This document shows, one piece after another, positions 1 through 64,000 of a stretch of DNA of 64,000 nucleotides. Both the position numbers and the translations under genes were made by a program. The notes below the pieces were generated by a model. The model was given only the letters and a program-made list of their open reading frames with translations. It searched no databases and was not told where the DNA came from. The stretch spans positions 62,001-126,000 of the forward strand of contig CP060756.1 in assembly GCA_023205875.1 (NCBI GenBank), written 5' to 3'. The stretch is from Chloropicon primus (lineage: Eukaryota). Each line of letters opens with the position of its first letter. The stretch's first letter is position 1.

Positions 1-124
1 TGATCTGGTTCAAAAAAATTAATTCTCCAGAGAGGGAGAGGCAATCCATGAAACGGATGAAGGAGACCTGCTTTCTTGAGTTGGTTTTGTGATACATTAC
101 TACTACTGGACAGAAGAAAATAAT

Positions 125-3100
125 TTAAGAAAGGCTGAGGGCGAGGTCAGACTCAAGGACCTCGTTGTAGCTTCCACAACCCTTGAGCGCAAAGAAAGTT
201 CCCAGACCCTTCTTCACCCTAACCCTGTACTGCCTCTTGTACTCGAGGTCGTGCTGGGGGTGGAATCGGATCGTAATCTTTTGCTGCTGGGGCTGTCCGA
301 TGCCCCGGCCCCGAATCATTCCGGAGGTTGGAGCAATCTCGAACACGGGCTTGGCCTTCTCTGCGACGGTCACCCTGTTGGAGAGCCTCCTGGTGCCGGT
401 GCTGGAAGAGGAGAGCTTTCTTGGCTTGCTCTCCTCGAGCTCTGTTATGGACCACATCGCGTCAACGATAGTGGGGTTCGTCAGGGTCAGCTCTATCACC
501 TTTGGAGCATTCGGATGGACGTTATCGAAGCTGATGTTGTCCTGCGACAAGGCGATCTTTGGATACAGCAGCTTCGTCTGCATGGGGAACTCCTGGACGC
601 AGACTGTTGCGGCACCCTCCAGGACGTTCGGTCCGCTCTGCGGCAGGTACAATATCTTCAGGAAGCCGTCGATGTTCTCGAACAACCCTTCGGGCTCCGA
701 AGTCATCTTCTGCTTCTCGTACTGTAAAGTTACGTCTACATTTTCGCTGGGGGGGATGACGAACACCTTGCTCACCCCCTTCTTGTCGGTGGCCGGCTGA
801 GGATACGAGGTGACCACCGAGACGATCTTGTAGGGACCCTCGACCACGATGCGGCACATCACGGTTGTGCTCTGCAGATTGGTGAAGGCCAAGGACTTCT
901 TGTAGCTTGCGTCGTCACCAGGCACGCAGGAGTGGCACGTGAACTTCAACTGCTCCAAGCCCTGCGTGTCCAGCCTTGGCTGAATTGTGTTTGCAAGGAG
1001 GTTCAATCTCAGGCTCCCCAAGGGCTCGCAGGGAGGGGCAGCAAACGGATGGAACGAGCCAGCGAGGTTTGCTCCAACGCTCTCCTCGCTTGGTTCGCTG
1101 AATTGGATGTGTTGCTTCCCCCGGATGACGGCTTCCCACACCCTGGGCACGGTGCCAGCAAACTCGATCTCTGCGCCTTTGACCGATCCCGCGGGAATCA
1201 CCAAGCTCTTTGGCAAGAGCTTGAATGGGAGCTCGCCGTCAAGGTTTTTACCCTTCTCCTCGATCGCCACCTGAACTCCCCCATCGGCCTTTGCGACAAA
1301 GTCCACAAAGGCAGGAGTGTCCTCGTTCCCGCTGTCCGTCTCTCCCAGGAGACTGACCGTCCAATCCACCTTCATGTCGAAGGAGGAAGTGTTCGAGACC
1401 CAGAACTTCCTCTTCTCCGCGGCCGAAGCCACGCAAAGGTCGCCCCAGTTGATGCTCAGAGACCTGTTGTCGACCGTCTTCTCGACGGTATAGACTTGCG
1501 ACTGGAGGGCAAGAGGGCTGCCTATGACCCCCGCCTTCACTGGGATGGACTTGCATGGCAAGCCGCCGATCTCGCAGTGAAGGGTATCAAAATACGTTCC
1601 GCACATGTTGTTCGTGCACGTGATTTGGAACTCCGTAGAGCCCCAAGGCTCCAGAGTCGTTTGCATGGGATTGGCAAGGAAGACGACTCCCCGGTTTCCA
1701 GCTTCCCTGAGGAGAGCCTTGTCCTTATCTTGGCTCAACTTGGAGTCAATCTTCCCGATCACGCTGTCACTCAAGAGCACCGTCTCCAACGCCTTTGCCG
1801 TAAGGGTTTTCGACATCTGCACTTTCCTCTTCTTCGTCGGAACCTTGGTGACCAGGGACACCATATCGGAGGACCGGAGCATCATTTCGGACATGTTGCC
1901 CGTGCCCATGGAGTGGCTAAGCTGGTCGCTGGCAAGGATCTCTTCCTGAGAGAGTCCAAAATTCTCGAACACGATGTCCACGGGGGCTCGGATGGCACTC
2001 TGGTTGTGAATGATGAGCGCCATGGAGGCCCTCCTGCCGATTGGAAGATGTTCCCCGAAGTCTATCCTCAGCTCCTTGCCGTCGTCTTCCGAGACCTCGA
2101 TGTTGTCGTTCCCCCTGATCTCGTACTTGACGGATATTCCCTCGATCTCCGTCGTGATCTGCAAGCCCAGAGGCTCCTCCATACCCGAGAGCTCGCAAGG
2201 CAGGATCACATTGCAGGAGCCCGTCGAGCGTGGGATCATCTCGATGTCGAATTCCTCCGTCTTGCCCGGGCTGATCGTGCCCTTTTGCGGCGAAACGAGA
2301 ATTTGCAGCTTGTCGGCATCGTCCTCGCTCAGCACGTCCTCAGGCATCCAGCAGTAGTGGGACGGCAGTTGGGTCAAGTTGTGGATCTTCACCGTGCGCT
2401 CGACGGCTACGTTCAGGTACGTCACGCCCACGTCGATCTCCGTCGTTGACAAGCAGGCGTAGGGCGCGACAACGTCGGCCCTCACAGTGATCTTCTGTTG
2501 GGAGCAAACCACGTTTCCGACCATGACCTGGCAGGAAATAATCGTTCTCAGCGCTTGAGCTGATGAGCATGTGCAGGAGAGGACGAAGGCCTTGCGCTCG
2601 TTTGGCTCCAGAACTCCAGAGTCTTCAGAGAACTTGAACACCCAGTCCTTTGAAGCTCTGGAAGGCAAGTCGAACTCCTTCAGCACGAACTCGGCCTGGG
2701 CATCCGAGCAGTTTTGCAGCTCGAAGCTCGCTTCCACCTCCTTCGTCTCTTCTACCAGGCCGAAATCAATCTGTGGAGCAAGAAATTTGATCTTTGGGCC
2801 ATCCACATTGTACACCAGCCTCAGCGGAAGTTGTGGCCCGTGCTCGATGTCGTTCGCGATGGTTATATCTGTCCTCCCCAAGTCGGACGCCAGGACTGTG
2901 ATGTCGCACTCTATCGCATCTTCTGGGGGCACGAGGGCCTCTTGCGGGAAGACCTTAACGTTTGGCGGGAGGTTCTTCCACGAGAAGTGTGCGGGAGCCT
3001 TCGAATGGTTCGAGATCGTCACGTTCCTCTCGTACTGCTTGCCAAAGAGCATGGTGCCACTGAACTCGAGCAGCGCAGGAGACACCTCGATGTTCACGCC

Positions 3101-5179
3101 CTTCCCGCTACCTTCGAGGTCAAGCTCTATGACTTTGCTGAGAAGGGAGCCCTCGCTGGTGTGCGAATGCGACTCTATCATGAGCTGAGCACCGTACATG
3201 TACGTCTCGATCTCGTGGGGCTCGAAGACGAACATGAACTCGCTGTTCTCGTGTGCGCCCAAGACGCCCGACATGGGGGAGATCTGAAAGATGTTTTTGC
3301 TCTTTCCCGACCCATCCATGGAGTACCCGTTGTCCACGAGAACCCAGTGATAGGCCAGAGGGATAGGCGTGTTATTCCGGACGACGACGGTTCTCGGGTG
3401 CTTTGCACCCGGCACCACTTCGCCAAACCAAACTTTCCTTTCGAAGGGCACGAGGCCCTTTACGTTCTCCTTGTTCGAAGCCCGTTGCTTGGCCTCCTCG
3501 TCCTCGAACACTGGCTTGCCGTCAACAGATTCGAGGGTGATGTCGAGCTTCACCCCGAGTCCCACTATGGAAAAGGTCTCTATCTTGCAGTTGTCGCAGA
3601 GCATCTTGAATTTCCGAATGAAGTTGCCAGACTCTTGAGGCAAGAACCCTATCTTTATGGTGGTCTCGTCCCCCGTGTACAGCTTGAAGGACGAGGGCTC
3701 GAAGGTGAAAGGCACCAGGTCGATTGGACCACTTGTGCTGACGTCCATTTCGGTGTTCGGCCAGTCCTCCTCCGGGACCACCGTGAACGAGCCCCTTCCC
3801 CCCGAATTCAAGCACTGGAATTCCGTGACCAGGGTGTGCCCAAGCAGGCAAGGGCCGCAGTCGAAGGCCTTCGGCACCGACAAGTTCGGCGACGGCCTCC
3901 TCGCCGCGACTTGAACCTGGAAGTTGCTCACGTCCGTCTCTATCGAAAAGAAGTCGTCGTAATCCGCCAGAGAGTCTGGCATGAAGTACAGCTCGCACTT
4001 GCAGCACATTCCGGGGGCCAGGAGGTTCTTCGATCCAGGGAACTGCACGTTCGCGATGGAGAAGTACTTGGACCTGGGCGGCAAAAACCTCGCCCGCCTG
4101 CTCAGACCGCTGACATTCCTGACCCGGATCTCCATCAAGTACATCCCGCCGAGCTCGTAGTCCAGGAACTCGATGTTGTTTGGCTCCACTTTGAAGAGGG
4201 AGGGCGCCTTCTCGCTGCCCTTCTTCAAGGATTTCGGCACCTTCTTCGACTCCAAGTACCTCGGGTTCTGCGTGTAATTCAGCTTCTGCTTCATTCTTTG
4301 CAGGATCTTGACCTCCTCGTCCCACTGTGCTGCGCTCATCTTCTGTGACAGCTCCTTCAGTCTCCTCTCGGACTCTCTCGCCTTCTTGATGAGCTGCTCG
4401 TCCGTCAGACCGGAGAAGGACTTGTACGTCACCTTCCTCGGGTACTGGTCGAGCATCCTGCTTCTGACCTTCAAGTTGTTCGTGGTCTTGAGGTACCCCT
4501 TGGCCTCGTTCTCAAAGTATTCTATGGTCTTCGGGGGTGCGCTCTTTGCGTCCCTCGCCTGCAAGATGGTCTCCCACAAGGACTGCGGGTTGAGCAGGTT
4601 CATGCTCTCCAGCTTGCCCTCGCTCAGGTTGCTCGTGAGGAACGAAGGCATCTCCGGCAGCCCCGTGTCCCTCCACTGAGGCGTATAGAGCTCGTCCGCC
4701 TTGGAGAGAGCGGCGTCCTCGGCTTCTTTTGCTCGCTGCTCGGCAAGCTTCAAGTGTCCCTCGAGTTCGCACACGTAAGACACAAAGTCCTCGCAGGTCT
4801 TGTTCACCAATTGGATCTTGCCTTCGTAGATGTCCACCACCTCCTCCTCCTCCTCCTCAGGCTTGGAGGGGCTGCCCTCCCCGAGGTCGCCCTCCCCCTC
4901 CTCCTTTCCCTCGTCTCCGCTCGCTACGCTCTTCGCGGGGCTGCCCGGTCCCTTGGCAGGGCTCTCGCCTCCCTCGGCGTCGCCCTCTCCCCCCTCCCCC
5001 GCTCCCTGCTCCTCCTCCTCCGCGGCGGGCTCCGCGAAGAGGTCCGGGAAGGAGTCCACGAACACCGAGTAAATCTCTTGCGTCAGATTGCTGCTGGAGT
5101 CCAGCGACAAGGGGCCCACCCCCGGTGTCTGGACTGGAGCTTGTGCCTCCGTCCCAGTCTCCACCTCCGTCTCCGTCAT
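125..5179 (-). CDS. DLEC1: DLEC1/CFAP81-like ciliary central-apparatus protein with multiple ASH/Ig-like domains
   Basis: 1684-aa single ORF with tandem ASH-type beta domains. The segments 'LAPGMCCKCELYFMPDSLADYDD', 'CLNSGGRGSF' and 'CTNNMCGTYFDTLHC' resemble DLEC1. Confidence 0.75.
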   Translation of the reverse strand: MTETEVETGTEAQAPVQTPGVGPLSLDSSSNLTQEIYSVFVDSFPDLFAEPAAEEEEQGAGEGGEGDAEGGESPAKGPGSPAKSVASGDEGKEEGEGDLGEGSPSKPEEEEEEVVDIYEGKIQLVNKTCEDFVSYVCELEGHLKLAEQRAKEAEDAALSKADELYTPQWRDTGLPEMPSFLTSNLSEGKLESMNLLNPQSLWETILQARDAKSAPPKTIEYFENEAKGYLKTTNNLKVRSRMLDQYPRKVTYKSFSGLTDEQLIKKARESERRLKELSQKMSAAQWDEEVKILQRMKQKLNYTQNPRYLESKKVPKSLKKGSEKAPSLFKVEPNNIEFLDYELGGMYLMEIRVRNVSGLSRRARFLPPRSKYFSIANVQFPGSKNLLAPGMCCKCELYFMPDSLADYDDFFSIETDVSNFQVQVAARRPSPNLSVPKAFDCGPCLLGHTLVTEFQCLNSGGRGSFTVVPEEDWPNTEMDVSTSGPIDLVPFTFEPSSFKLYTGDETTIKIGFLPQESGNFIRKFKMLCDNCKIETFSIVGLGVKLDITLESVDGKPVFEDEEAKQRASNKENVKGLVPFERKVWFGEVVPGAKHPRTVVVRNNTPIPLAYHWVLVDNGYSMDGSGKSKNIFQISPMSGVLGAHENSEFMFVFEPHEIETYMYGAQLMIESHSHTSEGSLLSKVIELDLEGSGKGVNIEVSPALLEFSGTMLFGKQYERNVTISNHSKAPAHFSWKNLPPNVKVFPQEALVPPEDAIECDITVLASDLGRTDITIANDIEHGPQLPLRLVYNVDGPKIKFLAPQIDFGLVEETKEVEASFELQNCSDAQAEFVLKEFDLPSRASKDWVFKFSEDSGVLEPNERKAFVLSCTCSSAQALRTIISCQVMVGNVVCSQQKITVRADVVAPYACLSTTEIDVGVTYLNVAVERTVKIHNLTQLPSHYCWMPEDVLSEDDADKLQILVSPQKGTISPGKTEEFDIEMIPRSTGSCNVILPCELSGMEEPLGLQITTEIEGISVKYEIRGNDNIEVSEDDGKELRIDFGEHLPIGRRASMALIIHNQSAIRAPVDIVFENFGLSQEEILASDQLSHSMGTGNMSEMMLRSSDMVSLVTKVPTKKRKVQMSKTLTAKALETVLLSDSVIGKIDSKLSQDKDKALLREAGNRGVVFLANPMQTTLEPWGSTEFQITCTNNMCGTYFDTLHCEIGGLPCKSIPVKAGVIGSPLALQSQVYTVEKTVDNRSLSINWGDLCVASAAEKRKFWVSNTSSFDMKVDWTVSLLGETDSGNEDTPAFVDFVAKADGGVQVAIEEKGKNLDGELPFKLLPKSLVIPAGSVKGAEIEFAGTVPRVWEAVIRGKQHIQFSEPSEESVGANLAGSFHPFAAPPCEPLGSLRLNLLANTIQPRLDTQGLEQLKFTCHSCVPGDDASYKKSLAFTNLQSTTVMCRIVVEGPYKIVSVVTSYPQPATDKKGVSKVFVIPPSENVDVTLQYEKQKMTSEPEGLFENIDGFLKILYLPQSGPNVLEGAATVCVQEFPMQTKLLYPKIALSQDNISFDNVHPNAPKVIELTLTNPTIVDAMWSITELEESKPRKLSSSSTGTRRLSNRVTVAEKAKPVFEIAPTSGMIRGRGIGQPQQQKITIRFHPQHDLEYKRQYRVRVKKGLGTFFALKGCGSYNEVLESDLALSLS

Positions 5180-5720
5180 CTTCCCTTGTTCTTCCGCCTC
5201 GTCCCCAGCACGGAGCGGTGGCTAGAGCTCAGAGCCACGAGCGGATTGACTGGCGCTTCAATTCCCGCCCACAACCTCAACCACCACCAGTCCTCCTCGC
5301 TCTCTTCCCTTGGGCCTTTGGTGTGGTCCCAGGCAATCTTGTTCAGCTCCTGGTGCTTTAGGTTTATTTTGTTTTGTTTTGTTTTTGCCGCGGGTATGTG
5401 TCTTGTGCTTCGTTTGTCCTGCCGGTGACAGAGGCGGAGTCCCCTCAGTTGGGTCGCGAAGGGAACCTCGTGTCCGTCCGCACTCCAAGGTCGTCCCCTT
5501 GCGGTCCCTTGGCTTCCAGGGCTTGGTCAAATGTTCAAAATGGAGCAGAGGAAATGTCCAGGGGGAGGGATAGGATATCGATGGAGAGGTGAGATCCGAG
5601 GGAAGGTGGGGGGGGACCAGTGCCCTGTCCTGTTCTTTTCTTTCCTACTAGATTACATACGTATGGAAAACGTGTCGTACAAGTTACAAAGTAAGAAAAC
5701 AAATGGTACAAACAAATCCA

Positions 5721-7367
5721 CTACATGAACCTCCGGCTCATCTCCTTCAGCAGGGCCTGGTACTGGTCCTCCCCCAGGACCCTCCTGTCGCTGGCCCAGG
5801 TGAGGAGCTCCTGCATTCTCAGGGCGGCCTCCCCGTTGGTGTCGACGGTCTTGCGCAGCATGTGCGCCTGGGACTTGTGGGATATGGTCATCTGGCAGGG
5901 CTTCTGAGTCCAGGGCTCCCCGTCCACCTGCATCGCCATCGGGGAGGTCATCTCGATCGTGATCTCCTTGCCCTGGCAGAGCTGGGTGGGCCTCGAGAGC
6001 CCGACGTTCATCTCCCCGAGGTGGAGGGATCCGTTCACCGCCACCACGTCCAGCATGCCGTCGTGCATGCTGGAACGGCCGAAACTCTGAAAGGTTCCGT
6101 ACCTGTGGAGGTTCTCCTGCGAGCCGGCCCTGTCGTTCCACATCTTCACGCCCCCGGCGAAGCTGTTGACGTTCAGAAGAATGATCCCCTCGGCGTAGCT
6201 CGGGATGTCGACCTCCTCGCCGTCGCACACCAGCCTCATCTTGCTGGCCAGGCCGGCGCAGGACCGGTCCACGATCTCCCTCGCCCCGTGCAAGACGTAC
6301 CACAGCTTGTTCGTCAGCCTGCTGAAGAACCACTCGGGGTACTGGTCCCTGGTCTGGTGGAACCTCAGCGCCGTGGTCGCGTCCACCCCGATCCCAAAGT
6401 AGTTGTTGAAGATAATCGAGCTGGGGGCCGCCTTGGACGCCTTCCTGGTGGCTCTGCCCGAGTTGGCCACCTCGATCTCCCACCGGTCCAGGAGCGTGAT
6501 GTGGGCGTCCTTCACGCCAACAAGGATCTCCGGTATGTTGTCGTCCATGTTGAACCCCCTGCCCCAGCCGAGAACCCTGGCCAGGTCGTTGCCCGTTCCC
6601 AGGGGCAGCACCGCCACCGGGATGGGGCCGTTCCTCAGATTCAACCCCTCGATCGTGTTCAGAATCCACTGGATGGTGCCGTCCCCGCCGCACACCAGCA
6701 CCTTGACGTTGGGCACGTCGGAGAATATCTTGAGGATCCTCTCCGGGTTGTGGACCGCGAGGTCGAACACCTGGTGCGGGTTCAGGTTCCGGCTCAGCTC
6801 CTCGTACAAGAAGGCGCCCTTCTGCCCCCCGGACTTCCTGTTCACGAAAACGATCAGAGGCGTGAAGTCGCTCGGGAGGGCCTCCGCGTCGATGATCGGG
6901 CGCTCGGCGCCAGCGGCCGCGCTCCCGTTCGTGCCAGCGGGGGTCGCCCCGCCGCCCCCCTCCCCCCCCTCCCTCTTCTTCTTTGGCGTGAGCAGAGCCT
7001 TACCCCGAGCGGACAGGGAGGTGTACGTCAGCTTGCTCCTCTTCTTCTGCCTCTCCAGCTCCTTGGGCCGCCTCACCGCACTGGGCGGAAGAATGAGCCT
7101 CCTGTGCCGCGACCTCTCGAGGTTCTCGAAGACCCAGACCCTCTTCACCGTCTTGGCGAAGAGCCACCTCGTCGTCAGTATCGCCACGACTATGGTCACG
7201 GTGGTCGCCAGGGTCACCCACATGGGCGGGACTATCACGTCCACCAAGGACCCCGCGTGCGTCGCCGTCACATTCACCTCGCCTCCCTGGTCCAGGCTCC
7301 CGTCCCCCACCGTGCACGACGCAAAGTTCTCCAGCACGAACGTGCAGTTCACCCCTCGTTCTTCCAT
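5721..7367 (-). CDS. DGK: Diacylglycerol kinase with N-terminal membrane anchor
   Basis: Catalytic motifs PLIVFVNRKSGGQ, CGGDGT and LPLGTGNDLAR; accessory motifs NNYFGIG and MQVDGEPW. ATG at 7367 chosen. Confidence 0.92.
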   Translation of the reverse strand: MEERGVNCTFVLENFASCTVGDGSLDQGGEVNVTATHAGSLVDVIVPPMWVTLATTVTIVVAILTTRWLFAKTVKRVWVFENLERSRHRRLILPPSAVRRPKELERQKKRSKLTYTSLSARGKALLTPKKKREGGEGGGGATPAGTNGSAAAGAERPIIDAEALPSDFTPLIVFVNRKSGGQKGAFLYEELSRNLNPHQVFDLAVHNPERILKIFSDVPNVKVLVCGGDGTIQWILNTIEGLNLRNGPIPVAVLPLGTGNDLARVLGWGRGFNMDDNIPEILVGVKDAHITLLDRWEIEVANSGRATRKASKAAPSSIIFNNYFGIGVDATTALRFHQTRDQYPEWFFSRLTNKLWYVLHGAREIVDRSCAGLASKMRLVCDGEEVDIPSYAEGIILLNVNSFAGGVKMWNDRAGSQENLHRYGTFQSFGRSSMHDGMLDVVAVNGSLHLGEMNVGLSRPTQLCQGKEITIEMTSPMAMQVDGEPWTQKPCQMTISHKSQAHMLRKTVDTNGEAALRMQELLTWASDRRVLGEDQYQALLKEMSRRFM

Positions 7368-7571
7368 CCTCCTCCGGGATCCTGGCTGAGACCAAGCTTG
7401 CGCCAAGGGTAACGCGAAACGAAGGAAGAGGAAAACCTCCGTGGATTCCCGCGCTTCCAACACAACCACACGCACACGATCGCGCGCGCAAGGCAAAGCA
7501 AGGCAAAGCGAAGCGTCTCGGGTCTCGTCTCGTCTTGGCTTGGCCTCCGCAAGGACTTTCCCGCCCTTTCC

Positions 7572-7608
7572 TTTAGGTTTTAGGGTTTTAGGGTTTAGGG
7601 TTTTAGGG
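7572..7608 (+). repeat. Interstitial telomere-like T3-4AGGG repeats (telo-box cluster)
   Basis: tttaggttttagggttttagggtttagggttttaggg lying between divergent genes. Confidence 0.8.
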
Positions 7609-7972
7609 AGCGTCACGCGAGGAGGCACGAAACCCTTGTAACCGACGGCGCACACGAGGCGAGGCGAGGTTAGGTTGCGTTGGGAGAGAGGGGAAGGGAT
7701 GCAGGTGCATGCTAGGAGGCCGGGGAGTACGGTACTGGGTGCTCGTTAGGGGAAGGAAGACTTGGCAAGAGGGACGGAAACACCAAGCGCGGGCGTTGGG
7801 AACGACGCGAGAAACGCGGGAGGGGCAAGAAGGGAGCGAGGAGGCGTTGGAGAGAAAGAGCGCCGGGGGCGAGGAGAAAGGGACGAGGAGGGGGGGCGAC
7901 GGGTCGGAACACGGAGGGAGTTGCAAGCCGCTGCCGCGACCGGCGAGGACGATAAGAGAGTACTGCGAGATC

Positions 7973-8105
7973 ATGTTGGGCAGAACAGAGAAAGAGACAA
8001 GGCTTGTCTCGCCAACGACGCCGAGGAACGAGAAGAGCATTGTTGCGGGTGAGTTCCACTCCCTTTCCGCCGCTCGACCGGCCGCGCGCGGAGACCCTGA
8101 CCCTT

Positions 8106-8141
<36 letters not shown>

Positions 8142-9698
8142 TGTGTGTGCAATTGCAAACCAAAACTCGAAACAGAGTACGACATCAAGGAGGTCGTGGG
8201 GAAGGGCCAGTACGGCGTGTGCCACCGGGCCATAAGGAGAAGCGACGGCGCAGAGGTTGCCATCAAGAGCATAAGCAGGTCGAAGCTCCTGACGCGGCAG
8301 GATTTGGAGGAGGTCGACCGCGAGATCGCCATCATGAGGCACCTCGCCGGGCATCCGAACATCGTGCAGATCTTCGAGGTCTACGAGGACACGAGCTACA
8401 TCCACCTCGTCCAGGAGCTCTGCAAGGGCGGAGAGCTCTTCGACCAGATCATTAGCAAGGGGCACTACAGCGAGAAGGAGGCCGCCGGGATGGTGAGAAC
8501 GATCCTGGCCGTCATCAAACACATGCACGACCTTGGGGTGGTGCACCGAGACCTCAAGCCGGAGAACTTTCTGTTCGCGTCCAAGGTGGGGACTGCGGAC
8601 ACTGACTCGTCGCTCAAGGCAATCGATTTCGGCCTGAGCTGCTTCTTTTCCAAAGACAACCCGCTTAAAGACTGCGTCGGCAGCTCGTACTACATCGCCC
8701 CGGAGGTCCTCCGGAGGTCTTACGACAAGAAGGCGGACATCTGGTCCGCTGGGGTGATCCTGTACATCTTGCTGTGCGGTTCCCCCCCGTTCTTCGGGTC
8801 CTGCGACAGGGACATCCTGCACAAAGTGATGCGATACAGGGACGGGACGCTCAACTTCAAGTTCCAGCCCTGGCCGGAGATCTCGGAGGGCGCCAAGGAG
8901 TGCGTCACGATGATGCTGAAGCTGGACCCCAAGGAGAGGGCGAGCATCCGGACGGTCCTCGAGCACCCGTGGATGAAGGAGAACGGGTCCGCCTCTGCTA
9001 GACCGATATCGAACGAGGTGGTCAACAGGTTGTCCCGGTTCGTGAAGATGAGCAAGCTGCAGAAGCTGATCTCGCGGATGATGGCGGAAATGCTCTCCCC
9101 CGCGGAGATCAAAGGGCTTCACACCATCTTCCAGAGGCTGGACTCGGACAATGACGGGGTCGTTACCATGGACGAGCTGCGAGCCGGCCTGGTCAAGTGG
9201 GGCGTGAAGAACGGGGAGCTTGAGAACCACGTGGCCCAAATGATGAAAAACATGGACATGGACGGCAGCGGCACCATTGACTTGGATGAGTTCATGAGCG
9301 CGACCATGAGCATGTGCCAGTTCGAGCACGAGGGGAACATGTTGCAAGCCTTCATGAACATAGATAAGGACAGGAACGGGGTCATCAGCAGGGAGGAGCT
9401 CGGGAAGGCCCTGACCGACTACGGCTTGGTGGACACGCAAGATTCCATAGACGAGATCCTGGACGAGGTGGACACCAACAGGGACGGCCTGATCGACTAC
9501 CAGGAGTTCGTCGCCAACCTTTCGGAGGTCAAGATGTTCAGGGTCGCTACCTTCGACCTCAAGATGTCTGGGAGGTCGTTCTGGTCGGGCTCGGAGACTC
9601 TGAGCAGCAGGGACTTTGGAGGCAACCGCAGCAGGAGGGTTAGCAAAACGATCAGGGACTGGGACTCCTCCAAGGACATGGACGTGGACTCGGACTAA
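7973..9698 (+). CDS. CPK: Calcium-dependent protein kinase (2 exons; intron 8049-8175)
   Basis: GKGQYG, HRDLKPEN, DFG and APE kinase motifs, a junction region and four EF hands. The GT..AG intron restores 'SIVAEYDIKE'. Start could be 7709 or 7973. Confidence 0.92.
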
Positions 9699-10189
9699 AC
9701 TAGAGTTTTTTGACCCCAGAGTGTTTTGATCCCGGGCCTGGCTCGTTGTAACGCGATTCAAGATTTTCTTCTCCCACGTCCTCCAGGTCCTCTAATCCTT
9801 TGCTGCTCGAAAAGAATGCTAAGTTACACAACCCCCCCCAGTGTTACGTTTACCTCCCGCTCCGGTCAGACCGTGCCAGCATACGGCTTCGAAGCCTTTC
9901 CCTCCGCTGGCTTGTTTTCTTTTCGACCCCGGGAGAACCAAGAGAACGGCGCGGACAAGAGACCGGGAACGGAAGAGAGGAGCGTTTTCCCCTTGGCCTT
10001 CTCGAGCTCCCGCGCCAGCCTTCGAGTTCGCCGAGCGAGCGAGCGCGTTGCGATGAATTCGAAGAGCAGGGCAAGAGAGGGAGAGAGAGACAGAGCGAAA
10101 CGCGGTCAGCACGCGTGTTCTCTGGCGGCCCTCCCACCAACCCACAACCACAACCACAACCACAAGACTTTCAAACATGGGATTCACAC

Positions 10190-10345
10190 TTACAGTTTGT
10201 TTTCCCTTCTGCTTCGTTCCAGACTCTTCTCGAGTTCCTCGATCCTTTCGTTCATCTGATACTTGAGGTCGAGGTTTCTATACGTGAGTGCAAGGAAGCA
10301 CACCGTCCCTATCCCCACCACCTGGGCATTGCTAAACCCCGCCAT
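10190..10345 (-). CDS. Small 51-aa single-TM plus coiled-coil protein
   Basis: MAGFSNAQVVGIGTVCFLALTYRNLDLKYQMNERIEELEKSLERSRRENKL; divergent from the MBL gene. Confidence 0.5.
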   Translation of the reverse strand: MAGFSNAQVVGIGTVCFLALTYRNLDLKYQMNERIEELEKSLERSRRENKL

Positions 10346-10468
10346 CACAACTCCACTCCACAACCTCCTCTCGCGTCCTCCAGTCCTCGCCAGAGCGTCG
10401 TCCCCACCTCCGCGGGAAAGGGAAGGGAAGGGAAGGGAAGGGAAGGGGGGAAGCTTTGAGGAGGAGGA

Positions 10469-11365
10469 ATGAGGGTCCAGGGGAGAGGGAGGGGGGAGGG
10501 GCTTGGGTTGAGCGTGAGAGGGGAACAGGCCGAGAAAAGCGAAAGGAAAACGGAGAAGGAGACAAAGGATCGAGGGGGAAACATCTATTTCAGGCAGCTC
10601 TTGCCGGCACAAGATGTTGCAACATTTGCGAAGACGCAAATCGAGCAGCTGATATTCAACGTGGCGGGGATGATGAAGAACTGCATGTACCTCGTTGGCG
10701 ATGCGACGACCAAGGAGTGCGTGGTCGTCGATGGGTGCTGGGATACAGCCGCGATAGAGAGGATAGCCCAGGAGGACGGCATGAAGATTATCGCAGCGGT
10801 GGCGACGCATTACCACTTCGACCACGTGGGAGGAACGCCTCCGGCGCCCTTGCACGAGATTGGGATCAAGATTCCTGGTCTCTTCGACCTCCTCCAGCCG
10901 GAGGGGCGAAAGGGTTTCATCCACGAGTCCGAGAAACCAAAGGCGCTTCAGATATGTGGGATCACAGACGACGGATCTCTGTTAGGTGTTTCAGACGGAC
11001 ACAAGGTGAAGATAAGTGACGACGTTTCCTTGGAGTTCATCCACACGCCGGGGCACTCCCCTGGCTCTTGCTGCTTGTTGGTGTCGGAGAAGGGCGGCCA
11101 AGACGCGTTTTTGCTGTCAGGAGACACGATCTTTCCAGGGAGCCACGGCAGGGTGGACTTGCCGGAGTCGGACCCGGAGGCGATGTACACGTCGCCTGGC
11201 GTCCGAAAGCTTCTGACCTTGCGACCTGACCTGAAAATCTTTCCAGGTCACTCGTATGGCGGCAAAGTCACGACAGTGCAGAAGGAGCGGGACGTTGGCC
11301 TCTTGTCTCAGCTTGAGGTCGGCGACGGGGAGGGGGAGAAGCAGAAGATCAGGTCGAATATCTGA
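10469..11365 (+). CDS. Metallo-beta-lactamase-fold hydrolase (glyoxalase II-like)
   Basis: THYHFDH metal motif, HTPGHSPG, SGDTIF, FPGH. Confidence 0.88.
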   Translation: MRVQGRGRGEGLGLSVRGEQAEKSERKTEKETKDRGGNIYFRQLLPAQDVATFAKTQIEQLIFNVAGMMKNCMYLVGDATTKECVVVDGCWDTAAIERIAQEDGMKIIAAVATHYHFDHVGGTPPAPLHEIGIKIPGLFDLLQPEGRKGFIHESEKPKALQICGITDDGSLLGVSDGHKVKISDDVSLEFIHTPGHSPGSCCLLVSEKGGQDAFLLSGDTIFPGSHGRVDLPESDPEAMYTSPGVRKLLTLRPDLKIFPGHSYGGKVTTVQKERDVGLLSQLEVGDGEGEKQKIRSNI

Positions 11366-11461
11366 GAACGAGCTTTTTGGCATCAATCCGGTTCGGTTTT
11401 TGTTGCTAACTATCATATTATTATTACGAATTTTACGGGAAAAAAATTGTACACAACACCT

Positions 11462-12493
11462 TCACTTGGATCCCGAGGAGGGCCCGGACCCCGAACCACT
11501 TTCCGAGAGGGAGGACGACCCACTCGTCGTCGGGTTGTCCTCGAACACCAGCGACCTCTTCTTGATCTTCGGTCCCCCCCTCCTCCTCCTGGGGGTTATC
11601 CTCTTCGACCTCCTCTTCTGCTTGGGGGCCATGGGGATAGGCTGGGACGCGCTGCCGAACACGGCTTGGGGGTTCGGGTCCCGCCTCCCCCCGCCCGCGC
11701 CAGCAGCCCCCCTGCTCGAGGTGGTCGCCCCCCCGACGTCGCTTGTCGTGCCGTCCCTGGAGTAGTACGGCGCCCTCTTGGGATCCGGGGTGAGGAAGTT
11801 GAAGTGCGTCGTGATCGCGGTCTTCGCGGCGTCCGCCAGCCTGGTGCAGACGCTCATGATCGGCGCCATGTCCTGGTGCTTCATGCTGCAAAAGACCCTC
11901 GTGAGTATGTCGCTCGGGAGGGACAGAAGCTTCGGGGAGAGCGGCGTCCGCAAGACCCCCTTCTTCTGAGCCTTGTGACTGACGTCGTGCACGGAGACCT
12001 GCCTCTCGCCCCTCGATTTCTTGCTGCCTCTTTCCCCCCGCTGCCTCTGGGCCTGGGCGCCCCCCGAGGCGATGCCCCGCGGCGTCGGGACGGTCGCGTA
12101 CTGAAACTTCAGCTGCTCGTCCGAGAGGTAGCTCCTCACCCGCTTCCCGCTCTTCCCCTTGAGGGTGATGTCCACCGGGGCAGGCGAGCTCGCCTCCCAC
12201 TGGGGCTGCTTCCCCTTGCCCTTTGACGACGTACCCCCCGACGACCTCAGCGAGGCCCTCTGCCTCTCCCCCCCCCCCTTCGCGGGCCGCGGCCTCCCGT
12301 GCACCCCATTCCCCACGCCCTGAAGTATCGCCAAGTTCGACTTGGACACCTTTTGCGCGTCCACATACCTCGCTATCGCCCCCGGCCTGACAAAAGCTTT
12401 CCCTATCTTCCTCGCATACTGGTGCAGTATCTTGCTCGTCCCCGTCCCCGTCCCCGTCCCCGTCCCTTGGCTCCCCACGCCCTTCCCCTTCAT
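11462..12493 (-). CDS. F-box-like protein (plant SKIP27-like type)
   Basis: LLSLPSDILTRVFCSMKHQDMAPIMSVC..HFNFLTP F-box segment within basic low-complexity sequence; start uncertain. Confidence 0.6.
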   Translation of the reverse strand: MKGKGVGSQGTGTGTGTGTSKILHQYARKIGKAFVRPGAIARYVDAQKVSKSNLAILQGVGNGVHGRPRPAKGGGERQRASLRSSGGTSSKGKGKQPQWEASSPAPVDITLKGKSGKRVRSYLSDEQLKFQYATVPTPRGIASGGAQAQRQRGERGSKKSRGERQVSVHDVSHKAQKKGVLRTPLSPKLLSLPSDILTRVFCSMKHQDMAPIMSVCTRLADAAKTAITTHFNFLTPDPKRAPYYSRDGTTSDVGGATTSSRGAAGAGGGRRDPNPQAVFGSASQPIPMAPKQKRRSKRITPRRRRGGPKIKKRSLVFEDNPTTSGSSSLSESGSGSGPSSGSK

Positions 12494-12882
12494 CCCACAA
12501 CCCGAGCACCAACACCGCAACGCCCTCCCTCTCCCTCCCCCTCTCTCCCTCCTCGTTCCTCGTCCTCCACCGCAACTCGTTGACCCTTCTTCTGGTTCCC
12601 CCACCTTTCTTGACTTCCCTCCTTCCCCCTTGCGTCCTCCTGAACCTCTCCAGCTCACTCCCCCTCTCGGCGCCGTGCCAGCCTAATTAGGGCTCCAGAG
12701 GCTTTATCAGCGCGGGGGGCGACCTCATCTAAACAAGGAGAGAGAGAGGGGGGCGTGTTATATATGTATTGTTTCTATATATAAAAAAGATATGAAATAT
12801 ATGATTGGGAGAGAGACAGAGAGAGACATCGGTTGCTCGAGGAGAAGATGAAGAAGACGAGAAAAAAAAAGCATGATGAAAG

Positions 12883-14023
12883 CTAAGCTGCGGAATGGAA
12901 GTACTTGTCGGTCCACGTGTCTACCTTCTTACGCGCGTGCGGGTTCGGCTGCACGCCAATCTTCGACGCGTGCAGGTGCAGGCACGTCTTCCCAGGCTGC
13001 GACTCCGATCGCAGGTACCCATTCGCCTCCAGCTCTGCCGCGGGGATGATCCAAAAGTATGCTTTGCCTTCCACCCACGCCACCGCCACTAGCTCGTCGA
13101 ACGCCCCTGCCGGGTAAGGATCTTTCAGCTGCTTGCCCGCCTCGTCACGCCCGGCGTAGGTGTGCAGGTCGCACATAAACCCGGCGACGCCGTTAGACGC
13201 CGCGCGCGCCGTCTTGAACTGCTGGCGCGTCGTCGCATCCTTGAGCAGGTCGACTTGGGTGTTCTGTCCCTTGGGGAAGGCGTAGTGGTGCTTTGGGAAG
13301 CTCGCCTTGAACGCGTCGATGCCGCGCATCTCGAGCGCTTGGGCCGCGGACGCGAAGTCGTGCCGCGCGGCGTGCTCGGTGACGGTCGTCCACCGACACA
13401 GATGGGCCTGGGCCTGGGCCTGGGCCTGCTCAGCCATTGCACGAGCGCGTCGAGGTTGAGGTCACGCGCGAGCGCGAGCTCACAGTTCTTGCGGCGGGGG
13501 TGACGCTCAGGTCCAGCTTGCCGCGCTCGTTCAGCGCGTTGCCGTTGTACACCCACGCATCGCCGACGTCGCACCGCCAGCACACCACACACATCCCCGA
13601 GTAGCCGGTGACGTTGTGGAAGTTCCACGTATTCGGGCTACCCTTCACGGTGCCGCTCGTCGTCTTGAGCTGCACCGGCAGCCACGCGTCCTCCTCGCTC
13701 AGGCGGAGGAGGACGTCGGCTTTCGTACCGTCGTTTAGCACGAGCGCCGCGCTCGCGGGGAAGGTCGCCTCCCATCTGGCGACGAGGGCGAGCGCCACTT
13801 CGCGCTCCGTGGCGGAGTTCCGGCCGTAGATCGCCAGGTTGCGGGCGCGCTTCACCGCGAGCGCGGCTCGGTCGGTCTCCCTCTTCTTGAGTTTGCCCGC
13901 GCGGTACGCCTCGAGGGCGGCGACGGCCTCCGCCACGGTGGCGAAGTATTCCGTGGGGCGACCGATACGCACTCCGTACGGCTTCTTCTTGCGGCGCTTG
14001 TTATTGAACACCCCCTTGGGCAT
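12883..14023 (-). pseudogene. Frameshifted AP2-like plus tandem PD-(D/E)xK nuclease-like gene
   Basis: Three overlapping frames join by two -1 shifts (near 13498 and 13433). Two D...QxKT motifs: ADVLL..VQLKTT and VDLL..QQFKTA. Confidence 0.6.
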
Positions 14024-14108
14024 GGTCTCGCTCCGTCTTCTGTCCCTCGGCCTCGACGCCCGTCCGTTACTTTTAGTTTTTCGGTTCGCTTCTCGCGGTT
14101 TTGTTTTT

Positions 14109-14120
14109 TTTGGCGCCAAA
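14109..14120. promoter_or_regulatory. Palindromic E2F-type site TTTGGCGCCAAA
   Basis: Perfect 12-bp palindrome matching TTTSSCGC on both strands, upstream of SMC6. Confidence 0.45.
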
Positions 14121-14507
14121 CAGGAGAAGCAGAACCGATCGATCGAAGTGATCGACGAGGGAGAGGCGGCAGGGGAGGGAGGCCGAGGCGGGGCGCGAAG
14201 GCCACGGCGGAAGGAGAAAGAAGGGACCAGGACCAGGACCAGGACCAGGACGAGTGGATTGTTCTGCAGCTTCCTCCTTTCGCGAGGCGAGCGAACGCCC
14301 GGGTTTAGTTTTAGAAGAAGAAAAAGCTTGCCCTTGGTTTGGTTTGGTTAGGACCACCTTCTCCGGACCGAACGAACCAACCTTTGGACGGAAGAGTGAG
14401 AGAGAGAGAGAGGAAGAGAGAGAGGTCCGGGGCCGAAGAGGCCGAGGCGGACGACGACGAAGGCTTTTGTTCCTTTTTTTGTGTTGGGATCATCGTCGTG
14501 GGAGGAG

Positions 14508-17500
14508 ATGACGGGGAGGTTGGGGAAGGGGAAGAGAGTTATGGCGACACCATCGCAGGAGGAGGAGGGAGGGGAGGGGAGCCAGCTCGGCGGGCGTGAC
14601 CCGGTGGAGGGGAAGAGGACAAGATCGGGGAAGGAAGCGACGACGAGCAAGAGGATGAAGAGGGAACCCGTGGGGCAACAACGGAGTGATCTGCTCCGCC
14701 TGGGCGAGTTGGAGAGCGAGACGGAGGAGGAAGCCGCGAGGGCGACGACGGCGAGGGCCTCAGGGGTGTGGAGGGCGGGGTTCATCAAGCGCGTCCACAT
14801 CGAGAACTTCATGCGCCACCAGAACTTCACGGTGGACTTCGGGCCCAACGTGACGTTCATCTCGGGAAAGAACGGCAGCGGGAAGAGCGCGACCTTGTAC
14901 GCCCTGCAGTGCTGCCTGGGGGTGAGGGCGAACAAGATGGGCCGAGGCTCGTCCTTCAAGAGCTTCATCAGGAGGGGGTGCAACTCCGCCCTGGTGGTGG
15001 TGACGCTCTCGAACGAGGGGGAGGGCAAAGAAGCCTACAAGCCCGAGGTGTACGGCTCTTCCATCATCATCGAGAGGAGGATAGACGTCAAGGGGGCGAG
15101 CAGCTTCGCGATAAGGGACGAGAACGGCAGGAAGGTCGCCGCGACGGCGTGGGACTTGCGCAGAGTCCTCGACCACATGAACCTGCTCGTGAACAACCCC
15201 TCGGTGGTGACGACGCAAGACACCGCGAGAACCTTCTTGTCCAACGAGACCAACGACAGCTCGAGGTACAAGCTGTTCATGGACGCGACGTTGCTCAGCC
15301 AGGTGAAGTCGAACTTGACGGGGACGTCGCTGACTGTGGACAAGATGAAGGACCTGCTCTTGGCGAAGGAGAGTGAGGTGAACAAGAAGATGGCAGAGCT
15401 CAAGGTAGCCAAGAAGCGGTTTGACCACGCCAGGCAGATTGCCCAGCACGTGGAGCTCGAGAGTTACTGCGAGAACGTCCTGGTGTGGAGGGAGGTCACG
15501 GCGCTGAGCGATAACCTGGAGGCCATCACGAAGAAACTCGACGTTTCGGCTCCAAGAGTCATGGAGCAGCTGAAGAGCAGGCTGGAAACCGCCATGGCGG
15601 ATCTGGGCGACCTCGAGTCCAACAGGAAAAGGAGGATTCTGGAGGTTCAGAACTTCACCGCGCAAGGCGAGGAGCTGCAGAACTCCGTGAAGCAGTCCAA
15701 GTTGGCCCTGAAGAAGCTCACGAAGCAGGAAGCTGCCCAAGAAAAGTCGCTCGAGAAGCTGAAGGGCGACCTGGCGAACATGCAGCAGGAGAAGGAAGAG
15801 ATGGAGCAAGTCGTCAAGGAGAATGAGACTGTGGACGTTTCTGGTACCCAATCCATCAAGGATGGGCACAAGCGCCAGATTGACGACGCAAAGATGAGGG
15901 AGAAGGAAGTCCATGACGAGCTTGAGCGGCTCCAGCTGTCGATGAGGGAAGAAAAGGACGCGAGGGGTGACCTGAACCGCCGCCTTCGAGACAAGCAGCA
16001 GGCAGAGTCCGTGCTGCGGGGGAAAATAGAGGACTGCGACCGCGATCTCCAAGCTCTGTCAAGCCCAAGCAGGAACCGCGGCGCTAACGCGGCGGCCACG
16101 GCGGACATGTTTGGTCAAGGGTACAGCAACCTGCTGAAGCAGATTAGGTCCAGTGCTTCCAAATTCAGGCACCCCCCGATCGGTCCGCTTGGGATGTACC
16201 TGGAGCTTCGGGACAAGAGCTGGAACGTGGCCATGGAGTGCGCAATCGGAGGCATGCTAGGAATGTTTATCTTGCACGACGAGCATGACTTTCAGGAGTT
16301 CAAGAATTGTGCCAAAAGAGCGAAGATGCGGCCACCCTCCACGGTCATCTCGAGCTTTGATAGGGGGTTGATCAACGTTCCGCGGAACCGGCGTCCTCCA
16401 CAGGGCTACGAAACAGTCGGGTCCGCCCTTAACTGCACTCATCCCTCCTACTCGCACGTGATATGGAACACGCTGATCGACAACAGCAGGATTGAGAGCA
16501 CAATCCTGGTCAAGAACGATGAAGAGGGCAAGCGCGCGATCTTCAACAAGGAGGCTATGCCGTCTACGAGGGCTTACACAAAGGAGGGCTACCTTTGCGA
16601 GCTCAAAGGGCAAACGCAAATCATGAGAAACGCTGTGCAGAAGCGGATGAGACCCAGGCTGAGCGTCGCTGGGTTAGATCGAAGCGAGCAGAAGAATGAA
16701 ATTCAAGCCGCAAAGGGTATCGCCGAGGTGGAGCTCGAATCCGTCGTATCTGAAATCAGGCAACTAAAGGCGAAGTTGAGTGACCGGTCGGCTCGCTGCG
16801 CCAATTTAGAACAGCAAATCGAAGATCGCCACGAGAAGAAGATCCAGCTGGAGGAAGAGATCAGACAAAGGTACGACCGCCTCAAAGACGAGCTTGATGA
16901 GGCTGGGGATGGTGCGGAGGACATGGAAGCCCAAATTACGGCTGCTGAGGTGGAGATCGCCAACATCGAGCAGAAGATAAGCAAAGTCGCGGACATGATT
17001 CAGCAAATTAGGACGGAAGTGGAGACGTGCAAGGCGCAGATGGAAGCCAAGCAGAACGAGATGGACAAAATTGCAAAGCAGAACGACGCTATCGTTTCTA
17101 ATGCGCAGCTTCTCGACAATGACGTGAAGAAGGCCGCTGAGCAAGTCGAGAAGATCAAGGATAAGCAAAACCACGTGCGCCAACAGATCTCGAAACTCAA
17201 ATCAGATCTGGCAGAGCACCAGCCGATCTACGACAGCAAGAAGGAGGCAGCGGAGCAGGTTTGTCCGATGGGTGACCTGGAAGAAGCTCTGAAGGCTGTC
17301 GAGGGGGTCTTGGATTGTGCGCTTGACCTGAGGAAGCAGGAGGACATGGCCCAGGTGGAGAAGCTGCTGAGGAAGCTCCGCCTGAACATCAAAGAGATGG
17401 AAAAGGAGTGCGGGAACCTGGAGGAGCTCGAGTTGAAATTCTATCAATGCGAGAAGGAGTTTGATCAGCACCAGAAGGTGTACGTGAGGATCAGAGAGCC

Positions 17501-18011
17501 CTACGAGCTCATCAAAGAGAGTCTCGAGGATAGGTGGGGCACATTCGAATCGATGAGAAGGCACTTGCAGAAGATAACAAGCAACCACTTCAACAGTAAC
17601 ATGGGAAAGAGAGGGCACTCGGGCCAGATGAAGTTCAATCACAAGGATGAGAAGCTCTCGATCAGCGTGAGGATGAACCAGGGCACGGGGAAGGCAGGGT
17701 CAAAGGTCAAAGACATGAAGAGTCTCTCTGGCGGGGAGAGGTCTCTGAGTACCTTGAACTTCATCCTTGCCCTCGGCACGGAGTGCGAGTCTCCTTTCCG
17801 TGCTGCTGACGAGTTTGACGTTTTCATGGACGCGGTGAACAGGAAAGTCAGCCTGAGAACTCTGTTGACCTTCGCGGTGGATAATCCCCATCAGCAGATG
17901 ATCCTCTTGACGCCCCAAGATCTGTCCCAGGTTGAAGAGATCAGAGAGGAGATCAAGGGGCACCAAGACTACCACCAGAAGTTCATCAAGCTCATCAGGA
18001 TGCCCAAGTAG
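14508..18011 (+). CDS. SMC6: Structural maintenance of chromosomes protein 6
   Basis: Walker A GKNGSGKS, long coiled coils, hinge 'PPIGPLG', signature LSGGERS, Walker B DEFDVFMDAVNR typical of SMC6. Confidence 0.92.
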   Translation: MTGRLGKGKRVMATPSQEEEGGEGSQLGGRDPVEGKRTRSGKEATTSKRMKREPVGQQRSDLLRLGELESETEEEAARATTARASGVWRAGFIKRVHIENFMRHQNFTVDFGPNVTFISGKNGSGKSATLYALQCCLGVRANKMGRGSSFKSFIRRGCNSALVVVTLSNEGEGKEAYKPEVYGSSIIIERRIDVKGASSFAIRDENGRKVAATAWDLRRVLDHMNLLVNNPSVVTTQDTARTFLSNETNDSSRYKLFMDATLLSQVKSNLTGTSLTVDKMKDLLLAKESEVNKKMAELKVAKKRFDHARQIAQHVELESYCENVLVWREVTALSDNLEAITKKLDVSAPRVMEQLKSRLETAMADLGDLESNRKRRILEVQNFTAQGEELQNSVKQSKLALKKLTKQEAAQEKSLEKLKGDLANMQQEKEEMEQVVKENETVDVSGTQSIKDGHKRQIDDAKMREKEVHDELERLQLSMREEKDARGDLNRRLRDKQQAESVLRGKIEDCDRDLQALSSPSRNRGANAAATADMFGQGYSNLLKQIRSSASKFRHPPIGPLGMYLELRDKSWNVAMECAIGGMLGMFILHDEHDFQEFKNCAKRAKMRPPSTVISSFDRGLINVPRNRRPPQGYETVGSALNCTHPSYSHVIWNTLIDNSRIESTILVKNDEEGKRAIFNKEAMPSTRAYTKEGYLCELKGQTQIMRNAVQKRMRPRLSVAGLDRSEQKNEIQAAKGIAEVELESVVSEIRQLKAKLSDRSARCANLEQQIEDRHEKKIQLEEEIRQRYDRLKDELDEAGDGAEDMEAQITAAEVEIANIEQKISKVADMIQQIRTEVETCKAQMEAKQNEMDKIAKQNDAIVSNAQLLDNDVKKAAEQVEKIKDKQNHVRQQISKLKSDLAEHQPIYDSKKEAAEQVCPMGDLEEALKAVEGVLDCALDLRKQEDMAQVEKLLRKLRLNIKEMEKECGNLEELELKFYQCEKEFDQHQKVYVRIREPYELIKESLEDRWGTFESMRRHLQKITSNHFNSNMGKRGHSGQMKFNHKDEKLSISVRMNQGTGKAGSKVKDMKSLSGGERSLSTLNFILALGTECESPFRAADEFDVFMDAVNRKVSLRTLLTFAVDNPHQQMILLTPQDLSQVEEIREEIKGHQDYHQKFIKLIRMPK

Positions 18012-18123
18012 TGAAATGCAGGGCTTTGTGTTGTGTGTGTGTACATTAATGTGTGTTGTATATTAATACAGAATTCTTACGATAGTCATGTTACAACGGC
18101 GCGCGTGTGCTTCCCCGCGGACC

Positions 18124-18780
18124 TCACCTCGGCGAAGTCAGTGGCGACGACAACTCCGTGAACCTCGTCTCCATCTCTGACAGTTTTTTCTGGATGTTTA
18201 AAAGCTTCGTCTTGTCTGGCGTTTGTCCGCCAGGGCTCTGCACCGTCCGCAGGTGGTTCGAAATCTGCTCCGTCAGCTTCCTTATCCCGTTGTGCTTCCG
18301 TTCAATGACTTTGGTCACGGGCTCATACGTCTTCGCGAGGAGCAAGGACAGGCCCTTTTCCAGCGTCTTGAGGGAGTCGTTGATCGACTGTGTCGTCGTC
18401 GTTTGACACGCGAGGGGGGGAGCACGACATGAAGGCTTGCTCGTCAGCAGACGTGTTGACAAGACGGACAAGTTGACGCGACGAGAAAGAGAAAGAGTAA
18501 CAGCTTCCTTACCTTGATCTCCTCTTCTGAAATCGTCCTGGCGTCCTGATTGCTCAACTGAATCTGTTCCGGCTTCAGGCCCTCGGAGTCTTGGCTCTAA
18601 AAGCAGTCGTCTCGTGAGTTGCGCTGGACAAAAGATTATAGAAGAAAGCATCGAAAAGCAGAAAAGGAGGAGGCTCCTCTTCGTTTCACGCACGTACCTG
18701 CTGTTGCAAGTTGTGGTTGAGCTCCTCTATTGCCCCCAGCAAGGTCCTCTGCTGGTCCTGTCGTCCCACGAGAAATCACA

Positions 18781-18822
<42 letters not shown>

Positions 18823-19019
18823 CCGTGTTTCGTCAGACAAAGCTTGGGCCTGATTCCCACGACAGTGCTTGTGTCCTCCTCCCCAAGAGTCTGGGCACTC
18901 CTTCACCTGACTTGTTGTTTCGTTCTTGTTTCGGTTCTCTTTTGGATCAGCCAGCGTACCTGTATTCCCCGGACCTGTTCCTTCAATTCCTCCACATCCT
19001 TACTCGACACACACCCCAT
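18124..19019 (-). CDS. 155-aa coiled-coil protein with N-acylation motif (exons 18960-19019, 18698-18757, 18513-18596, 18124-18387)
   Basis: Four exons joined by phase-0 GT-AG introns give an open frame beginning MGCVSSK. Confidence 0.75.
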
Positions 19020-19041
19020 GGCGCCCCTCCAGTGGCTCCTC

Positions 19042-19073
<32 letters not shown>

Positions 19074-19287
19074 CGTTCTGTCGTCCCTTTTTAAATGAAA
19101 GGATTGAATTGATTAAGGAAATACGACCGCGGTCGTACCAATTTTTCCGTATCACGTTAAAAGATCAGACAAAGGACACTGGGAAGGACGGGGGGAGGGA
19201 CTGGACGGGGGACAAAGGGAGGACAAGGGGGCCTCGCCTCGCCTTGCCTTGCCGTGACTGCTGGGGCCAAGGGTTTGTGGGGCCACC

Positions 19288-21300
19288 ATGGCGTCTCTCA
19301 GGATCACAGTGAAGAGCGTCCGAACCATGGTAAGGACGCGCACGCTTTCGCTTTGGGTTTTCGGTTTTGCTTTTATTTCCTTGAAGAGTTCCTGTCGATT
19401 TTGTATGCGTCCTGCCTACCTGCCTGCCTGCAGTGTTCCTGACCTTGTATGAACAACAACTCTTCTGTGCTCGCTTTCTCAGGTGGCGCACCAGTACTAC
19501 TTCATCATCTGCTTGCACGACGAGCAGCTGGACCCAAGCAGAGGTGGCTCTCGACGGCCGGGCTTGGACCCAAAGCTGAGCGGAACCTCGGACGTCTCGG
19601 ACTTGACCACGAATCCAGGTGAGCTTCCCACTGACTCCACGCCACCAGTCTGGCGTTCGCTGCTGCTCCCTGTTGTACTTGACTCGCCCGCATTATTATT
19701 CTGACACACTGTCACGATCCCTTGTCGCTCATACGTTCCTTCGCCACGACGACGACGGACGACAACAGAGTTCAAGAACAAGACTTTTTACTTTAGCATA
19801 AACTCTAGCGAGGGCGTGAGCGCGGAGAGGTACCTGAAGGAGTCCAGCTTAACGTGCCAGCTGTTTGCGACGGATTCCTCCACTGCGGCGGCGAGCACGA
19901 GCTACGGCACGGAGGCAAAGATTCGTGCCAAGGACAAGGCCTTCACGGACGAGCTCATCCAGTCGAGCACTCACAGTCTCACGGGGGACGAGGTGACCAA
20001 ATTACTGAGTGGCAATGGGGAGACGGTTCAACTTTCGTTCAAGTTTGGCGATGTTGCGGTCATACACGTCGATGCGACTTGCATTCCCACCCAAGCGATC
20101 TTGGAGAACGACACTTGCAGGACGTTCTTGGACGACCTTTACGAGCACCAGAGCGTGTTGTCCACCGTGCAAGAGCAGGCTCGGCATAACAGCGAAGAGT
20201 CGGATCGCTTGAAGGCCCAGTGCTCCGGGCTGACTTACCAGAACAGGCTGCTGCAAGAGGAGGTTTCCGAGATGAGGCAGATTTTAGACGACGAGAGGAA
20301 GGCTGCGAAGGCTGCGCCCCAACTCTCCGGGTGGGAACAAATGTCCTCGGAGGAGCTTTACCAGAGGGCGGAGCAGTCCATAGGCCTGTACAGGAAGGAG
20401 CAAACGAGGAACACGGAGTTGATGCACCAAATGAAGCGAATGCATGCGAAAGCTGTGGAGCACGAGAACGACATGAAGCGCTTCCACGAGCTCCAGGAGG
20501 CTCACACCCTGCAGTCCAAGCAGATTGCTCACTTTGAGAAGGAGAACACGCGGGTGGACCAGTACAAGTCCACGTGCAAGACGCAGGAGAAAATCATAAG
20601 CCGGCTGGAAAGGATGCTTCAAGCTCACTTGGGCGTGAAGGAGAAGCTCGCCAAGACGGAACAGGAACTCCAGGCGAAGATAGAAGAGAACGAGAAGATC
20701 AAGGACGAGGCCAGGCACAACGAGCTGGAGGTCGCGCGGGCAGAGGTCATGACCCTCCACGGGAGCAAGTCTGAGTACGAGACCAAGCTCGTGCAGGCGG
20801 AGAAGATGCAGCTGGCCATGACGATGAGGGCGGAGAAGGCCGAGGTGAGGGCGATGGCCGCTAGGAACGAGCTGATCGAGGCCACGAAGAGGTTTGCTCA
20901 CGAGATCTCGACCCTGAAAGCCAGGCTGGCCGAGAAGGACGCGCAGCTGCTCGGCGGGTTCAACGCCAAGTTTGGGCCGCTGTCTAACAACTTTTCTACG
21001 ACCACCAACGCCTCCAGGGCGCTGCTGACGAATCCCCCGGTGGTGGGTTCCCACGAGGCCCTCGATCCCCTGACGCAGTCCGGCTCCTCCATCGCCGAGG
21101 CTCTGCAGAGGGAAGGGAGCTTGGAGTCTCAAATCGCTCGGGAGTCGCTGGGGTACCGGGATGGGGAGGCAAGGGGTGCCGAAGGTCCCCACGACAGCGA
21201 CCCAAAGCAACCGGAGAGGAACTCTCCCAGCCCCACCACGACTTTAGATCCAGCCACGGCGGTGGGGGCGCAGCCCCAGCAGGCTGCCGCGGTGGCTTGA
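19288..21300 (+). CDS. C2-like plus coiled-coil protein (CCDC33-like), 3 exons
   Basis: Exons about 19288-19329, 19483-19618 and 19769-21300 join in frame; 'QEKIISRLERMLQ' coiled coil. Confidence 0.55.
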
Positions 21301-21453
21301 CTCCACCCTCGTCGCTTGTCTTTGTAAACCTCACATTGTACTCTACTACTATTATTAAACAAACAAACAAACTGTTTTACACACGCCTCGTCTCGTGACA
21401 ATCTTTGTTACCCACACGCGCAAGGGAAAAGAGCGTCCGGGCATCATGCTCAC

Positions 21454-22284
21454 TCAGGTGACCTTGAAGTTCTCAAACCTCTCCTTCAACTTCTTCGCGA
21501 ACTGGGAGTCTTTCATTCCGCCCCCGGACCCCGAGGCGTTTGCCGCGGCGCCGGGGGAGCCCCTCGGGACGCTCACGAACCCCCTGAGAACCCCCTCGAA
21601 GGTGGTCCTCAGCGGCTCCAGGGTGGCCTTGATGCTCGCCCTGAGGGAGGGAGCGTCCTCGATGTCCAAGGCGTTCGCGGCGAGGGTGACCGCGCCCGCC
21701 ACGCCGACCAAGCCGACCAAGCTTCCGTACGTCAGCGCCCTGAGGCCCGCGAAGAACTGCCTCCTCATGGCCTCCTTGGCCTCTGGCGAAAGCTCCTTTA
21801 TGTGCTCCTGGTTGGCGTACTTTGCGCTCTCCCTGCTGAGCTCCGCGAGGGCCCTCCGTCCCCCACCCAGGTGGATCCTCTGGCCCCTCTGGGCCCCGTA
21901 CAGGGCTCCGGCCGCGCCGTACATGGCCATGTTCGTCGATATCCTCCTCAGGTCCTCCGGGGAGGCGTCCGGCATCGCGGCCTTCACCCTCGTCAGCATC
22001 CTCTTCCTCGCCTGGCTGTCCATCGTCTCGTACCTGCTCTCCTGCTGGAGTATCTCCATCCCCACCTCGAACACGGCCTGAGGCGCTCCCCCCCTCCTCG
22101 CACTCCCCCCTCCTCCTCCTCTTCTCCTCCCTTCCCGTATCCCTCTGAGCTCCTCCTCGCTCAGATTTATCGCACCCTCCTTCGTCCTTCGGAGAAGGTA
22201 TTGGTGCAAGTCCCCTTCGGCCTCAGCCTTGAAGTGAGCCCCTTCCCTCGCCTGCAGCAGCGAGCCCCCGAGAAGCGACGCCAT
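21454..22284 (-). CDS. Membrane protein, weakly TMEM242/DUF1358-like
   Basis: Two hydrophobic helices; 'GLRALTYGSLVGLVGVAGAVTLAANALDI'. Confidence 0.45.
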   Translation of the reverse strand: MASLLGGSLLQAREGAHFKAEAEGDLHQYLLRRTKEGAINLSEEELRGIREGRRRGGGGGSARRGGAPQAVFEVGMEILQQESRYETMDSQARKRMLTRVKAAMPDASPEDLRRISTNMAMYGAAGALYGAQRGQRIHLGGGRRALAELSRESAKYANQEHIKELSPEAKEAMRRQFFAGLRALTYGSLVGLVGVAGAVTLAANALDIEDAPSLRASIKATLEPLRTTFEGVLRGFVSVPRGSPGAAANASGSGGGMKDSQFAKKLKERFENFKVT

Positions 22285-22653
22285 ACCGAGAGAGATACAC
22301 GACACGAAGCCGAGGACGAGGTTTAGGCTCTCCGAAGCCAACCTTCCCACAGCAGCGTATTCTCAACAAGTCACAACAGTTTCGTTCCCCTCTCCCTCCC
22401 TCGCGAACCAACCGGGACTGGGACCACCGAAACCCTTCTCCCCAACCTCCTCGAGCACTCCTCCCGCCAAAATCTTCAACTGAGGTGTCAAAGCAAAGCT
22501 AGCGAGACGTATCCTCGCACTGTATCCCCCAACCGTGCTCCCCTTGTCGTCCCCTTGGCGAAAAACCTTGCCAAAACCCTCTCCTCTCCCTCTCCTCCGC
22601 TTTTGCCTCGTCACCTCGATCGACAGCTGCAGCCAAAAAAAAATCTGGAAGAA

Positions 22654-22693
22654 TTTTTTAGGGTTTTAGGTTTTTAGGGTTTTTGAGGGTTTT
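22654..22693 (+). repeat. Interstitial telomere-like TnAGGG repeats
   Basis: ttttttagggttttaggtttttagggtttttgagggtttt between divergent genes. Confidence 0.75.
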
Positions 22694-22771
22694 CGAGGAG
22701 GAGAACCTGGAGGCGTGTCGTCGTCCGCGATCGATCGACGATTGGTGTGTGTGTGTTGCGCTGTGGAGACG

Positions 22772-23863
22772 ATGAGAGGCGTGTGGACCAAGGCTGTGAA
22801 GTTGTTTCATGCCTCCTCGAGGCATGGAATACGGGTAACGCACAACTTGCCTGCGCTCGGGACGGTGCAAGGGAAAACGACGACGTGGACCTTGGAGACC
22901 CTGACGACGAGCTTGGAGAGGAAGGAGGGGGCGTGGACAGGATTCGCGGCGGCGGGGAAGGGGAAGGGGTCGACGGGGGTGGGAAGGGGCGCGAAGGGTC
23001 TGTCGTCCCTGGTGCTCGCGGCCGCGGGGGCGCAGTACGCGGCAGTCCAGGCCGAGACCGAGGATGTCGTGCCTGCCGAGCCTGTCCTGCAGGAAATCCC
23101 CGCCGAACCGATCGTCGTCTACCAGTACGAGGTCTGCCCCTTCTGCAACAAGCTTCGGGCGTTCTTGGACTACCACAACATCCCGTACAAGGTCGTGGAG
23201 GTGAATCCCTTGACCAAGGCGGAGATAAAGGGGATGAAGAAGAACGACGGGAAGCTGAAGGTTCCTATCGTGGGCCTCGAGGGCAGGGAGAAGGTCGCCT
23301 CGGAGCAGATTGTGGACAGCGACAACATCATCGACGAGTTTCAGAGGCTCTTGGGCGGGGACTCGAAGAAGTCTTGGTTCGGGGGCGGCAAGAGCAAGGC
23401 GGAGGAGGAGGACGTCGCCAGGTGGAGGACCTGGGTCAACGAGAGGTTTGTTCACATCCTGACCGTGAACATCTACAGAAGCGTGGAGGAGTCGTTCGAG
23501 ACTTTCGACTACATCTCGGATCAGGGGAACTTTGGATTCTTCGCCAGAGAGGCGGCTAGGTACGGGGGGGCGGGAATCATGTACGTGGTGTCGAAGAACA
23601 TCAAGAAGAAGAGAGACTTGCCGGGGGAGGAGAGGGCCCACCTCTACGAGGCCGCAAAGTTGTGGATGGACGGCATGAACGGAATGGATTTTCACGGGGG
23701 AAAGAAGCCGGATTTGGCCGACCTTTCGGTCTACGGGGTGATCAGAGCCGTCGAGGGCTTCCAGTCTTTCAAGGACATGCTCGCCAACACAAACATCGGG
23801 CCTTGGTACTTCCGAGTCAAGGAGGCCATCGGCACCTCTGCGAGGACCAACCCTGTTGTGTGA
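22772..23863 (+). CDS. PTGES2: Prostaglandin E synthase 2-like GST/glutaredoxin protein
   Basis: YQYEVCPFCNK, VVEVNP, DSDNII, NIYRS..ES, PDLADLSVYG. Confidence 0.88.
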   Translation: MRGVWTKAVKLFHASSRHGIRVTHNLPALGTVQGKTTTWTLETLTTSLERKEGAWTGFAAAGKGKGSTGVGRGAKGLSSLVLAAAGAQYAAVQAETEDVVPAEPVLQEIPAEPIVVYQYEVCPFCNKLRAFLDYHNIPYKVVEVNPLTKAEIKGMKKNDGKLKVPIVGLEGREKVASEQIVDSDNIIDEFQRLLGGDSKKSWFGGGKSKAEEEDVARWRTWVNERFVHILTVNIYRSVEESFETFDYISDQGNFGFFAREAARYGGAGIMYVVSKNIKKKRDLPGEERAHLYEAAKLWMDGMNGMDFHGGKKPDLADLSVYGVIRAVEGFQSFKDMLANTNIGPWYFRVKEAIGTSARTNPVV

Positions 23864-24037
23864 GGAGCCGGACCGCTTCTTAAGATTATTACGTTATTTA
23901 TCGCGTCTTGATTCGATTCTTTTGCTTGATTTTATTTCTTTGTGTGATTATTACATCCCTGGCGTGAGTGAGGGATGCCTCCTCGATCGACCACCCTCTT
24001 CACCGTCTCCATCCTCTGTCGCCGCGGAAGAGATGAC

Positions 24038-24042
24038 GCTGG

Positions 24043-24076
<34 letters not shown>

Positions 24077-24547
24077 ATTGGTGATGCTGCTGCTGCTGCT
24101 GTTGTGCTGTTGTGCTGCTGCTGCTGATGATGATGATGTTGGTGATGTTGGTACTATTGGTGATGATGATGATGCTATTGGTGATGTTGCTTATGTTGGT
24201 GCTGCTGTTGCTGTTGTGCTGTTGCTGCTGCTGCTGATGATGATGTTGGTGATGCTGCTGCTGCTGTTGTGCTGTTGCTGCTGCTGCTGATGATGATGTT
24301 GGTGATGCTGCTGCTGCTGTTGTGCTGCTGCTGCTGCTGCTGCTGATGTTGGTGATGCTGCTGCTGCTGTTGTGCTGTTGCTGCTGATGATGATGATGTT
24401 GGTGATGCTGCTGCTGCTGTTGTGCTGTTGCTGCTGATGATGATGATGATGTTGGTGATGCTGCTGCTGCTGTTGTGCTGCTGCTGCTGCTGATGATGAT
24501 GATGTTGGTGATGCTGGTGCTATTGGTGATGTTTGGTGATGTTTGAT
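24038..24547. repeat. Composite GCT/GAT/GTT trinucleotide minisatellite with a roughly 50-60-bp higher-order unit
   Basis: Recurrent (GAT)nGTTGGTGAT(GCT)nGTTGTGCTG blocks. Confidence 0.9.
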
Positions 24548-25311
24548 GTCCCGATCTCCATGTCGCGTCGTGGAGACCGCCCCCGCGCCAGTTCAAACCC
24601 CTCGTCTCCTGCGTCGTGTGTTGGATTTGGATTTAAAATCACAGCACCTGTTCTCTACACCGCCATTTTTCCTCCCTGTGGTTTATGTCTCGTCTCTTGG
24701 TTCTCCAAGATCCCACCTTTGCCCCTTTTCCTTAATCCAATCCAAGACAGACACACCCAACCCAAAAGACGAAGCCCCAAAGGCACTCCTAGGTTTTGTC
24801 TTCCCGACCGGAGACGACGCAGCGAGCAGACACAGAAGCGACGAGACAAGCGACGAGACAAGCGACGAGACAGCGAGGGCAAAGACTCTGGCGCCTTCGT
24901 ACTTTCAACCTCTACTTTACTCTTACCACACCACAAGACAAAGACTTGGTTGCGTCTACGCACGCATAAGCATTGAAGAACAAACGTAACGTAAGTGAAC
25001 ACACACACACACACACACGGAGGGGTGGACACACGCAGGGCGGGAGCGCGAGAATAGGACGATCGATCGAACGAGGGAGAGACCCTGCCTGGCTGGAGGA
25101 GAAACCAAGTTCGCACCTTGGGGGGCAAGGGGAGGTGCCTCTTGAGGACCTCGAACTTGGCACCAAGTACCAAGAACGTCGAAAGGCCGGTTGGCGGAAG
25201 CTGCCGCGGACTTTGCGTGGGTCCGTCTTGTTCCCTCGAGGCCTCGAAAGATCTAGGAGCGTGTTCAAAACTGACAGACCATTGGGTCTTGTTTCTTTCG
25301 TCCCAGTTTGA

Positions 25312-26029
<718 letters not shown>

Positions 26030-26249
26030 GGAAGGGGAACGCAAGGAATCTTTCGAGGAAGGCCTGGCCAGAACATCAAATGAAAACGCTTGTAAATTGA
26101 AGTTTATCCGAACAAAAAAAAATATACGGCTTGGACGGCGACGACGTCATCGCGGAACACACGCGCGCGTGGATCTCCAAAGAGGGGTGTGGTATACCTA
26201 TATATTACAGAAGGGTTCGCAGACACGGACCCGGTGCCCGCAAAAAAAC

Positions 26250-29932
<3,683 letters not shown>

Positions 29933-30044
29933 CCTTGAGGAGATAATGAGAAGAAGATACCTTTTCTCTCTAGAATTTTTCATTGAAAAAGAAAAAGAGT
30001 TGATAGACTTACACAAAATGCGAAAACACACATTGAGAAACCTT

Positions 30045-32633
30045 TTAGACGTGCAATTGGGTCTTGATGATGCCAATCGACTTCTTAATCTCCCGATAGA
30101 GCGCACTATTCTTCTCCGACTTGGGTTTCAGGTGCAGCAAAATTTGGTCTACGGCGAGACTAACCGCCTCCGAGGGAAGCGACCGGTCGGCACAAATTTG
30201 GAGCGTCGTCATCAAGTGCACGCAGCTGGAAATAAGCTCCCTCACCTTCTTCTCGTCTTCCTTCGGCTGCTGGCCCTTCCCGCGACTTCCCTTCTTCTTG
30301 ACGGCTTTCAGCTTGGCGTTTCCAATCTTCTGGGCTTCCGCGACGATGCTCTTTGCGTGCTGCACAACGTCGCTGTTGCTCAGTTTCTGCATCTGAAGCA
30401 AAGGAGACTGGAACTGCTGCGAGGGGTTCTGCACGAACACCTGCGAAACGAGTCGGTACTGGCTCACAGAGACCCTCTGCTGAAGCCGCACCAGGGCTGA
30501 CTTGAGCCTGTCATTGCACTCTCGCAGGTTTCTTACCTGCAGAGCGTAGTTCTGCTGGAATTGCTTGGAGGTGCACCCATTCTCGTCCAAGTGCAGATTT
30601 CCTTCTGCCTCGTCGTTCATCTGCTTCAGCTCGCCAAGGAGCCGCTGCTTCAGGTCCAAGAGGTGGTCGACCTGAGCAAGGGACCGCATGTCCATCTCCC
30701 TCGAGTCGAGCTGGTTCGTCGGGGTGTACGACACGATTGGCTCGACCTCCGCAATGGCCGAGATCCCTTGCCTCCGCGGGGTGAACATGGCCGGCTCGGA
30801 CACGTTCAGTGGTTCCAGCTTCGGCTTCCGTATTGGTACAAGGGGTGTCGTCTCTGTGCTCGTCCGGGCCATGATGTGGACGTCCTCGAGCTGCTGGACA
30901 CCAAGCTCCTGCCGGTCAAACTGCACGCGGTACTTGCTATTCGAGTGGTCTACCGTCAAGATAGAACCGTCGTGGATCTGCCCCGTTGCTGGGTGACGTG
31001 CCGTCACGCGTTGGCCCACGATGAGCGGACGGGGCAGGTCCGAAGGGATCTCGGATGGATCCTTTTCCTTGAACTGCTTGCGCACGCCGGCTCTGTACGC
31101 TTCGAGCTCTGCCCTTTCCTCGTGCAAGAACTGCAGCGAGAGCCTCCTGGGCTTGCCCAGAGACCTTCTTATCATTGCCCACTCCGTCCTCTGCAGGGTC
31201 TTGCACTTGCTGCCGATTCCGGCGTGATCCAAGAAGTCCTTGAACGTGTTCTTCTCGAACCAAAGCTTGTCTATGGCGCTGTAGAACCACTCGTAGTAGC
31301 ACCACCTCCTCATGGAGGGACACAAGCAGTTCTGAATCTTGTTCAAAACGGTTCCTGGCGGGGCGTGAATCTTCTCCCCCCAGCCCAGGAGCCCATCCAG
31401 AGAGCTCTGCAGCTTGAGCTGCCTCTCCAGGACCTTGGCGTTCGGAGAGGAGGCGCCCTTGAACGCCGAGAACCGCTTGTGCAACTTCATCAAGGGAGAA
31501 AGAGGACCAAGGTACCTCCTGTGATCGGGCTTCCTTCTGTTCCTTGGCTTCACCTGCGGGCCCAAGCCCGAGAGCTCCTTCAGGGGCTGCGTCCTGAGGC
31601 TGTCCATGAGACTCTTGTGCTGCTTCTTGGGCGTGGACTTTGGAGTGGAGGCCCTGCTGCCCTTGCCCTTCTTCTGCGGCTTGCCCGAGGAATCGTTGCT
31701 GGTGGTCGCCAACCCAAGCAGCGCAGAGGCTGCCGTCGCGTCGTCCGCAAAGAGCCTCTTCCGCGGCTTGGGAGACTGGCCACCCCGGCCCGCCTTGGTG
31801 CCCACCGCGTTCTGCTCGAGCTTCGACTGGGGGGTCCCCGGGTTCGACCGGCTCACACTGGCGGCCTGGGCCAACGTTTCGATGACGTTGGACATGAGCA
31901 CGTCTGGCGACTTTGCTTTCGGCTTCTCCTTTTCTGGCGACACCGCCGGCCTGACCTGCTGCGCAGGCCTCTTCTTCCGGTCAGACCTCTTCCCTGACGA
32001 AGCCCAGGCCTTTAGGTTGCCCTCCACTGGTTCTCCCTCCTTCCCGCCCTCCCCTTCTTGCACGAACGGAGCGATCGTCTTTTCCTTCGCCGGTGTCCCG
32101 TTCACTTCGGCCGAGGCCCTCCCGCCGTTCAGCTTGGCGGAGTAAGCCTGCAGGAGGCCCCCCGCGGAGGTGTCCTGCTTCTTGAGGTACTCCTCGTTCA
32201 AGTCGTAGAAGCCCCGAACCTCCTCCTCGGTCCTCGCGTGCTTCAACTTGTCGCACACTTGCTTCCACTCCTCCTCGCCGTGCTCCTTGAAAGCGTTGAA
32301 AAAGTCGCTCACCTCCCCGTCCTCCCAGACCCGTCGGCTGTCCCAGCCGGAGTGGTCGGCCCCGTGGCCGTTCCTCTCCCCTTCACCGCCCTCGTGAAGC
32401 CCGTTCCCGTTCCCGTTCCCGTTCTCGTTCTCCACTCCGTCCTCCGCCAGGTCCTGCACCATGGCGGTGGCGGTGGTGGCCTTCTTCAGGTCCTCCACGT
32501 CCTTGGCGATTTCAACTCCCTCTCGCTTCAGGTCCCCCCCCTCCTCCTCGTCCACCTCCATGGCCTCGTTCGCCAGGTCTGGAAGAGCTTTGGCGAAATC
32601 GAGGAGGTCATTCCCCTCCTCCTCTTCCGTCAT
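30045..32633 (-). CDS. ALY: ALWAYS EARLY/LIN-9 (DREAM complex; SANT, DIRP and Tudor-like domains)
   Basis: RWCYYEWFYSAIDKLWF, EWAMIRRSLGKPRRLS, PLIVGQRVTARHP. Confidence 0.9.
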   Translation of the reverse strand: MTEEEEGNDLLDFAKALPDLANEAMEVDEEEGGDLKREGVEIAKDVEDLKKATTATAMVQDLAEDGVENENGNGNGNGLHEGGEGERNGHGADHSGWDSRRVWEDGEVSDFFNAFKEHGEEEWKQVCDKLKHARTEEEVRGFYDLNEEYLKKQDTSAGGLLQAYSAKLNGGRASAEVNGTPAKEKTIAPFVQEGEGGKEGEPVEGNLKAWASSGKRSDRKKRPAQQVRPAVSPEKEKPKAKSPDVLMSNVIETLAQAASVSRSNPGTPQSKLEQNAVGTKAGRGGQSPKPRKRLFADDATAASALLGLATTSNDSSGKPQKKGKGSRASTPKSTPKKQHKSLMDSLRTQPLKELSGLGPQVKPRNRRKPDHRRYLGPLSPLMKLHKRFSAFKGASSPNAKVLERQLKLQSSLDGLLGWGEKIHAPPGTVLNKIQNCLCPSMRRWCYYEWFYSAIDKLWFEKNTFKDFLDHAGIGSKCKTLQRTEWAMIRRSLGKPRRLSLQFLHEERAELEAYRAGVRKQFKEKDPSEIPSDLPRPLIVGQRVTARHPATGQIHDGSILTVDHSNSKYRVQFDRQELGVQQLEDVHIMARTSTETTPLVPIRKPKLEPLNVSEPAMFTPRRQGISAIAEVEPIVSYTPTNQLDSREMDMRSLAQVDHLLDLKQRLLGELKQMNDEAEGNLHLDENGCTSKQFQQNYALQVRNLRECNDRLKSALVRLQQRVSVSQYRLVSQVFVQNPSQQFQSPLLQMQKLSNSDVVQHAKSIVAEAQKIGNAKLKAVKKKGSRGKGQQPKEDEKKVRELISSCVHLMTTLQICADRSLPSEAVSLAVDQILLHLKPKSEKNSALYREIKKSIGIIKTQLHV

Positions 32634-33593
32634 CTCTTCTGCCTCGGATCAAGCCCAAACTTTCTTTCCGCCCCACACGCCACGCCACGCACGACGTCGA
32701 CGATTGACACAGAGAGAGAGAGAGAGACAAGTCCTTCCTGGTGTCAATCCAATCCACTCCCCCTCCACGCCAACCCCCCCCACACACACCACACCCAGCG
32801 TGCGGTTCCCGTCCCCCTGTCCCTTATCCTCCGTCCCCGTCCCCCCTCCCTCTTGCTCCTCCCCTCGGCGTCCCTCCCGTCCCTCCCGTCGCGTCGCGTC
32901 GTTTGGTTTGCTTCGGTTCAGTTCGGTTTGGTTTGGTGTGGTGTGTGTTCCTCGTCCTCGTCCTCGTCCTCGTCGTCGTCCTCGTCGTCGTTCTGTCTCC
33001 TGTCCCCTCTCCGCCTTTCCCTCCCTCCGCCCGGTGCGTCGTCCGGGTGAGTGACAGATAAAACCAAACCTCACGTCCCTCGCGTCGCGCCTTCTTCTTC
33101 TTGTTCTTCTTCTTGTTCTTCTTCTTCTTCTTGTTCTTCTTCTTGTTGGAGAGAAGGGAACAAGAACACCTTGGGGTGCCGGCTCTCTCCTTGTCCTCTT
33201 TTCTTTTCTTGGGCCCTCCGGAGGGCGTCTCGGTCTCTCTCTCTTGGGTTTGAATAAGGAAAACCCCTCCTCCATTCGAACCCCCGCAACGGTCGGTCGA
33301 CGAGAGAGGGGACCGAGGAGGGACGGCCGAGCCGAGGAGGGAGCCCAGGACAGGAGGGGCGACATGGAACATGGAACATGGAACATGCAACGCGCTTGGG
33401 AGGAGGGGAGGGGAGGGGTTCACGAGAACTTGAAGGGGAAATACAGAGTTCAACTCCGGGTTGGGGGGAACGGAGAGGGACCACGAGGCAGAACTGCACG
33501 TCCGTTACGCCTCTTTTGCTTTGGTCTTGCCCAAGATGTTTGCATAATAATACGATTTATTGCTTTCTTAGATTATGGCGGCGGGGACTCCTC

Positions 33594-34849
33594 TTACTCG
33601 AGGCCGAGCTCCTTGATCTTGGCCTCGATGAGGGGGACGTCCTCGGGCTCGTCCACGCCGTGGGCGCAGTGGTTCACCATGATGACCTTGATCTTGTAAC
33701 CGTGCTCGATCACCTTGAGCTGCTCGAGGTCTTCCGTGAGCTGCGACGAGCGAATGAGCGCAAGCAATTCAAGGAGAGAGAGAGAGGCGAAAAGAGTTTG
33801 TTCATGGGTCAGCCATCGTCGCAACACGATCCGGAGACAGAACCAAAAGAGGAGGCGGACGTACCATGAGCGGAGTGGCAGGAAGGCTGTTGTAAATCCT
33901 CAAAAAGTTCCTGTCGTAGCACTGGAGCCCCAAGTGAAGCAAGTAGGGCTTGTCTTGGAAGGGTTCTGGGAAGTTCTTGATCTCCCCCTTCTTGTTGTGA
34001 GGGATCACACCCCTCGAGAAGTAGATGGCATACCCCTGCTGATCCGTGATGCACTTCACTCTCTGCCTCAGCTCCACCTCGTCGTGCTTCAGGGGGGTGC
34101 AGGGGGTGCTGAAAAAGAAAGGAGACCGCCAAGTAGTCAGATCGCGCCGTCGTCGGCGTCGTAGAGAGAGGGAGAGAGAGAGAGGTCGTGAGGAGGGACG
34201 ACTCACCTGTAGACCGCGTCCGGAGAGTTCTTCAGGGTCTCCGCGACCTCGTCGATGATCTCGGGCTCGATCAAAGGCTCGTCACCTTGAATGTTCACAA
34301 CAATGTCGTAAGACTCCTTGAGCTTGGAAACCGCTTCGTTGCACCTCTCGGTCCCGTTCGGGCAGTCCACGCTGGTCATGACCACCTCGGCTCCATGCTC
34401 CTTGCACACTTTGGCGATCCTGTCGTCGTCCGTCGCGACGATCACCCTGTCGAGCTGCGTGGCCTTCTTGGCCTGCTCGTAGGTCCTCACGATCATCGGC
34501 TTGCCCAAGATGGGGGTCAGGGGCTTTCCAGGGAAGCGAGTCGACGCGTACCGTGCCGGTATCACTCCAATCTTCAATGCGAGCGAGTCAGCCGCAACAA
34601 AAGCGAGTCAGCCGCAACAAAGGCAAGACCGGACAGAAACAGCTTCAAGTGTCAGTGCACGAAAATGAGTCTCAAAGGTGTCGGTTCCCGGACCGTCACC
34701 CCGAAACCTAGCCGAGGTTTCCACTCGGTCCCCCTCTTCATTCCTTCACTTACGACTTTAGTCCTCTTCTTCTTTCCAAAGAACTTGTCCTTGAGAAAGA
34801 ATGCAGCCGTTGCCGCGGACGACACGATCGCGGTCACCACCAACTTCAT
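33594..34849 (-). CDS. kdsB: CMP-Kdo synthetase (exons 34754-34849, 34207-34571, 33865-34108, 33594-33740)
   Basis: [42 protein letters not shown]; all introns GT-AG and in frame. Confidence 0.93.
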
Positions 34850-35238
34850 GATGGTCTTCTCCAGATGCCTTTGCCTTTGCCTTTGTGACGTCCTCACTCG
34901 CTCGCTCGTCGTCGGTACCAAGGGATCAATCCCGTCCGCTCAAGGTCTGCGGCAGCTGCTGCTGGTTTACTTTACGATGAAGGTACGCGAGGCCAGCGCG
35001 ATCAGCACAGAGGAAGGGGAAGGGGAAGGGGAGGACAAAAGATGACAAAAGGTGGCTTGAGGATGAACTTGGGGACGAGAACATGGAGACAGGCGTGAGC
35101 TTGACAATCGGATGTAACCACGACACCGGCACGGTGGAGGTTGCGAGGAGAGGAGCCTCGCCAGGAACCGTACCAGGGCCAGGGCCACCCCAGGAACCAG
35201 GAGGGGAACAACGGCAAAGGCAGGAAGAGGAGGGGAAG

Positions 35239-38200
35239 ATGAAGGGGAGGACGGTCCCGTGGGGGGGACGAAGGCGCCTTGGAGGGAGATCTAGCACATT
35301 CACGCGCGCGGTGTTGGTCCTGGCTTGCCTCTTGGTGGTCGTGAGCCCGGGGCAGGCCGTCGAAGGGGGGGAAGGGGAGGGGAGGGACGCGCTCAGGACT
35401 CAAGCACCGCCTCCAGCGCGAGCGTTGAAGCCTCAGAAGGCCCTCTCCGCGCCAACCCGCGTCGAAGGGACGGTGGGCGCGTGGTCGGATGAACTGGAGG
35501 TAAAATTCTCCCCGAGCAACGCGTGCAGGGTGAACTTCAAGGTGACTGGATTTGGCAACGCGAAACCGGAGGATGTCACCTTCGAACCGCCTTTCCTCGT
35601 CTTCGATGGAGACGTGGAGACCAGGACCTTCAAGGTGAAGAGCTCGGGGCTGGGATGGTACTCAGTCATTTACGAATTCGAGAGCGACCACGCGTTTCCA
35701 TTCGATGGTGTGAGGACGACGGTTCTGCAGGTCTTGGATAAGGCCCGAGTGTCCCTGGTTCAGCCAGGGAATTCCCAGCTCGTTCTGGGGTCCACCTCCC
35801 CGTTTTACAAGCTAAGCCTGACAAAGAATCTGAACGTGAAAGTGGTCCCCGTGGCCGAGGAACTCGTTTTCGAGCCTCGCGAGCTCTCGTTCTCGCGTTC
35901 GGCATCGCTGGCTCCTCAAGTCCAAGAGTTCAGGGTTCGAGTCCCAGGAACGTTGCCAGAGAAGCTTCGCGCGAGCGGGGACATTCACAAGTTCGAGGTG
36001 CCAGTGAACCTGGTGCTGCAGTGCAACGAGGGGGAGGAGGACGCGGCGTGTGATGTGGCCCGCTTGCACGAACCAGTGGAGTTTCTGTGGCAGATCTTGG
36101 ATTTGAACGAGCTCCGCGTGGAAGAGAAGATCGTTGGACCAATCACTGGCATACGCTTGCCCTTGTCGCTTAAGTTTCCTCAGGAAGCAATTGTCGAAAT
36201 TTACTCCAGGGAACTCGTGTTGAGCAAAAACAGGTTGGTGATCAGCAAGGAGGACGTAGGAGTGAACACTGAGCTCAGGGTGGTCGGGAGAAGGGGCACG
36301 AAGAGATCTTGCAGCGCAGCGGAGCCTTGCGTCATTCAGTATGCCGTGAAAGATGTCCAGGGTAGACTCAGCCCCAACTTTGCTCAGGGGGCAACGACAA
36401 ATTCCGGTTTTCACGGAAGCACGATCGTCCACGTCGTCGACAAACTCGAGCTGGACACGCCCAATTCCACCGTGGCCTTTGTGAATCAAACCATCGACTT
36501 GACCTTCACGTGGCGCACTGCTGTCCCTAGCGACATGGCACATCATCAGCTGGAGAACGTGGACCGCGCAAAAGGAATCGCAGGGGGAGAGAGCCTTTTC
36601 GAGATTCATTGCCTGGCCTCACCGGACGTCATGGTCGAGCCAAGCGTCCTGGTGGTCTCTGACTTGAGTCAAACGCTTGGTTTCAACATCACGCCGACGA
36701 GAGAAGGGAAGTTCGAGGTCAAGTTCAACTTGGGGGAGGGACGGTTCCAGAACCTCGTTGAGTTCAAGCCAGAACCCGTGGTGTCGATCATCGTGTACGA
36801 CTCCTTCCACGCCGAGGACTTCTCATTCGAAACAAAATACGGTTTAGGAGGGTTGGACACCGAGCTCAACATGATCCTGAGAAGGGCTTTATTCTCGCGC
36901 ATGGCCACGAAGGAGACAGCGGAGGCCCTTGGGGTTAAGCCTGTCAAGGTAAGCCAGCAACGCTTCATCACCTTTCCTTCTGTTCGTTTTTCTTGGGAAC
37001 TTATCTAATTGTGCATTTCCACTCGCTTGTGTTGCATCTTCCGGAAACCTGCAGGGCATCCTGCTTTTCGGCCCGCCGGGCTGCGGAAAGACGACGGTGG
37101 CGAGGCAGATAGGAAGAATGCTCTTGACACAGGAACCCAAGGTGGTCAATGGTCCAGAAATAATCAGCAAATACCTCGGCGAAAGCGAGAACCAAGTTCG
37201 TTCCCTGTTCGCTGACGCTGAACTCGATCAGAATGAGCGAAACGTTCACCTCATCGTCTTTGATGAGATTGATGCTCTCGTGAAGCCGCGCGGCCGGGGT
37301 CAAGGAGAAGCGGCGGATCAAGTGTACGACGGAATAGTCAATACCATCTTGAGCAAAATGGATGGTATCCATAGACTGGACAACGTCCTCGTCGTGGGCA
37401 CGACCAACCGGAGGGATCTTATCGACCCAGCTCTGCTGAGACCGGGTCGGTTCGACGTTCAGGTGAACATCAAAATCCCTGATGAAGAGGGAAGGCTTCA
37501 GATCTTCCGCATCCACACGAAGAGGATGTTCACGTCGAACTTGGTCAGCAAGGACGTGGATTTGGTGAAGCTGGCCAAAATGGCACGAGCCTTCACGGGG
37601 GCGGAGATCGAAGGCGTCGTGAAATCAGCTGCCTCTTTGGCGGTGGAAGACGCTTTCAAAGCCAGTGATTCCAGTGCCACGACAATCGATCGAAACCGAA
37701 TTCAGCTGACTCAGGAGCACTTCGAGAAGGCGCTCAAAGACATCGAGCCCGCGAACATAGACTCCAAGGATGCTCTGGAGCAGCTGTACAGCGGCGATCT
37801 GTTCAAGTTTTCTCCAGAAATGGTTGAAGCGATTTCTCGATTCTCTCAGTCCCTTGAGTACGTCTGCGCCGACTCGGGTGGGGATGAGTCCGAGAGAAGT
37901 CACAAGGCTATCAGCATCCTCGTGCATGGGGCACCGGGGACTGGGAAAACGTCTTTCGTCTCCAGCATTCTGAGGGACAAGTACATCGACAACATCGCAA
38001 TGCTGGAAGTCCTGTCCGCGGAACTCCTCCTTCAAGAAAGCAAGAGCTCCGTGGAGCGGAAGATTCGGATCTTTGGAGATGCGTTTCGGTCCATCCTGTC
38101 CAACAAGAGCGGGGTCGGTGTCCTTGTCTTGGACGACTTGGAGGGGATCATTGAGCACGTCGACACGCAAGCCGGTTCGTACATCAATTCTAACATCTTT

Positions 38201-38590
38201 TCCCAACTCAGGATACTGATGCGGAGCAAGATGCACAGCGACGTCATCATCGTGGCGACCGCGTCGACGCAATCGATCATGAAGTTCGACCAGCTCCTCG
38301 ACTTGTTCGACGTGGAGATCGAGTTGCCCCTGGTGCAGTCCAGAGCTGAGATCAAGACGCTCCTGGCTTTGGCAGACATGAGCTCGCAGACGGACTATTC
38401 CGCAATCGAGGACTTCCTCCCTCTCCCCATCAAGAGGGTGATCAAGTTCCTGGACCTGGAGGCTTCTGGCAACGGGGACCTCCTCCCTTCCGCCGGACTA
38501 GCGCCTTCCCGTTACGGCGAGGAGGCCGACATCGGGATGGTCGATGTCATCGCCAACAACAACACGATGCTGAAAATATTCATGATCTAA
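35239..38590 (+). CDS. NSF/Sec18-like AAA+ ATPase with signal peptide and novel N-terminal domain (intron 36949-37054)
   Basis: GLGGLDTE..RRALFSR..GVKPVK|GILLFGPPGCGKT..EPKVVNGPEIISKYLGESE; second module GAPGTGKT / LDDLE. Start 35083 or 35239. Confidence 0.85.
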
Positions 38591-38756
38591 AAGCAGCAGC
38601 AATGCGCATTGCTCTTTCATCCAATTCATAACCATAATCAATCCCATGCTGTATCTATAAAAACTGTAAGTCATCCACCAGTAGCACTAGTGCTTCGAGT
38701 TCCATCGCCATCCGCCTCCATCTCATCGCGGACATCTGAGGACGAGGAGTTTCACG

Positions 38757-38936
38757 ATGGACAAAATGATGGAGGTGGAGGTCGAGGCAACGAACGGGTC
38801 GAGTTACCCACACGGACTCCTGGAATCGGCGGACGTGGAGGTACGTGGGATCGCCTCAATCTACTGCGCACTTGTCCTTTCGCGCGATCTCCTCCGTCCC
38901 TTCCCTTGAAGGACGACACGCGCGCGCGCGCGCGCA

Positions 38937-38971
<35 letters not shown>

Positions 38972-40309
38972 GACTCAGAGATCGCGTTTCATGAGCGTGT
39001 TGTGTGTTTGTTTGTGTCTGACGAGTTTTTCTCTCGACTGTTCCCGCAGACTATCGTCGCCCAGTACACGGGCCACGCCCTGCTTCAGCGGCTGGTGTTC
39101 GTGGCGAAGAAGGCTGCCGAGAAGAAGGATGAGACGCTGGAGCTCGAGGCTTTGAAGGTTGCCTGCGATGAGTCGAAGAAGGGGGAGCACACGTCCCTTC
39201 ACAAGGAAGTGACGGAGCTGATGCGTGGCAGGTGCGGTCCGGAGTACGACTGCGACGCGGCCTGGGTGGATCAGGTCGACAGGCGCACCGCGCAGAAGCA
39301 GGACAAGTTGGAGTCGGAGCTGAATGGTTACAAGGCGAACCTGATCAAGGAGTCGATCAGGATGGGTCACACCTTCTTGGGGGAGTTCTTTTACGAGAAG
39401 GGCGACCTCAACGCGGCCCTTAAGTGCTACATCAGGACCAGAGACTATTGCACGACGAGCAAGCACGTTGTGACCATGTGTCTTAACGTGATCAAGGTTT
39501 CGCTCGAGTTGGAGAACTACCTTCACGTTCTGAACTATGTGCAAAAGGGGGAGCAAAACCCGGGTGTCCAGCAGGATGCGAAGACCATGGATAAGCTCAA
39601 GTGCGCCGCGGGCCTGGCGAACTTGGCGAACGGGAAGTACAAGATTGCTGCCAGAAACTTCTTGGAAGTGAGCGCGGAGTTAGACAACAACTACTCGGAC
39701 GTGATCGCTCCTCAGGACGTCGCGACCTACGGAGCCTTCTGCGCGCTTGCGTCCTTCGACAGGTCTGAGCTGAAGCAGAAGCTGATCGACAGCGTCTCGT
39801 TCCGAAACTTGCTGGAGCTCGTGCCGGAGGTCAGGGAGGTGGTGTACGACTTTTACGCCAGCAGGTACGCCTCGTGTCTGAAAATGCTGACGGGTCTGAA
39901 GAAGTACCTGGAGTACGACATCTACTTGCACAAGCACATCGAGGAGCTTGGGAACCAGATCAGGGAGAAGGCCATCGTCCAGTACACGATTCCGTTCACC
40001 TCGGTAGTGCTGCAGAACATGGCCACCGCTTTCAACGTGGATGTGGACTCCCTGGAGAAGGAAATTGCTGATCTGATTGCTAACGGGCAGATCCACGCCA
40101 AGGTGGACAGCCACAACAAAATTCTGTACTCCCGCGGCACGGACCAGAGGGACACCACCTTCGAGCGGGTGAAGAAGACGGGAAGCGATTACCAGAGGGA
40201 CTCGGAGCACGTCCTCCTAAGGGCGAGACTGCTGGAGTACCAGTTAGTGCAGACGTCCGGAAGCTCGAAGGCCGCTGCAGCTATGTCGCTGGAACTAGAC
40301 GAAAAGTGA
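38757..40309 (+). CDS. CSN1: COP9 signalosome subunit 1 (intron 38841-39049)
   Basis: NLIKESIRMG, RTRDYCTT, YGAFCALASFDR, C-terminal PCI domain. Confidence 0.93.
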
Positions 40310-40409
40310 AACAAGGGGGGGGGGGGGCAAAGCACCTGAAGGTGGGTCTTTTGATATGTACTATAATAATAACTCTATCAAGTTTACAATTGGACGACGT
40401 ACGGCGGCG

Positions 40410-41702
40410 TCACGCGGGGAGTTTCGTCGGATCGATGATCAGATGTCGGATATTGTGGCGCTTCCAAGTGTAAGTGACGTGGACAAGCTCGTCGTCGGAT
40501 TGAATGATCGACGGGTAGCTGAATTCGACGTTCCTCTTTGAGCTCTCCAGCGTCGTGACCTCTTGCCACGAATCGCCGTCGTCTTGCGAAACGGCAAGGG
40601 AAATGATCTGCCTTCCAGCAAAACCACCCTTCTTGAAGGAGTGGTTGTAGATCAAAACAACCCTTCCGTCCTTGAGCTTCACGGCATCCAGGCCAGAGTT
40701 GGGGCAGGGGATCGTCGTGAGCTGGGGTTTACCGAACTCCCTTCCCGTGCTGTCCGACTTGGCACTGACCATGTAGGTCGATCTGGACCTCGCAACCATT
40801 CTCACCCTCTCCGAATCATCGATCCAAACCGACGGCTGTATGATGCGTCCGTTGAATTCTATGGGCCCCCACGCTTTCCAAGTCTTCCCCCCATCAGTCG
40901 ACTCCTCCATCATGCAGCTCCAGACTCGGTTCCTCTTCTCCCTCGAGCTCGGCGCGATGATGGTGCCGTCCGAGAGCTGGATGGGCTTGTTCTTCGCGGG
41001 GCCTATGATGCCTGCTCCCAGGTGCTCCGGCTCCGACCAAGTCACCCCCTCGTCCAAACTCCTCTTGACGTACCCCTTCCAAGTCTGAGGGTTCCTCCCC
41101 GTCTTGTAGAAGAGCAAGACTTCGTTCCCCTTGGTCCTGAACAGCACGGGATTCCAGGTCGGCACGCCGTTCGTTGGCTTGACGAGCTCGACGGGCTCCG
41201 TCCAGTTGCTCTGGTAATCCTCGAGCCTGGACAGGAATATCCCAACATCGTCCTTTCCCTCGAACTTCCCCGCAAACCACGCGGCCAGGAGAGCCCCGCC
41301 CTCGACCTCCACAATGGTGGAAGCGTGATGCGATGGTTTCGGCCGCTTCCTCCTGTCGGGCATCACGAACTTCCTGGCCACGATGGACTCGTGGAGATCG
41401 ATCTCCTCGCCGTGGTGGACACCTGTGGGAACACCTGCCTTTGCCTCCTCCTCGGAGGTGGTCACCTTGTGGGACTCTCCTTGCCAGCCAATCAGGTTGA
41501 GGTCGCTCTTGTTGTTCTTGTGGGTCGCTCTAGCCGCCCTTGCGACGTCACTCGCGACGAGGAGGAGAACGACGAGGAGGGAGACCCAAAGACTCGCATC
41601 TTGCGCACCCCCTTGCCTTCTCCGTCCCCCTGCTTGGACCATCCTACCACCGCAGCCTGCGACGGCGAGGGGATCTGATGAATCAAGATTGTCGATCATC
41701 AT
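40410..41702 (-). CDS. BNR-repeat sialidase-fold protein, secreted or membrane-anchored
   Basis: HASTIVE, WNPVLF, Asp-boxes SLDEGVTW / STDGGKTW / SQDDGDSW, SYPSII; N-terminal hydrophobic segment. Confidence 0.85.
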   Translation of the reverse strand: MMIDNLDSSDPLAVAGCGGRMVQAGGRRRQGGAQDASLWVSLLVVLLLVASDVARAARATHKNNKSDLNLIGWQGESHKVTTSEEEAKAGVPTGVHHGEEIDLHESIVARKFVMPDRRKRPKPSHHASTIVEVEGGALLAAWFAGKFEGKDDVGIFLSRLEDYQSNWTEPVELVKPTNGVPTWNPVLFRTKGNEVLLFYKTGRNPQTWKGYVKRSLDEGVTWSEPEHLGAGIIGPAKNKPIQLSDGTIIAPSSREKRNRVWSCMMEESTDGGKTWKAWGPIEFNGRIIQPSVWIDDSERVRMVARSRSTYMVSAKSDSTGREFGKPQLTTIPCPNSGLDAVKLKDGRVVLIYNHSFKKGGFAGRQIISLAVSQDDGDSWQEVTTLESSKRNVEFSYPSIIQSDDELVHVTYTWKRHNIRHLIIDPTKLPA

Positions 41703-41777
41703 GGGATGGCAGTGATGATCGACAGAGAAGAGAGAAGAGCATGTGCTTCCAATGGTTTAAGACTCTGGTTTCTTTCT

Positions 41778-43796
41778 CTACTTCTTTTCGTGGACGGGCG
41801 CTGGCCCCACCCCTGACTGGTGGTGGTAGTGCCCGAGGTCCTCCAGGAAGTCTGGGAACTCGCCGATGGCACCCACCCTCATGTCCGGCCTCACCATGAC
41901 TCCCGCCAAGCAGTCATCGCTCCCAAAGTACTCGAGCATGAACTGGGACTTGGCGTCCACAACGTGCACCGGGTCACGAATCAGCTGGTAGTCCAGGCCG
42001 TCCATGTGGGCAATCTTGGACGTCGTGTGGAGGATGTAGAACTCGCACTGGAGAACGAATTCTTTGCCGAGCATGAACTCGACGCTGTGCTGGATCTTGT
42101 CCCAGGTCATCTTCTCCACGCTGGGCCGTGGGCTTTTGACGGCCTTCTCCCCGCAATTTTCCTTCTCGGCTGACTCCCCCAGGCTGAAGGACATGCCGGA
42201 GTGCGAGGGCTCCGAGTCGTTGTAGGGCGAGTCCATCTTCACCGGCCAATCGGAGCAGAAGCAGAAAATCTTGTGCTTGTTCGAGGACGTCAAAATCTCA
42301 CCCAGGGTGGTCTTCTTCATCGTGTTCGTCAGGAAGAGCTCCCTCACGTTCGGGGCGATCTCGCCCGCCTTGACCAGGTACTTTTGCTCCCTGTTCGACC
42401 GCACGATCAGCCGTGACTCTGGGTACGTCGCGAAGAGGCCACAGTCGTTGTGCGCGTAACGGATCGGGCTCAGCTTCCCCTGCATGAGGTCCGAGAAGTA
42501 CCCCGCGATGCTCTTGCGCACCGCCTCCGCACGGGGCTTCCTCTCCTCCTCGTAGCTCGCCAAGACTCCGTCCTCGCCTTCCCTCAAGCCAAGCTTCACC
42601 GCCATCGAGAGCTTCCAGGACAAGTTGTCGGCGTCCTCCAGCGCGGCGTTCATGGGGAGAATGCCGACCGGGGGGTGGGCGTGGGCAGCCTCCCCGACGA
42701 GGAAAACCCTTCCGGACGCCCAAAACGCCGAGGAGATGAAGTGGTTCATTCTGTAGTACCTGGACCACTTGGGATCAGCCAGCTCGGTGCCCTTGGGCAG
42801 CTTGGGCTTGAGCTGCTTCTGCAGCAGGCTCAGGGGCGGTGGCTCCATGCATTCCATGTTGCTGCCCCACATGGTGAACGGGGCGTTGACGCTGAGCCTG
42901 TAGAGGGAGTTGTCGCTCCCGGGCACCGGCATGGCCGCCCCCCCTCCGATGGTGGGCCCGAAGCCGTTGAGGGACTTTTGCTCCAGCCGGTAGGACTTGC
43001 GCTCCAGCCCCCACTTGACCTGGCACTCGCACATCATGTGGAGCATCACGCCCTTGTGCTCCTTCCACTCGTACCCCTCGATGCGGTCGCCGTTGAAGCA
43101 GGTCTCGCGGACTTTCGAGGACCTCCCGTCGCACCCCACCACGTACTTGCACCGCACCTGCATCGATGCAGTGGGGGAGGACACCAGGGCGGTCGCGCCA
43201 CCAGCCTCCCCGTCCCCCGCCAAGCCCTCGAACGCGTGGTTCCACAGCACCTTGACGAATCTGCTGGACCGGATGCGCTCCAGGATCTGGTCCTCAATGA
43301 ACGACTGGCTCAGGCTCAGGTAAGCGAACTCGTCCCCGGCGTAGTTCTTCCTGCCCTCGACCTCGGCCTTGAGCCAGCCGAGAGAGTTCGAGTTCGCGCC
43401 GGAGGACGCGGCGACGCCCTGCTGCACCTTGCCGTTCGTGATCAGCGCGGGGCTCGAAAGGGCCTCAAAGTCCGGCTCCCTGGAGCTGCTCGGGTCCCCG
43501 CTCAGGGACTTGTAGAGCCCCATCCTTCGTGCCCAGAGCACGTTGGTTGGGGTGAGGAGGGTGCCCCCTCCCTGGAATGCCGAGCGCTTGGCCTCCTCGC
43601 TCGGGTGGGCGTCGACAAGCGCGACCCTGACCTGGTCCCTGGAGAGCTGCAGGGCCGTGGCGAGGCCCGCGAGGCCCGCGCCGACGACAAGGACGTCGCA
43701 GGTGAAGCCATTCCCAGAGGTGTCCTCCCACCACGAGGCCACGTTGTTGTTGTCCACAGACCTCGCCGTCCGCGCAGTCGACTTGCCGCTCTCCAT
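41778..43796 (-). CDS. FAD-dependent monooxygenase (PheA/TfdB-like)
   Basis: VVGAGLAG, YVVGCDG, VFLVGEAAH, DADNLSWKL, YEEER. Confidence 0.85.
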   Translation of the reverse strand: MESGKSTARTARSVDNNNVASWWEDTSGNGFTCDVLVVGAGLAGLATALQLSRDQVRVALVDAHPSEEAKRSAFQGGGTLLTPTNVLWARRMGLYKSLSGDPSSSREPDFEALSSPALITNGKVQQGVAASSGANSNSLGWLKAEVEGRKNYAGDEFAYLSLSQSFIEDQILERIRSSRFVKVLWNHAFEGLAGDGEAGGATALVSSPTASMQVRCKYVVGCDGRSSKVRETCFNGDRIEGYEWKEHKGVMLHMMCECQVKWGLERKSYRLEQKSLNGFGPTIGGGAAMPVPGSDNSLYRLSVNAPFTMWGSNMECMEPPPLSLLQKQLKPKLPKGTELADPKWSRYYRMNHFISSAFWASGRVFLVGEAAHAHPPVGILPMNAALEDADNLSWKLSMAVKLGLREGEDGVLASYEEERKPRAEAVRKSIAGYFSDLMQGKLSPIRYAHNDCGLFATYPESRLIVRSNREQKYLVKAGEIAPNVRELFLTNTMKKTTLGEILTSSNKHKIFCFCSDWPVKMDSPYNDSEPSHSGMSFSLGESAEKENCGEKAVKSPRPSVEKMTWDKIQHSVEFMLGKEFVLQCEFYILHTTSKIAHMDGLDYQLIRDPVHVVDAKSQFMLEYFGSDDCLAGVMVRPDMRVGAIGEFPDFLEDLGHYHHQSGVGPAPVHEKK

Positions 43797-44006
43797 CGAT
43801 GACCTGGACGAGTCTGACGAGTCTGCGGGCGAACGAGAGGCCGGACGCGTCCTACGAGTCTAACTTTGGTGGCGCGGTGTGTGTTCGCGCTCGTGCTCGT
43901 GTGCTCGCGTGCTCGTGTGCTCGTCGTCAAAAGCGTTACTTTTTTGATATTGATATATTTTAGGGTTAGCGGGAGCCTAAAGGAGGAGAGGCGGGCTTTC
44001 CGCGAA

Positions 44007-44180
44007 TGGGGGATGGGTTTGGAACAAGGGGACTTGTTCTTCTGCAGCTATCGGAGGTCACCTTGATGTTCTCAAGTGGTTACGAAGCCAGAACCCGCCT
44101 TGTGATTGAAGCGAGGGGACTTGTTCTTCAGCAGCTCAAGGAAGTCACCTTGGTGTTCTGAAGTGGGCTCGAGGACAGAA
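44007..44180 (+). pseudogene. Degenerate ankyrin-repeat fragment
   Basis: WNKGTCSSAAIGGHLDVLKWLRSQNPPCD*SEGTCSSAAQGSHLGVLKWARGQ, with TGA where Trp is expected. Confidence 0.75.
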
Positions 44181-44191
44181 GGGTGGTGCCG

Positions 44192-44470
44192 AGGGGAACC
44201 GCCTGGCCGTGCAAAAGACGGACGAGCTGTGGGGTCTCAGGCTGACGATGCAGCGGATAAGGGAGTTGGTCAGCGCGAAGAAGGTCGCGGAAGGACCCGC
44301 GACGGACCAAGTCGGGAACTCTTCCGTTCAGTCCGACGTCTGCAAGCTGTGAGCAGCAGTAGAAGCTTGGATTATAAGTCATCGTAACGACAGACAACGG
44401 TGTGTATGACGGTGTGTTCATTCATTCATTCATTCATTCATTCATTCATTGGCCCTTGTCAAGCAATCCT
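44192..44470 (+). repeat. Internally deleted duplicate of the bZIP gene 3' end and 3'UTR
   Basis: 44192-44217 matches 45308-45333; 44221 to about 44470 is near-identical to 45475 to about 45700. Confidence 0.9.
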
Positions 44471-44739
44471 TCCTCCCTATAATCTGATCCCTTGGTTCGC
44501 CGCGGTCTCGGACTTCAGAGCCTCTAGAATTCGAGGGAGGAAGAGCCCTCTAATCTAAAAAAAAAATGTCAACATAGAGGGGAACTAGCGACGGCAACTA
44601 GCGACGGCGACGGCGACGGCGACTTGTGGCGACCCTACCTCCTTCCATTGTTGCGTACCTCGACCTCGAACCCTGGCCTGGCATCATCTCACAGCACCGC
44701 ACCGCAGCATCCAGGGAAGGAGAAAGAGATTCAAAGGCC

Positions 44740-44864
44740 ATGGAAGACCACCTGAACGCAGCCAGGAGCATGGAGAACCAAACACCAGAGTTCTGCGCCT
44801 TCTGCAGCGAGGTGTTCTGTAAGTGACAACCCCGGAGACGCACGTGCGCAACACGGAACGCTGA

Positions 44865-44931
<67 letters not shown>

Positions 44932-44983
44932 CTTGCTTCTTTCCATCGGATCGGATCTCTTTCTCTTTCTCTTTCTCTCATTC

Positions 44984-45014
<31 letters not shown>

Positions 45015-45606
45015 AGGCCACCTGCCGGACGCCCACGGGAACTACTGCGGGAACTGCTGCGCGCTCCAAAAGGATGAGGTCAAAGAGGAAGTCGACCTGG
45101 ACACGGGGCTGGCCACCTGCGGCGGGTTGGGCGCTTTCCAGGCGACTCTGAACGGTGCAGCGGGCATAACCCAAACAGCGGGCAAGGTGATCCCGGTGAC
45201 CTCGGAGTGCCCCGCCGTGGTGCAGCACGAGCACGAGACGTTCTTCGAGGGAGGGGTCGAGTACAAGAAGTGCACCCAAGTCCGCAAGGTTCAGTCCAAG
45301 TGCAAGAAGGGGAACCGCCTGGCCGTGCAAAAGTACAGGCAGAAGAAGAAGAACGAGTTTGAGATGCTGAAGAAGGAGAACGCCGAGCTCAAGGCCAAGG
45401 TGGCGAAGCTCGAGAGCATTGTCAAGTACTGCCGCGGCGGGGACCCCAACAACGAGACAACGGCGAGTCAGGCTGACGAGCTGTGGGGTCTCAGGCTGAC
45501 GATGCAGCGGATAAGGGAGCTAGTCAGCGCGAAGAAGGTCGCGGAAGGACCCGCGACGGACCAAGTCGGGAACTCTTCCGTTCAGTCCGACGTCTGCAAG
45601 CTGTGA
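44740..45606 (+). CDS. bZIP transcription factor, group F-like (intron 44819-45016)
   Basis: GNRLAVQKYRQKKK basic region plus leucine zipper; Cys/His-rich N-terminus. Confidence 0.75.
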
Positions 45607-45703
45607 GCAGCAGAAGAAGCTTGAATTATAAGTCATCGTAACGACAGACGACAGTGTGTATTGTATATCATTCATTCATTTGGCCCTTGTCAGCAATCAT
45701 TCC

Positions 45704-45906
45704 TCATCCCGATTTTTTGTTCGCCTCGGCGGCCTTCCTCTTTTCCCACGAAGGGACAAAGCAATCCTTGTCCGAGGACTTGCAGGGGTTGAACCACATG
45801 TCGCCATCCACCCAGCCGACAATGTCCGCGGGCTTTAGCTTAGCTGTAACGTGGACCTTCTTCTTGGGCCTGTAGAACGTGTAGTGGTCGTTCGTCAGTT
45901 GTTTCT

Positions 45907-45947
<41 letters not shown>

Positions 45948-46773
45948 AGAGAGAGAAGTCAGCACGTCATCCCGCCAGTTGCTTGGTCAGCCGCACACAG
46001 AGCCTTCGCCCTCTTACCCTGAGTTTCCCCAGGCACTGGGGCTCCTTCTTCCTGTTCAAAACAATCTTGTCGCCCTGCATCGAGAACGGGATGGGGCCGC
46101 ACCAATCCAAACGAATCAGAGGTCGGTTGCCGTTGGCCTTGACCCAGATCTCCTTCTCCGCGTCATTGATGTCGAGGTAAATGTACTGCCTCACGTCCCC
46201 GAACGTTCTGCGCAGGCCCATCATGTTGCACAGCATCTTGAACTGGGGCATGTTGCACACCATGTCGATGGTCATTTTCGACTTGTACCCCCCGTGCACC
46301 GCGTCGAGCTTCTTCGCGGGCTTCTTCGCGGGCTTCTTCGCAGGCTTCTTCGCCGGAGGAGGTAGTTTGGGCTCCACCGACCTCACTCTGGGCGGGTCCA
46401 CGGCGACCTTCGGGATGATCTCCGGGATCGCAGTCGCGTTCCCCCCTCCCGTCGACGCGAGTGGGTCCAGGTCCAAGTCCAAGTCCCACGCCGAAGGGTC
46501 GAGGGTCCAGGTGTCCGGGACCACGAGCCTGGGGCCCGCCTCGATCGCGGTCGCAAGGCTCGTGGTGTTGTCGCTCGGCTCCGCTGTCGTGACATTCGCC
46601 GAAGCGATCGAGTCCACCACCTCGTCCACCACCTCGTCCAGCTTCTGCTGGACCTCGACGAGTTCGGTCAGGAAGTTCCTCACATCGATCGCGTCCGCTC
46701 GCCCGCCGTGGAACGACGAGGAGGCGGCGAGAGCAAAGAGCAGGACCACGAAACAGATCACCCTCGCGGCCAT
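45704..46773 (-). CDS. Secreted protein of unknown function (intron 45905-46017)
   Basis: Signal peptide, (KKPA)n linker, Cys-containing C-terminal domain; splice joins GKLR|KQLTND in frame. Confidence 0.65.
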
Positions 46774-47453
46774 GGTCACGCACTCACAACAAATCCAATC
46801 CAATCCGATCTCCCTCTCCAAACTCCGTCTCCAAAACCACCCCTCCTGTGGGAGTTAGCCCAACTCAACCTCGACAAGCTTACGCGCGGATCCCAATCCC
46901 AATCCCAATCCCAATCCTAATCCCAATCCAAACCTGAAAGCGTTCCGTGTTGCCCTACCGGTCCCGCCCTTCGATACAATGCGAGTGCTCTGAACTCGAT
47001 CGTCATTCGCCTTGCCATTGACCCCCCTGTCTCGGTCTCGTCGTCGATCCCTCCCGCGAACGCTTTCCCTCCGTCGCACGTTATTCATTATTCTATCTAA
47101 GACGTTATTCTATCGTATCGTTTCATGAGTGTACCCCGGGGGAGGAGGACGTTGGCTCGGCTCTGTCTTTGGAAGTCAAACCCAAAGGCGGTGCCTTGGA
47201 CAGCGGGCAAGACCACGAGTGAGTGACTGGTGACCGGGGGGAGAGTGAGAGAGACGGACGGAGCTTCAGGTTTCCTTGGTGAGAGTCTTACCGGGCTCGG
47301 ACAAGACGAGGAACAGTCGCCACAGTGTCCATACACACGAGTTATCAAAAAATAGAGAGAGACAAGAGAGAGACAAGAGAGAGAGAGAGAGAGACATACA
47401 TACATACATACATACATAGAGAGTCGGGGTCGGGTCGGGTCCTTGCTGGCGTG

Positions 47454-50400
47454 ATGGTGACCGCGGTGGACGTCGTGGAGGTCCGCGTCTGCGAGGCGGG
47501 GAACCTCGCGAAGATCAAGAAGGATGTGAGCTGGGAGAATTCGGGGAACTTTTTTGACTGCGTGGACTTGGAGCAGGCGTTGGACGACAGCGTGCTGTCG
47601 GTGTACGCCACGGACTCGAGCACCGGGCAGGTGGTGGGGTTCCTGGCTCTGGAGGTCAGCCCGAGCCAGGAGGACGTGGTGGAGAACGCCCCGAGGAGGG
47701 AGTGGATTGAGGGCGAGATGAAGACGCTGGGATACTCCAAGGGGTCGACCCTGTGGGTGAACGTGGCGTGCCTCTGCAGGAAGGGCGGGGACGTTCCCTT
47801 GAGGAGCATGCTCGCGTTCGCTTTCAACAAGTTCGCGCACGTGGACTCGATCGCCATGGCGGTCGTGGACAGGGACTACCTCCCGAACAAGGCCATCGGG
47901 GTGGGCATCCCAAAGATATCCAAAAACCTCGAGCTCAAGGTGAACCTGAGCTGCGTGGAGAGGAGCACCATCTGCCCCAAGCTGGTCGTCAGGCCGGCCA
48001 AGGTGGAGGACCACGACGACCTCGTCCCCGTCGTGGAGGAGATGAAGGCCAAGTTCCCGGACTTGTCTCAGCTCCCCGACTCGGTCAAGCCGGGGGAGAA
48101 GTTCGCCCTGGCACGCCTGATAGAGAACGACTCTTGGAGCGTCCTCGTGGCCACGGTGAAGGACAAGATCGTCGGAATGATGTGCCTGCAGGAGGTGGAG
48201 GACTTGCAGTACTACCAGGAGAACTTCGACTTGGAGATGTTTGACGACTTGGCCGAAGTGATCGAGGCGGAGCCGCAGCAGGCGGAGCCCAAGGAGGCCG
48301 AGGCCGCGACGGAGGGGGCCGACGGAGGCGAGGCCGGGGAGGCTTCCCCGGAAGGAGAGGGGGAAGGAGAGGGGGCCGAGGAGGGCCAGGAGGGGAGTGC
48401 TCAGGGCGAGGCGTCTCCCGCCAAGGAGGGGAGCGAGGAAGAGAAAGCCGAGGCGCAGGGAGCCGAGGGAGGCACGGAAGAGGACCAAGAAGCGGCCCAG
48501 GAGGCGAACGAGGAGGACGAGGACTTTGATTTCACCGGCGACGAGGAGGATGGGGAGGAGGAGAACGCGAACGTGGAGGAGGACGGGGAGGCGGCCCCAG
48601 AAGCCAAGAGGGAGTCTTTGGCCTTTGCGGTGAAGATGTTCTGCATGAAGGACGAGTACGCCAACCAGGCCATGGACTTCCTTCAGCCCGCTTTCGACAG
48701 CTTTCCGAACAAGGACTACTGCATAGTCTCGCTGTCCCACAACTCGAGGGTTCCAGACCTGCTCTCGTCCTTCTCCCAGGCCACTGCAGCCACCGAGAAG
48801 CTCTCTTCTGACGTCCTTTACGTGCTGCACAGGTACTCCCTGCTCACGGACTTTCAGACGGACAAGGCGGAGGCCGGGGACTACAACGAGATCCTGGACC
48901 TTCTCGGGGAGCTTGCGGAGGACAAGTCGATGCTGGAGAGCATCAACAAGGCTCTTGACACCGGCAACTTGATCAAGGCGACCTGCCAGGGTCAGATCGT
49001 GGGCGTGTGCTCGGTCGAGCCCAAGGTGAATCTTGCGGAGCTCATGACCAACTTCCAGCTCAGCGCGTTCTCTGAGACGCTCAAGTACCGGAATTACAAC
49101 TTGGGGGAGCTGACGACGTTCGTGATGAACCCCGTCTTCTCTTACCAGAAGAAGTTCTTCCTGAGCAACGTGATGAGGCTCGTCTCCAAGACCAGCCTGT
49201 GCTTCCTCCTCAGGGAGGGAAAACCGGTCGCCGATATCCTAGACGTCTTCTACCCGATCCAAAGGAGGACGGGCAAGGGAAATGGCGAGACGGACTACCT
49301 ATTGTTCTCCCTGAACCAGAGGGACGTTTACAAGGAGAAAGACCCCCTGAACGCCAGGGTGATTGTTGTGGGGGCGTCCAAGTGCGGCCTGTCCTGCTTG
49401 GAGTCCCTCCTCCAGAACCCGCAGTACCACTTCACGAACATGACCATGGTCACCGCGGACCAGGCGGTGACCAAGTTGGCCGGCGAGCACGCCTTCCTGT
49501 CGCAAGTCCGCCTGATCAGCTGCTCGGTCGTTGAGATCAACAGGGAAGAGAAGCAGGTCTTCCTCGAGGACGACACGGTCCTTTCCTACGACATTCTTGT
49601 ACTCACCTCGGGGGTGCAGGATCAGCTTGACTTTGGCATGGGCGAGGAGGCTCTTCCAGTGGTCACGGCCGCCGGCCTGAAGGATTACTTGAAGTCGAGC
49701 GAATCCAAGCCCGAGCACGCGATCGTGTACGGCGGGAGGGGGGAGGCCTTCGACGCCATGAGCGCCTTGGACGACGAGGGGGTCGAGTACACCTACGCCT
49801 CGCCGGAGACCTCGCTGAAGTCCGTGCTCGTGGAGCGGATCGCCGCCGAGGTGGAGATCGACAAGTTCCTGAGGAAGCCAACGAGGATGACCCTCCACAG
49901 CGTTTCCGCGGGGAGCGACAAATCTTTGGGCTGCTCTTTCGTGAACATGGACGGGAGCATCGTCAAGACGGAGACTTCGCTTCTCGTGCTGGCGCACACC
50001 CAGAACGTGAACTCCAACATCTTCGGCTGCCTGAACGACTCCTCCATTGTTTATGATGGCAGGCTGGTGGTGAACGGCAGCTTCTGCACCACGGACGAGT
50101 TCATCTTCGGCGGGGGAACCATGGCGAAGTTCTCCCGGTTGTACGGCGGTCTTCCCGTCGAGATGTTCAACTCGGAGGAGGTTGGCAAGATCTTGGCGGC
50201 CAACATCACGGCCAAGTGTGAGCAGGCCAACGGCACCAGGGAGCACGCCAAGGACCTGGCGGAGGTCCCCCAGTTCAAGGAGCCCGTGGGGTTCAGCTAC
50301 AGGTTGCCCCACAAGGGAACGAGCGTGACGTACATCTCGTACCCCCCCCTCAGCAACACGACCGTAGCCGTTCCCGAGGGAGGGAGACTCCTCAGGACCA

Positions 50401-50774
50401 CGAAGGATGGTCAGCTCAGCATTCTTGGGATCGACAAGAACGACGTCGTGTGTACACTATGCTTCTGCGGTCCCCACCACGCCGACGTCGACAAGATGAA
50501 GGGTCTGATGGGTCTGCACACCAACTACCTCGGCAAGAGGAACAAGGAGCTCGACAAGATCCCTTGCATCTACTCTTACCTCACAGAAACGTGGTCGGCG
50601 GCCCTGTACTCGGAACAAGTGCAGCAACTCCGACGACTGATTCTGACCCAAGGCCTGCCCAAGACCCAAAGCGGCTTGAGAAGCTCGATACACAACGGCG
50701 TCCTGGAGCTGGTGAAGGAGAACATCCAAGACTTCACGAACTACCACCTGCCGTACACCGACTCCTATTACTAA
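47454..50774 (+). CDS. CFAP61: Cilia- and flagella-associated protein 61-like
   Basis: VRPAKVEDHDDLVP, GEKFALARLIE, FPNKDYCIVSL, LYVLHRYSLL, NARVIVVGAS, LVYDGRLVV-type segment. Confidence 0.85.
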   Translation: MVTAVDVVEVRVCEAGNLAKIKKDVSWENSGNFFDCVDLEQALDDSVLSVYATDSSTGQVVGFLALEVSPSQEDVVENAPRREWIEGEMKTLGYSKGSTLWVNVACLCRKGGDVPLRSMLAFAFNKFAHVDSIAMAVVDRDYLPNKAIGVGIPKISKNLELKVNLSCVERSTICPKLVVRPAKVEDHDDLVPVVEEMKAKFPDLSQLPDSVKPGEKFALARLIENDSWSVLVATVKDKIVGMMCLQEVEDLQYYQENFDLEMFDDLAEVIEAEPQQAEPKEAEAATEGADGGEAGEASPEGEGEGEGAEEGQEGSAQGEASPAKEGSEEEKAEAQGAEGGTEEDQEAAQEANEEDEDFDFTGDEEDGEEENANVEEDGEAAPEAKRESLAFAVKMFCMKDEYANQAMDFLQPAFDSFPNKDYCIVSLSHNSRVPDLLSSFSQATAATEKLSSDVLYVLHRYSLLTDFQTDKAEAGDYNEILDLLGELAEDKSMLESINKALDTGNLIKATCQGQIVGVCSVEPKVNLAELMTNFQLSAFSETLKYRNYNLGELTTFVMNPVFSYQKKFFLSNVMRLVSKTSLCFLLREGKPVADILDVFYPIQRRTGKGNGETDYLLFSLNQRDVYKEKDPLNARVIVVGASKCGLSCLESLLQNPQYHFTNMTMVTADQAVTKLAGEHAFLSQVRLISCSVVEINREEKQVFLEDDTVLSYDILVLTSGVQDQLDFGMGEEALPVVTAAGLKDYLKSSESKPEHAIVYGGRGEAFDAMSALDDEGVEYTYASPETSLKSVLVERIAAEVEIDKFLRKPTRMTLHSVSAGSDKSLGCSFVNMDGSIVKTETSLLVLAHTQNVNSNIFGCLNDSSIVYDGRLVVNGSFCTTDEFIFGGGTMAKFSRLYGGLPVEMFNSEEVGKILAANITAKCEQANGTREHAKDLAEVPQFKEPVGFSYRLPHKGTSVTYISYPPLSNTTVAVPEGGRLLRTTKDGQLSILGIDKNDVVCTLCFCGPHHADVDKMKGLMGLHTNYLGKRNKELDKIPCIYSYLTETWSAALYSEQVQQLRRLILTQGLPKTQSGLRSSIHNGVLELVKENIQDFTNYHLPYTDSYY

Positions 50775-51162
50775 GCCTATTACACCTTTGCCTTGTGAGT
50801 GTGTGTGCCTGTAATCGTAATCGTAATCGTAATCGTACCGTACTGTTTTTTGACTCCACTCCACTCTCCATTCTCGTGAGTTTGGTAAAACGCTTTTCAT
50901 CTGATTCATCCGCCAGAGGCGACGCTTTACCAGGAGAGAACGAGAGAGAGGAGAGTGCGGACGAGGAGAGGGGAGGAGAGCAAGGAACGCAGGAGGGGGA
51001 AGGGATCCAATTCGCACGTTTGTCGTGCATTGAGTCTCCTTCGTTGGGAGTCGCGAAGACGATGGAGGCGGTGCACCGGCCACGCTAGCAGTTGGACTTG
51101 CAGTTGTTGGGTATTTGTATAGGGATTGGAAGGAGCGCGGGGAGTACTCTGAACGGGGAAGG

Positions 51163-51805
51163 ATGAGCGCGGCGGCGAGCCAGAACGGCATTCCTCTCCA
51201 AGCGAGGAAGGGGAGGGACTTGCAAAAGTACGAGGCGGGGCACCGCCTGGTCGCTGGGTGCATCCCCATTCGATACGTGCAGAGGGACGGGGGGCAACAC
51301 GTCGAGATACTCATGATCACGAGCAAGAGCAGTGACCTCCTGGTGCTTCCAAAGGTACGCGGACGCGTGCAGGGCCTTCGGAGTTGAAGGATCCCACCTT
51401 TTCTCTAACTCTCTCTCTTCGTCGTGTCTTTTGCTTCGCTTTCCTTCCGGGAACTCAACAACACCAAAACACCATCGGCAGGGAGGCTGGGAGGTGGACG
51501 AGACCCTTGAAGCGGCAGCGGCCAGGGAGACCATGGAGGAGGCCGGCGTCACTGGAGACCTGAAGGGCCCGAAGCGGGGACCCTTCTCTTTCACGACGAA
51601 AAGGAAGAGCCTTTGCAAGGCGTACTTGTACATTATGAAAGTGAATGAGGAGCTCTCCGAGTGGCCCGAACGGCACGAAAGGAAGCGTTCGTGGTACTCG
51701 ATTGACGATGCTGTAAAGTTATGCAAGTGGGACTGGATGAAAGATGCTTTGTGTACACTAAAGGAGGAGGAGCTGGCCGCAAAAGGTGTAGAGCTGGTTG
51801 GTTGA
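51163..51805 (+). CDS. Nudix hydrolase (DIPP-like; intron 51355-51481)
   Basis: RLVAGCIP, LPK|GGWEVDETLEAAAARETMEEAGV Nudix box, WPE..RKRSW. Confidence 0.92.
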
Positions 51806-51923
51806 CGACGGAAACCTTCCTTGCCTTGGGACAGATGAGATTAATCCTTAGAATACAAACATCGTTTTTGTTGCGTTTTGCTGGAAGCGGGGAGCACACC
51901 CAGTAGAAGCAGGAGCCCTGTGA

Positions 51924-53357
51924 TCAGCCCTCTGCTGGCTTTCCTTCCCCGTCCTCCTGCGGCTCTTTCTTTGGATTGAAAATCTGCTCAAGGAGCTCAG
52001 GGTCCGCGCTCTGCGGAGCCTTCAGGACCTCGGCCTTCACGCTGGGCAAGATCGGTATCGGGGCCTGCGCCAGGGACACGATGGTCGGGGGCACTCCGCT
52101 GGCGACCATGTAATCGTAGCACCCGTTGAGGATGCACAAGAGGCACAGGGTGTACTTGGCGTTCGCCCTTATCTTCGTGATCGTGCTCGTCTCCGCCAGC
52201 TGCGTCAGCATGGGCACAGCCCCCGAGGCGACAATCCTCACCTTGTTCGGGTCACTGCACGCCAGGTGCCTCAAGCAGCCCGTCGAAGCTTTCATGAGGA
52301 GCTCCATGGTCGGGTGCACCTTCACCTTTGCGCTCTTCTTCTTCTTCTTCTTCTTCTTGCCACCGCCGTCGTCGCCCGCCAGGGAGGCGACCCCCTCCTT
52401 GAGGCCCTCCATGGCGATCGTGACCACGTCCTGGTCCGTCATCTCCTTCAGGACCTCGTCCACGTTGGGAATCTGGAAGATCCACCAAAGGCACCCCACG
52501 ATGTAAGCCCTCGTTTGAGCGAAGAACATCTTTTGGGGGTGGTTGGGGTCCACCGTGTCTGGCCTATTCCCCCTCGTCTTGTAAAGCCTCGTTAGCATTG
52601 GGATCACCCCGTTCTGGTACGACAGGATTCTGTTGGCTTCCACCTCGAGCAGCCTGTAAAACAAGCCAGTCGCAGCCTCGACCACGTTGTCCGTCTTCCA
52701 CCTTCGTATGGCACTCACCAGAACCTTGATGCCCCCCACTTTCCCGAAGTGTATCTTGAGGTCGTCGTTCCCCGCGGTGGCGAACCGCATGGCCATCATT
52801 GCGTCCGCTACGATGATGTCCGAGGGCGTGTCGTCAATGGCACGCAGGACAACTCTCCAGGGCAGCTCTATCTGGCTCAGCACGGTCTTCCTCGTCGCCG
52901 TCTTCTCCAGAAGCAGCCTCAGTATTCCCATAGCGCTGGCCTGGCAATCGTCCGTTGAGGAAAGGAACTTGCACACCACCCTCGCGGTGTAGTTCTGCGT
53001 CACTGGCGACCGCCACACCGCTATCGCTTCCCTGTTCGCCTCGTCCTTGCACAGCGTGTGAAGGAGCCCTATGGCGCTCGTCCGCTCAATTTGCCCACAC
53101 TCTTTGTTGTCAAGGACGAAGAGGCAGGAGGACACCGCACCTGCGGCGCATATTTCCTTTGCAGACTTGAGAGCATGGTGCCTGAGAAGGAACGCCGCCT
53201 CCGTTTTCGTCGTAGGTTGACCCCCAGCTCCCTTGTTGAGAACCCCGAGACCTCCAAGGACAGCCACCAAGCTCGGGATGTCGTTCTTTGACTCGCTGTT
53301 ATTCTGCGGATAATACAGCACTTCGCCCGCAGGCTCACTCGTCGAAGCCACAGCCAT
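51924..53357 (-). CDS. Armadillo-repeat protein
   Basis: Repeated ARM-like helices (GGIKVLV, GVIPML, GAVPMLTQL); poly-Lys insert. Confidence 0.7.
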   Translation of the reverse strand: MAVASTSEPAGEVLYYPQNNSESKNDIPSLVAVLGGLGVLNKGAGGQPTTKTEAAFLLRHHALKSAKEICAAGAVSSCLFVLDNKECGQIERTSAIGLLHTLCKDEANREAIAVWRSPVTQNYTARVVCKFLSSTDDCQASAMGILRLLLEKTATRKTVLSQIELPWRVVLRAIDDTPSDIIVADAMMAMRFATAGNDDLKIHFGKVGGIKVLVSAIRRWKTDNVVEAATGLFYRLLEVEANRILSYQNGVIPMLTRLYKTRGNRPDTVDPNHPQKMFFAQTRAYIVGCLWWIFQIPNVDEVLKEMTDQDVVTIAMEGLKEGVASLAGDDGGGKKKKKKKKSAKVKVHPTMELLMKASTGCLRHLACSDPNKVRIVASGAVPMLTQLAETSTITKIRANAKYTLCLLCILNGCYDYMVASGVPPTIVSLAQAPIPILPSVKAEVLKAPQSADPELLEQIFNPKKEPQEDGEGKPAEG

Positions 53358-53981
53358 TCCGAGCGTCTCTCCCCCTCCCCTCCTCACACAAACACAACAC
53401 CAAGGCCAAGAAGGGGTTTAGTCCCCTCAAGAGGTTGTCTCGACCACCTCAAAAACTCCCAGTGCTTCCCGGTCCTCCCCTGGAGTTGGAATGTGCTTGA
53501 TGACCCGTGAATGACTTTGCCCCTCGTGCTCCCAGTCAGGCCACCGAACCAAACCGAACACTCCCTCTCGTGACCTCGCCTGGGTTCACAAAAGCACTCG
53601 AGAGTTGTCCTCCTCGCTCGTCGCTCCTCGTCGCTCTGCAGAGAGGTGAGGTGATATGATGGTCAAAACAAAACGAAGGCAAACACTTTACACCCAAGGT
53701 GGTCATCTTGGACAACGACACCTGGCCTTGGCAGGACAAAGGTACGAGGGACAAAGTCACTCGTCTCTCTCGTCCACTTGGTTGTCGCAACCTTTGACGG
53801 TGCAGGGTGGAAGGGCTTGGCTTGGCACCAAGGGAGAACGCTAGAACGCTCGTGGTGTGTGTGTGTGTGTGTGCTGTCGCAACTTCTCTCTCGACTGGTC
53901 GGGGAGTGGTAGGTTTTAGACCTTGGGGGTTGGTTTGCAGGACAATACAATACTGTATCCCTATAGGGGTTCGAGGACAAG

Positions 53982-55068
53982 ATGACAGATAGTCCAGTGA
54001 GTTACCCAAAGGTGGAGATGCAGCCGCCTTTGGATCAAGGGGAGTCGTCGAAGGCAGGGGCTGAGAAGGCTGTGACACAAGGTGAAGCTCAGGTGGAAGC
54101 TGAACCAAAAAAGGACATACACAGGTGAGTCTCGGAGCAGCCAGGGTCTTCTTGGCCCTTCGTCTCATCGCATTCGCGCCCGTCATTCTCTCTCTCTCTC
54201 TCTCTCTCTCCTTGCCTGAGGATGACTTTGTTGCGTGCTGCGCTGAGCGCGGAGAGGGGAGACAGCGTGCAGCAGTTTTGGGGGACTGACCAGCGTTTGT
54301 GTTGTTTCTTCGCGAAAGGTTTGGAGTACAGGTAACAGGTGAGTGACGTTTGCCCCGACCCCTAACGCCCGCACGACCGTCCTGCTGACGCACGCCACCC
54401 TCTTGCAATCAGACTTGAGCCCGAAAGCCACGGAGCACATCTTGAGGGAGTTCTTCGAGTTCAGTGGGAAGATTACGGATGTCCAACTGTACATGCCTCC
54501 AGAGGGCGGGCACGCGGCAAAGATCTACTTCGAGAAGGAAGAGGAGGCCGAGACTGCGACACTCCTGACCGGAGCCATCATTCTGGACGAGCAAGTAGTG
54601 ATATCGAGCCTGTTCGAGGGGAGCGCCCCACCGGTCATGGGCAAGAAGGCGGTCGACGTCATCTCTCAGATGCTGTCTCAAGGCTACCTCTTCGGGAAGA
54701 CGACTCTCGACAAGATCGGGGAGTTTGACAAGAAGATGGGGTTGTCGGAATCGGTGAAGCAAAACATCGCAAAGGCAAAGGAAAAGTTGGAGGGTCTGGA
54801 CGGCAAGCTTCAGATCCGGTCGAGGACCAGCTCCTTCCTGAAGTCTGTACAAGGAAAACTGAACGAGGCGGACTCCAAGTTCAAGATTTCGGAGAAGTTC
54901 AACTCGACTTCGCAAAAGGTCTCGGAGAACCAGAACATCAAGAAGGCGACCAAGGGCATGAAGTATGGCTTCTCGACCATTTCTGCGAATTTTTCCAAGA
55001 TCAGCAACGCGACGAGCTCGAAGATCAAGCAGCAGCTGGGCAAACCCGAGACGAACTCGACGTCGTGA
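53982..55068 (+). CDS. RRM protein, BPA1/Vip1-like (exons 53982-54124, 54319-54338, 54413-55068)
   Basis: VQVTDLSPKATEHILREFFEFSGKI, ETATLLTGAII, MLSQGYLFGK. Confidence 0.85.
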
Positions 55069-55304
55069 CAATTTTGTTGTAACCACCCCCAGCCCACCAT
55101 CCGCACCATTGAATTGAATTCATCCTCCATCCCTCCAAAGCAAAAGTCCAAGTCCGTCGTCGCCACGCCCTATATTCCAGTATTCCGAGATGAGACAAGC
55201 TTGCTCATACTGAAGGGGAAGATCAGAGCGCGCGACAGGTCTGGTCTCGCCTTGTGACAAGGAAAGACTCGAGCTTTGGGCTTCGGAGGACAAGACACAG
55301 AGGC

Positions 55305-56343
55305 ATGAGTCACTACGTCTCCCACTCGTCACAACACCAGGCTTTTGTCCTCACAGACTTTTTGGAGCAAGATGATTTGGCGCTCCTCGAGGAGAAACCC
55401 ATCGTGGCCGAGAAGGACGACAAGTTCAGGAACTTCCTTCGCTGCCAAGCAGGGTGAGTCAGGGCGACCCCTTGGGGGAGTCAACTACCAACTACCGGAA
55501 CAACATTGTGTCTGACTCTGGTCTTCCATTGTGTCCTTTCTCCAGGGCTGCCGCGCTCGCGAGTGGCTGCCTGTCCCTCTTTTTTGCTCCCTCGACCTGC
55601 TACTGCAACCGCATCTTCGAGGGTTCGAGCCTGGTGCTGAGCGCGGATAACGTAGAGTTCTCTCAGCCCACCCCGAGCTTGTGCGTCCTGGCAAACCTCA
55701 AACGAAGCGTGCCCCTGGAGAACATCACAGACGTCACCGTGGAGGACGACTGCATGCTGCAGATGTTCGGCTTGAAGAAGATAATGGTACAAACGGCGGG
55801 AACGGGTGGGATTCCCGTCGGCCCGGGAGGGAACAACATGGCGGGGGTCCAGGCAATATTCGTCAAGGAACCCGAGGTGAGTTGATGATCCAAAATCGAT
55901 TATTATGCATGAGTAGACGGGCGGTTGCGCGGCGCTGTGTTGTGCGAAAGACAGCAACAACAACAACAACAACGACGACGACGACGACGACGACGACTGA
56001 CTCTTCTTTCTTCCAGCTCTGGAAATCGGCCATAAATCACGCTCACGCGCTCAAGGTTCAGACGCAGGCCCCCGGTGGGCAAGCGATGTCCCGAAAGAAC
56101 GCGTCCCGTGCCATGGAGAAGAGCTTGAACTACCGCGTGGAGAGCCTGAGGCAACTTGTGGTTTCGAACGCCTTGACGGAAAAGGAAGCCGACGCGGCCA
56201 GGGTCGGCCTCATGCTGCAGAAAGATGACCTCGCCCTGACCCTCCTGGGCATCTACGGTCTCAAGTCCAAGGGCGTTCTTTCCAGGGAGGACTTTGAACA
56301 AGCCAAAAAGCATTTCATGGCAACCTGCACCAACCTAACGTAG
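55305..56343 (+). CDS. Bacterial PH-like (bPH_2) domain protein with SHOCT-like tails (exons 55305-55453, 55546-55876, 56017-56343)
   Basis: RSVPLENITDVTV..MFGLKKIMVQTAG; GVLSREDFEQAK. Confidence 0.7.
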
Positions 56344-56569
56344 TAGTACAACACAACCAATCTACCCAAAGCCAGCATGGAACAATGGCAGCGACAACCC
56401 ACCCAGCCAAGGCGAGGGACTGCCGGCGTTCCCGCCTCCACCTCCTCAATCAGTTAATCAGTCAGTTCGAGCTCCCCTCCTATCCTCCCGTCCAATCAAC
56501 GTCATCATCGCATCAGATCTTGTGAGCGGAGCGGAGCGCCCTGACGAGCGAGCGAGCGAGCGGGTGGTG

Positions 56570-57253
56570 ATGGCTTTGCCTCTGCGAACGAGGCTAAGGC
56601 GGGGGGGGGAGGATGGGAGGAGCAAGGGGATGCGTTCGCGTTCGGTCATCGTGAGGTCAGGTTCCTTCGGAGACCAGCTCTCGGAGAACTGGAGGAAGGT
56701 GAAGGAGGCGGTGACAGAGACCTTCGACTACGAGAGCTGGGCGCCCAGGAGTGCGAGGGCGTGGAGGCTCGGCTCGATGCCCGAGTCGATGACCAAGGTG
56801 GAAGAGACCGAGGTGGACACCCTGGTGGCGAATTTGCAGCGCCTTTCGGTCAACAGGGAAAGCTGCGCGGGGGAGCTCGAGGGAGGGGCTCTGAACGGGG
56901 ATCAGCTCAAGGACATGATCAAAAACAAGTACGGGGTTCTTTACGACATGAATTTCAAGGTGGTTAGCCTGCCCATGAAGCGAGTCCTGTCCCTGAACGT
57001 AATGTGGAGCTACTACGGCCAGAAGAGTTTTCCTTATACTGAGGCGCAGTACCTGCTCAAACTCGATGGTCTCGCCCAGAAGGTGCGCGAGCTGCAGCAG
57101 GAGGCCGTCGTGAGGGACTTCTTCGCCAAGGAGCCAAAGGCGGAGAGGGGACTGCCGGCGTACCCAACCGTCGGAACGGCTGTCATCATTCGAATGCCGG
57201 GCGTCGAGGACGCCATTGTCGACGAGTTCTTCCCCCAGTCCTCCCAATTTTGA
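56570..57253 (+). CDS. DUF3067-like plastid protein
   Basis: Transit-like N-terminus; KYGVLYD, LNVMWSYYGQKSFPYTEAQYLLKLD. Confidence 0.75.
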   Translation: MALPLRTRLRRGGEDGRSKGMRSRSVIVRSGSFGDQLSENWRKVKEAVTETFDYESWAPRSARAWRLGSMPESMTKVEETEVDTLVANLQRLSVNRESCAGELEGGALNGDQLKDMIKNKYGVLYDMNFKVVSLPMKRVLSLNVMWSYYGQKSFPYTEAQYLLKLDGLAQKVRELQQEAVVRDFFAKEPKAERGLPAYPTVGTAVIIRMPGVEDAIVDEFFPQSSQF

Positions 57254-57337
57254 AACAAACCACCCGCGAGGTCGGAGAGTTCGAGACCACGTGTCTTACA
57301 ATTTTGATAACAGAGAGTTCACCGTTTTTTTTTTCCT

Positions 57338-58891
57338 TCACGACTCGCGCTCCCAAGCTTGCGGTCTGTCTTCTAAAAGTCGCGTGACGCTTTCGAGCGG
57401 CTTTCTGAGCGGCCCCAGGCCTAGGATCAACTCCTTGAGCTGGTCGCCACTCTCCACCTTCGCCGAGGAGAGGAAAACAACGCAGGAGTCGCCCTCGCCG
57501 CCCGGAACCTCCAGGGAGTAGACGCAGCGGCCCGTCCCCGCCTCTTCTGCGATCCGTTTGACGACGCCTTTGTTGTCCCGGTGCGCGAGGTGCAAGGCGA
57601 GAACTCCCCCCGGGTTGAGCTTCTCCAGGACGCCGCAAAGGAACTCCTTCTGCAGGAAAGGCTTGGGCGGGGGGATCGCGCCCACGAACGAGGTGGGCGA
57701 GCTCGGAACCTCCTCGATGCTACAGATATCAAGGAGGATGACGTCAAACGCCGCGTCGTGGCCTACAATCTCGGCGGCATCCCTCACCCTTTTCTCCACT
57801 TTCCCTCCCTCCCCGGGAAACTCGGCGCCGAAGTAGCTCTCGGCCAAGTCGAACATCTCGCCATCGAGGTCCCAAGCCTCGACTTTCGCGTCCGGAACCA
57901 GGGCCGACAGCACCGTGGAAGCCACGCAGGCGCCGGACCCCAGAAAGCACAGGGACCCCAAGTTTTTCGGAAGGGCGCAGGCTGCCAGCAAGCCCTGCTG
58001 CACGCCTTGAGGGAGCAAGTCCCTGCAGACGTTGCCGTCGGCCCTCACGTAGACCTCGCTCTGAGCGAGCCACGGCGCCTGTTTTGAGATCAGCACCCTC
58101 TTGCAATCGACCTCTGGTCCCGCAGACGAGTAGTCCCCGAAGAAATCCACGACAGCGTGCTCGCGCCCGTCGTGGCGCACCACCCGCCTGTTCTCCCTCA
58201 CGTGCTCCTCCTCGAACTCCTCCAGGAGCGAGTCGTCCACCTCGGACAACAAGGATTCCGATTCTGAATGGGAGAGGCCGCCGCTCTCCCCGGCCTCCCC
58301 GGCGAGCCTCGACAGCGTCTCCAGGACGAGCTGAAACCTGATCTCCTCCCTCGTCACGACCTTCGCCTCGCCCTTCGCCTCGATGCCCTCGCAGCGGACC
58401 TGCTCAGCCCTCCACTCGTACGAAGAGGCCACGACCTCCGGCCAGAAAGGATAGGTCCTGCACTGCGTGGGCTTCGCCTTCTCCACCAGGCACAGGTTGT
58501 CCTCCGTCAGAAACGTGCACACCCTCTCCCCCCTGGCGTTCACCTTCCCTCGCAACACGCCCCGCCCGCTCTCGACCCTGTCCCTCCTCACGCTCTTCAG
58601 GCTCTCGTTCAAATGCTGCGCGATGGCCTGGATCTCCCTGTCGTTGACCCTCACCACTCGCCGCTTCGACAAGTGGCAGCACTTCCCACATCTCGTGCAC
58701 GCGAAGTTCACACCCTTCTCCTCGTACCACGGCGACAAGCTCGTCGAGGCCCCCCTCGCAAGAGACCACGCTCCCCACCACCCCGTCCGCGAGACGTTCC
58801 TCGAGGAGGCGTTCCTCGAGGAGGCGTCCACGATGGCAACGAGGGAAGACAAGACCCTTCCCCTCCTTAAATTAGAATACCCGAGCACCAT
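57338..58891 (-). CDS. YkgJ-family CxxCxxCC domain fused to a spermidine-synthase-like SAM-dependent domain
   Basis: FACTRCGKCC..CTFL..C..KPTQCRTYPFW; LGSGAC, DLD, FDVILLD, LNPGG. Start uncertain. Confidence 0.75.
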   Translation of the reverse strand: MVLGYSNLRRGRVLSSLVAIVDASSRNASSRNVSRTGWWGAWSLARGASTSLSPWYEEKGVNFACTRCGKCCHLSKRRVVRVNDREIQAIAQHLNESLKSVRRDRVESGRGVLRGKVNARGERVCTFLTEDNLCLVEKAKPTQCRTYPFWPEVVASSYEWRAEQVRCEGIEAKGEAKVVTREEIRFQLVLETLSRLAGEAGESGGLSHSESESLLSEVDDSLLEEFEEEHVRENRRVVRHDGREHAVVDFFGDYSSAGPEVDCKRVLISKQAPWLAQSEVYVRADGNVCRDLLPQGVQQGLLAACALPKNLGSLCFLGSGACVASTVLSALVPDAKVEAWDLDGEMFDLAESYFGAEFPGEGGKVEKRVRDAAEIVGHDAAFDVILLDICSIEEVPSSPTSFVGAIPPPKPFLQKEFLCGVLEKLNPGGVLALHLAHRDNKGVVKRIAEEAGTGRCVYSLEVPGGEGDSCVVFLSSAKVESGDQLKELILGLGPLRKPLESVTRLLEDRPQAWERES

Positions 58892-59192
58892 CCCCGTCCT
58901 CCGCCAAATCCCATCCCACCAATCCTCGTCGAAATCCTCGTCCAAACCGCCGCCGTTCCTTTCGATGGACCACTCGAAACGAAGCTGGCGAGCGCACCAA
59001 TCGGATCGTCCTACTGCTCCCCCTCCCCTCGTCCTCCTCACAACGCAACAACCAATCGATCGGTCTTGATCGATCGCGATCGCTTCGCCATGATCGTGAT
59101 CGATCAAGAGAAGGGCAAAGAAGATAAGAAAGTGAGGAAGCGCGCGCGGTGATCACGTGCGTACGGAGCGGAGAGGAGAGGAGAAGGGGAGG

Positions 59193-61011
59193 ATGAGAGG
59201 GGTTGGGGTGTGCGCGGGGTGGAGGGCAGGGCGCGGGAGCGTCGCGAGTGTCGGAAAATGGAGGGAGGAGTTCGGGACGAGGACGAGGACGACGAGGACG
59301 AGGACGACGAGGACGTGCAAGGCTGCCTCGACGTCGAGGGACGGGGCCAAGGGGACCGCGAGGCCCTCCCTGGCGAGGAAAGCCATCGCGGGGCCCGCCA
59401 AGGACGTGCTCGGGGACCAAGTCGAGGAGGAGGTTGGCGTGGAGCCTCAAGTCCGAAAGTAAGTAACAACAAACGAACAAAAAAAAACGCATCAACATCA
59501 ACCCACTCTGTGGTCGGATTAATGAACTGAGCGAGCGTTTCGTTTTTCGTTTTCTCTGCCACTGCAGGACCAAGATTGTGGCGACGATCGGGCCGGCGAC
59601 GTCCTCGTGGGAGACATTCTCGGCGCTCGCGACCAGCGGCGTGAACGTGGCCCGGCTGAACATGTCCCACGGCGACCACAAGTCGCACGGCGAGGTGGTC
59701 GACCTCGTGAAGCGCTACAACAAGGAGAACAACACGGGCATAGCCATCATGCTGGACACCAAAGGGCCCGAGGTCCGGAGCGGAGACTTGGTGGAGCCCA
59801 TGGAGCTGCAGCCGGGGGAGGAGTTCACCTTCACGATCACGCAGAAGGGCCTCAAGTCGAGGAAGAACACGTGCACCGTGAACTACGACGACTTTGTGAA
59901 CGACGTCCACGTGGGAGACCTCCTGCTGGTGGACGGCGGAATGATGAGCTTCGAGGTCGTCAGGATCAAGCCAAAGGACGTGGAGTGCAAAGTGGTTGAC
60001 GGGGGGGTGCTCAAGTCCCGGCGGCACCTGAACGTCAGGGGGAAGAGCGCCAGCTTGCCCTCCATCACGGACAAGGACTGGGAGGACATCGACTTTGGCG
60101 TGAAAGCTGGCGTGGACTACTACGCGTTGTCCTTCGTCAAGGACGAGCACGTGGTTCATGAGCTCCGGGACTACTTGAGGAAGAAGCAGGCGGACATCAA
60201 AATTTTGGTCAAGATCGAGAGCGCCGACTCCATTACCAACCTGGACAAGATTCTGGAGGCCACGGACGGCGCCATGGTCGCCAGGGGGGACCTCGGCGCC
60301 GAGCTTCCCGTCGAGGAGGTGCCCATACTCCAGCAGAGGATCGTGCAGACCTGCAGGAGGCTCGGCAAGCCCGTCATCGTGGCCACGAATATGCTGGAAT
60401 CCATGATTGACTACCCGACGCCGACCAGGGCAGAGGTTTCGGACATCTCCATCGCGGTCAGGGAGGGAACCGATGCTGTCATGCTCTCCGGGGAGAGCGC
60501 GTACGGCCAATTTCCCTACAAGAGCGTCCAAGTCATGAGCTCGGTCGCAGGAAGGACGGAAAAAGCTTTGGAGCTCTACTCTGGGATATCCCGTTTCGGC
60601 AGCGCGAACAGTGATCCCATCACTTGGATCGACGGCCAAGACAGGACGATGTCGGAGGTCCTTGCCTACCACGCCACGACGATGGCGAATACCATCAAGT
60701 CCCCCGTCATCGTCTTCACCAGGCACGGGAACATGCCGAGGCTCGTGAGCCATTACAGGCCAAAGAGCATGATTTTCGCCTTCTGCGAGAACGAGGCCAT
60801 CCAGAGGAACCTGAACCTGTACAACGGCATCCGACCTCTCCACCTCAAGTTCGGCGCCGACAAGGAGGAGACCTTCGGGAGGGCCCTGGATCTGCTCAAG
60901 GCCAAGGGGTACGTCCGCGCGGGGCAGGAGGTCACCGTCGTGCAGAGCGGAACCAGGCCCATCTGGAGGCAGGTGGGTGCGCACACCATCCAGGTCATTG
61001 AGGTGGAGTGA
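59193..61011 (+). CDS. PK: Plastidial pyruvate kinase (intron 59459-59567)
   Basis: RK|TKIVATIGP, RLNMSHG, DTKGPE, KIES, MVARGDLG, VMLSGE; transit peptide. Confidence 0.96.
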
Positions 61012-61115
61012 TGATCCATAAAAAAAAGTCTTGTTCGGTCCGCCTTGTTTGCTTGCTTCAATCCTACTTTTTACGCTTTCTTACAATAAAACACATCGTC
61101 GTTTGTTGTACATAC

Positions 61116-63003
61116 TCATATGTCCCTTCTACTATATCTGCAAACGCCGTTCACAAAGGTGTGGAGGACAACTGGCTTCTCTTCCACCTCAAGGAGATCG
61201 CGGTCGAGGACAACGAAGTCGCACTTCTGGCCTTTCTGCAGCCGCCCCACCAAACCCTTTGCCCCAGCCGCTTCGGCCGCGTTGCTTGTGATCGCCCGGA
61301 ACCCTTGTTCGCGGCTTACGGCCTCCTCTGGCACGTGCCTGCGTCCACTTGTGGATTCCAAGAGGCTTCCAAGAGGGTCCAGCGGCGCTACCAAAGGCCA
61401 GTCGCTTCCAAAAGCAATCTTGACCCCCCGATCGAGCATCGATTTGAATGGAAAGCTGCGACCCTTCCCCGATCTCACACTTCCTAGCTTCTCCAACATC
61501 GTCCTCGCGTCGTCCTGGATGTGGAGAGGGTTGACAACGGCGTAGATCTCGGCATCTCGGATTCTGTCCAACGCTCCCGAGCCGCTGACGTGTTGTACGT
61601 GCTCCAAGCGATTCGGGTTTTTCGACCGACTGCCAGCTGCTGACAAGATCGCGCTCGCTTCATCAACGGCAAGGTCGCCGATCGCGTGCACAATCGCTTG
61701 CAACCCCCTCCCCGTCGCATTCGCCAGCCTCTCTTGCAGCACCGCGCGATCCTCATGAATCCTTAAGCCTCTGTTGGTCGTGCCCTCGTACGGCTCGTTC
61801 ATCAGGGCGGTTTCGCTACCCAGCGAGCCGTCATAGAACTCCTTCACGCAGCCCCAGCTTAGCATCCCCAGCGAATCTCCGTTCTTCTCGACAAACGAAG
61901 CGAGGGAGTCGTACAAGTCGAGTGGCACGCACGTCTGCACTCTAAGCGTTAGCTCGTCCTGAGCTGCAATTTCCATCCACACATCAACAAGATCCGACCA
62001 GCACTCGTCCGCTGACTGAGCAAACGCGGGTGTCCCCATGTCCGAGACCATCGTCACGCCCATGCTGTTTGCGTAGGCCATTGCTTTCATGATCGAATCC
62101 TTCCTTTCCCCCTTTGATGGTTTTGGTTGGAGGCTCCTCACCATCGCGATGGCCGTGTCCGTCAGAATTCCCGTCGGGCTGCCCCCAGCGTCTCTCTCGA
62201 TCTTGCCCCCAAGCGGGTCCGGCCTTGAGGTTATGTTGGCCATTGCGAGGAGGTAGAAGTTGACAAGGGCTCTGTGGCCGTCCGCTCGAAGGATCAGCAC
62301 CGGGTTGTCGGGCGTTGCTTGGCTAATCCAACCGGCGTTTGGCATCTCTCCCAGCTTTCTCTCGTCAAAACCATAGCCTATGAGCCACGCCCCGGGTTCG
62401 AGATTCGCTGCTCGGTCGCGCACCCTCTCGATAAAGTCAGCTCTGCTGGTGGCATCACGAAGGTCCAATTGGGAGAGGAAGCTTCCTCCCATGATGAGGT
62501 GGGCGTGCGCATCCACGAGCCCGGGAAACACGTACTTCCCTTCCAGATCCACTGCCTCGATAACGGATCCCTTTAGCCTCTCACGAACACCCGCCTCCTC
62601 CCCGACATCTAGAATATCTCCCAGTGCGTTCGAGACAATCGCTCCTTTCCGCACAACTGCCTTCCCCGTGTTCAACGTGAAGTTGAAGAAGAATCTCGCG
62701 GGGTGGTCTCTCGCTTCTGGTCCTCCTCCTCCACCTCCGCCCGATCTGTGCGACACAAACACGAGGACGAGGTACGAGACGCAAGCCACCAACCAAGTTG
62801 TCCACGTCACCCACTTCGATCCCGCCATCCTCCTCCACGCACTCTGGAGCAGCACCTTATATCTCGATGACCTCAAACGTGGTCCGTTTCCGCCAAGTTC
62901 GGGTTCATTGCAAAGATCGCGAGACGAAGTTTCTCTGATGATCACACCTCCCTCGCCAACGCCCTCCTCTGTCGCGCTCAAACCGCCCCCCGAACTCGCC
63001 CCT

Positions 63004-63034
<31 letters not shown>

Positions 63035-63059
63035 CTCCAGCGCCTCGAAGTGACTCCAT
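61116..63059 (-). CDS. Amidohydrolase 3 family (YtcJ/LAF3-like)
   Basis: PGLVDAHAH, DGSLGS, HAIGD, RLEH, FGSDWP; N-terminal TM. Confidence 0.92.
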
Positions 63060-63246
63060 GAGTGTACCGAACGAAGGCTCTCTTAACTCTTGTTATGGTG
63101 TTCAGACATCAGATCAAAAACAGCACACAGAAAAGTCACGAAAGGACGGTAAGATAATCACAGTCAATACTGGAAGCACAAAGGCAAGTTCTCCTTTCCA
63201 CTGAAAGAGAGAAACACGGAGAGAACGGAGACCGGCCCCTACTTAC

Positions 63247-63380
63247 CTGTTAGTTTTCTGCAAAGGTCGTTTCACCGAGTTTGTAAGTTTCTCGGCAGGG
63301 TAATTCGGCCCTACCACGACCATTCCACCGTACATGAACGAATACTTCCGCCCACGCACGGCAGCCCGTACTAACAAACG
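63247..63380 (-). ncRNA. Candidate Fanzor omegaRNA scaffold
   Basis: Directly after the nuclease stop: a 15-bp hairpin with five G-U pairs (63328-63361), a GGTCGT/ACGACC multiloop, and a closing TGTTAGT/ACTAACA stem. Confidence 0.7.
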
Positions 63381-63399
63381 TATGTGCAACCCTGAGGAG

Positions 63400-63999
63400 T
63401 TACACACTTTTTGGTTGACGCAAGTGCTTCAGGAGGACGTTGCGTGCCCCGTTCACATCCCGACCGCACTTGAAGCCACACTTCTGGCACTTGTACACCT
63501 CTGCTCCACCCAGGTTCTTCTTGATGTGTCCGCACCTGCCACAGGTCTTGGAGGTGTACTCCTCCGTCACGATCGCCAGCTCACTGCCGTGCAAGAGCAC
63601 CTTGGAAGCCAAGAACGTTCTGAACGCATAGTGCCTCAACGTCAAGAGCGTGCGAGCCGTCTTCTTCCTGATCACTCGGCGTCTCCCGTTGTTGTTCTTC
63701 TTCACCATGTCTTGGGACTTGAACTCCGGGAGGAGGATTGTGTCGAACCTCCTGCATAGATCGTTGGCTACCTTTTTGTGAAGCTCGTTCGTCAGACCTC
63801 GAAGTTTCTCCATGCAGGCGTATTGCTGTCTCTTCAAGTCGCGGCGGTCGAGGTAAGGGAGCTTCACCTTTGGGTCTTTGCGCTCGGAAATGATCTCATC
63901 AATCCTCCAGCAGAGGTTGAACAGCCTCGCGAAGCCTCGCTCGCCCTTGGCATACTCCCCGACGCCTTCTTGCGGCGAGTACGACGTCTGAAAGGTCCT
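63400..63999 (-). CDS. Fanzor2/TnpB-like RuvC RNA-guided endonuclease, 5'-truncated by the window edge
   Basis: Frame open to the edge: RTFQTSYS (post RuvC-I), LHKKVANDL, LLPEF, HYAFR, VTEEYTSKTCGRC, CQKC, RDVNGARN. Confidence 0.92.
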   Translation of the reverse strand, partial: RTFQTSYSPQEGVGEYAKGERGFARLFNLCWRIDEIISERKDPKVKLPYLDRRDLKRQQYACMEKLRGLTNELHKKVANDLCRRFDTILLPEFKSQDMVKKNNNGRRRVIRKKTARTLLTLRHYAFRTFLASKVLLHGSELAIVTEEYTSKTCGRCGHIKKNLGGAEVYKCQKCGFKCGRDVNGARNVLLKHLRQPKSV

Positions 64000-64000
64000 G

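Follow-up and report, generated by a model that had tools for sequence, protein, structure and literature searches.

Free-standing homing endonuclease genes of phages and the WHO elements of yeast lie outside any intron or intein and move by cut and repair; their nucleases belong to the HNH, GIY-YIG or LAGLIDADG folds, and their destination is an allelic or fixed site. In classical homing, which depends on homologous flanks, the gene moves to the allelic site. MepB of Staphylococcus aureus (PDB 4LQE, PF08877) is a single-domain protein from a bacterial operon that appears without the D and QxK residues in our alignment, and for which we know of no mobility. I-Ssp6803I (PDB 2OST, PF11645) is a PD-(D/E)xK homing endonuclease that belongs to a group I intron of a cyanobacterium, and as a tetramer it recognises a 23-bp site (PMC3384342). 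Giant viruses carry MIGE (Major Interspersed Genomic Element), which consists of a single zinc-finger ORF with short non-coding DNA in many dispersed copies and whose mobility mechanism is given as unknown (bioRxiv 10.1101/299784, PMC4669402).

Here we describe a nuclease gene of the marine green alga Chloropicon primus that shares some features with these systems, starting from a 64,000-nt stretch of its genome (the window). It is one copy of an element that is dispersed and polymorphic and whose sole product is a predicted tandem PD-(D/E)xK endonuclease; with a probability of about 0.5 we regard this element as one that spreads as a free-standing selfish gene. Many near-identical copies stand at unrelated loci, with filled and empty alleles, variable ends, mosaic sequences and two invariant motifs. 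I-Ssp6803I is the closest structure to the second nuclease domain and shares the logic of a selfish nuclease, but it has one domain and sits in an intron, whereas the Chloropicon protein has two fused nuclease domains plus an AP2-like domain, no intron, and a nuclear, eukaryotic location at unrelated dispersed sites. Unlike the phage genes and WHO elements, it is found at many unrelated loci and has predicted PD-(D/E)xK folds. MIGE, compared by description only, resembles it in its single ORF, short non-coding DNA and dispersed copies and differs in its viral location and its zinc finger, which none of the C. primus family proteins has. The nearest described lifestyle is that of MIGE and the nearest enzyme is I-Ssp6803I. 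We found no account of the nuclease family in the literature searched, which included a minority of subscription journals, and the word 'endonuclease' has no occurrence in the main texts of both Chloropicon genome papers (PMC6731263, PMC12301720), where the family is unnamed.

On the minus strand an ORF starts at 14023 and stays open as far as the stop at 13430; the coding sequence then passes through a short second frame into a third, which closes at the stop at 12883. The intact paralogue P0007 matches the window at 14023-13496, 13499-13398 and 13404-12886 (tblastn), collinear and in three different frames. The parts of the gene are:

13496..14023, minus strand: gene piece 1, with the N-terminal domain, the long helix and most of nuclease domain 1 (tblastn)
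13889..14023, minus strand: AP2-like domain of three strands plus helix, predicted to bind DNA (structure models)
13428..13495, minus strand: gene piece 2, the end of domain 1 and the linker helix, flanked by both breaks (ORFs, tblastn, read contigs)
12883..13427, minus strand: gene piece 3, nuclease domain 2 and the stop codon (tblastn, Pfam, fold comparison)
13495..13500, no strand assigned: break 1, a G run short by one G (read contigs)
13427..13433, no strand assigned: break 2, a tandem pair short by one GCTC unit (read contigs)
13426..13483, minus strand: 58-nt GT..AG 'intron' of the public gene model P0004 (gene-model comparison)

Piece 1 is 98% identical to residues 1-176 of P0007 and contains the motif residues E73, D103, Q118 and K120, and piece 3 is 92% identical to residues 207-379 and contains E231, D258, Q268 and K270 (both tblastn). 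An earlier note on this DNA, made from its letters, had proposed an N-terminal domain, two motif-bearing modules and two -1 frameshifts; all of them lie at the positions it gave (ORFs, tblastn, read contigs). Break 2 is a 4-nt loss and hence equivalent to a -1 shift in frame terms. Adding 5 nt to the window gene gives a frame of 381 codons by arithmetic, in agreement with the single protein of about 380 aa that the note had expected after repair. Besides the two breaks the gene has no further stop and has lost no catalytic residue.

An extra G after 13495 is present in every covering contig of 7/7 runs and an extra GCTC after 13427 in every covering contig of 4/4 runs, and the broken form with the 1-nt and 4-nt losses is in none of the read sets. 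Several other letters specific to the window copy are likewise missing from the read contigs, which merge the copies and lose rare variants and are therefore unable to decide about the breaks. Short-read polishing of Nanopore assemblies tends to fail within repeats. The assembly carrying P0004 was made from Nanopore reads with short-read polishing (PMC12301720), and P0004 is the window sequence with the 58-nt 'intron' jumping both breaks, likely an annotation patch. We consider it somewhat more probable that both breaks are assembly errors than that they reflect genuine decay; real breaks that are removed by splicing are very improbable.

The high CG content that the note had pointed out was also found, with 137.6 CG/kb and a CpG o/e of 1.26 for the gene against 77/kb and 0.91 for the whole window, a level equalled by 0.5% of 1141-nt windows. 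The coding region also contains an imperfect inverted repeat (13746-13867; 37-nt arms, 81%, 48-nt spacer) and, at 13401-13427, a (CTGGGC)n repeat that encodes a variable QA linker joining the two nuclease domains. A heterozygous 23-bp insertion of this repeat on chromosome 4 is listed in the available part of Supplementary Data 8 of PMC6731263.

An AlphaFold2 model of P0007 from 33 sequences (pLDDT 86.7, pTM 0.75) predicts that residues 1-66 form three strands with a long helix, and places domain 1 at 67-205 and domain 2 at 224-379. The top solved structures in Foldseek were MepB (E 4.7e-8), I-Ssp6803I (2.6e-5) and single-chain PvuII (2.7e-4). With VIA-align, domain 2 aligned to I-Ssp6803I with Z 13.3 (rmsd 3.3, 132 aligned) and to MepB with Z 13.2, in line with the homing-endonuclease likeness that had been suggested, and domain 1 to 1y1o with Z 8.0 and to Hjc-type resolvases with Z 6.9-7.8. 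Both domains of the predicted structure thus show the core alpha/beta PD-(D/E)xK restriction fold proposed from the letters. The E..D..QxK residues are kept in each of them, with D103, Q118, K120, E231, D258, Q268 and K270 in 51/51 family sequences and E73 in 50/51. MepB matches domain 2 by sequence as well as by fold: a Pfam search of the broken gene pieces gave no match, the comparison of piece 3 with MepB (Pfam PF08877) gave E 9.7e-9, and PF08877 is matched by 9/51 family members.

The two modules had been called similar, and while both match PD-(D/E)xK folds, their mutual sequence likeness is weak (BLASTP of the broken halves E 2.8; profile-profile E 0.011, the best of 10 shuffles giving 0.024). 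That they form a single-chain pseudo-dimer is plausible, given that both active sites are invariant, but superposition of their arrangement on single-chain PvuII is poor (rmsd 12-14). By likeness to I-Ssp6803I we predict recognition of a long DNA site, which the two-domain chain could read as a monomer or a dimer. For the N-terminus the topology is compatible with the AP2-type fold of the earlier note, but there is no AP2 Pfam match, and the comparison with the GCC-box domain 2GCC (Z 3.9) is within noise. The N-terminal model had no Foldseek match below E 0.001, and its top fold rows are chains of the Toxoplasma mitoribosome (Z 4.6-6.3), which may be ApiAP2 proteins of that parasite. A distant member, P0132, has an N-terminal Myb DNA-binding domain, so that the front DNA-binding module appears exchangeable.

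The gene lies in an inserted unit with a short 5' leader and a 278-nt 3' tail, and its surroundings are:

12605..14093, minus strand: inserted unit of 1489 nt (read-contig joint and end tests)
14024..14050, minus strand: 5' leader, apparently a truncated remnant of the stretch that codes for domain 2 in the gene itself (13290-13190) (sequence comparison, contig joints)
11462..12493, minus strand: host gene for an F-box protein, downstream of the insertion (above the cut-off for PF00646, E 1.8e-4)
14541..18011, plus strand: host SMC6 gene, head-to-head with the insertion (ORF; name from PMC6731263 Suppl. Data 2, syntenic locus)
14109..14120, no strand assigned: host-side palindrome TTTGGCGCCAAA, 15 nt beyond the insertion edge (pattern search)

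An empty-site joint from 12604 to 14094 is present in run X1 in one contig with a depth of 86.5 and a 28-nt side. In the reference of one strain the gene numbers run without a gap from a metallo-beta-lactamase-fold gene through a hypothetical gene to SMC6 (PMC6731263 Suppl. Data 2); the empty site that the earlier note had suggested looking for, between the F-box gene and SMC6, is present in this reference. Furthermore, at chromosome 3:74671 the available part of PMC6731263 Suppl. Data 8 has a heterozygous insertion of 1534 bp (14 reference and 4 alternative long reads); judged by eye, its 400 visible letters agree with 12601-12997 of the window. From this sequence match it is very likely the insertion of the window. 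The listed 1534 bp is about 40 nt above 1494, and the alignment of this entry could hide a short target duplication. The empty site was thus read at only one locus, from one contig with a 28-nt side and from a table with cells of up to 400 letters. The same part of the table has a second heterozygous insertion of the family, of 2531 bp at chromosome 1:974796 (8 reference and 4 alternative reads), whose start precedes a TTTGGCGGGAATTTTGAA motif by about 130 nt and which extends into the same ORF. In the table as available, the family makes up 2/6 insertions above 1.4 kb, both heterozygous, and 2/10 rows with cells of more than 400 letters. Filled and empty alleles at one site, a feature of homing endonuclease genes, are therefore present, but the unit lies between two genes and outside both neighbouring ORFs, which is not the place of an intron- or intein-borne gene. 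The adjoining host flank at 14094-14465 has about 3x the depth of unique DNA in runs X1 and X2 and a different left neighbour in run X5, and may be duplicated elsewhere.

The inserted unit in the window has no terminal inverted repeat (5/30 terminal matches), no target duplication and no poly(A). Other copies leave the common sequence on the 3' side at 12604, 12685, 12691, 12803 and 12832 among the loose-end rows listed (24/55), and on the 5' side at 14081 or 14094 into one common stretch, this 5' exit being the only one among 7 partial records in run X1; their flanks are known from 30-letter loose ends and from the accessible part of the insertion table. CCAC stands at or next to the end of 3/6 3' flanks, including that of the window copy. 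The ends are therefore variable and lack the inverted repeats of a TIR DNA transposon, although the true 5' end of full copies is only partly visible, and the single ORF has no Pfam or fold match to DDE or other known transposases. Helitrons have 5' TC, 3' CTRR, an AT target site and a RepHel protein; the unit has no such ends and no RepHel-type ORF.

The element might nevertheless be an unrecognised DNA transposon whose tandem nuclease acts on the element ends in a TnsA-like or resolvase-like manner, or a cargo, for example of an IS605-like family. Domain 1 does resemble Holliday-junction resolvases, most copies share one 5' continuation, and the available part of PMC6731263 counts 25 IS605-like genes in this genome. 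In addition, its Suppl. Data 8, as far as available, lists heterozygous insertions of about 2.7 kb at chromosome 3:123680, 6:369520 and 17:327259, two of them clearly one other element, which show a second active mobile family in C. primus. As the five 3' exits and two 5' exits (among the loose ends listed), the absent TIR and the lack of a second ORF in the unit and in a metagenome locus with a relative (L001) speak against it, we regard this explanation as quite unlikely.

The common 5' stretch of the other copies bears what we take to be an E2F-core and a CHR-like motif. Both the single 5' continuation in run X1 and the occurrence of the motif inside the chromosome-1 insertion, in the part of the table available, show that it belongs to the element; the idea that its position near the copies reflects independent targeting was therefore dropped. 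The window copy ends before this motif. The host-side palindrome, presumably E2F-site-like, is the sole strict match of its type in 64 kb (17 matches with a looser pattern). Among the annotated loci with neighbours checked, replication genes are not enriched beside other copies, which weakens the idea that E2F sites are targeted. The 5' leader is longer in other copies, a tandem repeat of this stretch is found in the N-terminus of P0027, and read contigs contain the self-derived joints 13235->13985 and 13261->14038. Derivation of the leader from the gene's own domain-2 coding stretch points to earlier events of self-insertion or template switching.

Copying through mRNA by a helper reverse transcriptase, with the nuclease nicking the target, would explain why the gene is intronless, why the window copy begins about at a possible transcript start and why 3' ends scatter 50-280 nt beyond the stop. 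However, retrocopies usually vary at the 5' end, the unit has neither a reverse transcriptase ORF nor an A tail at its 3' end, and no poly(A) was found at the 6 listed 3' junctions. As the chromosome-1 insertion moreover begins, in the table part available, upstream of the promoter-like motif, this route appears still a little less likely than a transposon or cargo origin.

In order to find paralogues we searched with gene piece 3 and obtained five C. primus proteins with 90-99% identity, and a cluster look-up extended these to 9 distinct proteins (88-100% identical); each of two strains has 7 annotated loci, located for both strains together on chromosomes 3, 4, 6, 12 and 14. Unrelated genes adjoin the copies at 5/7 annotated loci, and 8/9 proteins are uninterrupted full-length gene models. 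Instead of the intact single-copy gene that the earlier note had named as the case against a pseudogene or mobile origin, there is a multi-copy polymorphic family with intact members. The summed contig depth at 12600-14200 is about 10x that of the flanks, which is not a copy number. Five locus tags had no match in the supplement of PMC12301720.

The copies are mosaics, with 175/465 informative site pairs incompatible in a four-gamete test of the 9 proteins; the first half of the window copy is like P0007 and its second half like P0029/P0030. Between the window ORF and other copies, 45 single-letter differences comprise 41 nonsynonymous and 4 synonymous changes (pN/pS 3.2, binomial p 0.014 for the 45 sites), a set from which we left out position 13495 next to break 1, the two letters added at 13751, four non-ORF sites and 3 rows. 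With one double-hit codon scored as one nonsynonymous and one synonymous change, the counts become 40 and 5 and pN/pS about 2.5. Variable positions are concentrated in the N-terminal sheet, the segments following QxK and the C-tail (37/105, against 33/274 elsewhere), segments that were picked after inspection of the data; they are more variable among distant members too, but less strongly (ratios 1.1-2.6 vs 6.3).

This excess of amino-acid change in the predicted DNA-contact segments, together with invariant active sites and relatives in viruses, would also fit restriction-like antiviral nucleases kept by the host, with specificities diversifying against giant viruses and copies as incidental templated duplications. 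Nucleases of mobile elements have been argued to act against competitors in giant viruses (bioRxiv 10.1101/299784, accessible part). We think this unlikely, though less so than the transposon and mRNA explanations above, given the recent heterozygous insertions at new sites (in the part of the table available), the lack of a listed homologue of the 2 copies examined in any of 13 other green algae, the lack of a methylase adjoining the gene in the window or in L001, and leader relics of the element's own sequence, which suggest repeated self-copying.

As the earlier note had suggested, homologues exist in giant viruses, both by sequence and by fold. With the family profile, the clusters found (at 50% identity) number 1067 for a threshold of E 0.001, 486 for 1e-10 and 118 for 1e-30. 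Among ten distant clusters looked up, one contains Emiliania huxleyi virus proteins, one a protein of a bacterial metagenome bin, and the others are unnamed or 'hypothetical'. The same two-domain body is present in Emiliania huxleyi virus proteins by profile (CAZ69471, E 7e-39, profile positions 32-327) and by fold in models of Klosneuvirus KNV1, Hyperionvirus and Aureococcus anophagefferens virus (A0A1V0SIJ8, A0A3G5A8P9, A0A076FH51; 300-404 columns, E 1e-16 to 1e-19), though these giant-virus relatives, which carry no functional assignment, have longer N-termini that differ from that of the Chloropicon protein. Pattern scans of viral contigs and prokaryote genomes, within the limits of the patterns, gave no relative.

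Among six metagenome loci, L001 and L004 have the family gene head-to-head with algal-type host genes, in L001 alone within 1792 nt between two host genes. L003, L005 and L006 have it amid short intronless genes, with DUF5872 in L005; we infer that these virus-like loci are viral. L002 terminates in telomere-like repeats, and about 40 nt ahead of these TTTTAGGG repeats lies the end of its family member (L002:569-1813), in which CxxxxC..CxxC units recur at the N-terminus. Together with nine related proteins on contigs of 1-1.9 kb the telomere-like repeats suggest a lineage at chromosome ends. In L004:3429-4200 a relative adjoining an algal alpha-mannosidase gene is broken near its start and has tandem KATTRAAQAE-type repeats; instability of the N-terminus recurs across the family. 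Relatives are also multi-copy, with three on a contig of 510,924 bp and two on one of 360,087 bp, the full-length pairs on these two contigs being 82-84% identical.

The viral homologues, the foreign CpG content and the broken copies in the window and L004 might be taken for repeated passive deposits from infecting giant viruses that are now decaying. The 9 C. primus proteins form a single clade (100/100) far from the virus-like rows, 8/9 are intact as described above, and no viral genes neighbour the window copy, which makes such deposits very unlikely. The tree is rooted at its midpoint only, so that the direction from virus to alga is putative.

A lone nuclease gene without a helper, ragged ends that bear neither repeats nor tails, mosaic copies and fast change in the predicted DNA-reading strands are fitted best by cutting and templated repair. 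In our best reading, by analogy, the element works like a free-standing homing endonuclease without an intron or intein. The nuclease would cut new, unrelated intergenic sites in the nuclear genome, and an existing copy would serve as template and be copied into the break during host repair, with short end matches. Fast amino-acid change may retune the target of the nuclease, the upstream E2F/CHR-like motif of full copies may time expression to S phase, and the family may derive from giant viruses. Against this reading, the heterozygous insertions and persisting empty alleles show that allelic homing is incomplete or absent. More tentatively, and with less confidence than in the selfish-gene reading itself, we propose a new class of eukaryotic element: a single-gene unit of about 1.5 kb with its own S-phase promoter and a double restriction-fold nuclease derived from giant viruses, which would home ectopically without transposase, reverse transcriptase or TIR and would gain specificities via positive selection and shuffling.

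If true, this would be a minimal selfish nuclear DNA that moves with a nuclease alone, with a tie to giant viruses, whose single-gene dispersed elements had no known mechanism. The nuclease family is large (1067 clusters at 50% identity), and nearly all of it is unnamed. Its natural variants, which differ mainly in the predicted DNA-reading strands, would provide a ready set for studying how the specificity for long sites evolves, and the family is a possible source of compact single-chain nucleases. C. primus is diploid, grows in culture and is heterozygous for filled and empty sites, which opens the mechanism to direct testing.

Follow-up and report, generated by a model that had tools for sequence, protein, structure and literature searches.

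We lean towards reading the gene at positions 35,239–38,590 of the window, the 64,000-nucleotide stretch of Chloropicon primus DNA that was analysed, as a paralogue of NSF with an intact D1–D2 motor and four predicted Ig-like arms, whose product would serve as a lumenal, ATP-driven remodelling motor, possibly for coating a cryptic flagellate stage with scales. The fusion of the N-region to the NSF-type motor occurs in at least eight lineages, the D1 motifs are intact, and the genome holds a separate canonical NSF; the gene is nearly silent and stands head-to-head with kdsB. The family is real and conserved, and it appears to be undescribed. A literature search over titles and abstract openings, mainly outside the subscription journals, listed no description of it, though supplements may bear on the point. 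Such an NSF form is not mentioned in the available parts of a survey of the Cdc48 family (PMC5070193) and of a paper on viral NSF-like proteins (PMC9546365), and the terms "NSF" and "AAA" are absent from the main texts of both Chloropicon genome papers.

Gene structure, N-region and family members

The gene consists of two exons that together form a 1081-aa open frame without an internal stop, from the ATG at 35239 to the stop at 38590; exon 1 contributes 570 codons, up to the GT donor at 36949. The 1081-aa C. primus record QDZ19504.1/UPQ98715.1 matches the gene, QDZ19504.1 being identical over the part searched, and the entry in the published gene table, as identified by product name and place beside kdsB, is A3770_03p20220 (K06027; Lemieux et al., PMC6731263). 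Orthologues have no intron at the site and read across the splice point, which supports the splice junction. Two RNA runs left the NSF-like gene uncovered, one of them covering the downstream CSN1, and are not counted as evidence. The features of the locus are as follows.

33594–34849, minus strand: kdsB (CMP-Kdo synthetase, A3770_03p20210), the head-to-head neighbour, likewise so placed in the species of homologue P0004
34850–35238, no strand: interval of 389 bp separating the start codons of the divergently oriented kdsB and NSF-like genes
35083–35238, plus strand: in-frame stretch of 52 codons by which an upstream ATG, a candidate start absent from the annotation, could lengthen the protein
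35239–36948, plus strand: exon 1, aa 1–570, with the leader, four predicted Ig-like domains, the N–D1 linker and the first D1 helices
35239–35358, plus strand: leader, aa 1–40, from hydropathy only; Arg-rich n-region of net +7, hydrophobic core at about aa 24–36, small residues at −3/−1 before aa 41
35437–35742, plus strand: predicted Ig-like domain 1, aa ~67–168, from the AF2 model and structure comparison
35746–36102, plus strand: predicted Ig-like domain 2, aa ~170–288, with invariant Cys262/Cys271
36106–36441, plus strand: predicted Ig-like domain 3, aa ~290–401, with invariant Cys358/Cys364
36442–36801, plus strand: predicted Ig-like domain 4, aa ~402–521, with sequons at N409 and N416, abutting the NSF-type N–D1 linker
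36802–37753, plus strand: AAA+ D1, aa ~522–803, intron within; Walker A K582, pore-loop Y610, Walker B D640/E641, a family-specific pore loop 2, sensor-1 N688 and Arg fingers R699/R702
36949–37054, plus strand: intron, 106 nt, GT–AG, with an in-frame stop inside
37055–38590, plus strand: exon 2, aa 571–1081, with the remainder of D1, D2, the C-terminal tail and the stop
37757–38464, plus strand: AAA+ D2, aa ~805–1040; Walker A K868 and an NSF-like non-catalytic Walker B D930/D931

The N-region spans residues 67–521. AF2 run on a 15-row alignment gives a model with a pLDDT of 82.4 and a pTM of 0.53, in which four consecutive strand-rich domains are predicted to fold as sandwiches, and from the single sequence AF2 reached a pLDDT of 33.6 only. 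Within this model of all four domains, the best tight match of domain 1 is the N-terminal domain of cystinosin (Z 11.3, rmsd 2.2, 93 aligned residues), followed by PapD-type pilus chaperones, MSP/ASH domains and Calx-beta at Z 8–9.7; identity between the arm domains and these folds is 9–17%. In Foldseek, the top ranks go to ASH-repeat proteins of the ciliary central apparatus, none of them secreted, at low TM-scores of 0.18–0.34, and cadherins, complement C3 and Nup210 score as well. A wide VIA search places ciliary central-pair chains joint first at Z 10.9 but with an rmsd of 18, and in the ESM Atlas the best hits, at 0.83, are bacterial clusters, with a Big_9/cadherin cluster at 0.76, which serve as leads only.

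No Pfam family matches the N-region at the cut-off, the best being a sub-threshold fn3_6 (E 0.004 and 0.0003); there is no ASH, MSP or PapD profile match, and a comparison with PDB sequences gives nothing significant. Matches to CDC48_N and CDC48_2 are likewise absent, and with four predicted sandwiches in its place a standard NSF N-domain is ruled out, in agreement with the original prediction that the N-domain had been replaced. That prediction described a beta-rich region of roughly 500 aa with three repeated sandwich-like segments; the beta-rich character and the sandwich repeats are retained in the model, with the size corrected to about 455 aa and the number of repeats to four. The predicted fold does not decide the compartment, and a shared fold shows no function.

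The original prediction also held that the fusion is no splicing artefact, and in fact exon 1 alone encodes the leader, the three segments that it quoted and the beginning of the NSF D1. The fusion is common to at least seven other lineages, Mesostigma viride among them, and P0142 (1073 aa) and P0174/P0175 (1066/1097 aa) carry the N-region, D1 and D2 in single ORFs, so an artefact is excluded. In P0004, P0005 and P0137, the N-region and the start of D1 share one ORF; for P0004 and P0137 the initiating Met is a choice made within longer ORF calls. A HMMER search with the N-region gave eight matches, the query included, and word searches added P0004, Mesostigma viride Mv25118 (P0182) and P0183. 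When the tested member is left out of the profile, Mesostigma, P0142 and P0175 still score 88–151 bits in their N-regions and P0183 scores 34 bits, whereas reversed and shuffled controls do not exceed 2.1 bits; a narrower profile missed P0183. In the P0004 cluster, 8 of the 15 members listed are half-length, the break falling at a frameshift-like point within domain 2.

Both a chlorophyte and a streptophyte carry the family, which suggests that it was probably present already in the ancestor of green plants. The best BLASTP and TBLASTN matches are those of the canonical NSF in all 13 algae compared in the available gene table (PMC6731263), so that no orthologue is evident there. According to the same table, these include naked or walled flagellates, with the sexual Chlamydomonas, Gonium and Volvox and with Micromonas among them, as well as the scaly Bathycoccus, in which Kdo genes are present, and Chlorella, Coccomyxa and Klebsormidium, which also have Kdo genes without the orthologue. 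Besides C. primus, the other named holder is Mesostigma, a scaly flagellate. No further named scaly flagellate is among the matches listed, which come from about 8,000 candidates at most and in which clusters may show as fragments (P0174/P0175 by P0141). A metagenome scan, swamped by common Walker A matches, yielded the family motif or N-region in none of 80 loci, and the available supplements of PMC12301720, PMC13213038, PMC12718437 and PMC11217555 contain no NSF rows.

The motor and its relation to NSF

The closest PDB sequence to exon 2, among 282 PDB sequences, is Sec18 (E 1.6e-89 over residues 1–437). In all five full-length members, D1 retains its full catalytic set (Walker A, a DE Walker B, aromatic pore loop, sensor 1, two Arg fingers), and D2 keeps an intact Walker A together with the NSF-like DD Walker B. 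The pore loop 2 is confined to family members in a comparison of 294 proteins. In a D1 tree of 36 rows, a quick version that omits two rows lacking a matching Walker A, the seven family rows form a clade with a support of 99 that nests within NSF and is distinct from Cdc48. In the D1–D2 tree of 22 rows, the five family rows again form one clade (support 100/99), and two diatom-type long NSF-like proteins constitute their own clade outside the family. An AU test (LG+G4) rejects a union of the family with green-plant NSF at p 0.001, to which long branches may contribute. The longest family branch belongs to C. primus (1.0 versus 0.44–0.65 in the others), and C. primus has also lost a C-terminal Trp motif that the four remaining full-length proteins share.

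The gene is closest to NSF/Sec18 (K06027; PDB 9cru, 3j94) in its D1–D2 pair, with the same N–D1 linker, catalytic D1 and non-catalytic D2. It differs in that a leader and four predicted Ig-like domains stand where NSF has a double-psi-barrel N-domain, and further in its pore loop 2, in its separate clade and in its near-silence against the expressed NSF, and it is not orthologous to the housekeeping NSF of the genome. The latter, a separate canonical gene whose existence the original prediction had listed as a point to check, is A3770_11p62700, found in a gene table of which ~6,460 of 8,639 rows were covered and in which further K06027 genes are possible. From Cdc48/p97 the family is set apart by its place in the NSF clade, its degenerate D2 and C-termini without HbYX.

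Other members of the superfamily offer partial parallels. Torsins are not known to have an Arg finger, and they form one AAA+ ring and belong to another clade, whereas the NSF-like protein has two rings and Ig arms and supplies Arg fingers of its own; no torsin-type match occurs among the best 25 Pfam and best 60 PDB rows. The original prediction had proposed a torsin-like topology, and the likeness would extend to topology only, the motor being NSF-derived. No AAA+ ATPases other than torsins are said to reside in the ER lumen; torsins carry a signal sequence, disulfides and N-glycans and depend on LAP1/LULL1 (PMC8889903), and the NSF-like protein would share the first three features and the lumenal place. 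This is convergence, not kinship. The retained Arg fingers suggest that a LAP1-type activator may be unnecessary. In the case of SELMA in complex red plastids, sCdc48 is likewise a Cdc48-family motor moved out of the host cytosol, but it acts in the periplastid compartment, the former cytoplasm (PMC5070193), and a primary-plastid alga lacks such a compartment. Giant viruses and Chlamydiae (type 2) have divergent NSF-like proteins that also combine an NSF D1 with a replaced N-terminal region, but a signal peptide is not mentioned for them in the available text (PMC9546365).

Leader and inferred secretory location

The leader is the sole 19-residue window of the protein above 1.6 on the Kyte–Doolittle scale (2.03), and the second highest window reaches 1.24. 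The hydrophobic leader of the original prediction and its statement that no obvious transmembrane segment separates the N-region from the ATPase are thus both upheld by hydropathy, the hydrophobic character being kept in distant relatives. A hydrophobic stretch precedes domain 1 in nine of ten representatives, although the sequence itself is unconserved; the Mesostigma model begins just before domain 1 and has no leader. A 19-residue peak of at least 1.6 at the N-terminus is found in 7/10 family members and 0/10 canonical NSFs, while an 11-residue hydropathy test overlaps the controls (family 2.0–3.7, NSFs 0.8–2.2). The side before the stretch is mostly basic and the side after it neutral or acidic, and four of the ten leaders carry short Arg-rich N-tails of net +6 or more. 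We infer that the C. primus leader is a signal peptide or a type II signal-anchor. Across the family no conserved second membrane segment was found by hydropathy; the other hydrophobic peaks (1.7–1.9, in three members) lie at differing positions, in predicted strands or in D1.

Two further features bear on the compartment. Four Cys residues in two close pairs are invariant in 8/8 members at 19–48% N-region identity. In addition, the ten N-regions contain 29 sequons where 14.3 are expected (nominal Poisson p 4e-4, the homologues not being independent), as against 8 versus 17.9 expected in NSF controls; the count took P0004 and P0137 with their upstream read-through. The excess is missing in C. 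primus alone (2 versus 2.3) and in the ATPase halves (9 versus 8.5), and no KDEL or HDEL occurs at the C-terminus. The N-terminal domain of cystinosin, the best match of domain 1, sits in the lumen. On the strength of the leaders, the two Cys pairs, the sequon excess and the lack of a conserved second membrane segment, the protein is probably lumenal (ER/Golgi) or secreted. Of the three locations originally proposed, the lumenal and the secreted ones are thus the likely ones, and the organellar one is not supported: plastid or mitochondrial targeting is at odds with P0005 and P0142, where the hydrophobic core begins no more than 10 residues from the Met.

A sequence of events can be proposed on this basis. 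The leader would insert at the ER with its positive end cytosolic and would be either cleaved or retained as a type II anchor. With no stop-transfer segment, the arms and both rings would end on the same, lumenal, side in either case, and the two Cys pairs would become disulfides; taken together, ER entry, lumenal arms and rings and disulfide-bonded Cys pairs are held with good confidence. NSF itself is a hexamer held together by D2, and its D1 threads the client chain through the pore. By analogy, six subunits of the NSF-like protein would form a ring, D2 binding ATP and retaining it; the Ig arms, in the position of the NSF N-domain, would capture a lumenal client without SNAP; and D1 would draw the client chain through the pore by its aromatic pore loop. 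Given the lumenal location, an active remodelling motor of this kind, with hexamer, client capture and D1 pulling, is a fairly likely outcome. The client would be a protein scaffold or a scale-associated complex, dismantled or released during scale formation in the Golgi cisternae. Such a scaffold or scale-associated client is the most economical choice because of timing, neighbour and distribution, and this role in the Golgi is put forward as a possibility that falls somewhat short of an even case.

Near-silent expression, the kdsB neighbour and alternative roles

In coccoid cells, the NSF-like gene has an RNA-seq depth of 0.12, compared with 36.25 for the canonical NSF and 56.99 for alpha-SNAP (PMC6731263, Supplementary Data 2). 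The Kdo genes are similarly low (kdsB 0.16, kdsA 0.34, kdsD 0), whereas the genes flanking the kdsB/NSF-like pair reach 39.11 and 36.57; a nearby centrin gene has a depth of 0 (PMC6731263). With 7294 of 8639 genes expressed and ~16% below a depth of 1 (PMC6731263), a silent neighbour by itself is weak evidence. Meiosis and sialyltransferase genes are silent too, and a cryptic scaly stage has been proposed (PMC6731263). The divergent kdsB and NSF-like genes may share a promoter in their 389-bp interval. Upstream of P0004, the ORF reads through into sequence that matches the first exon of kdsB in antisense (71%, E 4e-13), and the pairing is thereby conserved in one further lineage; two other lineages have no kdsB match upstream, so that linkage holds in one of three tested. 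Kdo is a main sugar of scales, which are made in the Golgi, and the scaly morph of Pseudoscourfieldia expresses its Kdo genes more strongly (PMC13213038, PMC10762512).

Several other readings have to be weighed against a motor for scale formation. In the first, the protein is a lumenal or surface ATPase, possibly a type II membrane protein like the gralins, which link scales, with a different flagellate- or sexual-stage role, such as gamete recognition or fusion, a flagellar-membrane coat or secretory quality control. Every line of evidence on location applies to it equally, the silence of the meiosis genes and of the centrin gene fits it as well, and Bathycoccus is scaly yet lacks the gene. 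The gralins SAP98/116/126 of Scherffelia are scale-associated secretory proteins in which a short Arg/Ala-rich tail precedes a signal segment that overlaps the TM segment; they bear N-glycans and show a weak Ig-like match (PMC4494055). The Arg-rich tails of four leaders recall theirs, and the likeness is one of leader tails in secretory proteins of scaly flagellates; gralins have no ATPase domain in the available account (PMC4494055). However, Chlamydomonas, Gonium, Volvox and Micromonas do without the gene, the supply of ATP at the cell surface is doubtful on general grounds, and the head-to-head kdsB is left unexplained. Such a role is judged unlikely, though it deserves serious weight.

More improbable is a cytosolic or ciliary ATPase with ASH/PapD-like repeats, as in Hydin or CEP192, which the hydrophobic stretch would anchor in the membrane with the motor on the cytosolic side and which would remodel axonemal or basal-body complexes. 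The central-pair chains at the head of the Foldseek and wide VIA results, the silence of the gene in non-flagellate cells and the cytosolic place of NSF-family motors (PMC5070193) are all in keeping with it. Nevertheless, the charge pattern, basic before and acidic or neutral after the hydrophobic stretch, favours a C-terminus in the lumen; the invariant Cys pairs and the sequon excess point the same way; algae with normal flagella lack the gene; and tandem Ig chains match each other generically, as cadherins, complement C3 and Nup210 illustrate.

A decaying relic, that is, a silent gene under relaxed selection in coccoid Chloropicon, is very improbable. The low depth, the longest branch, the lost Trp motif and the split forms within the P0004 cluster would suit decay, but the 1081-aa frame is open with all motifs intact, GC3 across the whole frame is 0.59–0.83, and the identity across the arms and D1 is 54% to P0004 and 45% to P0005; moreover, decay in C. 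primus is silent on the function of the family in other lineages. Finally, the gene model or the assembly could have joined a secreted Ig protein to an NSF pseudogene, but such a chimera can be dismissed for practical purposes: the junction lies within a single exon, and its presence in single-ORF homologues from separate assemblies and in Mesostigma refutes this reading.

Returning to the preferred reading of a lumenal remodelling motor, a broader picture can be sketched tentatively, as a speculation. The secretory pathway of the green-plant ancestor may have contained a second motor, a double ring derived from NSF and, unlike torsins, self-sufficient, which gripped lumenal protein scaffolds by its Ig arms and pulled them apart to shape or release Golgi scales; it would survive in scaly flagellates, and its silent copy beside kdsB would mark an unseen scaly stage of Chloropicon. 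If true, AAA+ unfolding would have entered the secretory pathway a second time through this family, independently of the torsins. The machinery of scale assembly in prasinophytes is described as poorly characterised (PMC13213038), and the protein would give it a testable mechanical component and, in an alga that is abundant in the ocean, provide a marker for a life stage not yet seen. It would also indicate that swapping the N-domain can re-aim the NSF motor.

Genes and local duplications around the NSF-Ig gene

Two genes downstream of the NSF-Ig gene of C. primus lies the sialidase-like gene A3770_03p20240, which is expressed (average RNA-seq depth 30.1) and which, among the 13 algae compared, has a strong match in the scaly Bathycoccus only. 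The gene at 39221–40309 is annotated as the proteasome subunit RPN7; however, the KO assignment and the Pfam domain CSN1_C indicate subunit 1 of the COP9 signalosome instead. The centrin gene A3770_03p20170, situated four genes past the CMP-Kdo synthetase gene kdsB, has a depth of 0 and is a further silent flagellate-type gene near the NSF-Ig gene. Local duplications also occur in the window, and that of the bZIP-like gene comprises 192 nt at 96% identity together with pieces of 26 and 38 nt.

Features in the window (coordinates, strand where assigned, description)
34582–34621: two identical 20-nt copies in tandem, at the acceptor side of an intron in kdsB
39221–40309 (+): COP9 signalosome subunit 1-type gene
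40410–41702 (−): BNR-repeat sialidase-like gene A3770_03p20240
44192–44475 and 45308–45705: partly duplicated 3' end from a bZIP-like gene, copies approximately 1.25 kb apart

Other NSF-like and Cdc48-like proteins

P0285 and P0293 form another clade of divergent NSF-like proteins, which have a long N-region of non-NSF type and a degenerate D2 Walker A; one member of this clade is labelled Bacillariaceae, and the N-terminus of P0285 resembles a bipartite plastid leader. A D1-only NSF-like gene (L002:6341–7801) adjoins ribonucleotide reductase on a contig of 29% GC, in the style of a giant virus. In the transcript model P0185, the front half of a Cdc48 with a signal peptide is joined to the back half of an NSF, a fusion that is likely a chimeric assembly.

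Split members and C-terminal tips of the NSF-Ig family

Among the listed cluster members of the homologue P0004, 8 of 15 are halves of 341 aa or 412–413 aa.

Half-length members of the P0004 cluster
P0123, P0127, P0130, P0131
P0128, P0129, P0132, P0133

The break point is located in a variable loop of Ig domain 2 and is found on several long contigs; the halves are either frameshift alleles or assembly errors.

At the C-terminus, four of the five full-length members (P0142, P0175, P0182, and P0183) carry a Trp-rich tip (WW or WxW), whereas the C. primus protein ends in other hydrophobic residues. The Trp-rich tip is possibly a sorting or docking motif.

Follow-up and report, generated by a model that had tools for sequence, protein, structure and literature searches.

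Fanzor2 transcripts of Chloropicon primus leave their element at the predicted scaffold end: a candidate splicing route to a guide RNA

The guides of TnpB and Fanzor nucleases derive from the DNA adjoining the element, and capture of such an element by a transposon with its own ends is a problem: how are the scaffold and the flank brought together in one RNA? The question is raised by the window analysed here, a stretch of 64,000 nt of Chloropicon primus (contig CP060756.1 of assembly GCA_023205875.1, positions 62,001 to 126,000; all coordinates below are those of the window), which holds the 3′ part of a Fanzor2 gene on the minus strand (63400..63999, 199 aa in the window, the gene continuing past the window end). 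The published answer is that the TIR and the TSD are folded into the scaffold; the element in the window appears to splice its end away.

The 63400..63999 ORF matched PF07282 (Pfam, E 9e-19) and contained EEYTS, the zinc finger and GRD; the DPG motif falls just beyond the window edge and is carried by the proteins that are 97-99% identical. The features of a Fanzor2 nuclease were found in this combination: RuvC with DPG, the E displaced to near the zinc finger and the final D, together with a predicted structured omegaRNA region behind the ORF. The ORF was open in the window and full length in many copies. In protein comparisons it was 97-99% identical to a “putative IS605 transposase” of C. 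primus (723 aa), a product found in clusters of 46 and 12 members (non-Fanzor fragments included among them), and 25 such genes have been reported from the genome (PMC6731263; papers given by identifier are cited from the accessible portions of their text). As copies of the element are 97-99% alike, i.e. young, their retention of the donor described below is no evidence of selection.

The C. primus Fanzor2* of Yoon et al. belongs to the same species and the same protein family (97-99%). It was described as captured by a non-autonomous, non-IS607 transposon with TIRs and a variable 5-nt TSD (bioRxiv 10.1101/2023.08.09.552727, PMC10711439), and as a family from which the serine recombinase TnpA is absent (bioRxiv 10.1101/2023.08.09.552727). 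The P0002 sequence was found in the protein table of that work (PMC10711439), the accessible supplement of which held protein rows and no text on element ends; in its accessible part, PMC12633428 only mentions the family. Searches for other copies of the element were negative in viral contigs with the window protein (0 of 9 stretches) and in metagenome contigs (0 by pattern, 0 of 584 by P0003), and a 16-nt pattern gave 96 matches in viral contigs, none with similarity to Fanzor or to the element. Relatives at 48-66% identity (P0005-P0010) were present on metagenome contigs of 1.4-5.2 kb. An amidohydrolase ORF of the same orientation follows the window element, its first ATG about 30 nt downstream (63045-63090), and the gene models P0004, P0146 and P0135 fuse Fanzor to downstream host ORFs; a sense-orientation bias of the insertions is possible.

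Predicted scaffold and right end of the element

An initial annotation of the window had drawn attention to a series of splice-like letters behind the Fanzor gene, which were confirmed: CTAAC-AG at 63253-63247, GTAAGT at 63246-63241, a pyrimidine tract, and TTTCAG ending at 63201, the unit from the GTAAGT onwards totalling 46 nt. CAGGTAAGT occurred once in the window, both strands included (0.17 expected). The predicted omegaRNA scaffold covered 63247..63410 of the minus strand, with an uncertain 5′ end and with its 3′ end, ...AAAACTAACAG, placed at 63247 from the fold and from a profile of relatives. The region 63225-63420 folded at z -4.8 (0 of 200 shuffles were equally stable); the scaffold region had no Rfam match (63000-63500 searched). 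A terminal stem of seven Watson-Crick pairs was predicted between its 5′ strand (63370..63376, minus strand) and 63254-63248, with a mean pair probability of 0.88 in the scaffold alone. The annotation had proposed that such a stem hides a branch site in CTAAC: the stem is indeed predicted, but CTAAC-AG does not qualify as a branch point plus acceptor, the AG directly abutting the motif. This AG is the exon side of a donor and also the inherited C-N-G end of the scaffold. A single-copy, diverged fragment of the scaffold (63291-63389), carrying an insertion of 5 nt and continuing into other sequence, was seen in run X1 and is possibly a Fanzor-free ghost copy.

Six of 20 sequencing runs were analysed, as assembled contigs and not as reads: X1 and X2 (DNA), and X3, X4, X6 and X7. 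Assembled contigs carry no strand or level, and contig depth was not used as a measure of expression. In X2, one unbranched contig with no other letters ran through 63241-63300 at a depth of 4700 vs. 137.6 for the single-copy flank, i.e. 34 times single-copy across the junction; the depth of the scaffold in X1 was 3573 vs. 109. Contigs break where copies branch, so the copies of the X2 sample continue CTAACAG into GTAAGT. No loose end at 63245-63247 was found among the six listed for X2 or among the six listed for X1. The flanks diverged only at 63087-63094 (at least six contigs in X2, and also in X1, X3, X4 and X7), and the element therefore ends at 63091, 156 nt beyond the scaffold. This true right end reads ...CACCATAACA (63091..63100, minus strand; reverse complement TGTTATGG), from loose ends at 63087-63094 in both DNA and RNA. 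The junction at 63247/63246 is thus not the end of the element, as had been assumed, nor is it a mobile IS607 end at a GG core: the published carrier has TIRs and 5-nt TSDs, and the divergence of the flanks at 63091 agrees with it. The mobile right end does not coincide with the scaffold end at a core dinucleotide, as it would in IS607, and an element end beyond which the flanks vary, as in Fanzor2*, was located at 63087-63094.

The 156 nt between the scaffold and this end are the right arm of the carrier (63091..63246, minus strand), which was high-copy in DNA and would be an intron body without an acceptor of its own. The last 79 nt of the arm were free of AG (654 of 20000 arm shuffles and 275 of 12786 window 79-mers were likewise), a signal of modest significance (p ~0.03), and a branch-like CTGAT had its A at 63109, 20 nt ahead of the predicted acceptor. 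This acceptor is the first AG beyond the end (63090-63089), within the predicted 5-nt TSD (63090-63086) of the host flank (63069..63090, minus strand; delimited from the X6/X7 pair at another copy described below), and the predicted guide of this copy would start at 63088. RNA cover was absent at 63045-63086 and is uninformative. A second LTR copy should give a loose end of high depth where the arm borders the interior of the element; none was among those listed. Two variant copies were observed. One had a single-copy right arm that passed at 63157 into an unrelated, coding-like stretch (X2, X4); in the other the arm stopped at 63125 and was followed by AG (X4). An apparent preference for AG at the insertion sites (about 5 of 7 full-length ends) was rejected, since flanks starting with AG are easier to place and 6 of about 34 flanks were visible in X2.

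Joins at the donor in RNA

The first intron of a pyruvate kinase gene (59459-59567, plus strand, 109 nt, GT..AG) served as the RNA control. It was retained in X2 and spliced in X3, X4 and X7, which are therefore RNA. X6, an RNA-type run that offered no such control, gave Fanzor as one unbranched contig and left the right arm uncovered. RNA contigs also extended from pyruvate kinase into the convergent amidohydrolase gene (61116-63059, minus strand), which suggests overlapping 3′ ends for these two genes.

Fanzor transcripts leave the element at the predicted scaffold end and resume in sequence beyond the transposon end. The 5′ splice site, CAG|GTAAGT (63241..63249, minus strand, cut between 63247 and 63246), is common to the copies of the family. 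In X3 and in X4, runs of two studies, the main scaffold contig starts exactly at 63247, vs. 63241 for the DNA contig, and at least five loose ends fell at 63245-63247 (two in X3, two in X4 and one in X6, with 18 of the 22 loose ends listed). At least four distinct foreign sequences were joined at the donor, one of them identical in X3 and X4 and so seen by two studies; three of the five joins lay within one base of the canonical donor cut and the others fit it if shared letters are allowed. X7 showed no join at the donor among the loose ends listed, five loose ends having been dropped at repeats. Unspliced RNA contigs cross the junction as well (depth 170 in X4, 34 in X7). Taken as a whole, the contigs leave little doubt that CAG|GTAAGT is used as a donor in RNA. 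A reading in which further copies stop at 63247 ahead of differing flanks was rejected, the runs concerned being RNA and the DNA unbranched there.

One join could be followed to its acceptor. In X6 the scaffold continued after CTAACAG into GATGGAATCG..., and in X7 the same sequence followed ...CCATAACA-AG at the element end; both pieces are 47 nt long and agree in 29 of 29 overlapping printed letters, so that the skipped part starts with GTAAGT, ends with the first AG past the element and measures about 158 nt. This GT..AG case pairs two different samples, the X7 path consisting of separate contigs, and an AG acceptor was traced for one of four joins. No contig showed the spliced form of the window copy itself. 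A GT donor that acts in RNA, with no break there among the DNA loose ends listed, fits a U2-type intron running from 63246 to an AG past 63091, and the jump of the transcript from the scaffold end likely arises by spliceosomal removal of the 156-nt right arm. The position of the first AG past the end varied between copies, being +3/+4 in one flank and about +24 in another.

Origin of the junction and possible roles of the spliced RNA

Relatives of the window protein were compared at 159 viral and bacterial loci (about 40% protein identity), 148 of them with enough downstream sequence; comparison of copies defined a right boundary in 78 of the 148, and 70 were without one. The right end was C-N-G in 70 of the 78 loci (CTG 43, CAG 14, CGG 13; 8 without the motif), 44 of these 70 ends lying at the modal boundary itself, and GTRAG directly followed the C-N-G end in none of the 70. 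A profile of 12 distinct 11-mers gave its highest score among 330 positions to the register that ends at 63247 (8.9 bits; -1.6 one base further), in a test that is partly circular, the motif having been required for inclusion, and that draws on relatives of about 40% identity. In these relatives the last two scaffold letters are the insertion core, and GAG stood at the left junction in 12 of the 14 CAG-ending rows, the other two being near-identical loci without a real boundary.

CAG ends were found in cyanobacterial IS607 pro-Fanzor loci (L181, L190-L192, L195, L202, L223, L224, L243 and L245-L248) and CTG ends in others (L176-L179, L222, L230, L234, L235 and others), the left junctions of these families being GAG or, mostly, CTG/GTG. 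These combinations of right and left ends indicate AG and TG cores beside the usual GG core, and the families that carry them would be natural sources of TnpBs with other TAMs. The IS607 core overlaps the TAM (bioRxiv 10.1101/2023.11.20.567912), so an AG-ending scaffold suggests an AG-ending TAM, which for the window Fanzor2 is predicted across about 40% identity; a TAG TAM is known for another Fanzor2 in a terminal-repeat element (PMC10432273).

These observations may be combined as follows. An IS607 ancestor with an AG core would have landed on a CAG|GT site and would then have been captured by a terminal-repeat transposon, an event that would have placed 156 nt between scaffold and flank. 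Splicing from the donor to the first usable AG past the end would restore the scaffold-flank fusion that TnpB and Fanzor need; each such guide would be preceded by AG in the genome, as would fit an AG-ending TAM; and the nuclease could then cut the empty allele, which, the alga being diploid, would favour homing of the element or its retention. On balance, we lean slightly towards the spliced scaffold-flank product serving as a putative guide. The more specific form of this reading, a spliceosome-assembled guide in which the arm serves as an intron without acceptor, the inherited AG of the scaffold end forms the exon side of a perfect donor, and the insertion site provides in its first AG both splice acceptor and TAM end, has about an even chance of being correct. 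If true, each transposition would reprogram the nuclease through splicing, and alternative acceptors could yield several guides per copy.

The main weakness of the guide reading is self-protection, the first AG lying away from the end in two flanks. Where this AG is several bases past the end, the occupied and the empty alleles share TAM and target, and the element could cut its own flank. GAG, moreover, is a poor splice acceptor. The GAG preference of the relatives and the length of the Fanzor2 TAMs in publications (3 nt; PMC13565253, PMC10432273) both weigh against this reading.

The main rival is a real splice that has no function, a relic or by-product, which we consider possible, if somewhat unlikely. 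The donor would be retained from insertion at AG|GT, and read-through transcripts would be spliced to any downstream acceptor, giving chimeric mRNAs, perhaps useful for 3′ end formation, and no working guide. The target rule of an AG-core IS607 element would itself bring it to AG|GT, and nothing more is needed to account for the exact register of scaffold end and donor; the youth of the copies (97-99%), the distance of the first AG from the end in some flanks and the gene models that fuse Fanzor to downstream host ORFs (P0004, P0135, P0146) agree with this. With a relic splice, however, the nuclease would have nothing to direct it to the place where its element is inserted, although the reading frame is open in the window, many copies keep it at full length, and the predicted scaffold is strongly folded (z -4.8). 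Splicing to any acceptor also sits poorly with an arm that ends AG-free with a branch-like motif, and with two internal pyrimidine-CAG acceptors (at 46 and 77 nt) that showed no joint.

An improbable alternative is that the nuclease is guided by the fixed sequence GUAAGUAGGGG... of the unspliced RNA, with carrier copies that lack Fanzor, or some other constant site, as its target, and that splicing switches this guide off. Unspliced RNA contigs do cross the junction in X4 and X7, and the first 6 nt are common to the family; the copies vary soon after 63241, however, and among those listed there was no carrier in DNA whose arm was intact but preceded by other sequence, with the exception of one single-copy loose end (63157). 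Folding bears on the same point. The probability of the terminal stem was 0.006 with 20 nt of the unspliced arm vs. 0.91 with 20 nt of the flank of this copy, and the unspliced arm is accordingly predicted by the model to displace the stem; the comparison, which also lends the guide reading weak support, has little power, since of 150 random 20-mers placed after an AG 16 were as bad as the unspliced arm (median 0.32) and the probability falling to 0.25 once the flank was lengthened to 46 nt.

It is very improbable that the joins are DNA variants or assembly artefacts, in which copies without a right arm would sit directly on other flanks. The evidence consists of contigs only, X6 is unproven as RNA, and the RNA and DNA samples differ; against this, the DNA contig was unbroken at 63247, the part missing in the X6/X7 pair had exact GT..AG ends, two studies gave an identical join, and the joins fit the canonical donor cut.

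The 46-nt unit of the initial annotation (63201..63246, minus strand) proved to be part of the arm and no intron by itself. A joint of 63247 to 63200 was not listed in any of X3, X4, X6 and X7 (0 of 4 RNA-type runs); in the proven RNA runs the unit was spliced in 0 of 3 vs. 3 of 3 for the control intron, and contigs crossed it unspliced in X4 (63156-63275) and X7 (63117-63276). Its adenosines lie only at +3, +4, +7 and +45, which leaves no usable branch point, and a 77-nt alternative ending at 63170 had no joint either. The six intron-like units of a motif scan were predicted at 92-209 nt, and the confirmed intron has 109 nt. The proposals that the whole element is a spliceosomal IStron ending in CTAAC-AG, and that a 46-nt intron swaps the guide to UGGAAAGGAG, are as written largely refuted and scarcely credible: the motifs are present, and a second donor at the left end, outside the window, would remain compatible, but the absent joint, the missing branch adenosine and the short length all speak against them, and an acceptor at 63247 needs GTAAGT RNA joined to a foreign upstream exon, of which there was none among the loose ends listed.

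Removal of the whole element finds no support in a donor that stands behind the scaffold and so limits what is removed to the 156-nt right arm. The guide swap was partly borne out: the GTAAGT donor is used in RNA, with joins at 63247/63246, but the acceptor is not the TTTCAG at 63201, where none was listed. Insertion of the element at a host exon/intron junction, also put forward, does not hold for this copy, since the family as a whole shares the junction; it may instead describe the ancient capture event.

Relation to known systems

The element belongs to the known Fanzor2* family, in which, as in Fanzor1, Yoon et al. predict the scaffold to take in TIR and TSD (PMC10711439). In the window element 156 nt lie between the end of the scaffold and that of the element, and these appear to be removed by splicing, a difference drawn from comparison of text, their figures possibly bearing on the placement of the end. 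The accessible main text of the preprint (bioRxiv 10.1101/2023.08.09.552727) contains neither “intron” nor “splic” (0 occurrences). Fanzor ORFs that are interrupted by introns are already known (PMC10530073). A description of an intron between scaffold and guide was not found in the literature covered, in which subscription journals were thinly represented, and a spliceosomal intron between scaffold and flank is apparently undescribed.

Another likeness is to the IStrons (IS605/IS607 with a group I intron; bioRxiv 10.1101/2023.11.20.567912), in which one junction likewise serves splicing and omegaRNA. An IStron splices itself out whole, with the end of its scaffold as 3′ splice site, and splicing and omegaRNA function are mutually exclusive (PMC13565253). 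In the window element the scaffold ends at a 5′ splice site, the spliceosome likely takes out the right arm alone, and a guide would be the product of the reaction. The coincidence of the scaffold 3′ end with a 3′ splice site and the removal of the whole element, which define an IStron, were thus not found here. No Rfam match to a group I ribozyme was obtained in 63000-63500; such a ribozyme would lie in the left part of the element.

Introners offer a second comparison: a terminal-repeat transposon contributes one splice site, the AG is co-opted from the target duplication or the flank, and the whole element is removed (PMC11282704). Here, in contrast, the element's own RNA supplies the upstream exon, and splicing does not mask the insertion. 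The IS607 pro-Fanzor TnpBs of cyanobacteria and large viruses (about 40% identity) share the C-N-G ends, their CAG class matching the scaffold end of the window element, but differ in having the flank directly behind the scaffold and no GTRAG donor (0 of 70). For the carrier, TGTTATGG fits the TGTNR terminus of Ginger/Gypsy-type elements (pattern from PMC2836005). TDD-4 and TDD-5 of the Ginger2/Tdd group have 5-bp TSDs (PMC2836005), and the likeness of the window carrier to this group lies in the TGTNR terminus, a transposase, left end and long TIR not being among the features seen in the window; for carrier identity the terminus, a resemblance of sequence, is a lead only.

If the spliced product is the guide, it would be a guide RNA made by the spliceosome, the reverse of the conflict between splicing and omegaRNA in IStrons, and an OMEGA system directly adapted to eukaryotic RNA processing. 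Prediction of the guide from DNA alone would then give the wrong sequence for this Fanzor, and splicing-controlled guides for Pol II expression are suggested. The reading is sharply testable in a species with a finished genome.

Elsewhere in the window, two near-identical stretches about 1.25 kb apart on the plus strand (44337-44480 and 45591-45700) probably represent the 3′ ends of tandemly duplicated genes.

Follow-up and report, generated by a model that had tools for sequence, protein, structure and literature searches.

The Fanzor2 gene and its surroundings

At the right-hand edge of the analyzed stretch of Chloropicon primus DNA (64,000 nucleotides, hereafter the window) lies the 3′ part of a Fanzor2 gene, followed on the same strand by a structured region and the end of a transposon.

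63400..64000, minus strand: 3′ part of the Fanzor2 ORF (frame 63400-63999, open at its 5′ end), running off the window

The 199-aa fragment encoded in the window matched the PF07282 profile (E 9e-19) and the guided_TnpB profile (E 9e-19, which is below the cutoff on a fragment of this length), and a PDB search placed 9b0l on top (E 5e-17). Two catalytic-type residues, E147, located six residues ahead of the zinc finger, and D181, are both present, and the ORF has the TnpB-like RuvC domain and zinc finger of Fanzor2 and pro-Fanzor nucleases. The DPG motif falls just beyond the window edge and is present in the family proteins that are 97–99% identical to the ORF, the glutamate/zinc finger arrangement being in place. 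Among 674 candidates, 163 were longer homologues, and the top four (97–99% identical) belong to a C. primus family annotated as 'putative IS605 transposase'. These proteins appear as Fanzor in the tables of Yoon et al., 2023 (PMC10711439), whose text describes the C. primus Fanzor2* elements, of the same protein family, as non-autonomous, with degenerate terminal inverted repeats (TIRs) and a variable 5-nt target site duplication (TSD). A search for Chloropicon in the supplement of PMC10530073 gave no match. According to the genome paper (PMC6731263), the family has 25 annotated members and the alga is mostly diploid. The unfused full-length members listed have 686–746 aa and include 723-aa proteins, and two gene models (P0004 and P0121) join a C. 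primus Fanzor to unrelated C-terminal sequence, which in P0121 is a SET-domain protein.

The open frame of an Amidohydrolase_3 gene on the same strand (61116-63059, minus) has its first ATG 32 nt downstream of the element end, and a pyruvate kinase-like gene (59157-61011, plus), which we named from its presumed motif, contains a 109-nt GT-AG intron at 59459-59567.

Contigs from 4 of the 20 listed sequencing runs were compared with the window: X1, which is DNA-like, and X3, X4 and X6 (runs X12-X17, with small word shares, were not used). The label 'RNA?' on the latter three is an automated guess; we infer that they are RNA from the intergenic flank, which is nearly or wholly uncovered in them, X6 being patchy over the amidohydrolase gene. 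No second copy of the element was found within the 64-kb window. A second Fanzor subfamily, ∼8% divergent over 63360-63646 and with roughly four to six copies by depth, retains the nexus described below, diverges from the window scaffold at 63360 and apparently has a different first stem-loop. The window allele at 63517/63519 is missing from X3 and mostly from X4 and is dominant in X6, and the window letters at 63155 (in the region 63152-63155) were not seen in the contigs of the runs compared.

A probable folded RNA downstream of the ORF

A preliminary description, made from the sequence alone, had proposed that 63247-63380 encodes a folded omegaRNA scaffold on the minus strand. All of the sequences that it quoted lie where it had placed them. 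The structural features of the region are as follows.

63382..63407, minus strand: 11-bp hairpin over the stop codon, likely the 5′ part of the RNA (pair probability 0.9–1.0, z −4.59)
63367..63380, minus strand: nexus hairpin with a 3-bp stem, whose loop UUGUUAGU (63377-63370) is the putative pseudoknot 5′ strand
63325..63364, minus strand: long stem-loop, 18 bp in the predicted fold, with seven G-U/U-G pairs and no mismatch
63293..63316, minus strand: second stem-loop with a GGUAGGG/CCCUGCC core (pair probability ∼1.0)
63265..63321, minus strand: possible three-way junction of the preliminary description (pair probability 0.01–0.07 as RNA)
63283..63288, minus strand: loop sequence ACUUAC, able to pair with the donor GUAAGU and perhaps to mask it
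63247..63254, minus strand: ACUAACAG, putative pseudoknot 3′ strand and final scaffold bases (by covariation; the X3, X4 and X6 contigs stop at its last base, 63247)

The minus-strand RNA of 63247-63380 folded with −52.5 kcal/mol (z −4.27; none of 200 shuffles equally stable), compared with −33.9 (z −1.71; 12 of 200 shuffles equal) for the plus strand and a z of −2.34 (3 of 200) with DNA parameters. A strand difference this large was seen in 11 of the 477 134-nt tiles of the window. Among 372 strand-tiles of comparable GC in the 64 kb, one folded equally well. Thus, the strand preference claimed at the outset was borne out, whereas the three-way junction also appears in the plus-strand and DNA folds and thus lacks strand specificity. 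The 15-bp stem with five G-U pairs was recovered (63361-63347/63342-63328) and extends to the 18 bp given above; seven wobbles together with no A-C mismatch have a chance of ∼0.008 under strand-neutral decay. Two hairpins had been placed inside a GGUCGU/ACGACC helix. One of them, GGUAGGG/CCCUGCC, is firm, whereas the other, CCGAG/CUCGG, has a probability of 0–0.07 when 63415-63227 is folded; the two have 63295-63294 in common and cannot both form in full, and the enclosing helix itself reaches 0.01–0.07 on the same stretch. The loop 6-mer ACUUAC, which we take to resemble the 5′ end of U1 snRNA, occurred in 1180 of 20 000 shuffles (P 0.06).

With regard to its extent, a domain of ∼135 nt had been described. 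Its 3′ end at 63247 was retained, whereas the stop-codon hairpin (63407-63382) had been missed. A hairpin of different sequence occupies the same place in three relatives (L001-L003, see below), and the stretch 63407-63247 that includes it has a z of −5.21; the predicted fold suggests that this hairpin likely extends the RNA to ∼63407. A structured region at and after the ORF end on the coding strand is what TnpB and Fanzor2 omegaRNAs have. An Rfam search of the scaffold returned three matches at chance level (E 3.4–9.3).

A conserved pseudoknot and the 3′ end of the probable scaffold

The preliminary description closed the domain by pairing UGUUAGU with ACUAACAG. The pairs covary, but UGUUAGU lies in the loop of the 3-bp nexus hairpin (63380-63367), and the pairing is therefore a pseudoknot; the hairpin has a probability of 0.82–0.84 when the pseudoknot strands are constrained unpaired. 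A metagenome scan yielded three relatives (L001-L003; 51–56% identity) among 94 pattern matches. In a structure-blind alignment of these with the window, two blocks align, namely the small hairpin and the last eight bases. The hairpin loop and the final bases pair in 42 of 44 cells, compared with 26–48% in slid controls, and 5 of 11 pairs are changed on both sides; 2 of 500 shuffles scored as high, with four sequences only.

A further 6 loci came from viral contigs and 80 from genome contigs (34–51% identity; the best 80 of 134 for the latter). Among 89 stretches with a C-terminal match, 71 ends were set from copy-to-copy divergence alone, ignoring structure. Bases −7 to −3 from these ends pair with the hairpin loop in 61 of the 71 relatives, and in 27 and 32 at offsets of plus or minus one and 0–9 at offsets of two or more; it should be noted that the cyanobacterial loci are mostly near-identical, so that 61 relatives do not amount to 61 independent events. 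In a hand-picked alignment of 18 rows (A5), all 72 cells over four columns pair, although this alignment leans to structure, as L081, L087 and L009 were left out for want of a strict upstream complement; L003 was missed by the strict pseudoknot search because of a C-A mismatch and a shifted stem. The window fits the register of its relatives when its scaffold ends at 63247, and its pseudoknot strand also sits in the register of ISXfa1, whose tested scaffold end is GAACGG. The nexus pseudoknot has previously been described for ISXfa1, IStrons (10.1101/2023.11.20.567912) and ApmFz2 (PMC11832414), and pairing of the nexus loop with the last scaffold bases was found here as in other TnpB/Fanzor2 omegaRNAs. 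On the basis of covariation and register, the helix said to close the domain is the pseudoknot conserved in TnpB and Fanzor2 RNAs, and both the scaffold assignment and the 3′ end at 63247 that were first proposed stand: judged from the fold and the pseudoknot register, the minus strand of 63407-63247 very likely encodes the omegaRNA scaffold of a C. primus Fanzor2* transposon.

Several features of the relatives were observed in addition. In L003, a related Fanzor2 on a contig resembling a giant virus, the left end is a 78-nt perfect inverted copy of the omegaRNA region and is present twice (repeats at 749-826, 1335-1412 and 3316-3393); together with a 247-nt direct repeat, this possibly reflects another route of capture or end duplication. 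Frames overlapping the Fanzor N-terminus in L001 (660-1217) and L002 (1303-1872), read by eye, resemble fragments of the IS607 serine transposase TnpA; both loci end in GG, and the N-terminus of the C. primus Fanzor retains a stretch similar to these frames. Scanning viral contigs with the window protein and with alignment A2 gave no relative, and neither the scaffold end nor the outer terminus had an exact counterpart there.

The mobile element ends 156 nt beyond the scaffold

63091..63246, minus strand: internal right-end segment of the transposon, 156 nt, unstructured (fold z +0.75)
63091..63098, plus strand: right terminus of the transposon, TGTTATGG (loose contig ends; insertion rows 49, 94 and 201)

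Loose contig ends occur at 63087-63091 in all four runs. In Supplementary Data 8 of Lemieux et al., 2019 (PMC6731263), 3 of the 10 rows longer than 400 characters (rows 49, 94 and 201) are the C. primus Fanzor element, all of them heterozygous insertions of 2.66–2.71 kb. In rows 49 (2707 bp) and 94 (2664 bp), the sequence leads from TGTTATGG across the entire segment to the scaffold, as compared by eye with the window. Row 201 (2664 bp) instead opens with the left end, which lies beyond the window and begins TGTTGG; its start codon follows near base 175, as counted by eye. The first 400 characters of each row are visible, which never gives both ends of one copy, and 12 of the 20 supplementary files were searched. 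The length of row 201 leaves 727 codons when the segment is included, which fits the 723-aa proteins, and 779 when it is excluded; because 779 exceeds the size range of the listed members, the segment belongs to the element. The mobile unit ends at 63091. Thus, the first guide bases would be internal to the element and common to its copies.

Copy number and sequence comparison agree with this. In X1 (single-copy depth 109), the ORF reached ∼37 times and the scaffold, counted with the variant subfamily, ∼39 times the single-copy depth; at 63152-63155, past the scaffold, it was also ∼39 times, a match that is suggestive only, as other points of the segment gave 0–192 times where short contigs were dropped or overlapped. 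At least four variants cross 63247 into identical sequence (the window, record 20 of X4, record 29 of X6 and two X1 contigs). The preliminary description had expected conservation among copies to stop near 63247-63246 and had taken GUAAGUAGGGGCCGGU as a flanking, locus-specific guide; instead, the copies remain conserved over the 156 nt past 63246, down to 63091, an outcome that this description had itself named as counting against it, and variable continuations after the scaffold were seen only in RNA-like contigs. The usual omegaRNA arrangement, in which the scaffold ends at the transposon end and the variable flank serves as guide, was thus not found here. Between 63232 and 63401 no variant of at least 5% was listed; the ORF had 26 such rows and the outer segment 5, a contrast weakened by the divergent subfamily, which fails to align over most of the stretch. 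Two other views of the segment were rejected: an element ending at 63247 and nested in a separate repeat was dropped on the depth and the published insertions, and an LTR was ruled out by the different sequence of the left end.

The ends TGTTGG (left) and TGTTATGG (right) form short, degenerate TIRs, as in Fanzor2*. The hallmarks of IS607 elements (a serine transposase and dinucleotide ends, without TIR or TSD) were not found; by its length the element has room for the Fanzor only, and its termini are TGTT. Rows 49 and 94 carry ∼25 nt ahead of the terminus and row 201 carries 3 nt; the former in row 49 resembles the window flank 63071-63090. The additional ∼25 nt could come from imprecision of the caller, a deletion in the empty allele or a duplication longer than 5 nt. 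TATGG, given in a review as the CryptonS end motif (PMC13565253), occurs at 63094-63098 (plus), 3 nt inside the terminus, and also ahead of the left ends in L003, probably by chance.

A splice-donor motif at the scaffold/guide junction

63241..63246, minus strand: GTAAGT, a perfect match to the 5′ splice-site consensus at the scaffold/guide junction
63227..63246, minus strand: candidate unspliced, element-encoded 20-nt guide, with no listed variant among copies in its first 15 nt

The junction reads CAG/GTAAGT and is the sole AGGTAAGT among the 8993 AG of the 64-kb window. The hexamer also opens the 109-nt intron of the pyruvate kinase-like gene; removal of this intron gives RKTKIVATIGP, which we take to be the conserved pyruvate kinase motif, and suggests that GTAAGT is used as a donor. 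The main contigs of the RNA-like runs X3, X4 and X6 all stop at 63247. X3 and X4 go on from there into three unrelated sequences, one of them common to both, and X6 has no long continuation, so that the donor consensus at 63246 coincides with a branch point of transcripts as in a spliceosomal intron. Contigs entering the segment were 18, 7.5 and 8.3 times shallower, although contig depth can only hint at transcript proportions. Splicing would be the simplest account of this branching.

None of the three continuations is present in the 64-kb window, the joint search at the locus listed none in the scaffold or segment, and a comparison by eye of the RNA continuations with the outer flanks gave no match. 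A pyrimidine tract with CAG at 63203-63201 was not seen used as an acceptor, and the corresponding 46-nt intron (63246-63201) was dropped, as no joint supports it. An exact intron from the donor to the AG at 63090-63089, presumably Introner-like, would restore a flank guide; it was discarded because AG is absent from the 63091 flank in X3 and X4 and from row 94. AG follows the terminus in the window copy and in several X1, X3 and X6 contigs, which is not clearly above chance (three unique AG branches, P ∼0.04, biased data). The fused models P0004 and P0121 were counted for splicing, but they join at the ORF end rather than at 63246. The loose ends were used as listed, and four further rows are probably from X1, so that some DNA copies might end at 63247. 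Elsewhere in the window, no 12-nt match to the candidate guide 63227..63246 turned up, even with one mismatch allowed.

Possible sources of the guide

The data show the fold, the covariation of the pseudoknot, an element in many copies that ends in DNA at 63091, a donor motif at the junction and contigs that branch at 63247. Our preferred reading, to which we would give a little less than an even chance, is that the scaffold ends 156 nt inside the element at the donor and that most transcripts are spliced to a downstream host exon, which would become a copy-specific guide; taken as a whole, the spliced-guide reading deserves a somewhat more cautious estimate. An IS607-type Fanzor2 would have come to lie within a short-TIR element, losing the serine transposase, and the scaffold would thereby have been separated from the flanking DNA. 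Transcription would proceed through the ORF and the scaffold, and the spliceosome would remove the 156-nt end plus some flank. The Fanzor is predicted to bind the pseudoknotted scaffold and to use the next 15–20 nt, the start of the exon, as guide; the predicted target is the host-exon start close to each copy, preceded by a short TAM whose last bases are the acceptor AG. A break at this target, repaired from the filled homologue in a diploid alga, could re-copy or keep the element. A mollusc Fanzor2 has a TAG TAM. The Fanzor2 TAMs reported in PMC13565253 and PMC11832414 are 3 nt long and G-rich. The weakness of this reading is that a flank-derived guide matches both filled and empty alleles, so that cutting next to the element itself would be expected as long as the TAM is the same. 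In its widest form, this proposal is of an OMEGA system programmed by the spliceosome, in which the scaffold is an exon ending at a 5′ splice site and whether the RNA is spliced or not decides between a locus-specific guide and a fixed internal one, possibly gated by pairing of the scaffold loop with the donor; we put it forward tentatively, with a little less confidence again.

The main rival is that the guide is fixed and internal. The unspliced sequence GUAAGUAGGGGCCGG would be the frozen entry site of the IS607 element in a TIR element, and the nuclease would cut Fanzor-free copies, thus homing within the transposon family, with splicing as a by-product or an off-switch of targeting. Unspliced contigs do span the junction in X4 and X6, at least four variants have the same first 15 nt, the loop ACUUAC is able to pair with the donor, and self-cutting would not be required given a TAM other than CAG, as has been demonstrated for ISXfa1. 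We nevertheless regard this as rather unlikely, since a depth of 39 against 37–39 copies leaves little room for Fanzor-free copies in the X1 sample, the window offers no target and the viral contigs no match to the terminus, and the ACUUAC match has a P of 0.06. It is less probable still that the scaffold is a relic, inherited with a recently active element after its guide function lapsed, while the donor does no more than shape the 3′ end of the mRNA or soften the effect of insertions. Copies that are 97–99% identical have had little time for decay, and neither source of a guide gives a clear benefit, but the catalytic motifs are intact and variants are lacking in 63232-63401, a point that the misaligned subfamily weakens.

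The preliminary description assumed the canonical model, with the flank as guide; most copies would then have to end at 63247, the window copy and a few siblings lying within another repeat. The three different continuations at 63245-63247 would fit this, as would the cyanobacterial relatives, which end precisely so, the scaffold end, which also reads CTGTTAG on the plus strand, and the placing of TIR and TSD within Fanzor2* scaffolds in the text of Yoon et al., 2023 (PMC10711439). However, each of the three published insertions either contains the outer segment or requires it, the depth of the segment matches that of the ORF and scaffold, and the continuations were seen in RNA-like runs only, which leaves this model very improbable. 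It is scarcely credible that the hairpins mark the end of the DNA or arose by chance, instead of belonging to an RNA: the strand does fold as DNA as well (z −2.34), but the seven G-U pairs without an A-C mismatch (P ∼0.008), the conserved pseudoknot register and the distance of 156 nt between the structure and the DNA end all argue against it.

Comparison with known systems and implications

The element belongs to a known family, Fanzor2*, and its arrangement, with the scaffold ending inside the element at a splice donor, departs from the family rule. The text of Yoon et al., 2023 (PMC10711439) makes no mention of the RNA described here, of a 156-nt gap between scaffold and terminus or of a splice site, although its figures 2, 4A and S3 may show the ends; its statement that TIR and TSD appear to belong to Fanzor2* scaffolds is not borne out by the window element. 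Similar to the omegaRNAs of IS607 TnpB, pro-Fanzor and Fanzor2 described for ISXfa1 and ApmFz2 (9B0L; PMC11832414), the nexus loop pairs with the last scaffold bases, long stem-loops follow the nexus, and the scaffold ends in G two bases past the pseudoknot strand. In those systems, however, it ends at the transposon boundary and the contiguous flank is the guide, whereas the window scaffold ends internally, and unlike in IS607 systems no intact serine transposase fits the 2.66 kb of the element. IStrons likewise have a splice site at the scaffold/guide junction, where folding could compete with splicing (10.1101/2023.11.20.567912), as it might here; in contrast with them, the window has a spliceosomal 5′ site, and the scaffold would remain in the exon and gain a new guide. 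The right (TGTTA) and left (TGTTG) termini both fit the TGTNR pattern of Ginger2/TDD elements, among which TDD-4 and TDD-5 make 5-bp TSDs (PMC2836005); as the pattern alone was compared and the long TIRs of that group were not seen in the window element, this is a lead only. In the literature searched, with most subscription papers outside its scope, we found neither a spliceosomal splice site at a Fanzor scaffold end nor an internal guide.

In the TnpB and Fanzor systems compared from the literature, the guide is the DNA touching the transposon end. With a scaffold that lies 156 nt inside the element, this rule cannot hold here. If the internal guide (GUAAGUAGGGG) is true, the element would be a snapshot of eukaryotic TIR transposons capturing an IS607 Fanzor2; if the spliced guide is true, it would reveal a eukaryote-specific route to guides via the spliceosome. 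The scaffold boundaries are now fixed for tests of the C. primus nuclease, and under either reading the role of Fanzors in cut-and-paste transposons could be put to the test on the telomere-to-telomere genomes and RNA-seq data already published for the alga.

Follow-up and report, generated by a model that had tools for sequence, protein, structure and literature searches.

The window analyzed here is a stretch of 64,000 nucleotides of Chloropicon primus DNA (GenBank assembly GCA_023205875.1, contig CP060756.1, positions 62,001 to 126,000 of the forward strand). Its right edge cuts through a gene for an RNA-guided nuclease of the Fanzor2 type, whose family is in print as Fanzor2*. The visible coding features and the nearest host gene are as follows.

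63400..64000, minus strand: 3' part of the Fanzor2* ORF, 199 visible codons plus the stop codon TAA (63402–63400), open from the window edge at 63999
63727..63729, minus strand: Pro91, at the canonical RuvC-II Glu position in TILLPEF (alignment to 9B0L and Cas12m)
63562..63564, minus strand: Glu146, the shifted catalytic RuvC-II Glu in VTEEYTSKTC (E-x6-CxxC), equivalent to ApmFz2 Glu467 (alignment to 9B0L)
63478..63543, minus strand: CxxC...CxxC zinc finger (domain search and sequence)
63457..63459, minus strand: Asp181, the RuvC-III Asp in RDVNGARN, equivalent to ApmFz2 Asp501 (alignment to 9B0L)
61116..62828, minus strand: amidohydrolase-3 host gene in the same orientation as the element, its ATG 263 nt past the element end

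The neighbors in the window are eukaryotic nuclear genes: CFAP61, a CFAP65-like gene, ribophorin I, RPN7, and LIN9. The GC3 of the Fanzor2 ORF is 0.77, inside the range of six host genes (0.68–0.90). A sequence-only reading of this DNA had placed the gene in an algal nuclear genome and had listed chimerism with a bacterial contig among the findings that would overturn its view. The eukaryotic neighbors and the host-like codon composition do not support chimerism, and the neighbors together with paralogues named as C. primus proteins show that this Fanzor2 is encoded by a eukaryote. The window also holds cilia-associated CFAP65-like and CFAP61 genes (128–5179 and 47454–50771) in what is a tiny green alga.

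The Fanzor2 gene and its relatives

The reading frame is open to the TAA at 63400, and each motif quoted in the sequence-only reading (RTFQTSYS, TILLPEF, VTEEYTSKTC, the zinc finger, and RDVNGARN) was read directly from it. The ORF matches Pfam PF07282 (E 9e-19) and NCBIfam guided_TnpB (E 9e-19), the latter under the whole-protein cut-off because the visible ORF is a fragment. The best PDB sequence match is the mimivirus Fanzor2 structure 9B0L (E 5e-17). These motif and domain matches are far above chance and confirm the Fanzor2 identity. The catalytic residues of ApmFz2 are Glu467 and Asp501 (PMC11832414). Glu146 aligns with the former, and Pro91 occupies the canonical site; this is the shifted RuvC-II Glu of a Fanzor2 and agrees with the rearrangement that had been proposed. 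The shifted Glu of a 723-residue paralogue, P0143, is E670 and is invariant. The RuvC-I Asp had been predicted to lie just outside the window, and the paralogue alignment puts it at 64011–64009. DPG is present there in 21 of 22 paralogue proteins, P0143 included. All of DPG, the shifted Glu, and RDxN are present in 21/22. The sequence-only reading had described an apparently intact nuclease; for the window copy this is likely rather than proven.

Protein searches matched 163 of 674 candidates. The top four are 97–99% identical to the window ORF, and the C-terminal 199 residues are 97–100% identical to C. primus 'IS605 transposases'. The closest proteins form clusters of 46 and 12, whose listed members are named 'putative IS605 transposase [Chloropicon primus]' (40 of the 46 in the larger cluster were read and 15 listed). 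Full-length paralogues have about 723 residues. P0143 is identical to the window ORF over the visible 199 residues; it was handled as a paralogue, and its equation with the window locus was not accepted, since it is encoded on a contig of 1,460,551 nt, whereas the longer of the contigs that carry six of the neighboring genes measures 1,503,776 nt. Two further proteins, P0149 and P0152, are about 58% identical and are encoded on long contigs. Earlier work counted 25 'IS605-like transposases' in the mostly diploid C. primus genome (PMC6731263). The family has been published under the name Fanzor2* as a non-autonomous element with terminal inverted repeats (TIRs), a variable 5-nt target site duplication (TSD), no TnpA, and an unidentified partner (PMC10711439; bioRxiv 10.1101/2023.08.09.552727). 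The window copy belongs to this same multi-copy, nuclear family by its 97–100% identity over 199 residues. The nuclease itself is not new, because the family had already been described.

The AlphaFold model of P0143 has a mean pLDDT of 79.4, with values below 50 over most of residues 1–173. Its best Foldseek match is 9B0L (E 1e-19), and there is no Fanzor1 among the matches listed. The modeled structure is a compact TnpB-like fold nearer Fanzor2 than Fanzor1. Residues 70–175 contain disordered, lysine-rich repeats whose number differs from one paralogue to another; they are probable nuclear localization signals. ApmFz2 shares the shifted Glu and a disordered basic N terminus (PMC11832414), although the N terminus of the Chloropicon paralogue is longer.

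The sequence-only reading had proposed placing the protein in a phylogeny. A tree of 50 chosen sequences, built without a Fanzor1 outgroup, places it in a clade of marine relatives (100/99), and the sister clade (98/90) holds the TnpA-bearing loci L001 and L002. These IS607-type relatives, like cyanobacterial loci of the pro-Fanzor/Fanzor2 group, carry a serine-recombinase TnpA. The closest relatives with DNA are L001, L002, and L003 (39–43% identity), IS607-type loci whose Fanzor gene overlaps a serine-recombinase-like ORF. A Klebsormidium protein, P0047, is annotated as a resolvase-Fanzor fusion; two genes of an IS607 element may have been joined in this model. A resolvase domain was not found in P0143. 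Close DNA copies were not found among the best 80 metagenome loci (≤48% identical) or the best 80 loci of prokaryotic genomes (≤42%). Scanning viral sequences with P0143 and with two end motifs gave no match, and neither a second copy nor a second TIR was found within the 64-kb window.

The DNA end and the predicted scaffold end

The 3' region downstream of the stop codon contains two distinct ends, and the features in it are given below.

63247..63452, minus strand: predicted omegaRNA scaffold, probably overlapping the ORF end, with an uncertain 5' end (folding z -3.5 for 63402–63247 and -3.1 for 63452–63247; no variant rows in 63247–63402)
63371..63375, minus strand: GTTAG, 5' strand of a conserved 5-bp scaffold-end helix or pseudoknot (alignment of relatives and folding)
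63247..63262, minus strand: ancestral IS607-type right-end motif with the 3' helix strand CTAAC (63253–63249), which is also the exon end (PWM)
63241..63246, minus strand: 5' splice donor GTAAGT, at which RNA-like contigs break
63089..63246, minus strand: 158-nt GT-AG intron containing the newer transposon right end; the spliced form was seen for another copy
63091..63105, minus strand: right terminus of the element, ending in TAACA, uncertain by 2 nt
63086..63090, minus strand: predicted 5-nt TSD (sequence, with the 5-nt TSD of PMC10711439, bioRxiv version), the first two bases of which, AG (63090–63089), are the would-be splice acceptor
63069..63088, minus strand: host flank, the predicted guide segment after splicing (from contigs, PWM, and sequence)

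Contigs of four of the 21 listed runs, each from a different study, were compared. X1 is DNA-like, and X3, X4, and X6 are RNA-like, an RNA status guessed by the tool. Loose ends lie at 63087–63091 in X1, X3, and X4, and X1 has a depth jump there. Because varied flanks join at these positions, we place the end of the element in TAACA at about 63091. The fixed right end with variable flanks in three runs, together with the protein clusters of 46 and 12, shows a multi-copy element. AG directly follows the terminus in five of the eight end-spanning contigs listed, as in the window copy, and is missing from the other three; this count is biased toward copies that resemble the window copy.

The visible terminus reads TGT..ACA. 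This terminus is reported for IS481EU, one of the integrase-type transposons, as are Ginger2/TDD, and the 4–5 bp TSD reported for Ginger2 fits the 5-bp TSD of the Fanzor2* element (PMC10045372). No autonomous partner of the element was found in the window, among the proteins of neighbors and paralogues, or in the viral scans, and the Ginger2- or IS481-like superfamily of the partner is therefore only a lead.

The scaffold end was located by comparison with relatives. From 240 related loci, 234 had a locatable stop codon, and in 109 the right end could be mapped from copies with different flanks. These 109 fall into 26 families, and 93 of them have a TnpA-like match upstream. Their right-end consensus is AGCGTAAATGTATCAG. 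A PWM was built from the 26 families with the window left out of training, and the 16-mer ending at 63247 ranks sixth of 127,970 positions. At the true DNA terminus the ranks are 22,706 or worse (63088–63091), with 63089 at 37,416. When the shared CAG columns are removed and only the first 13 are scored, 63247 is second of 2,233 CAG sites and first of 159 CAG/GT sites.

The relatives also share a helix at the scaffold end. An exact partner for positions -7..-3 lies upstream in 16 of the 18 well-scoring families (2.0 expected) and in 22/26 overall (3.0 expected). This register was picked after the alignment had been viewed; three other registers gave 1, 4, and 0 of 18, and a 6-nt partner test at -7..-2, made before the register was seen, gave 1/18. 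Across 33 chosen aligned relatives, pairing of the helix is complete (100%) and 18 two-sided changes occur in it, a result reached by none of 500 shuffles. The window keeps the helix as GTTAG/CTAAC with two two-sided changes relative to the commonest pairs, and the minimum-energy fold of the window RNA forms it unprompted. Taken alone, the window helix partner is weak (shuffle p 0.165). The 7–8-bp complementarity at the exon end is likewise insignificant alone, as about nine other position clusters in 63010–63400, a CT repeat aside, match it. A pseudoknot beside the guide has been described as required in an IS607 TnpB. One is also seen in ApmFz2, where it closes the scaffold next to the guide (PMC11832414), and the same arrangement is predicted for Chloropicon.

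The segment from stop codon to donor folds better than its shuffles (z -3.5, 0/200), and the intron part is unstructured (z +0.84). Variant rows, not all of them independent, number 0 in 63247–63402, 7 in 63091–63246, and 22 in the ORF. A scaffold lying inside the intron, in the manner of an intronic snoRNA, was considered and rejected, the intron part being unstructured and variable. A covariance model of the 33 relatives gave no match at the window scaffold (E<=10), and it missed the closer relatives L001, L002, and L004 as well. An Rfam search of 62800–64000 gave no match.

In the IS607 relatives the scaffold end is the DNA end and lies 9–119 nt past the stop codon in most mapped loci. The right-end motif and the -7..-3 helix are common to the window and these wider relatives (the ends of L001 and L002 themselves are outside the mapped set). 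In the window, by contrast, the scaffold end lies 156 nt inside another terminus and is followed by GTAAGT; GT follows only 10 of the 109 relative ends. The sequence-only reading had called the nuclease IS607-TnpB-like, which needs correcting as regards the element: it is published as a TIR element with a 5-nt TSD and no TnpA, and its DNA end (~63091) differs from its scaffold end (63247). Fanzor2* thus appears to work like an IS607 Fanzor2 OMEGA system, yet it is no IS607 element, because the two ends differ. In L206, L211, L212, L215, and L216, two successive upstream helix-strand motifs occur, GATTC followed by GATAC, pointing to a right end that is in tandem or has been replaced.

Splicing at the predicted scaffold end

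The surprising feature of the 3' non-coding region is a splice donor on the predicted scaffold end. The site reads CAG/GTAAGT, and CAGGTAAGT occurs nowhere else in the window on either strand. In X3, X4, and X6, which come from three studies, the main contigs start at 63247, 63247, and 63246, respectively. Foreign sequence is joined at 63245–63247 in X4 and X6 contigs, and the sequence joined in X6 is the flank that X3 shows right after the terminus and AG. No loose end was seen at 63245–63247 in the DNA-like X1 among the 17 of 20 loose-end rows listed. A GT donor, an AG acceptor, and a joined product absent from the DNA are the marks of a U2 intron, and all three were found for the family. 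These data show that transcripts of the family are spliced at the donor on the predicted scaffold end, as seen for another copy. Both the spliced and the unspliced forms were found for one junction only, and two of the three junction sequences are without a mapped acceptor.

At the window locus no splice joint was seen in the contigs of X1, X3, X4, and X6. The window copy differs from the X1, X3, and X4 contigs at three intron positions (63152–63155), and the scaffold part is unchanged. Because all contigs carry another base at 63155, the window copy may be absent from these four runs. Two internal AGs on the minus strand, 63201 and 63170, are pyrimidine-rich and look like better acceptors than the terminal AG; no contig joint lies at either.

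Proposed guide-RNA assembly and its alternatives

Transcripts are spliced exactly at the predicted scaffold end; therefore, the spliceosome likely excises the transposon end of 156 nt, fusing scaffold and host flank into a predicted guide RNA aimed at the empty allele. On balance we also lean toward the fuller account, in which the old IS607 right end supplies the intron donor and the insertion site supplies the acceptor, so that the transposase-binding end would be deleted from the RNA and the nuclease of each copy would be directed to the empty site of that copy. In unspliced RNA, the scaffold would be followed by bases that are identical in every copy and match the element alone, which counts for the model. 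Where a copy has no AG at the junction, splicing would use a more distant acceptor and produce guides to sequence present in both alleles, which counts against it.

The events may be ordered as follows. An IS607 Fanzor2 cassette would have been taken over by a TIR transposon, so that its old right end came to lie 156 nt inward of the new one; such a capture of Fanzor2 has already been published (PMC10711439). Transcription would run past the element end into host DNA, as seen for the family. The intron, which starts with GTAAGT at 63246 and stops in an AG that coincides with the element end or lies past it, would then be spliced out, as one contig pair and the breakpoints in three studies indicate at the family level. 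The spliced RNA would restore scaffold-AG-flank, the layout of the IS607 relatives, and would act as a guide RNA with the first 15–20 flank bases as spacer (63088–63069 in the window copy). From what is known of TnpB and Fanzor biology, the Fanzor is predicted to bind and trim the RNA and to cut the empty site by a TAM that ends in AG; in the diploid alga the filled homologue would then be the template for repair, and the element would be copied (review PMC13565253). The model further predicts that this TAM excludes CAG and AAG, the contexts of filled sites. Left ends mapped in AG-ending relatives gave TAG or AAG in several loci of the L043 family, which are too distant and noisy to fix the TAM.

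The main rival is an unspliced long scaffold. The functional omegaRNA would be about 360 nt long and unspliced, with the TIR and a portion of the TSD in it, and splicing would be optional or regulatory, giving the same guide or tuning the mRNA. We regard this as unlikely, although it has a published basis: the TIRs and TSDs of Fanzor2*s are proposed to appear as part of the scaffold (PMC10711439), whereas our reading ends the scaffold at 63247. The ApmFz2 omegaRNA is 247 nt with long flexible stems (PMC11832414), and X3 and X4 have unspliced contigs. The unspliced RNA can also pair TAACA, followed by AG, with 63376–63372, a 5-bp helix in the same -7..-3 register at the AG end. Because a similar helix can form there, splicing may be dispensable. 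Against this reading, the terminus is without the right-end motif, the extra 156 nt are unstructured and variable, and a perfect donor lies exactly on the old end, where the main RNA-like contigs stop.

A second alternative, to which we give still less weight, takes the splice as incidental or as serving mRNA expression or host tolerance, for instance through a 3' UTR intron or read-through to a host exon. The guide system would then be vestigial and the element spread by a trans-acting transposase alone. The two junction sequences without a mapped acceptor are consistent with this, as are the gene models P0121 and P0146, which fuse copies to downstream host ORFs. No published activity for the C. 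primus Fanzor2* was found in the literature searched, and a native Chlamydomonas Fanzor has been described as lacking cleavage in vitro. A vestigial system fits poorly with the catalytic motifs kept in 21/22 paralogues, and with a scaffold that is free of variant rows, keeps a covarying helix, and has the donor on its last base.

It is very improbable that the joins at 63247 arose at the DNA level, in a subfamily or strain whose elements still end at the IS607 end and lack the last 156 nt. In favor of such an origin, X3, X4, and X6 are RNA-like by a guess, the organism label of X3 differs from those of X4 and X6, and the absence of an X1 break rests on 17 of 20 rows. Against it, GT and AG mark the exact limits of the missing segment, and the same flank occurs with and without that segment. 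The unique DNA at 62400–62990, which has even coverage in X1, has hardly any in X3 and X6, and the X1 loose ends listed lie at the TIR end, with none at 63245–63247.

Assembly of the guide by splicing has partial counterparts in known systems. ApmFz2 belongs to a viral element, and no splicing step is mentioned in the available text of PMC11832414. In IStrons an IS607 TnpB-family RNA is both spliced and a right-end guide, and there group I splicing opposes guide function (bioRxiv 10.1101/2023.11.20.567912), whereas in Chloropicon the removal of a spliceosomal intron would bring scaffold and guide together. No group I intron spans the Chloropicon element, as judged by the Rfam search, and its splice sites are spliceosomal and internal. 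Introners resemble it in that the 5' splice site is part of the transposon and the 3' site is recruited from the place of insertion; they splice the whole element from a host mRNA, and here only the terminal 156 nt would be removed from the element's own transcript (PMC9860276). The words 'splic' and 'intron' are absent from the journal main text of PMC10711439, and 'splic' is absent from the text of its supplement, figures aside. No report of a spliced Fanzor guide was found in the literature searched, a body of text without most subscription papers, Repbase, figures, and bioRxiv supplements, and an earlier description is possible. The nuclease family is known, and its proposed mode of guide-RNA assembly is probably unreported.

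The model bears on how Fanzor guide RNAs are made in eukaryotes and on how a Fanzor survives capture by a transposon whose ends part the scaffold from the flank. In the published solution the scaffold absorbs the TIR and TSD; the window locus points to a second one, RNA splicing. If true, it would turn the IStron conflict around and give OMEGA systems a new route for switching transposon partners. The alga can be cultured and has about 25 copies, which makes the model directly testable. The likely scaffold boundary for assays is 63247, not 63091, and a guide built at the DNA end could yield a false negative.

Splicing of read-through transcripts may also affect host genes. The amidohydrolase ATG is 263 nt from the element end and co-oriented with it, so that read-through could reach or alter the gene; no joint between the element transcript and this gene was seen in the contigs compared at this locus. 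An intron 153 nt past the stop codon could send the mRNA to nonsense-mediated decay. In three gene models of other copies, outside the window (P0121, P0004, and P0146), the Fanzor C terminus is fused to downstream host ORFs, one of which encodes a SET-domain protein (P0122). The fused models may be predictor artefacts or may reflect read-through splicing into host genes.
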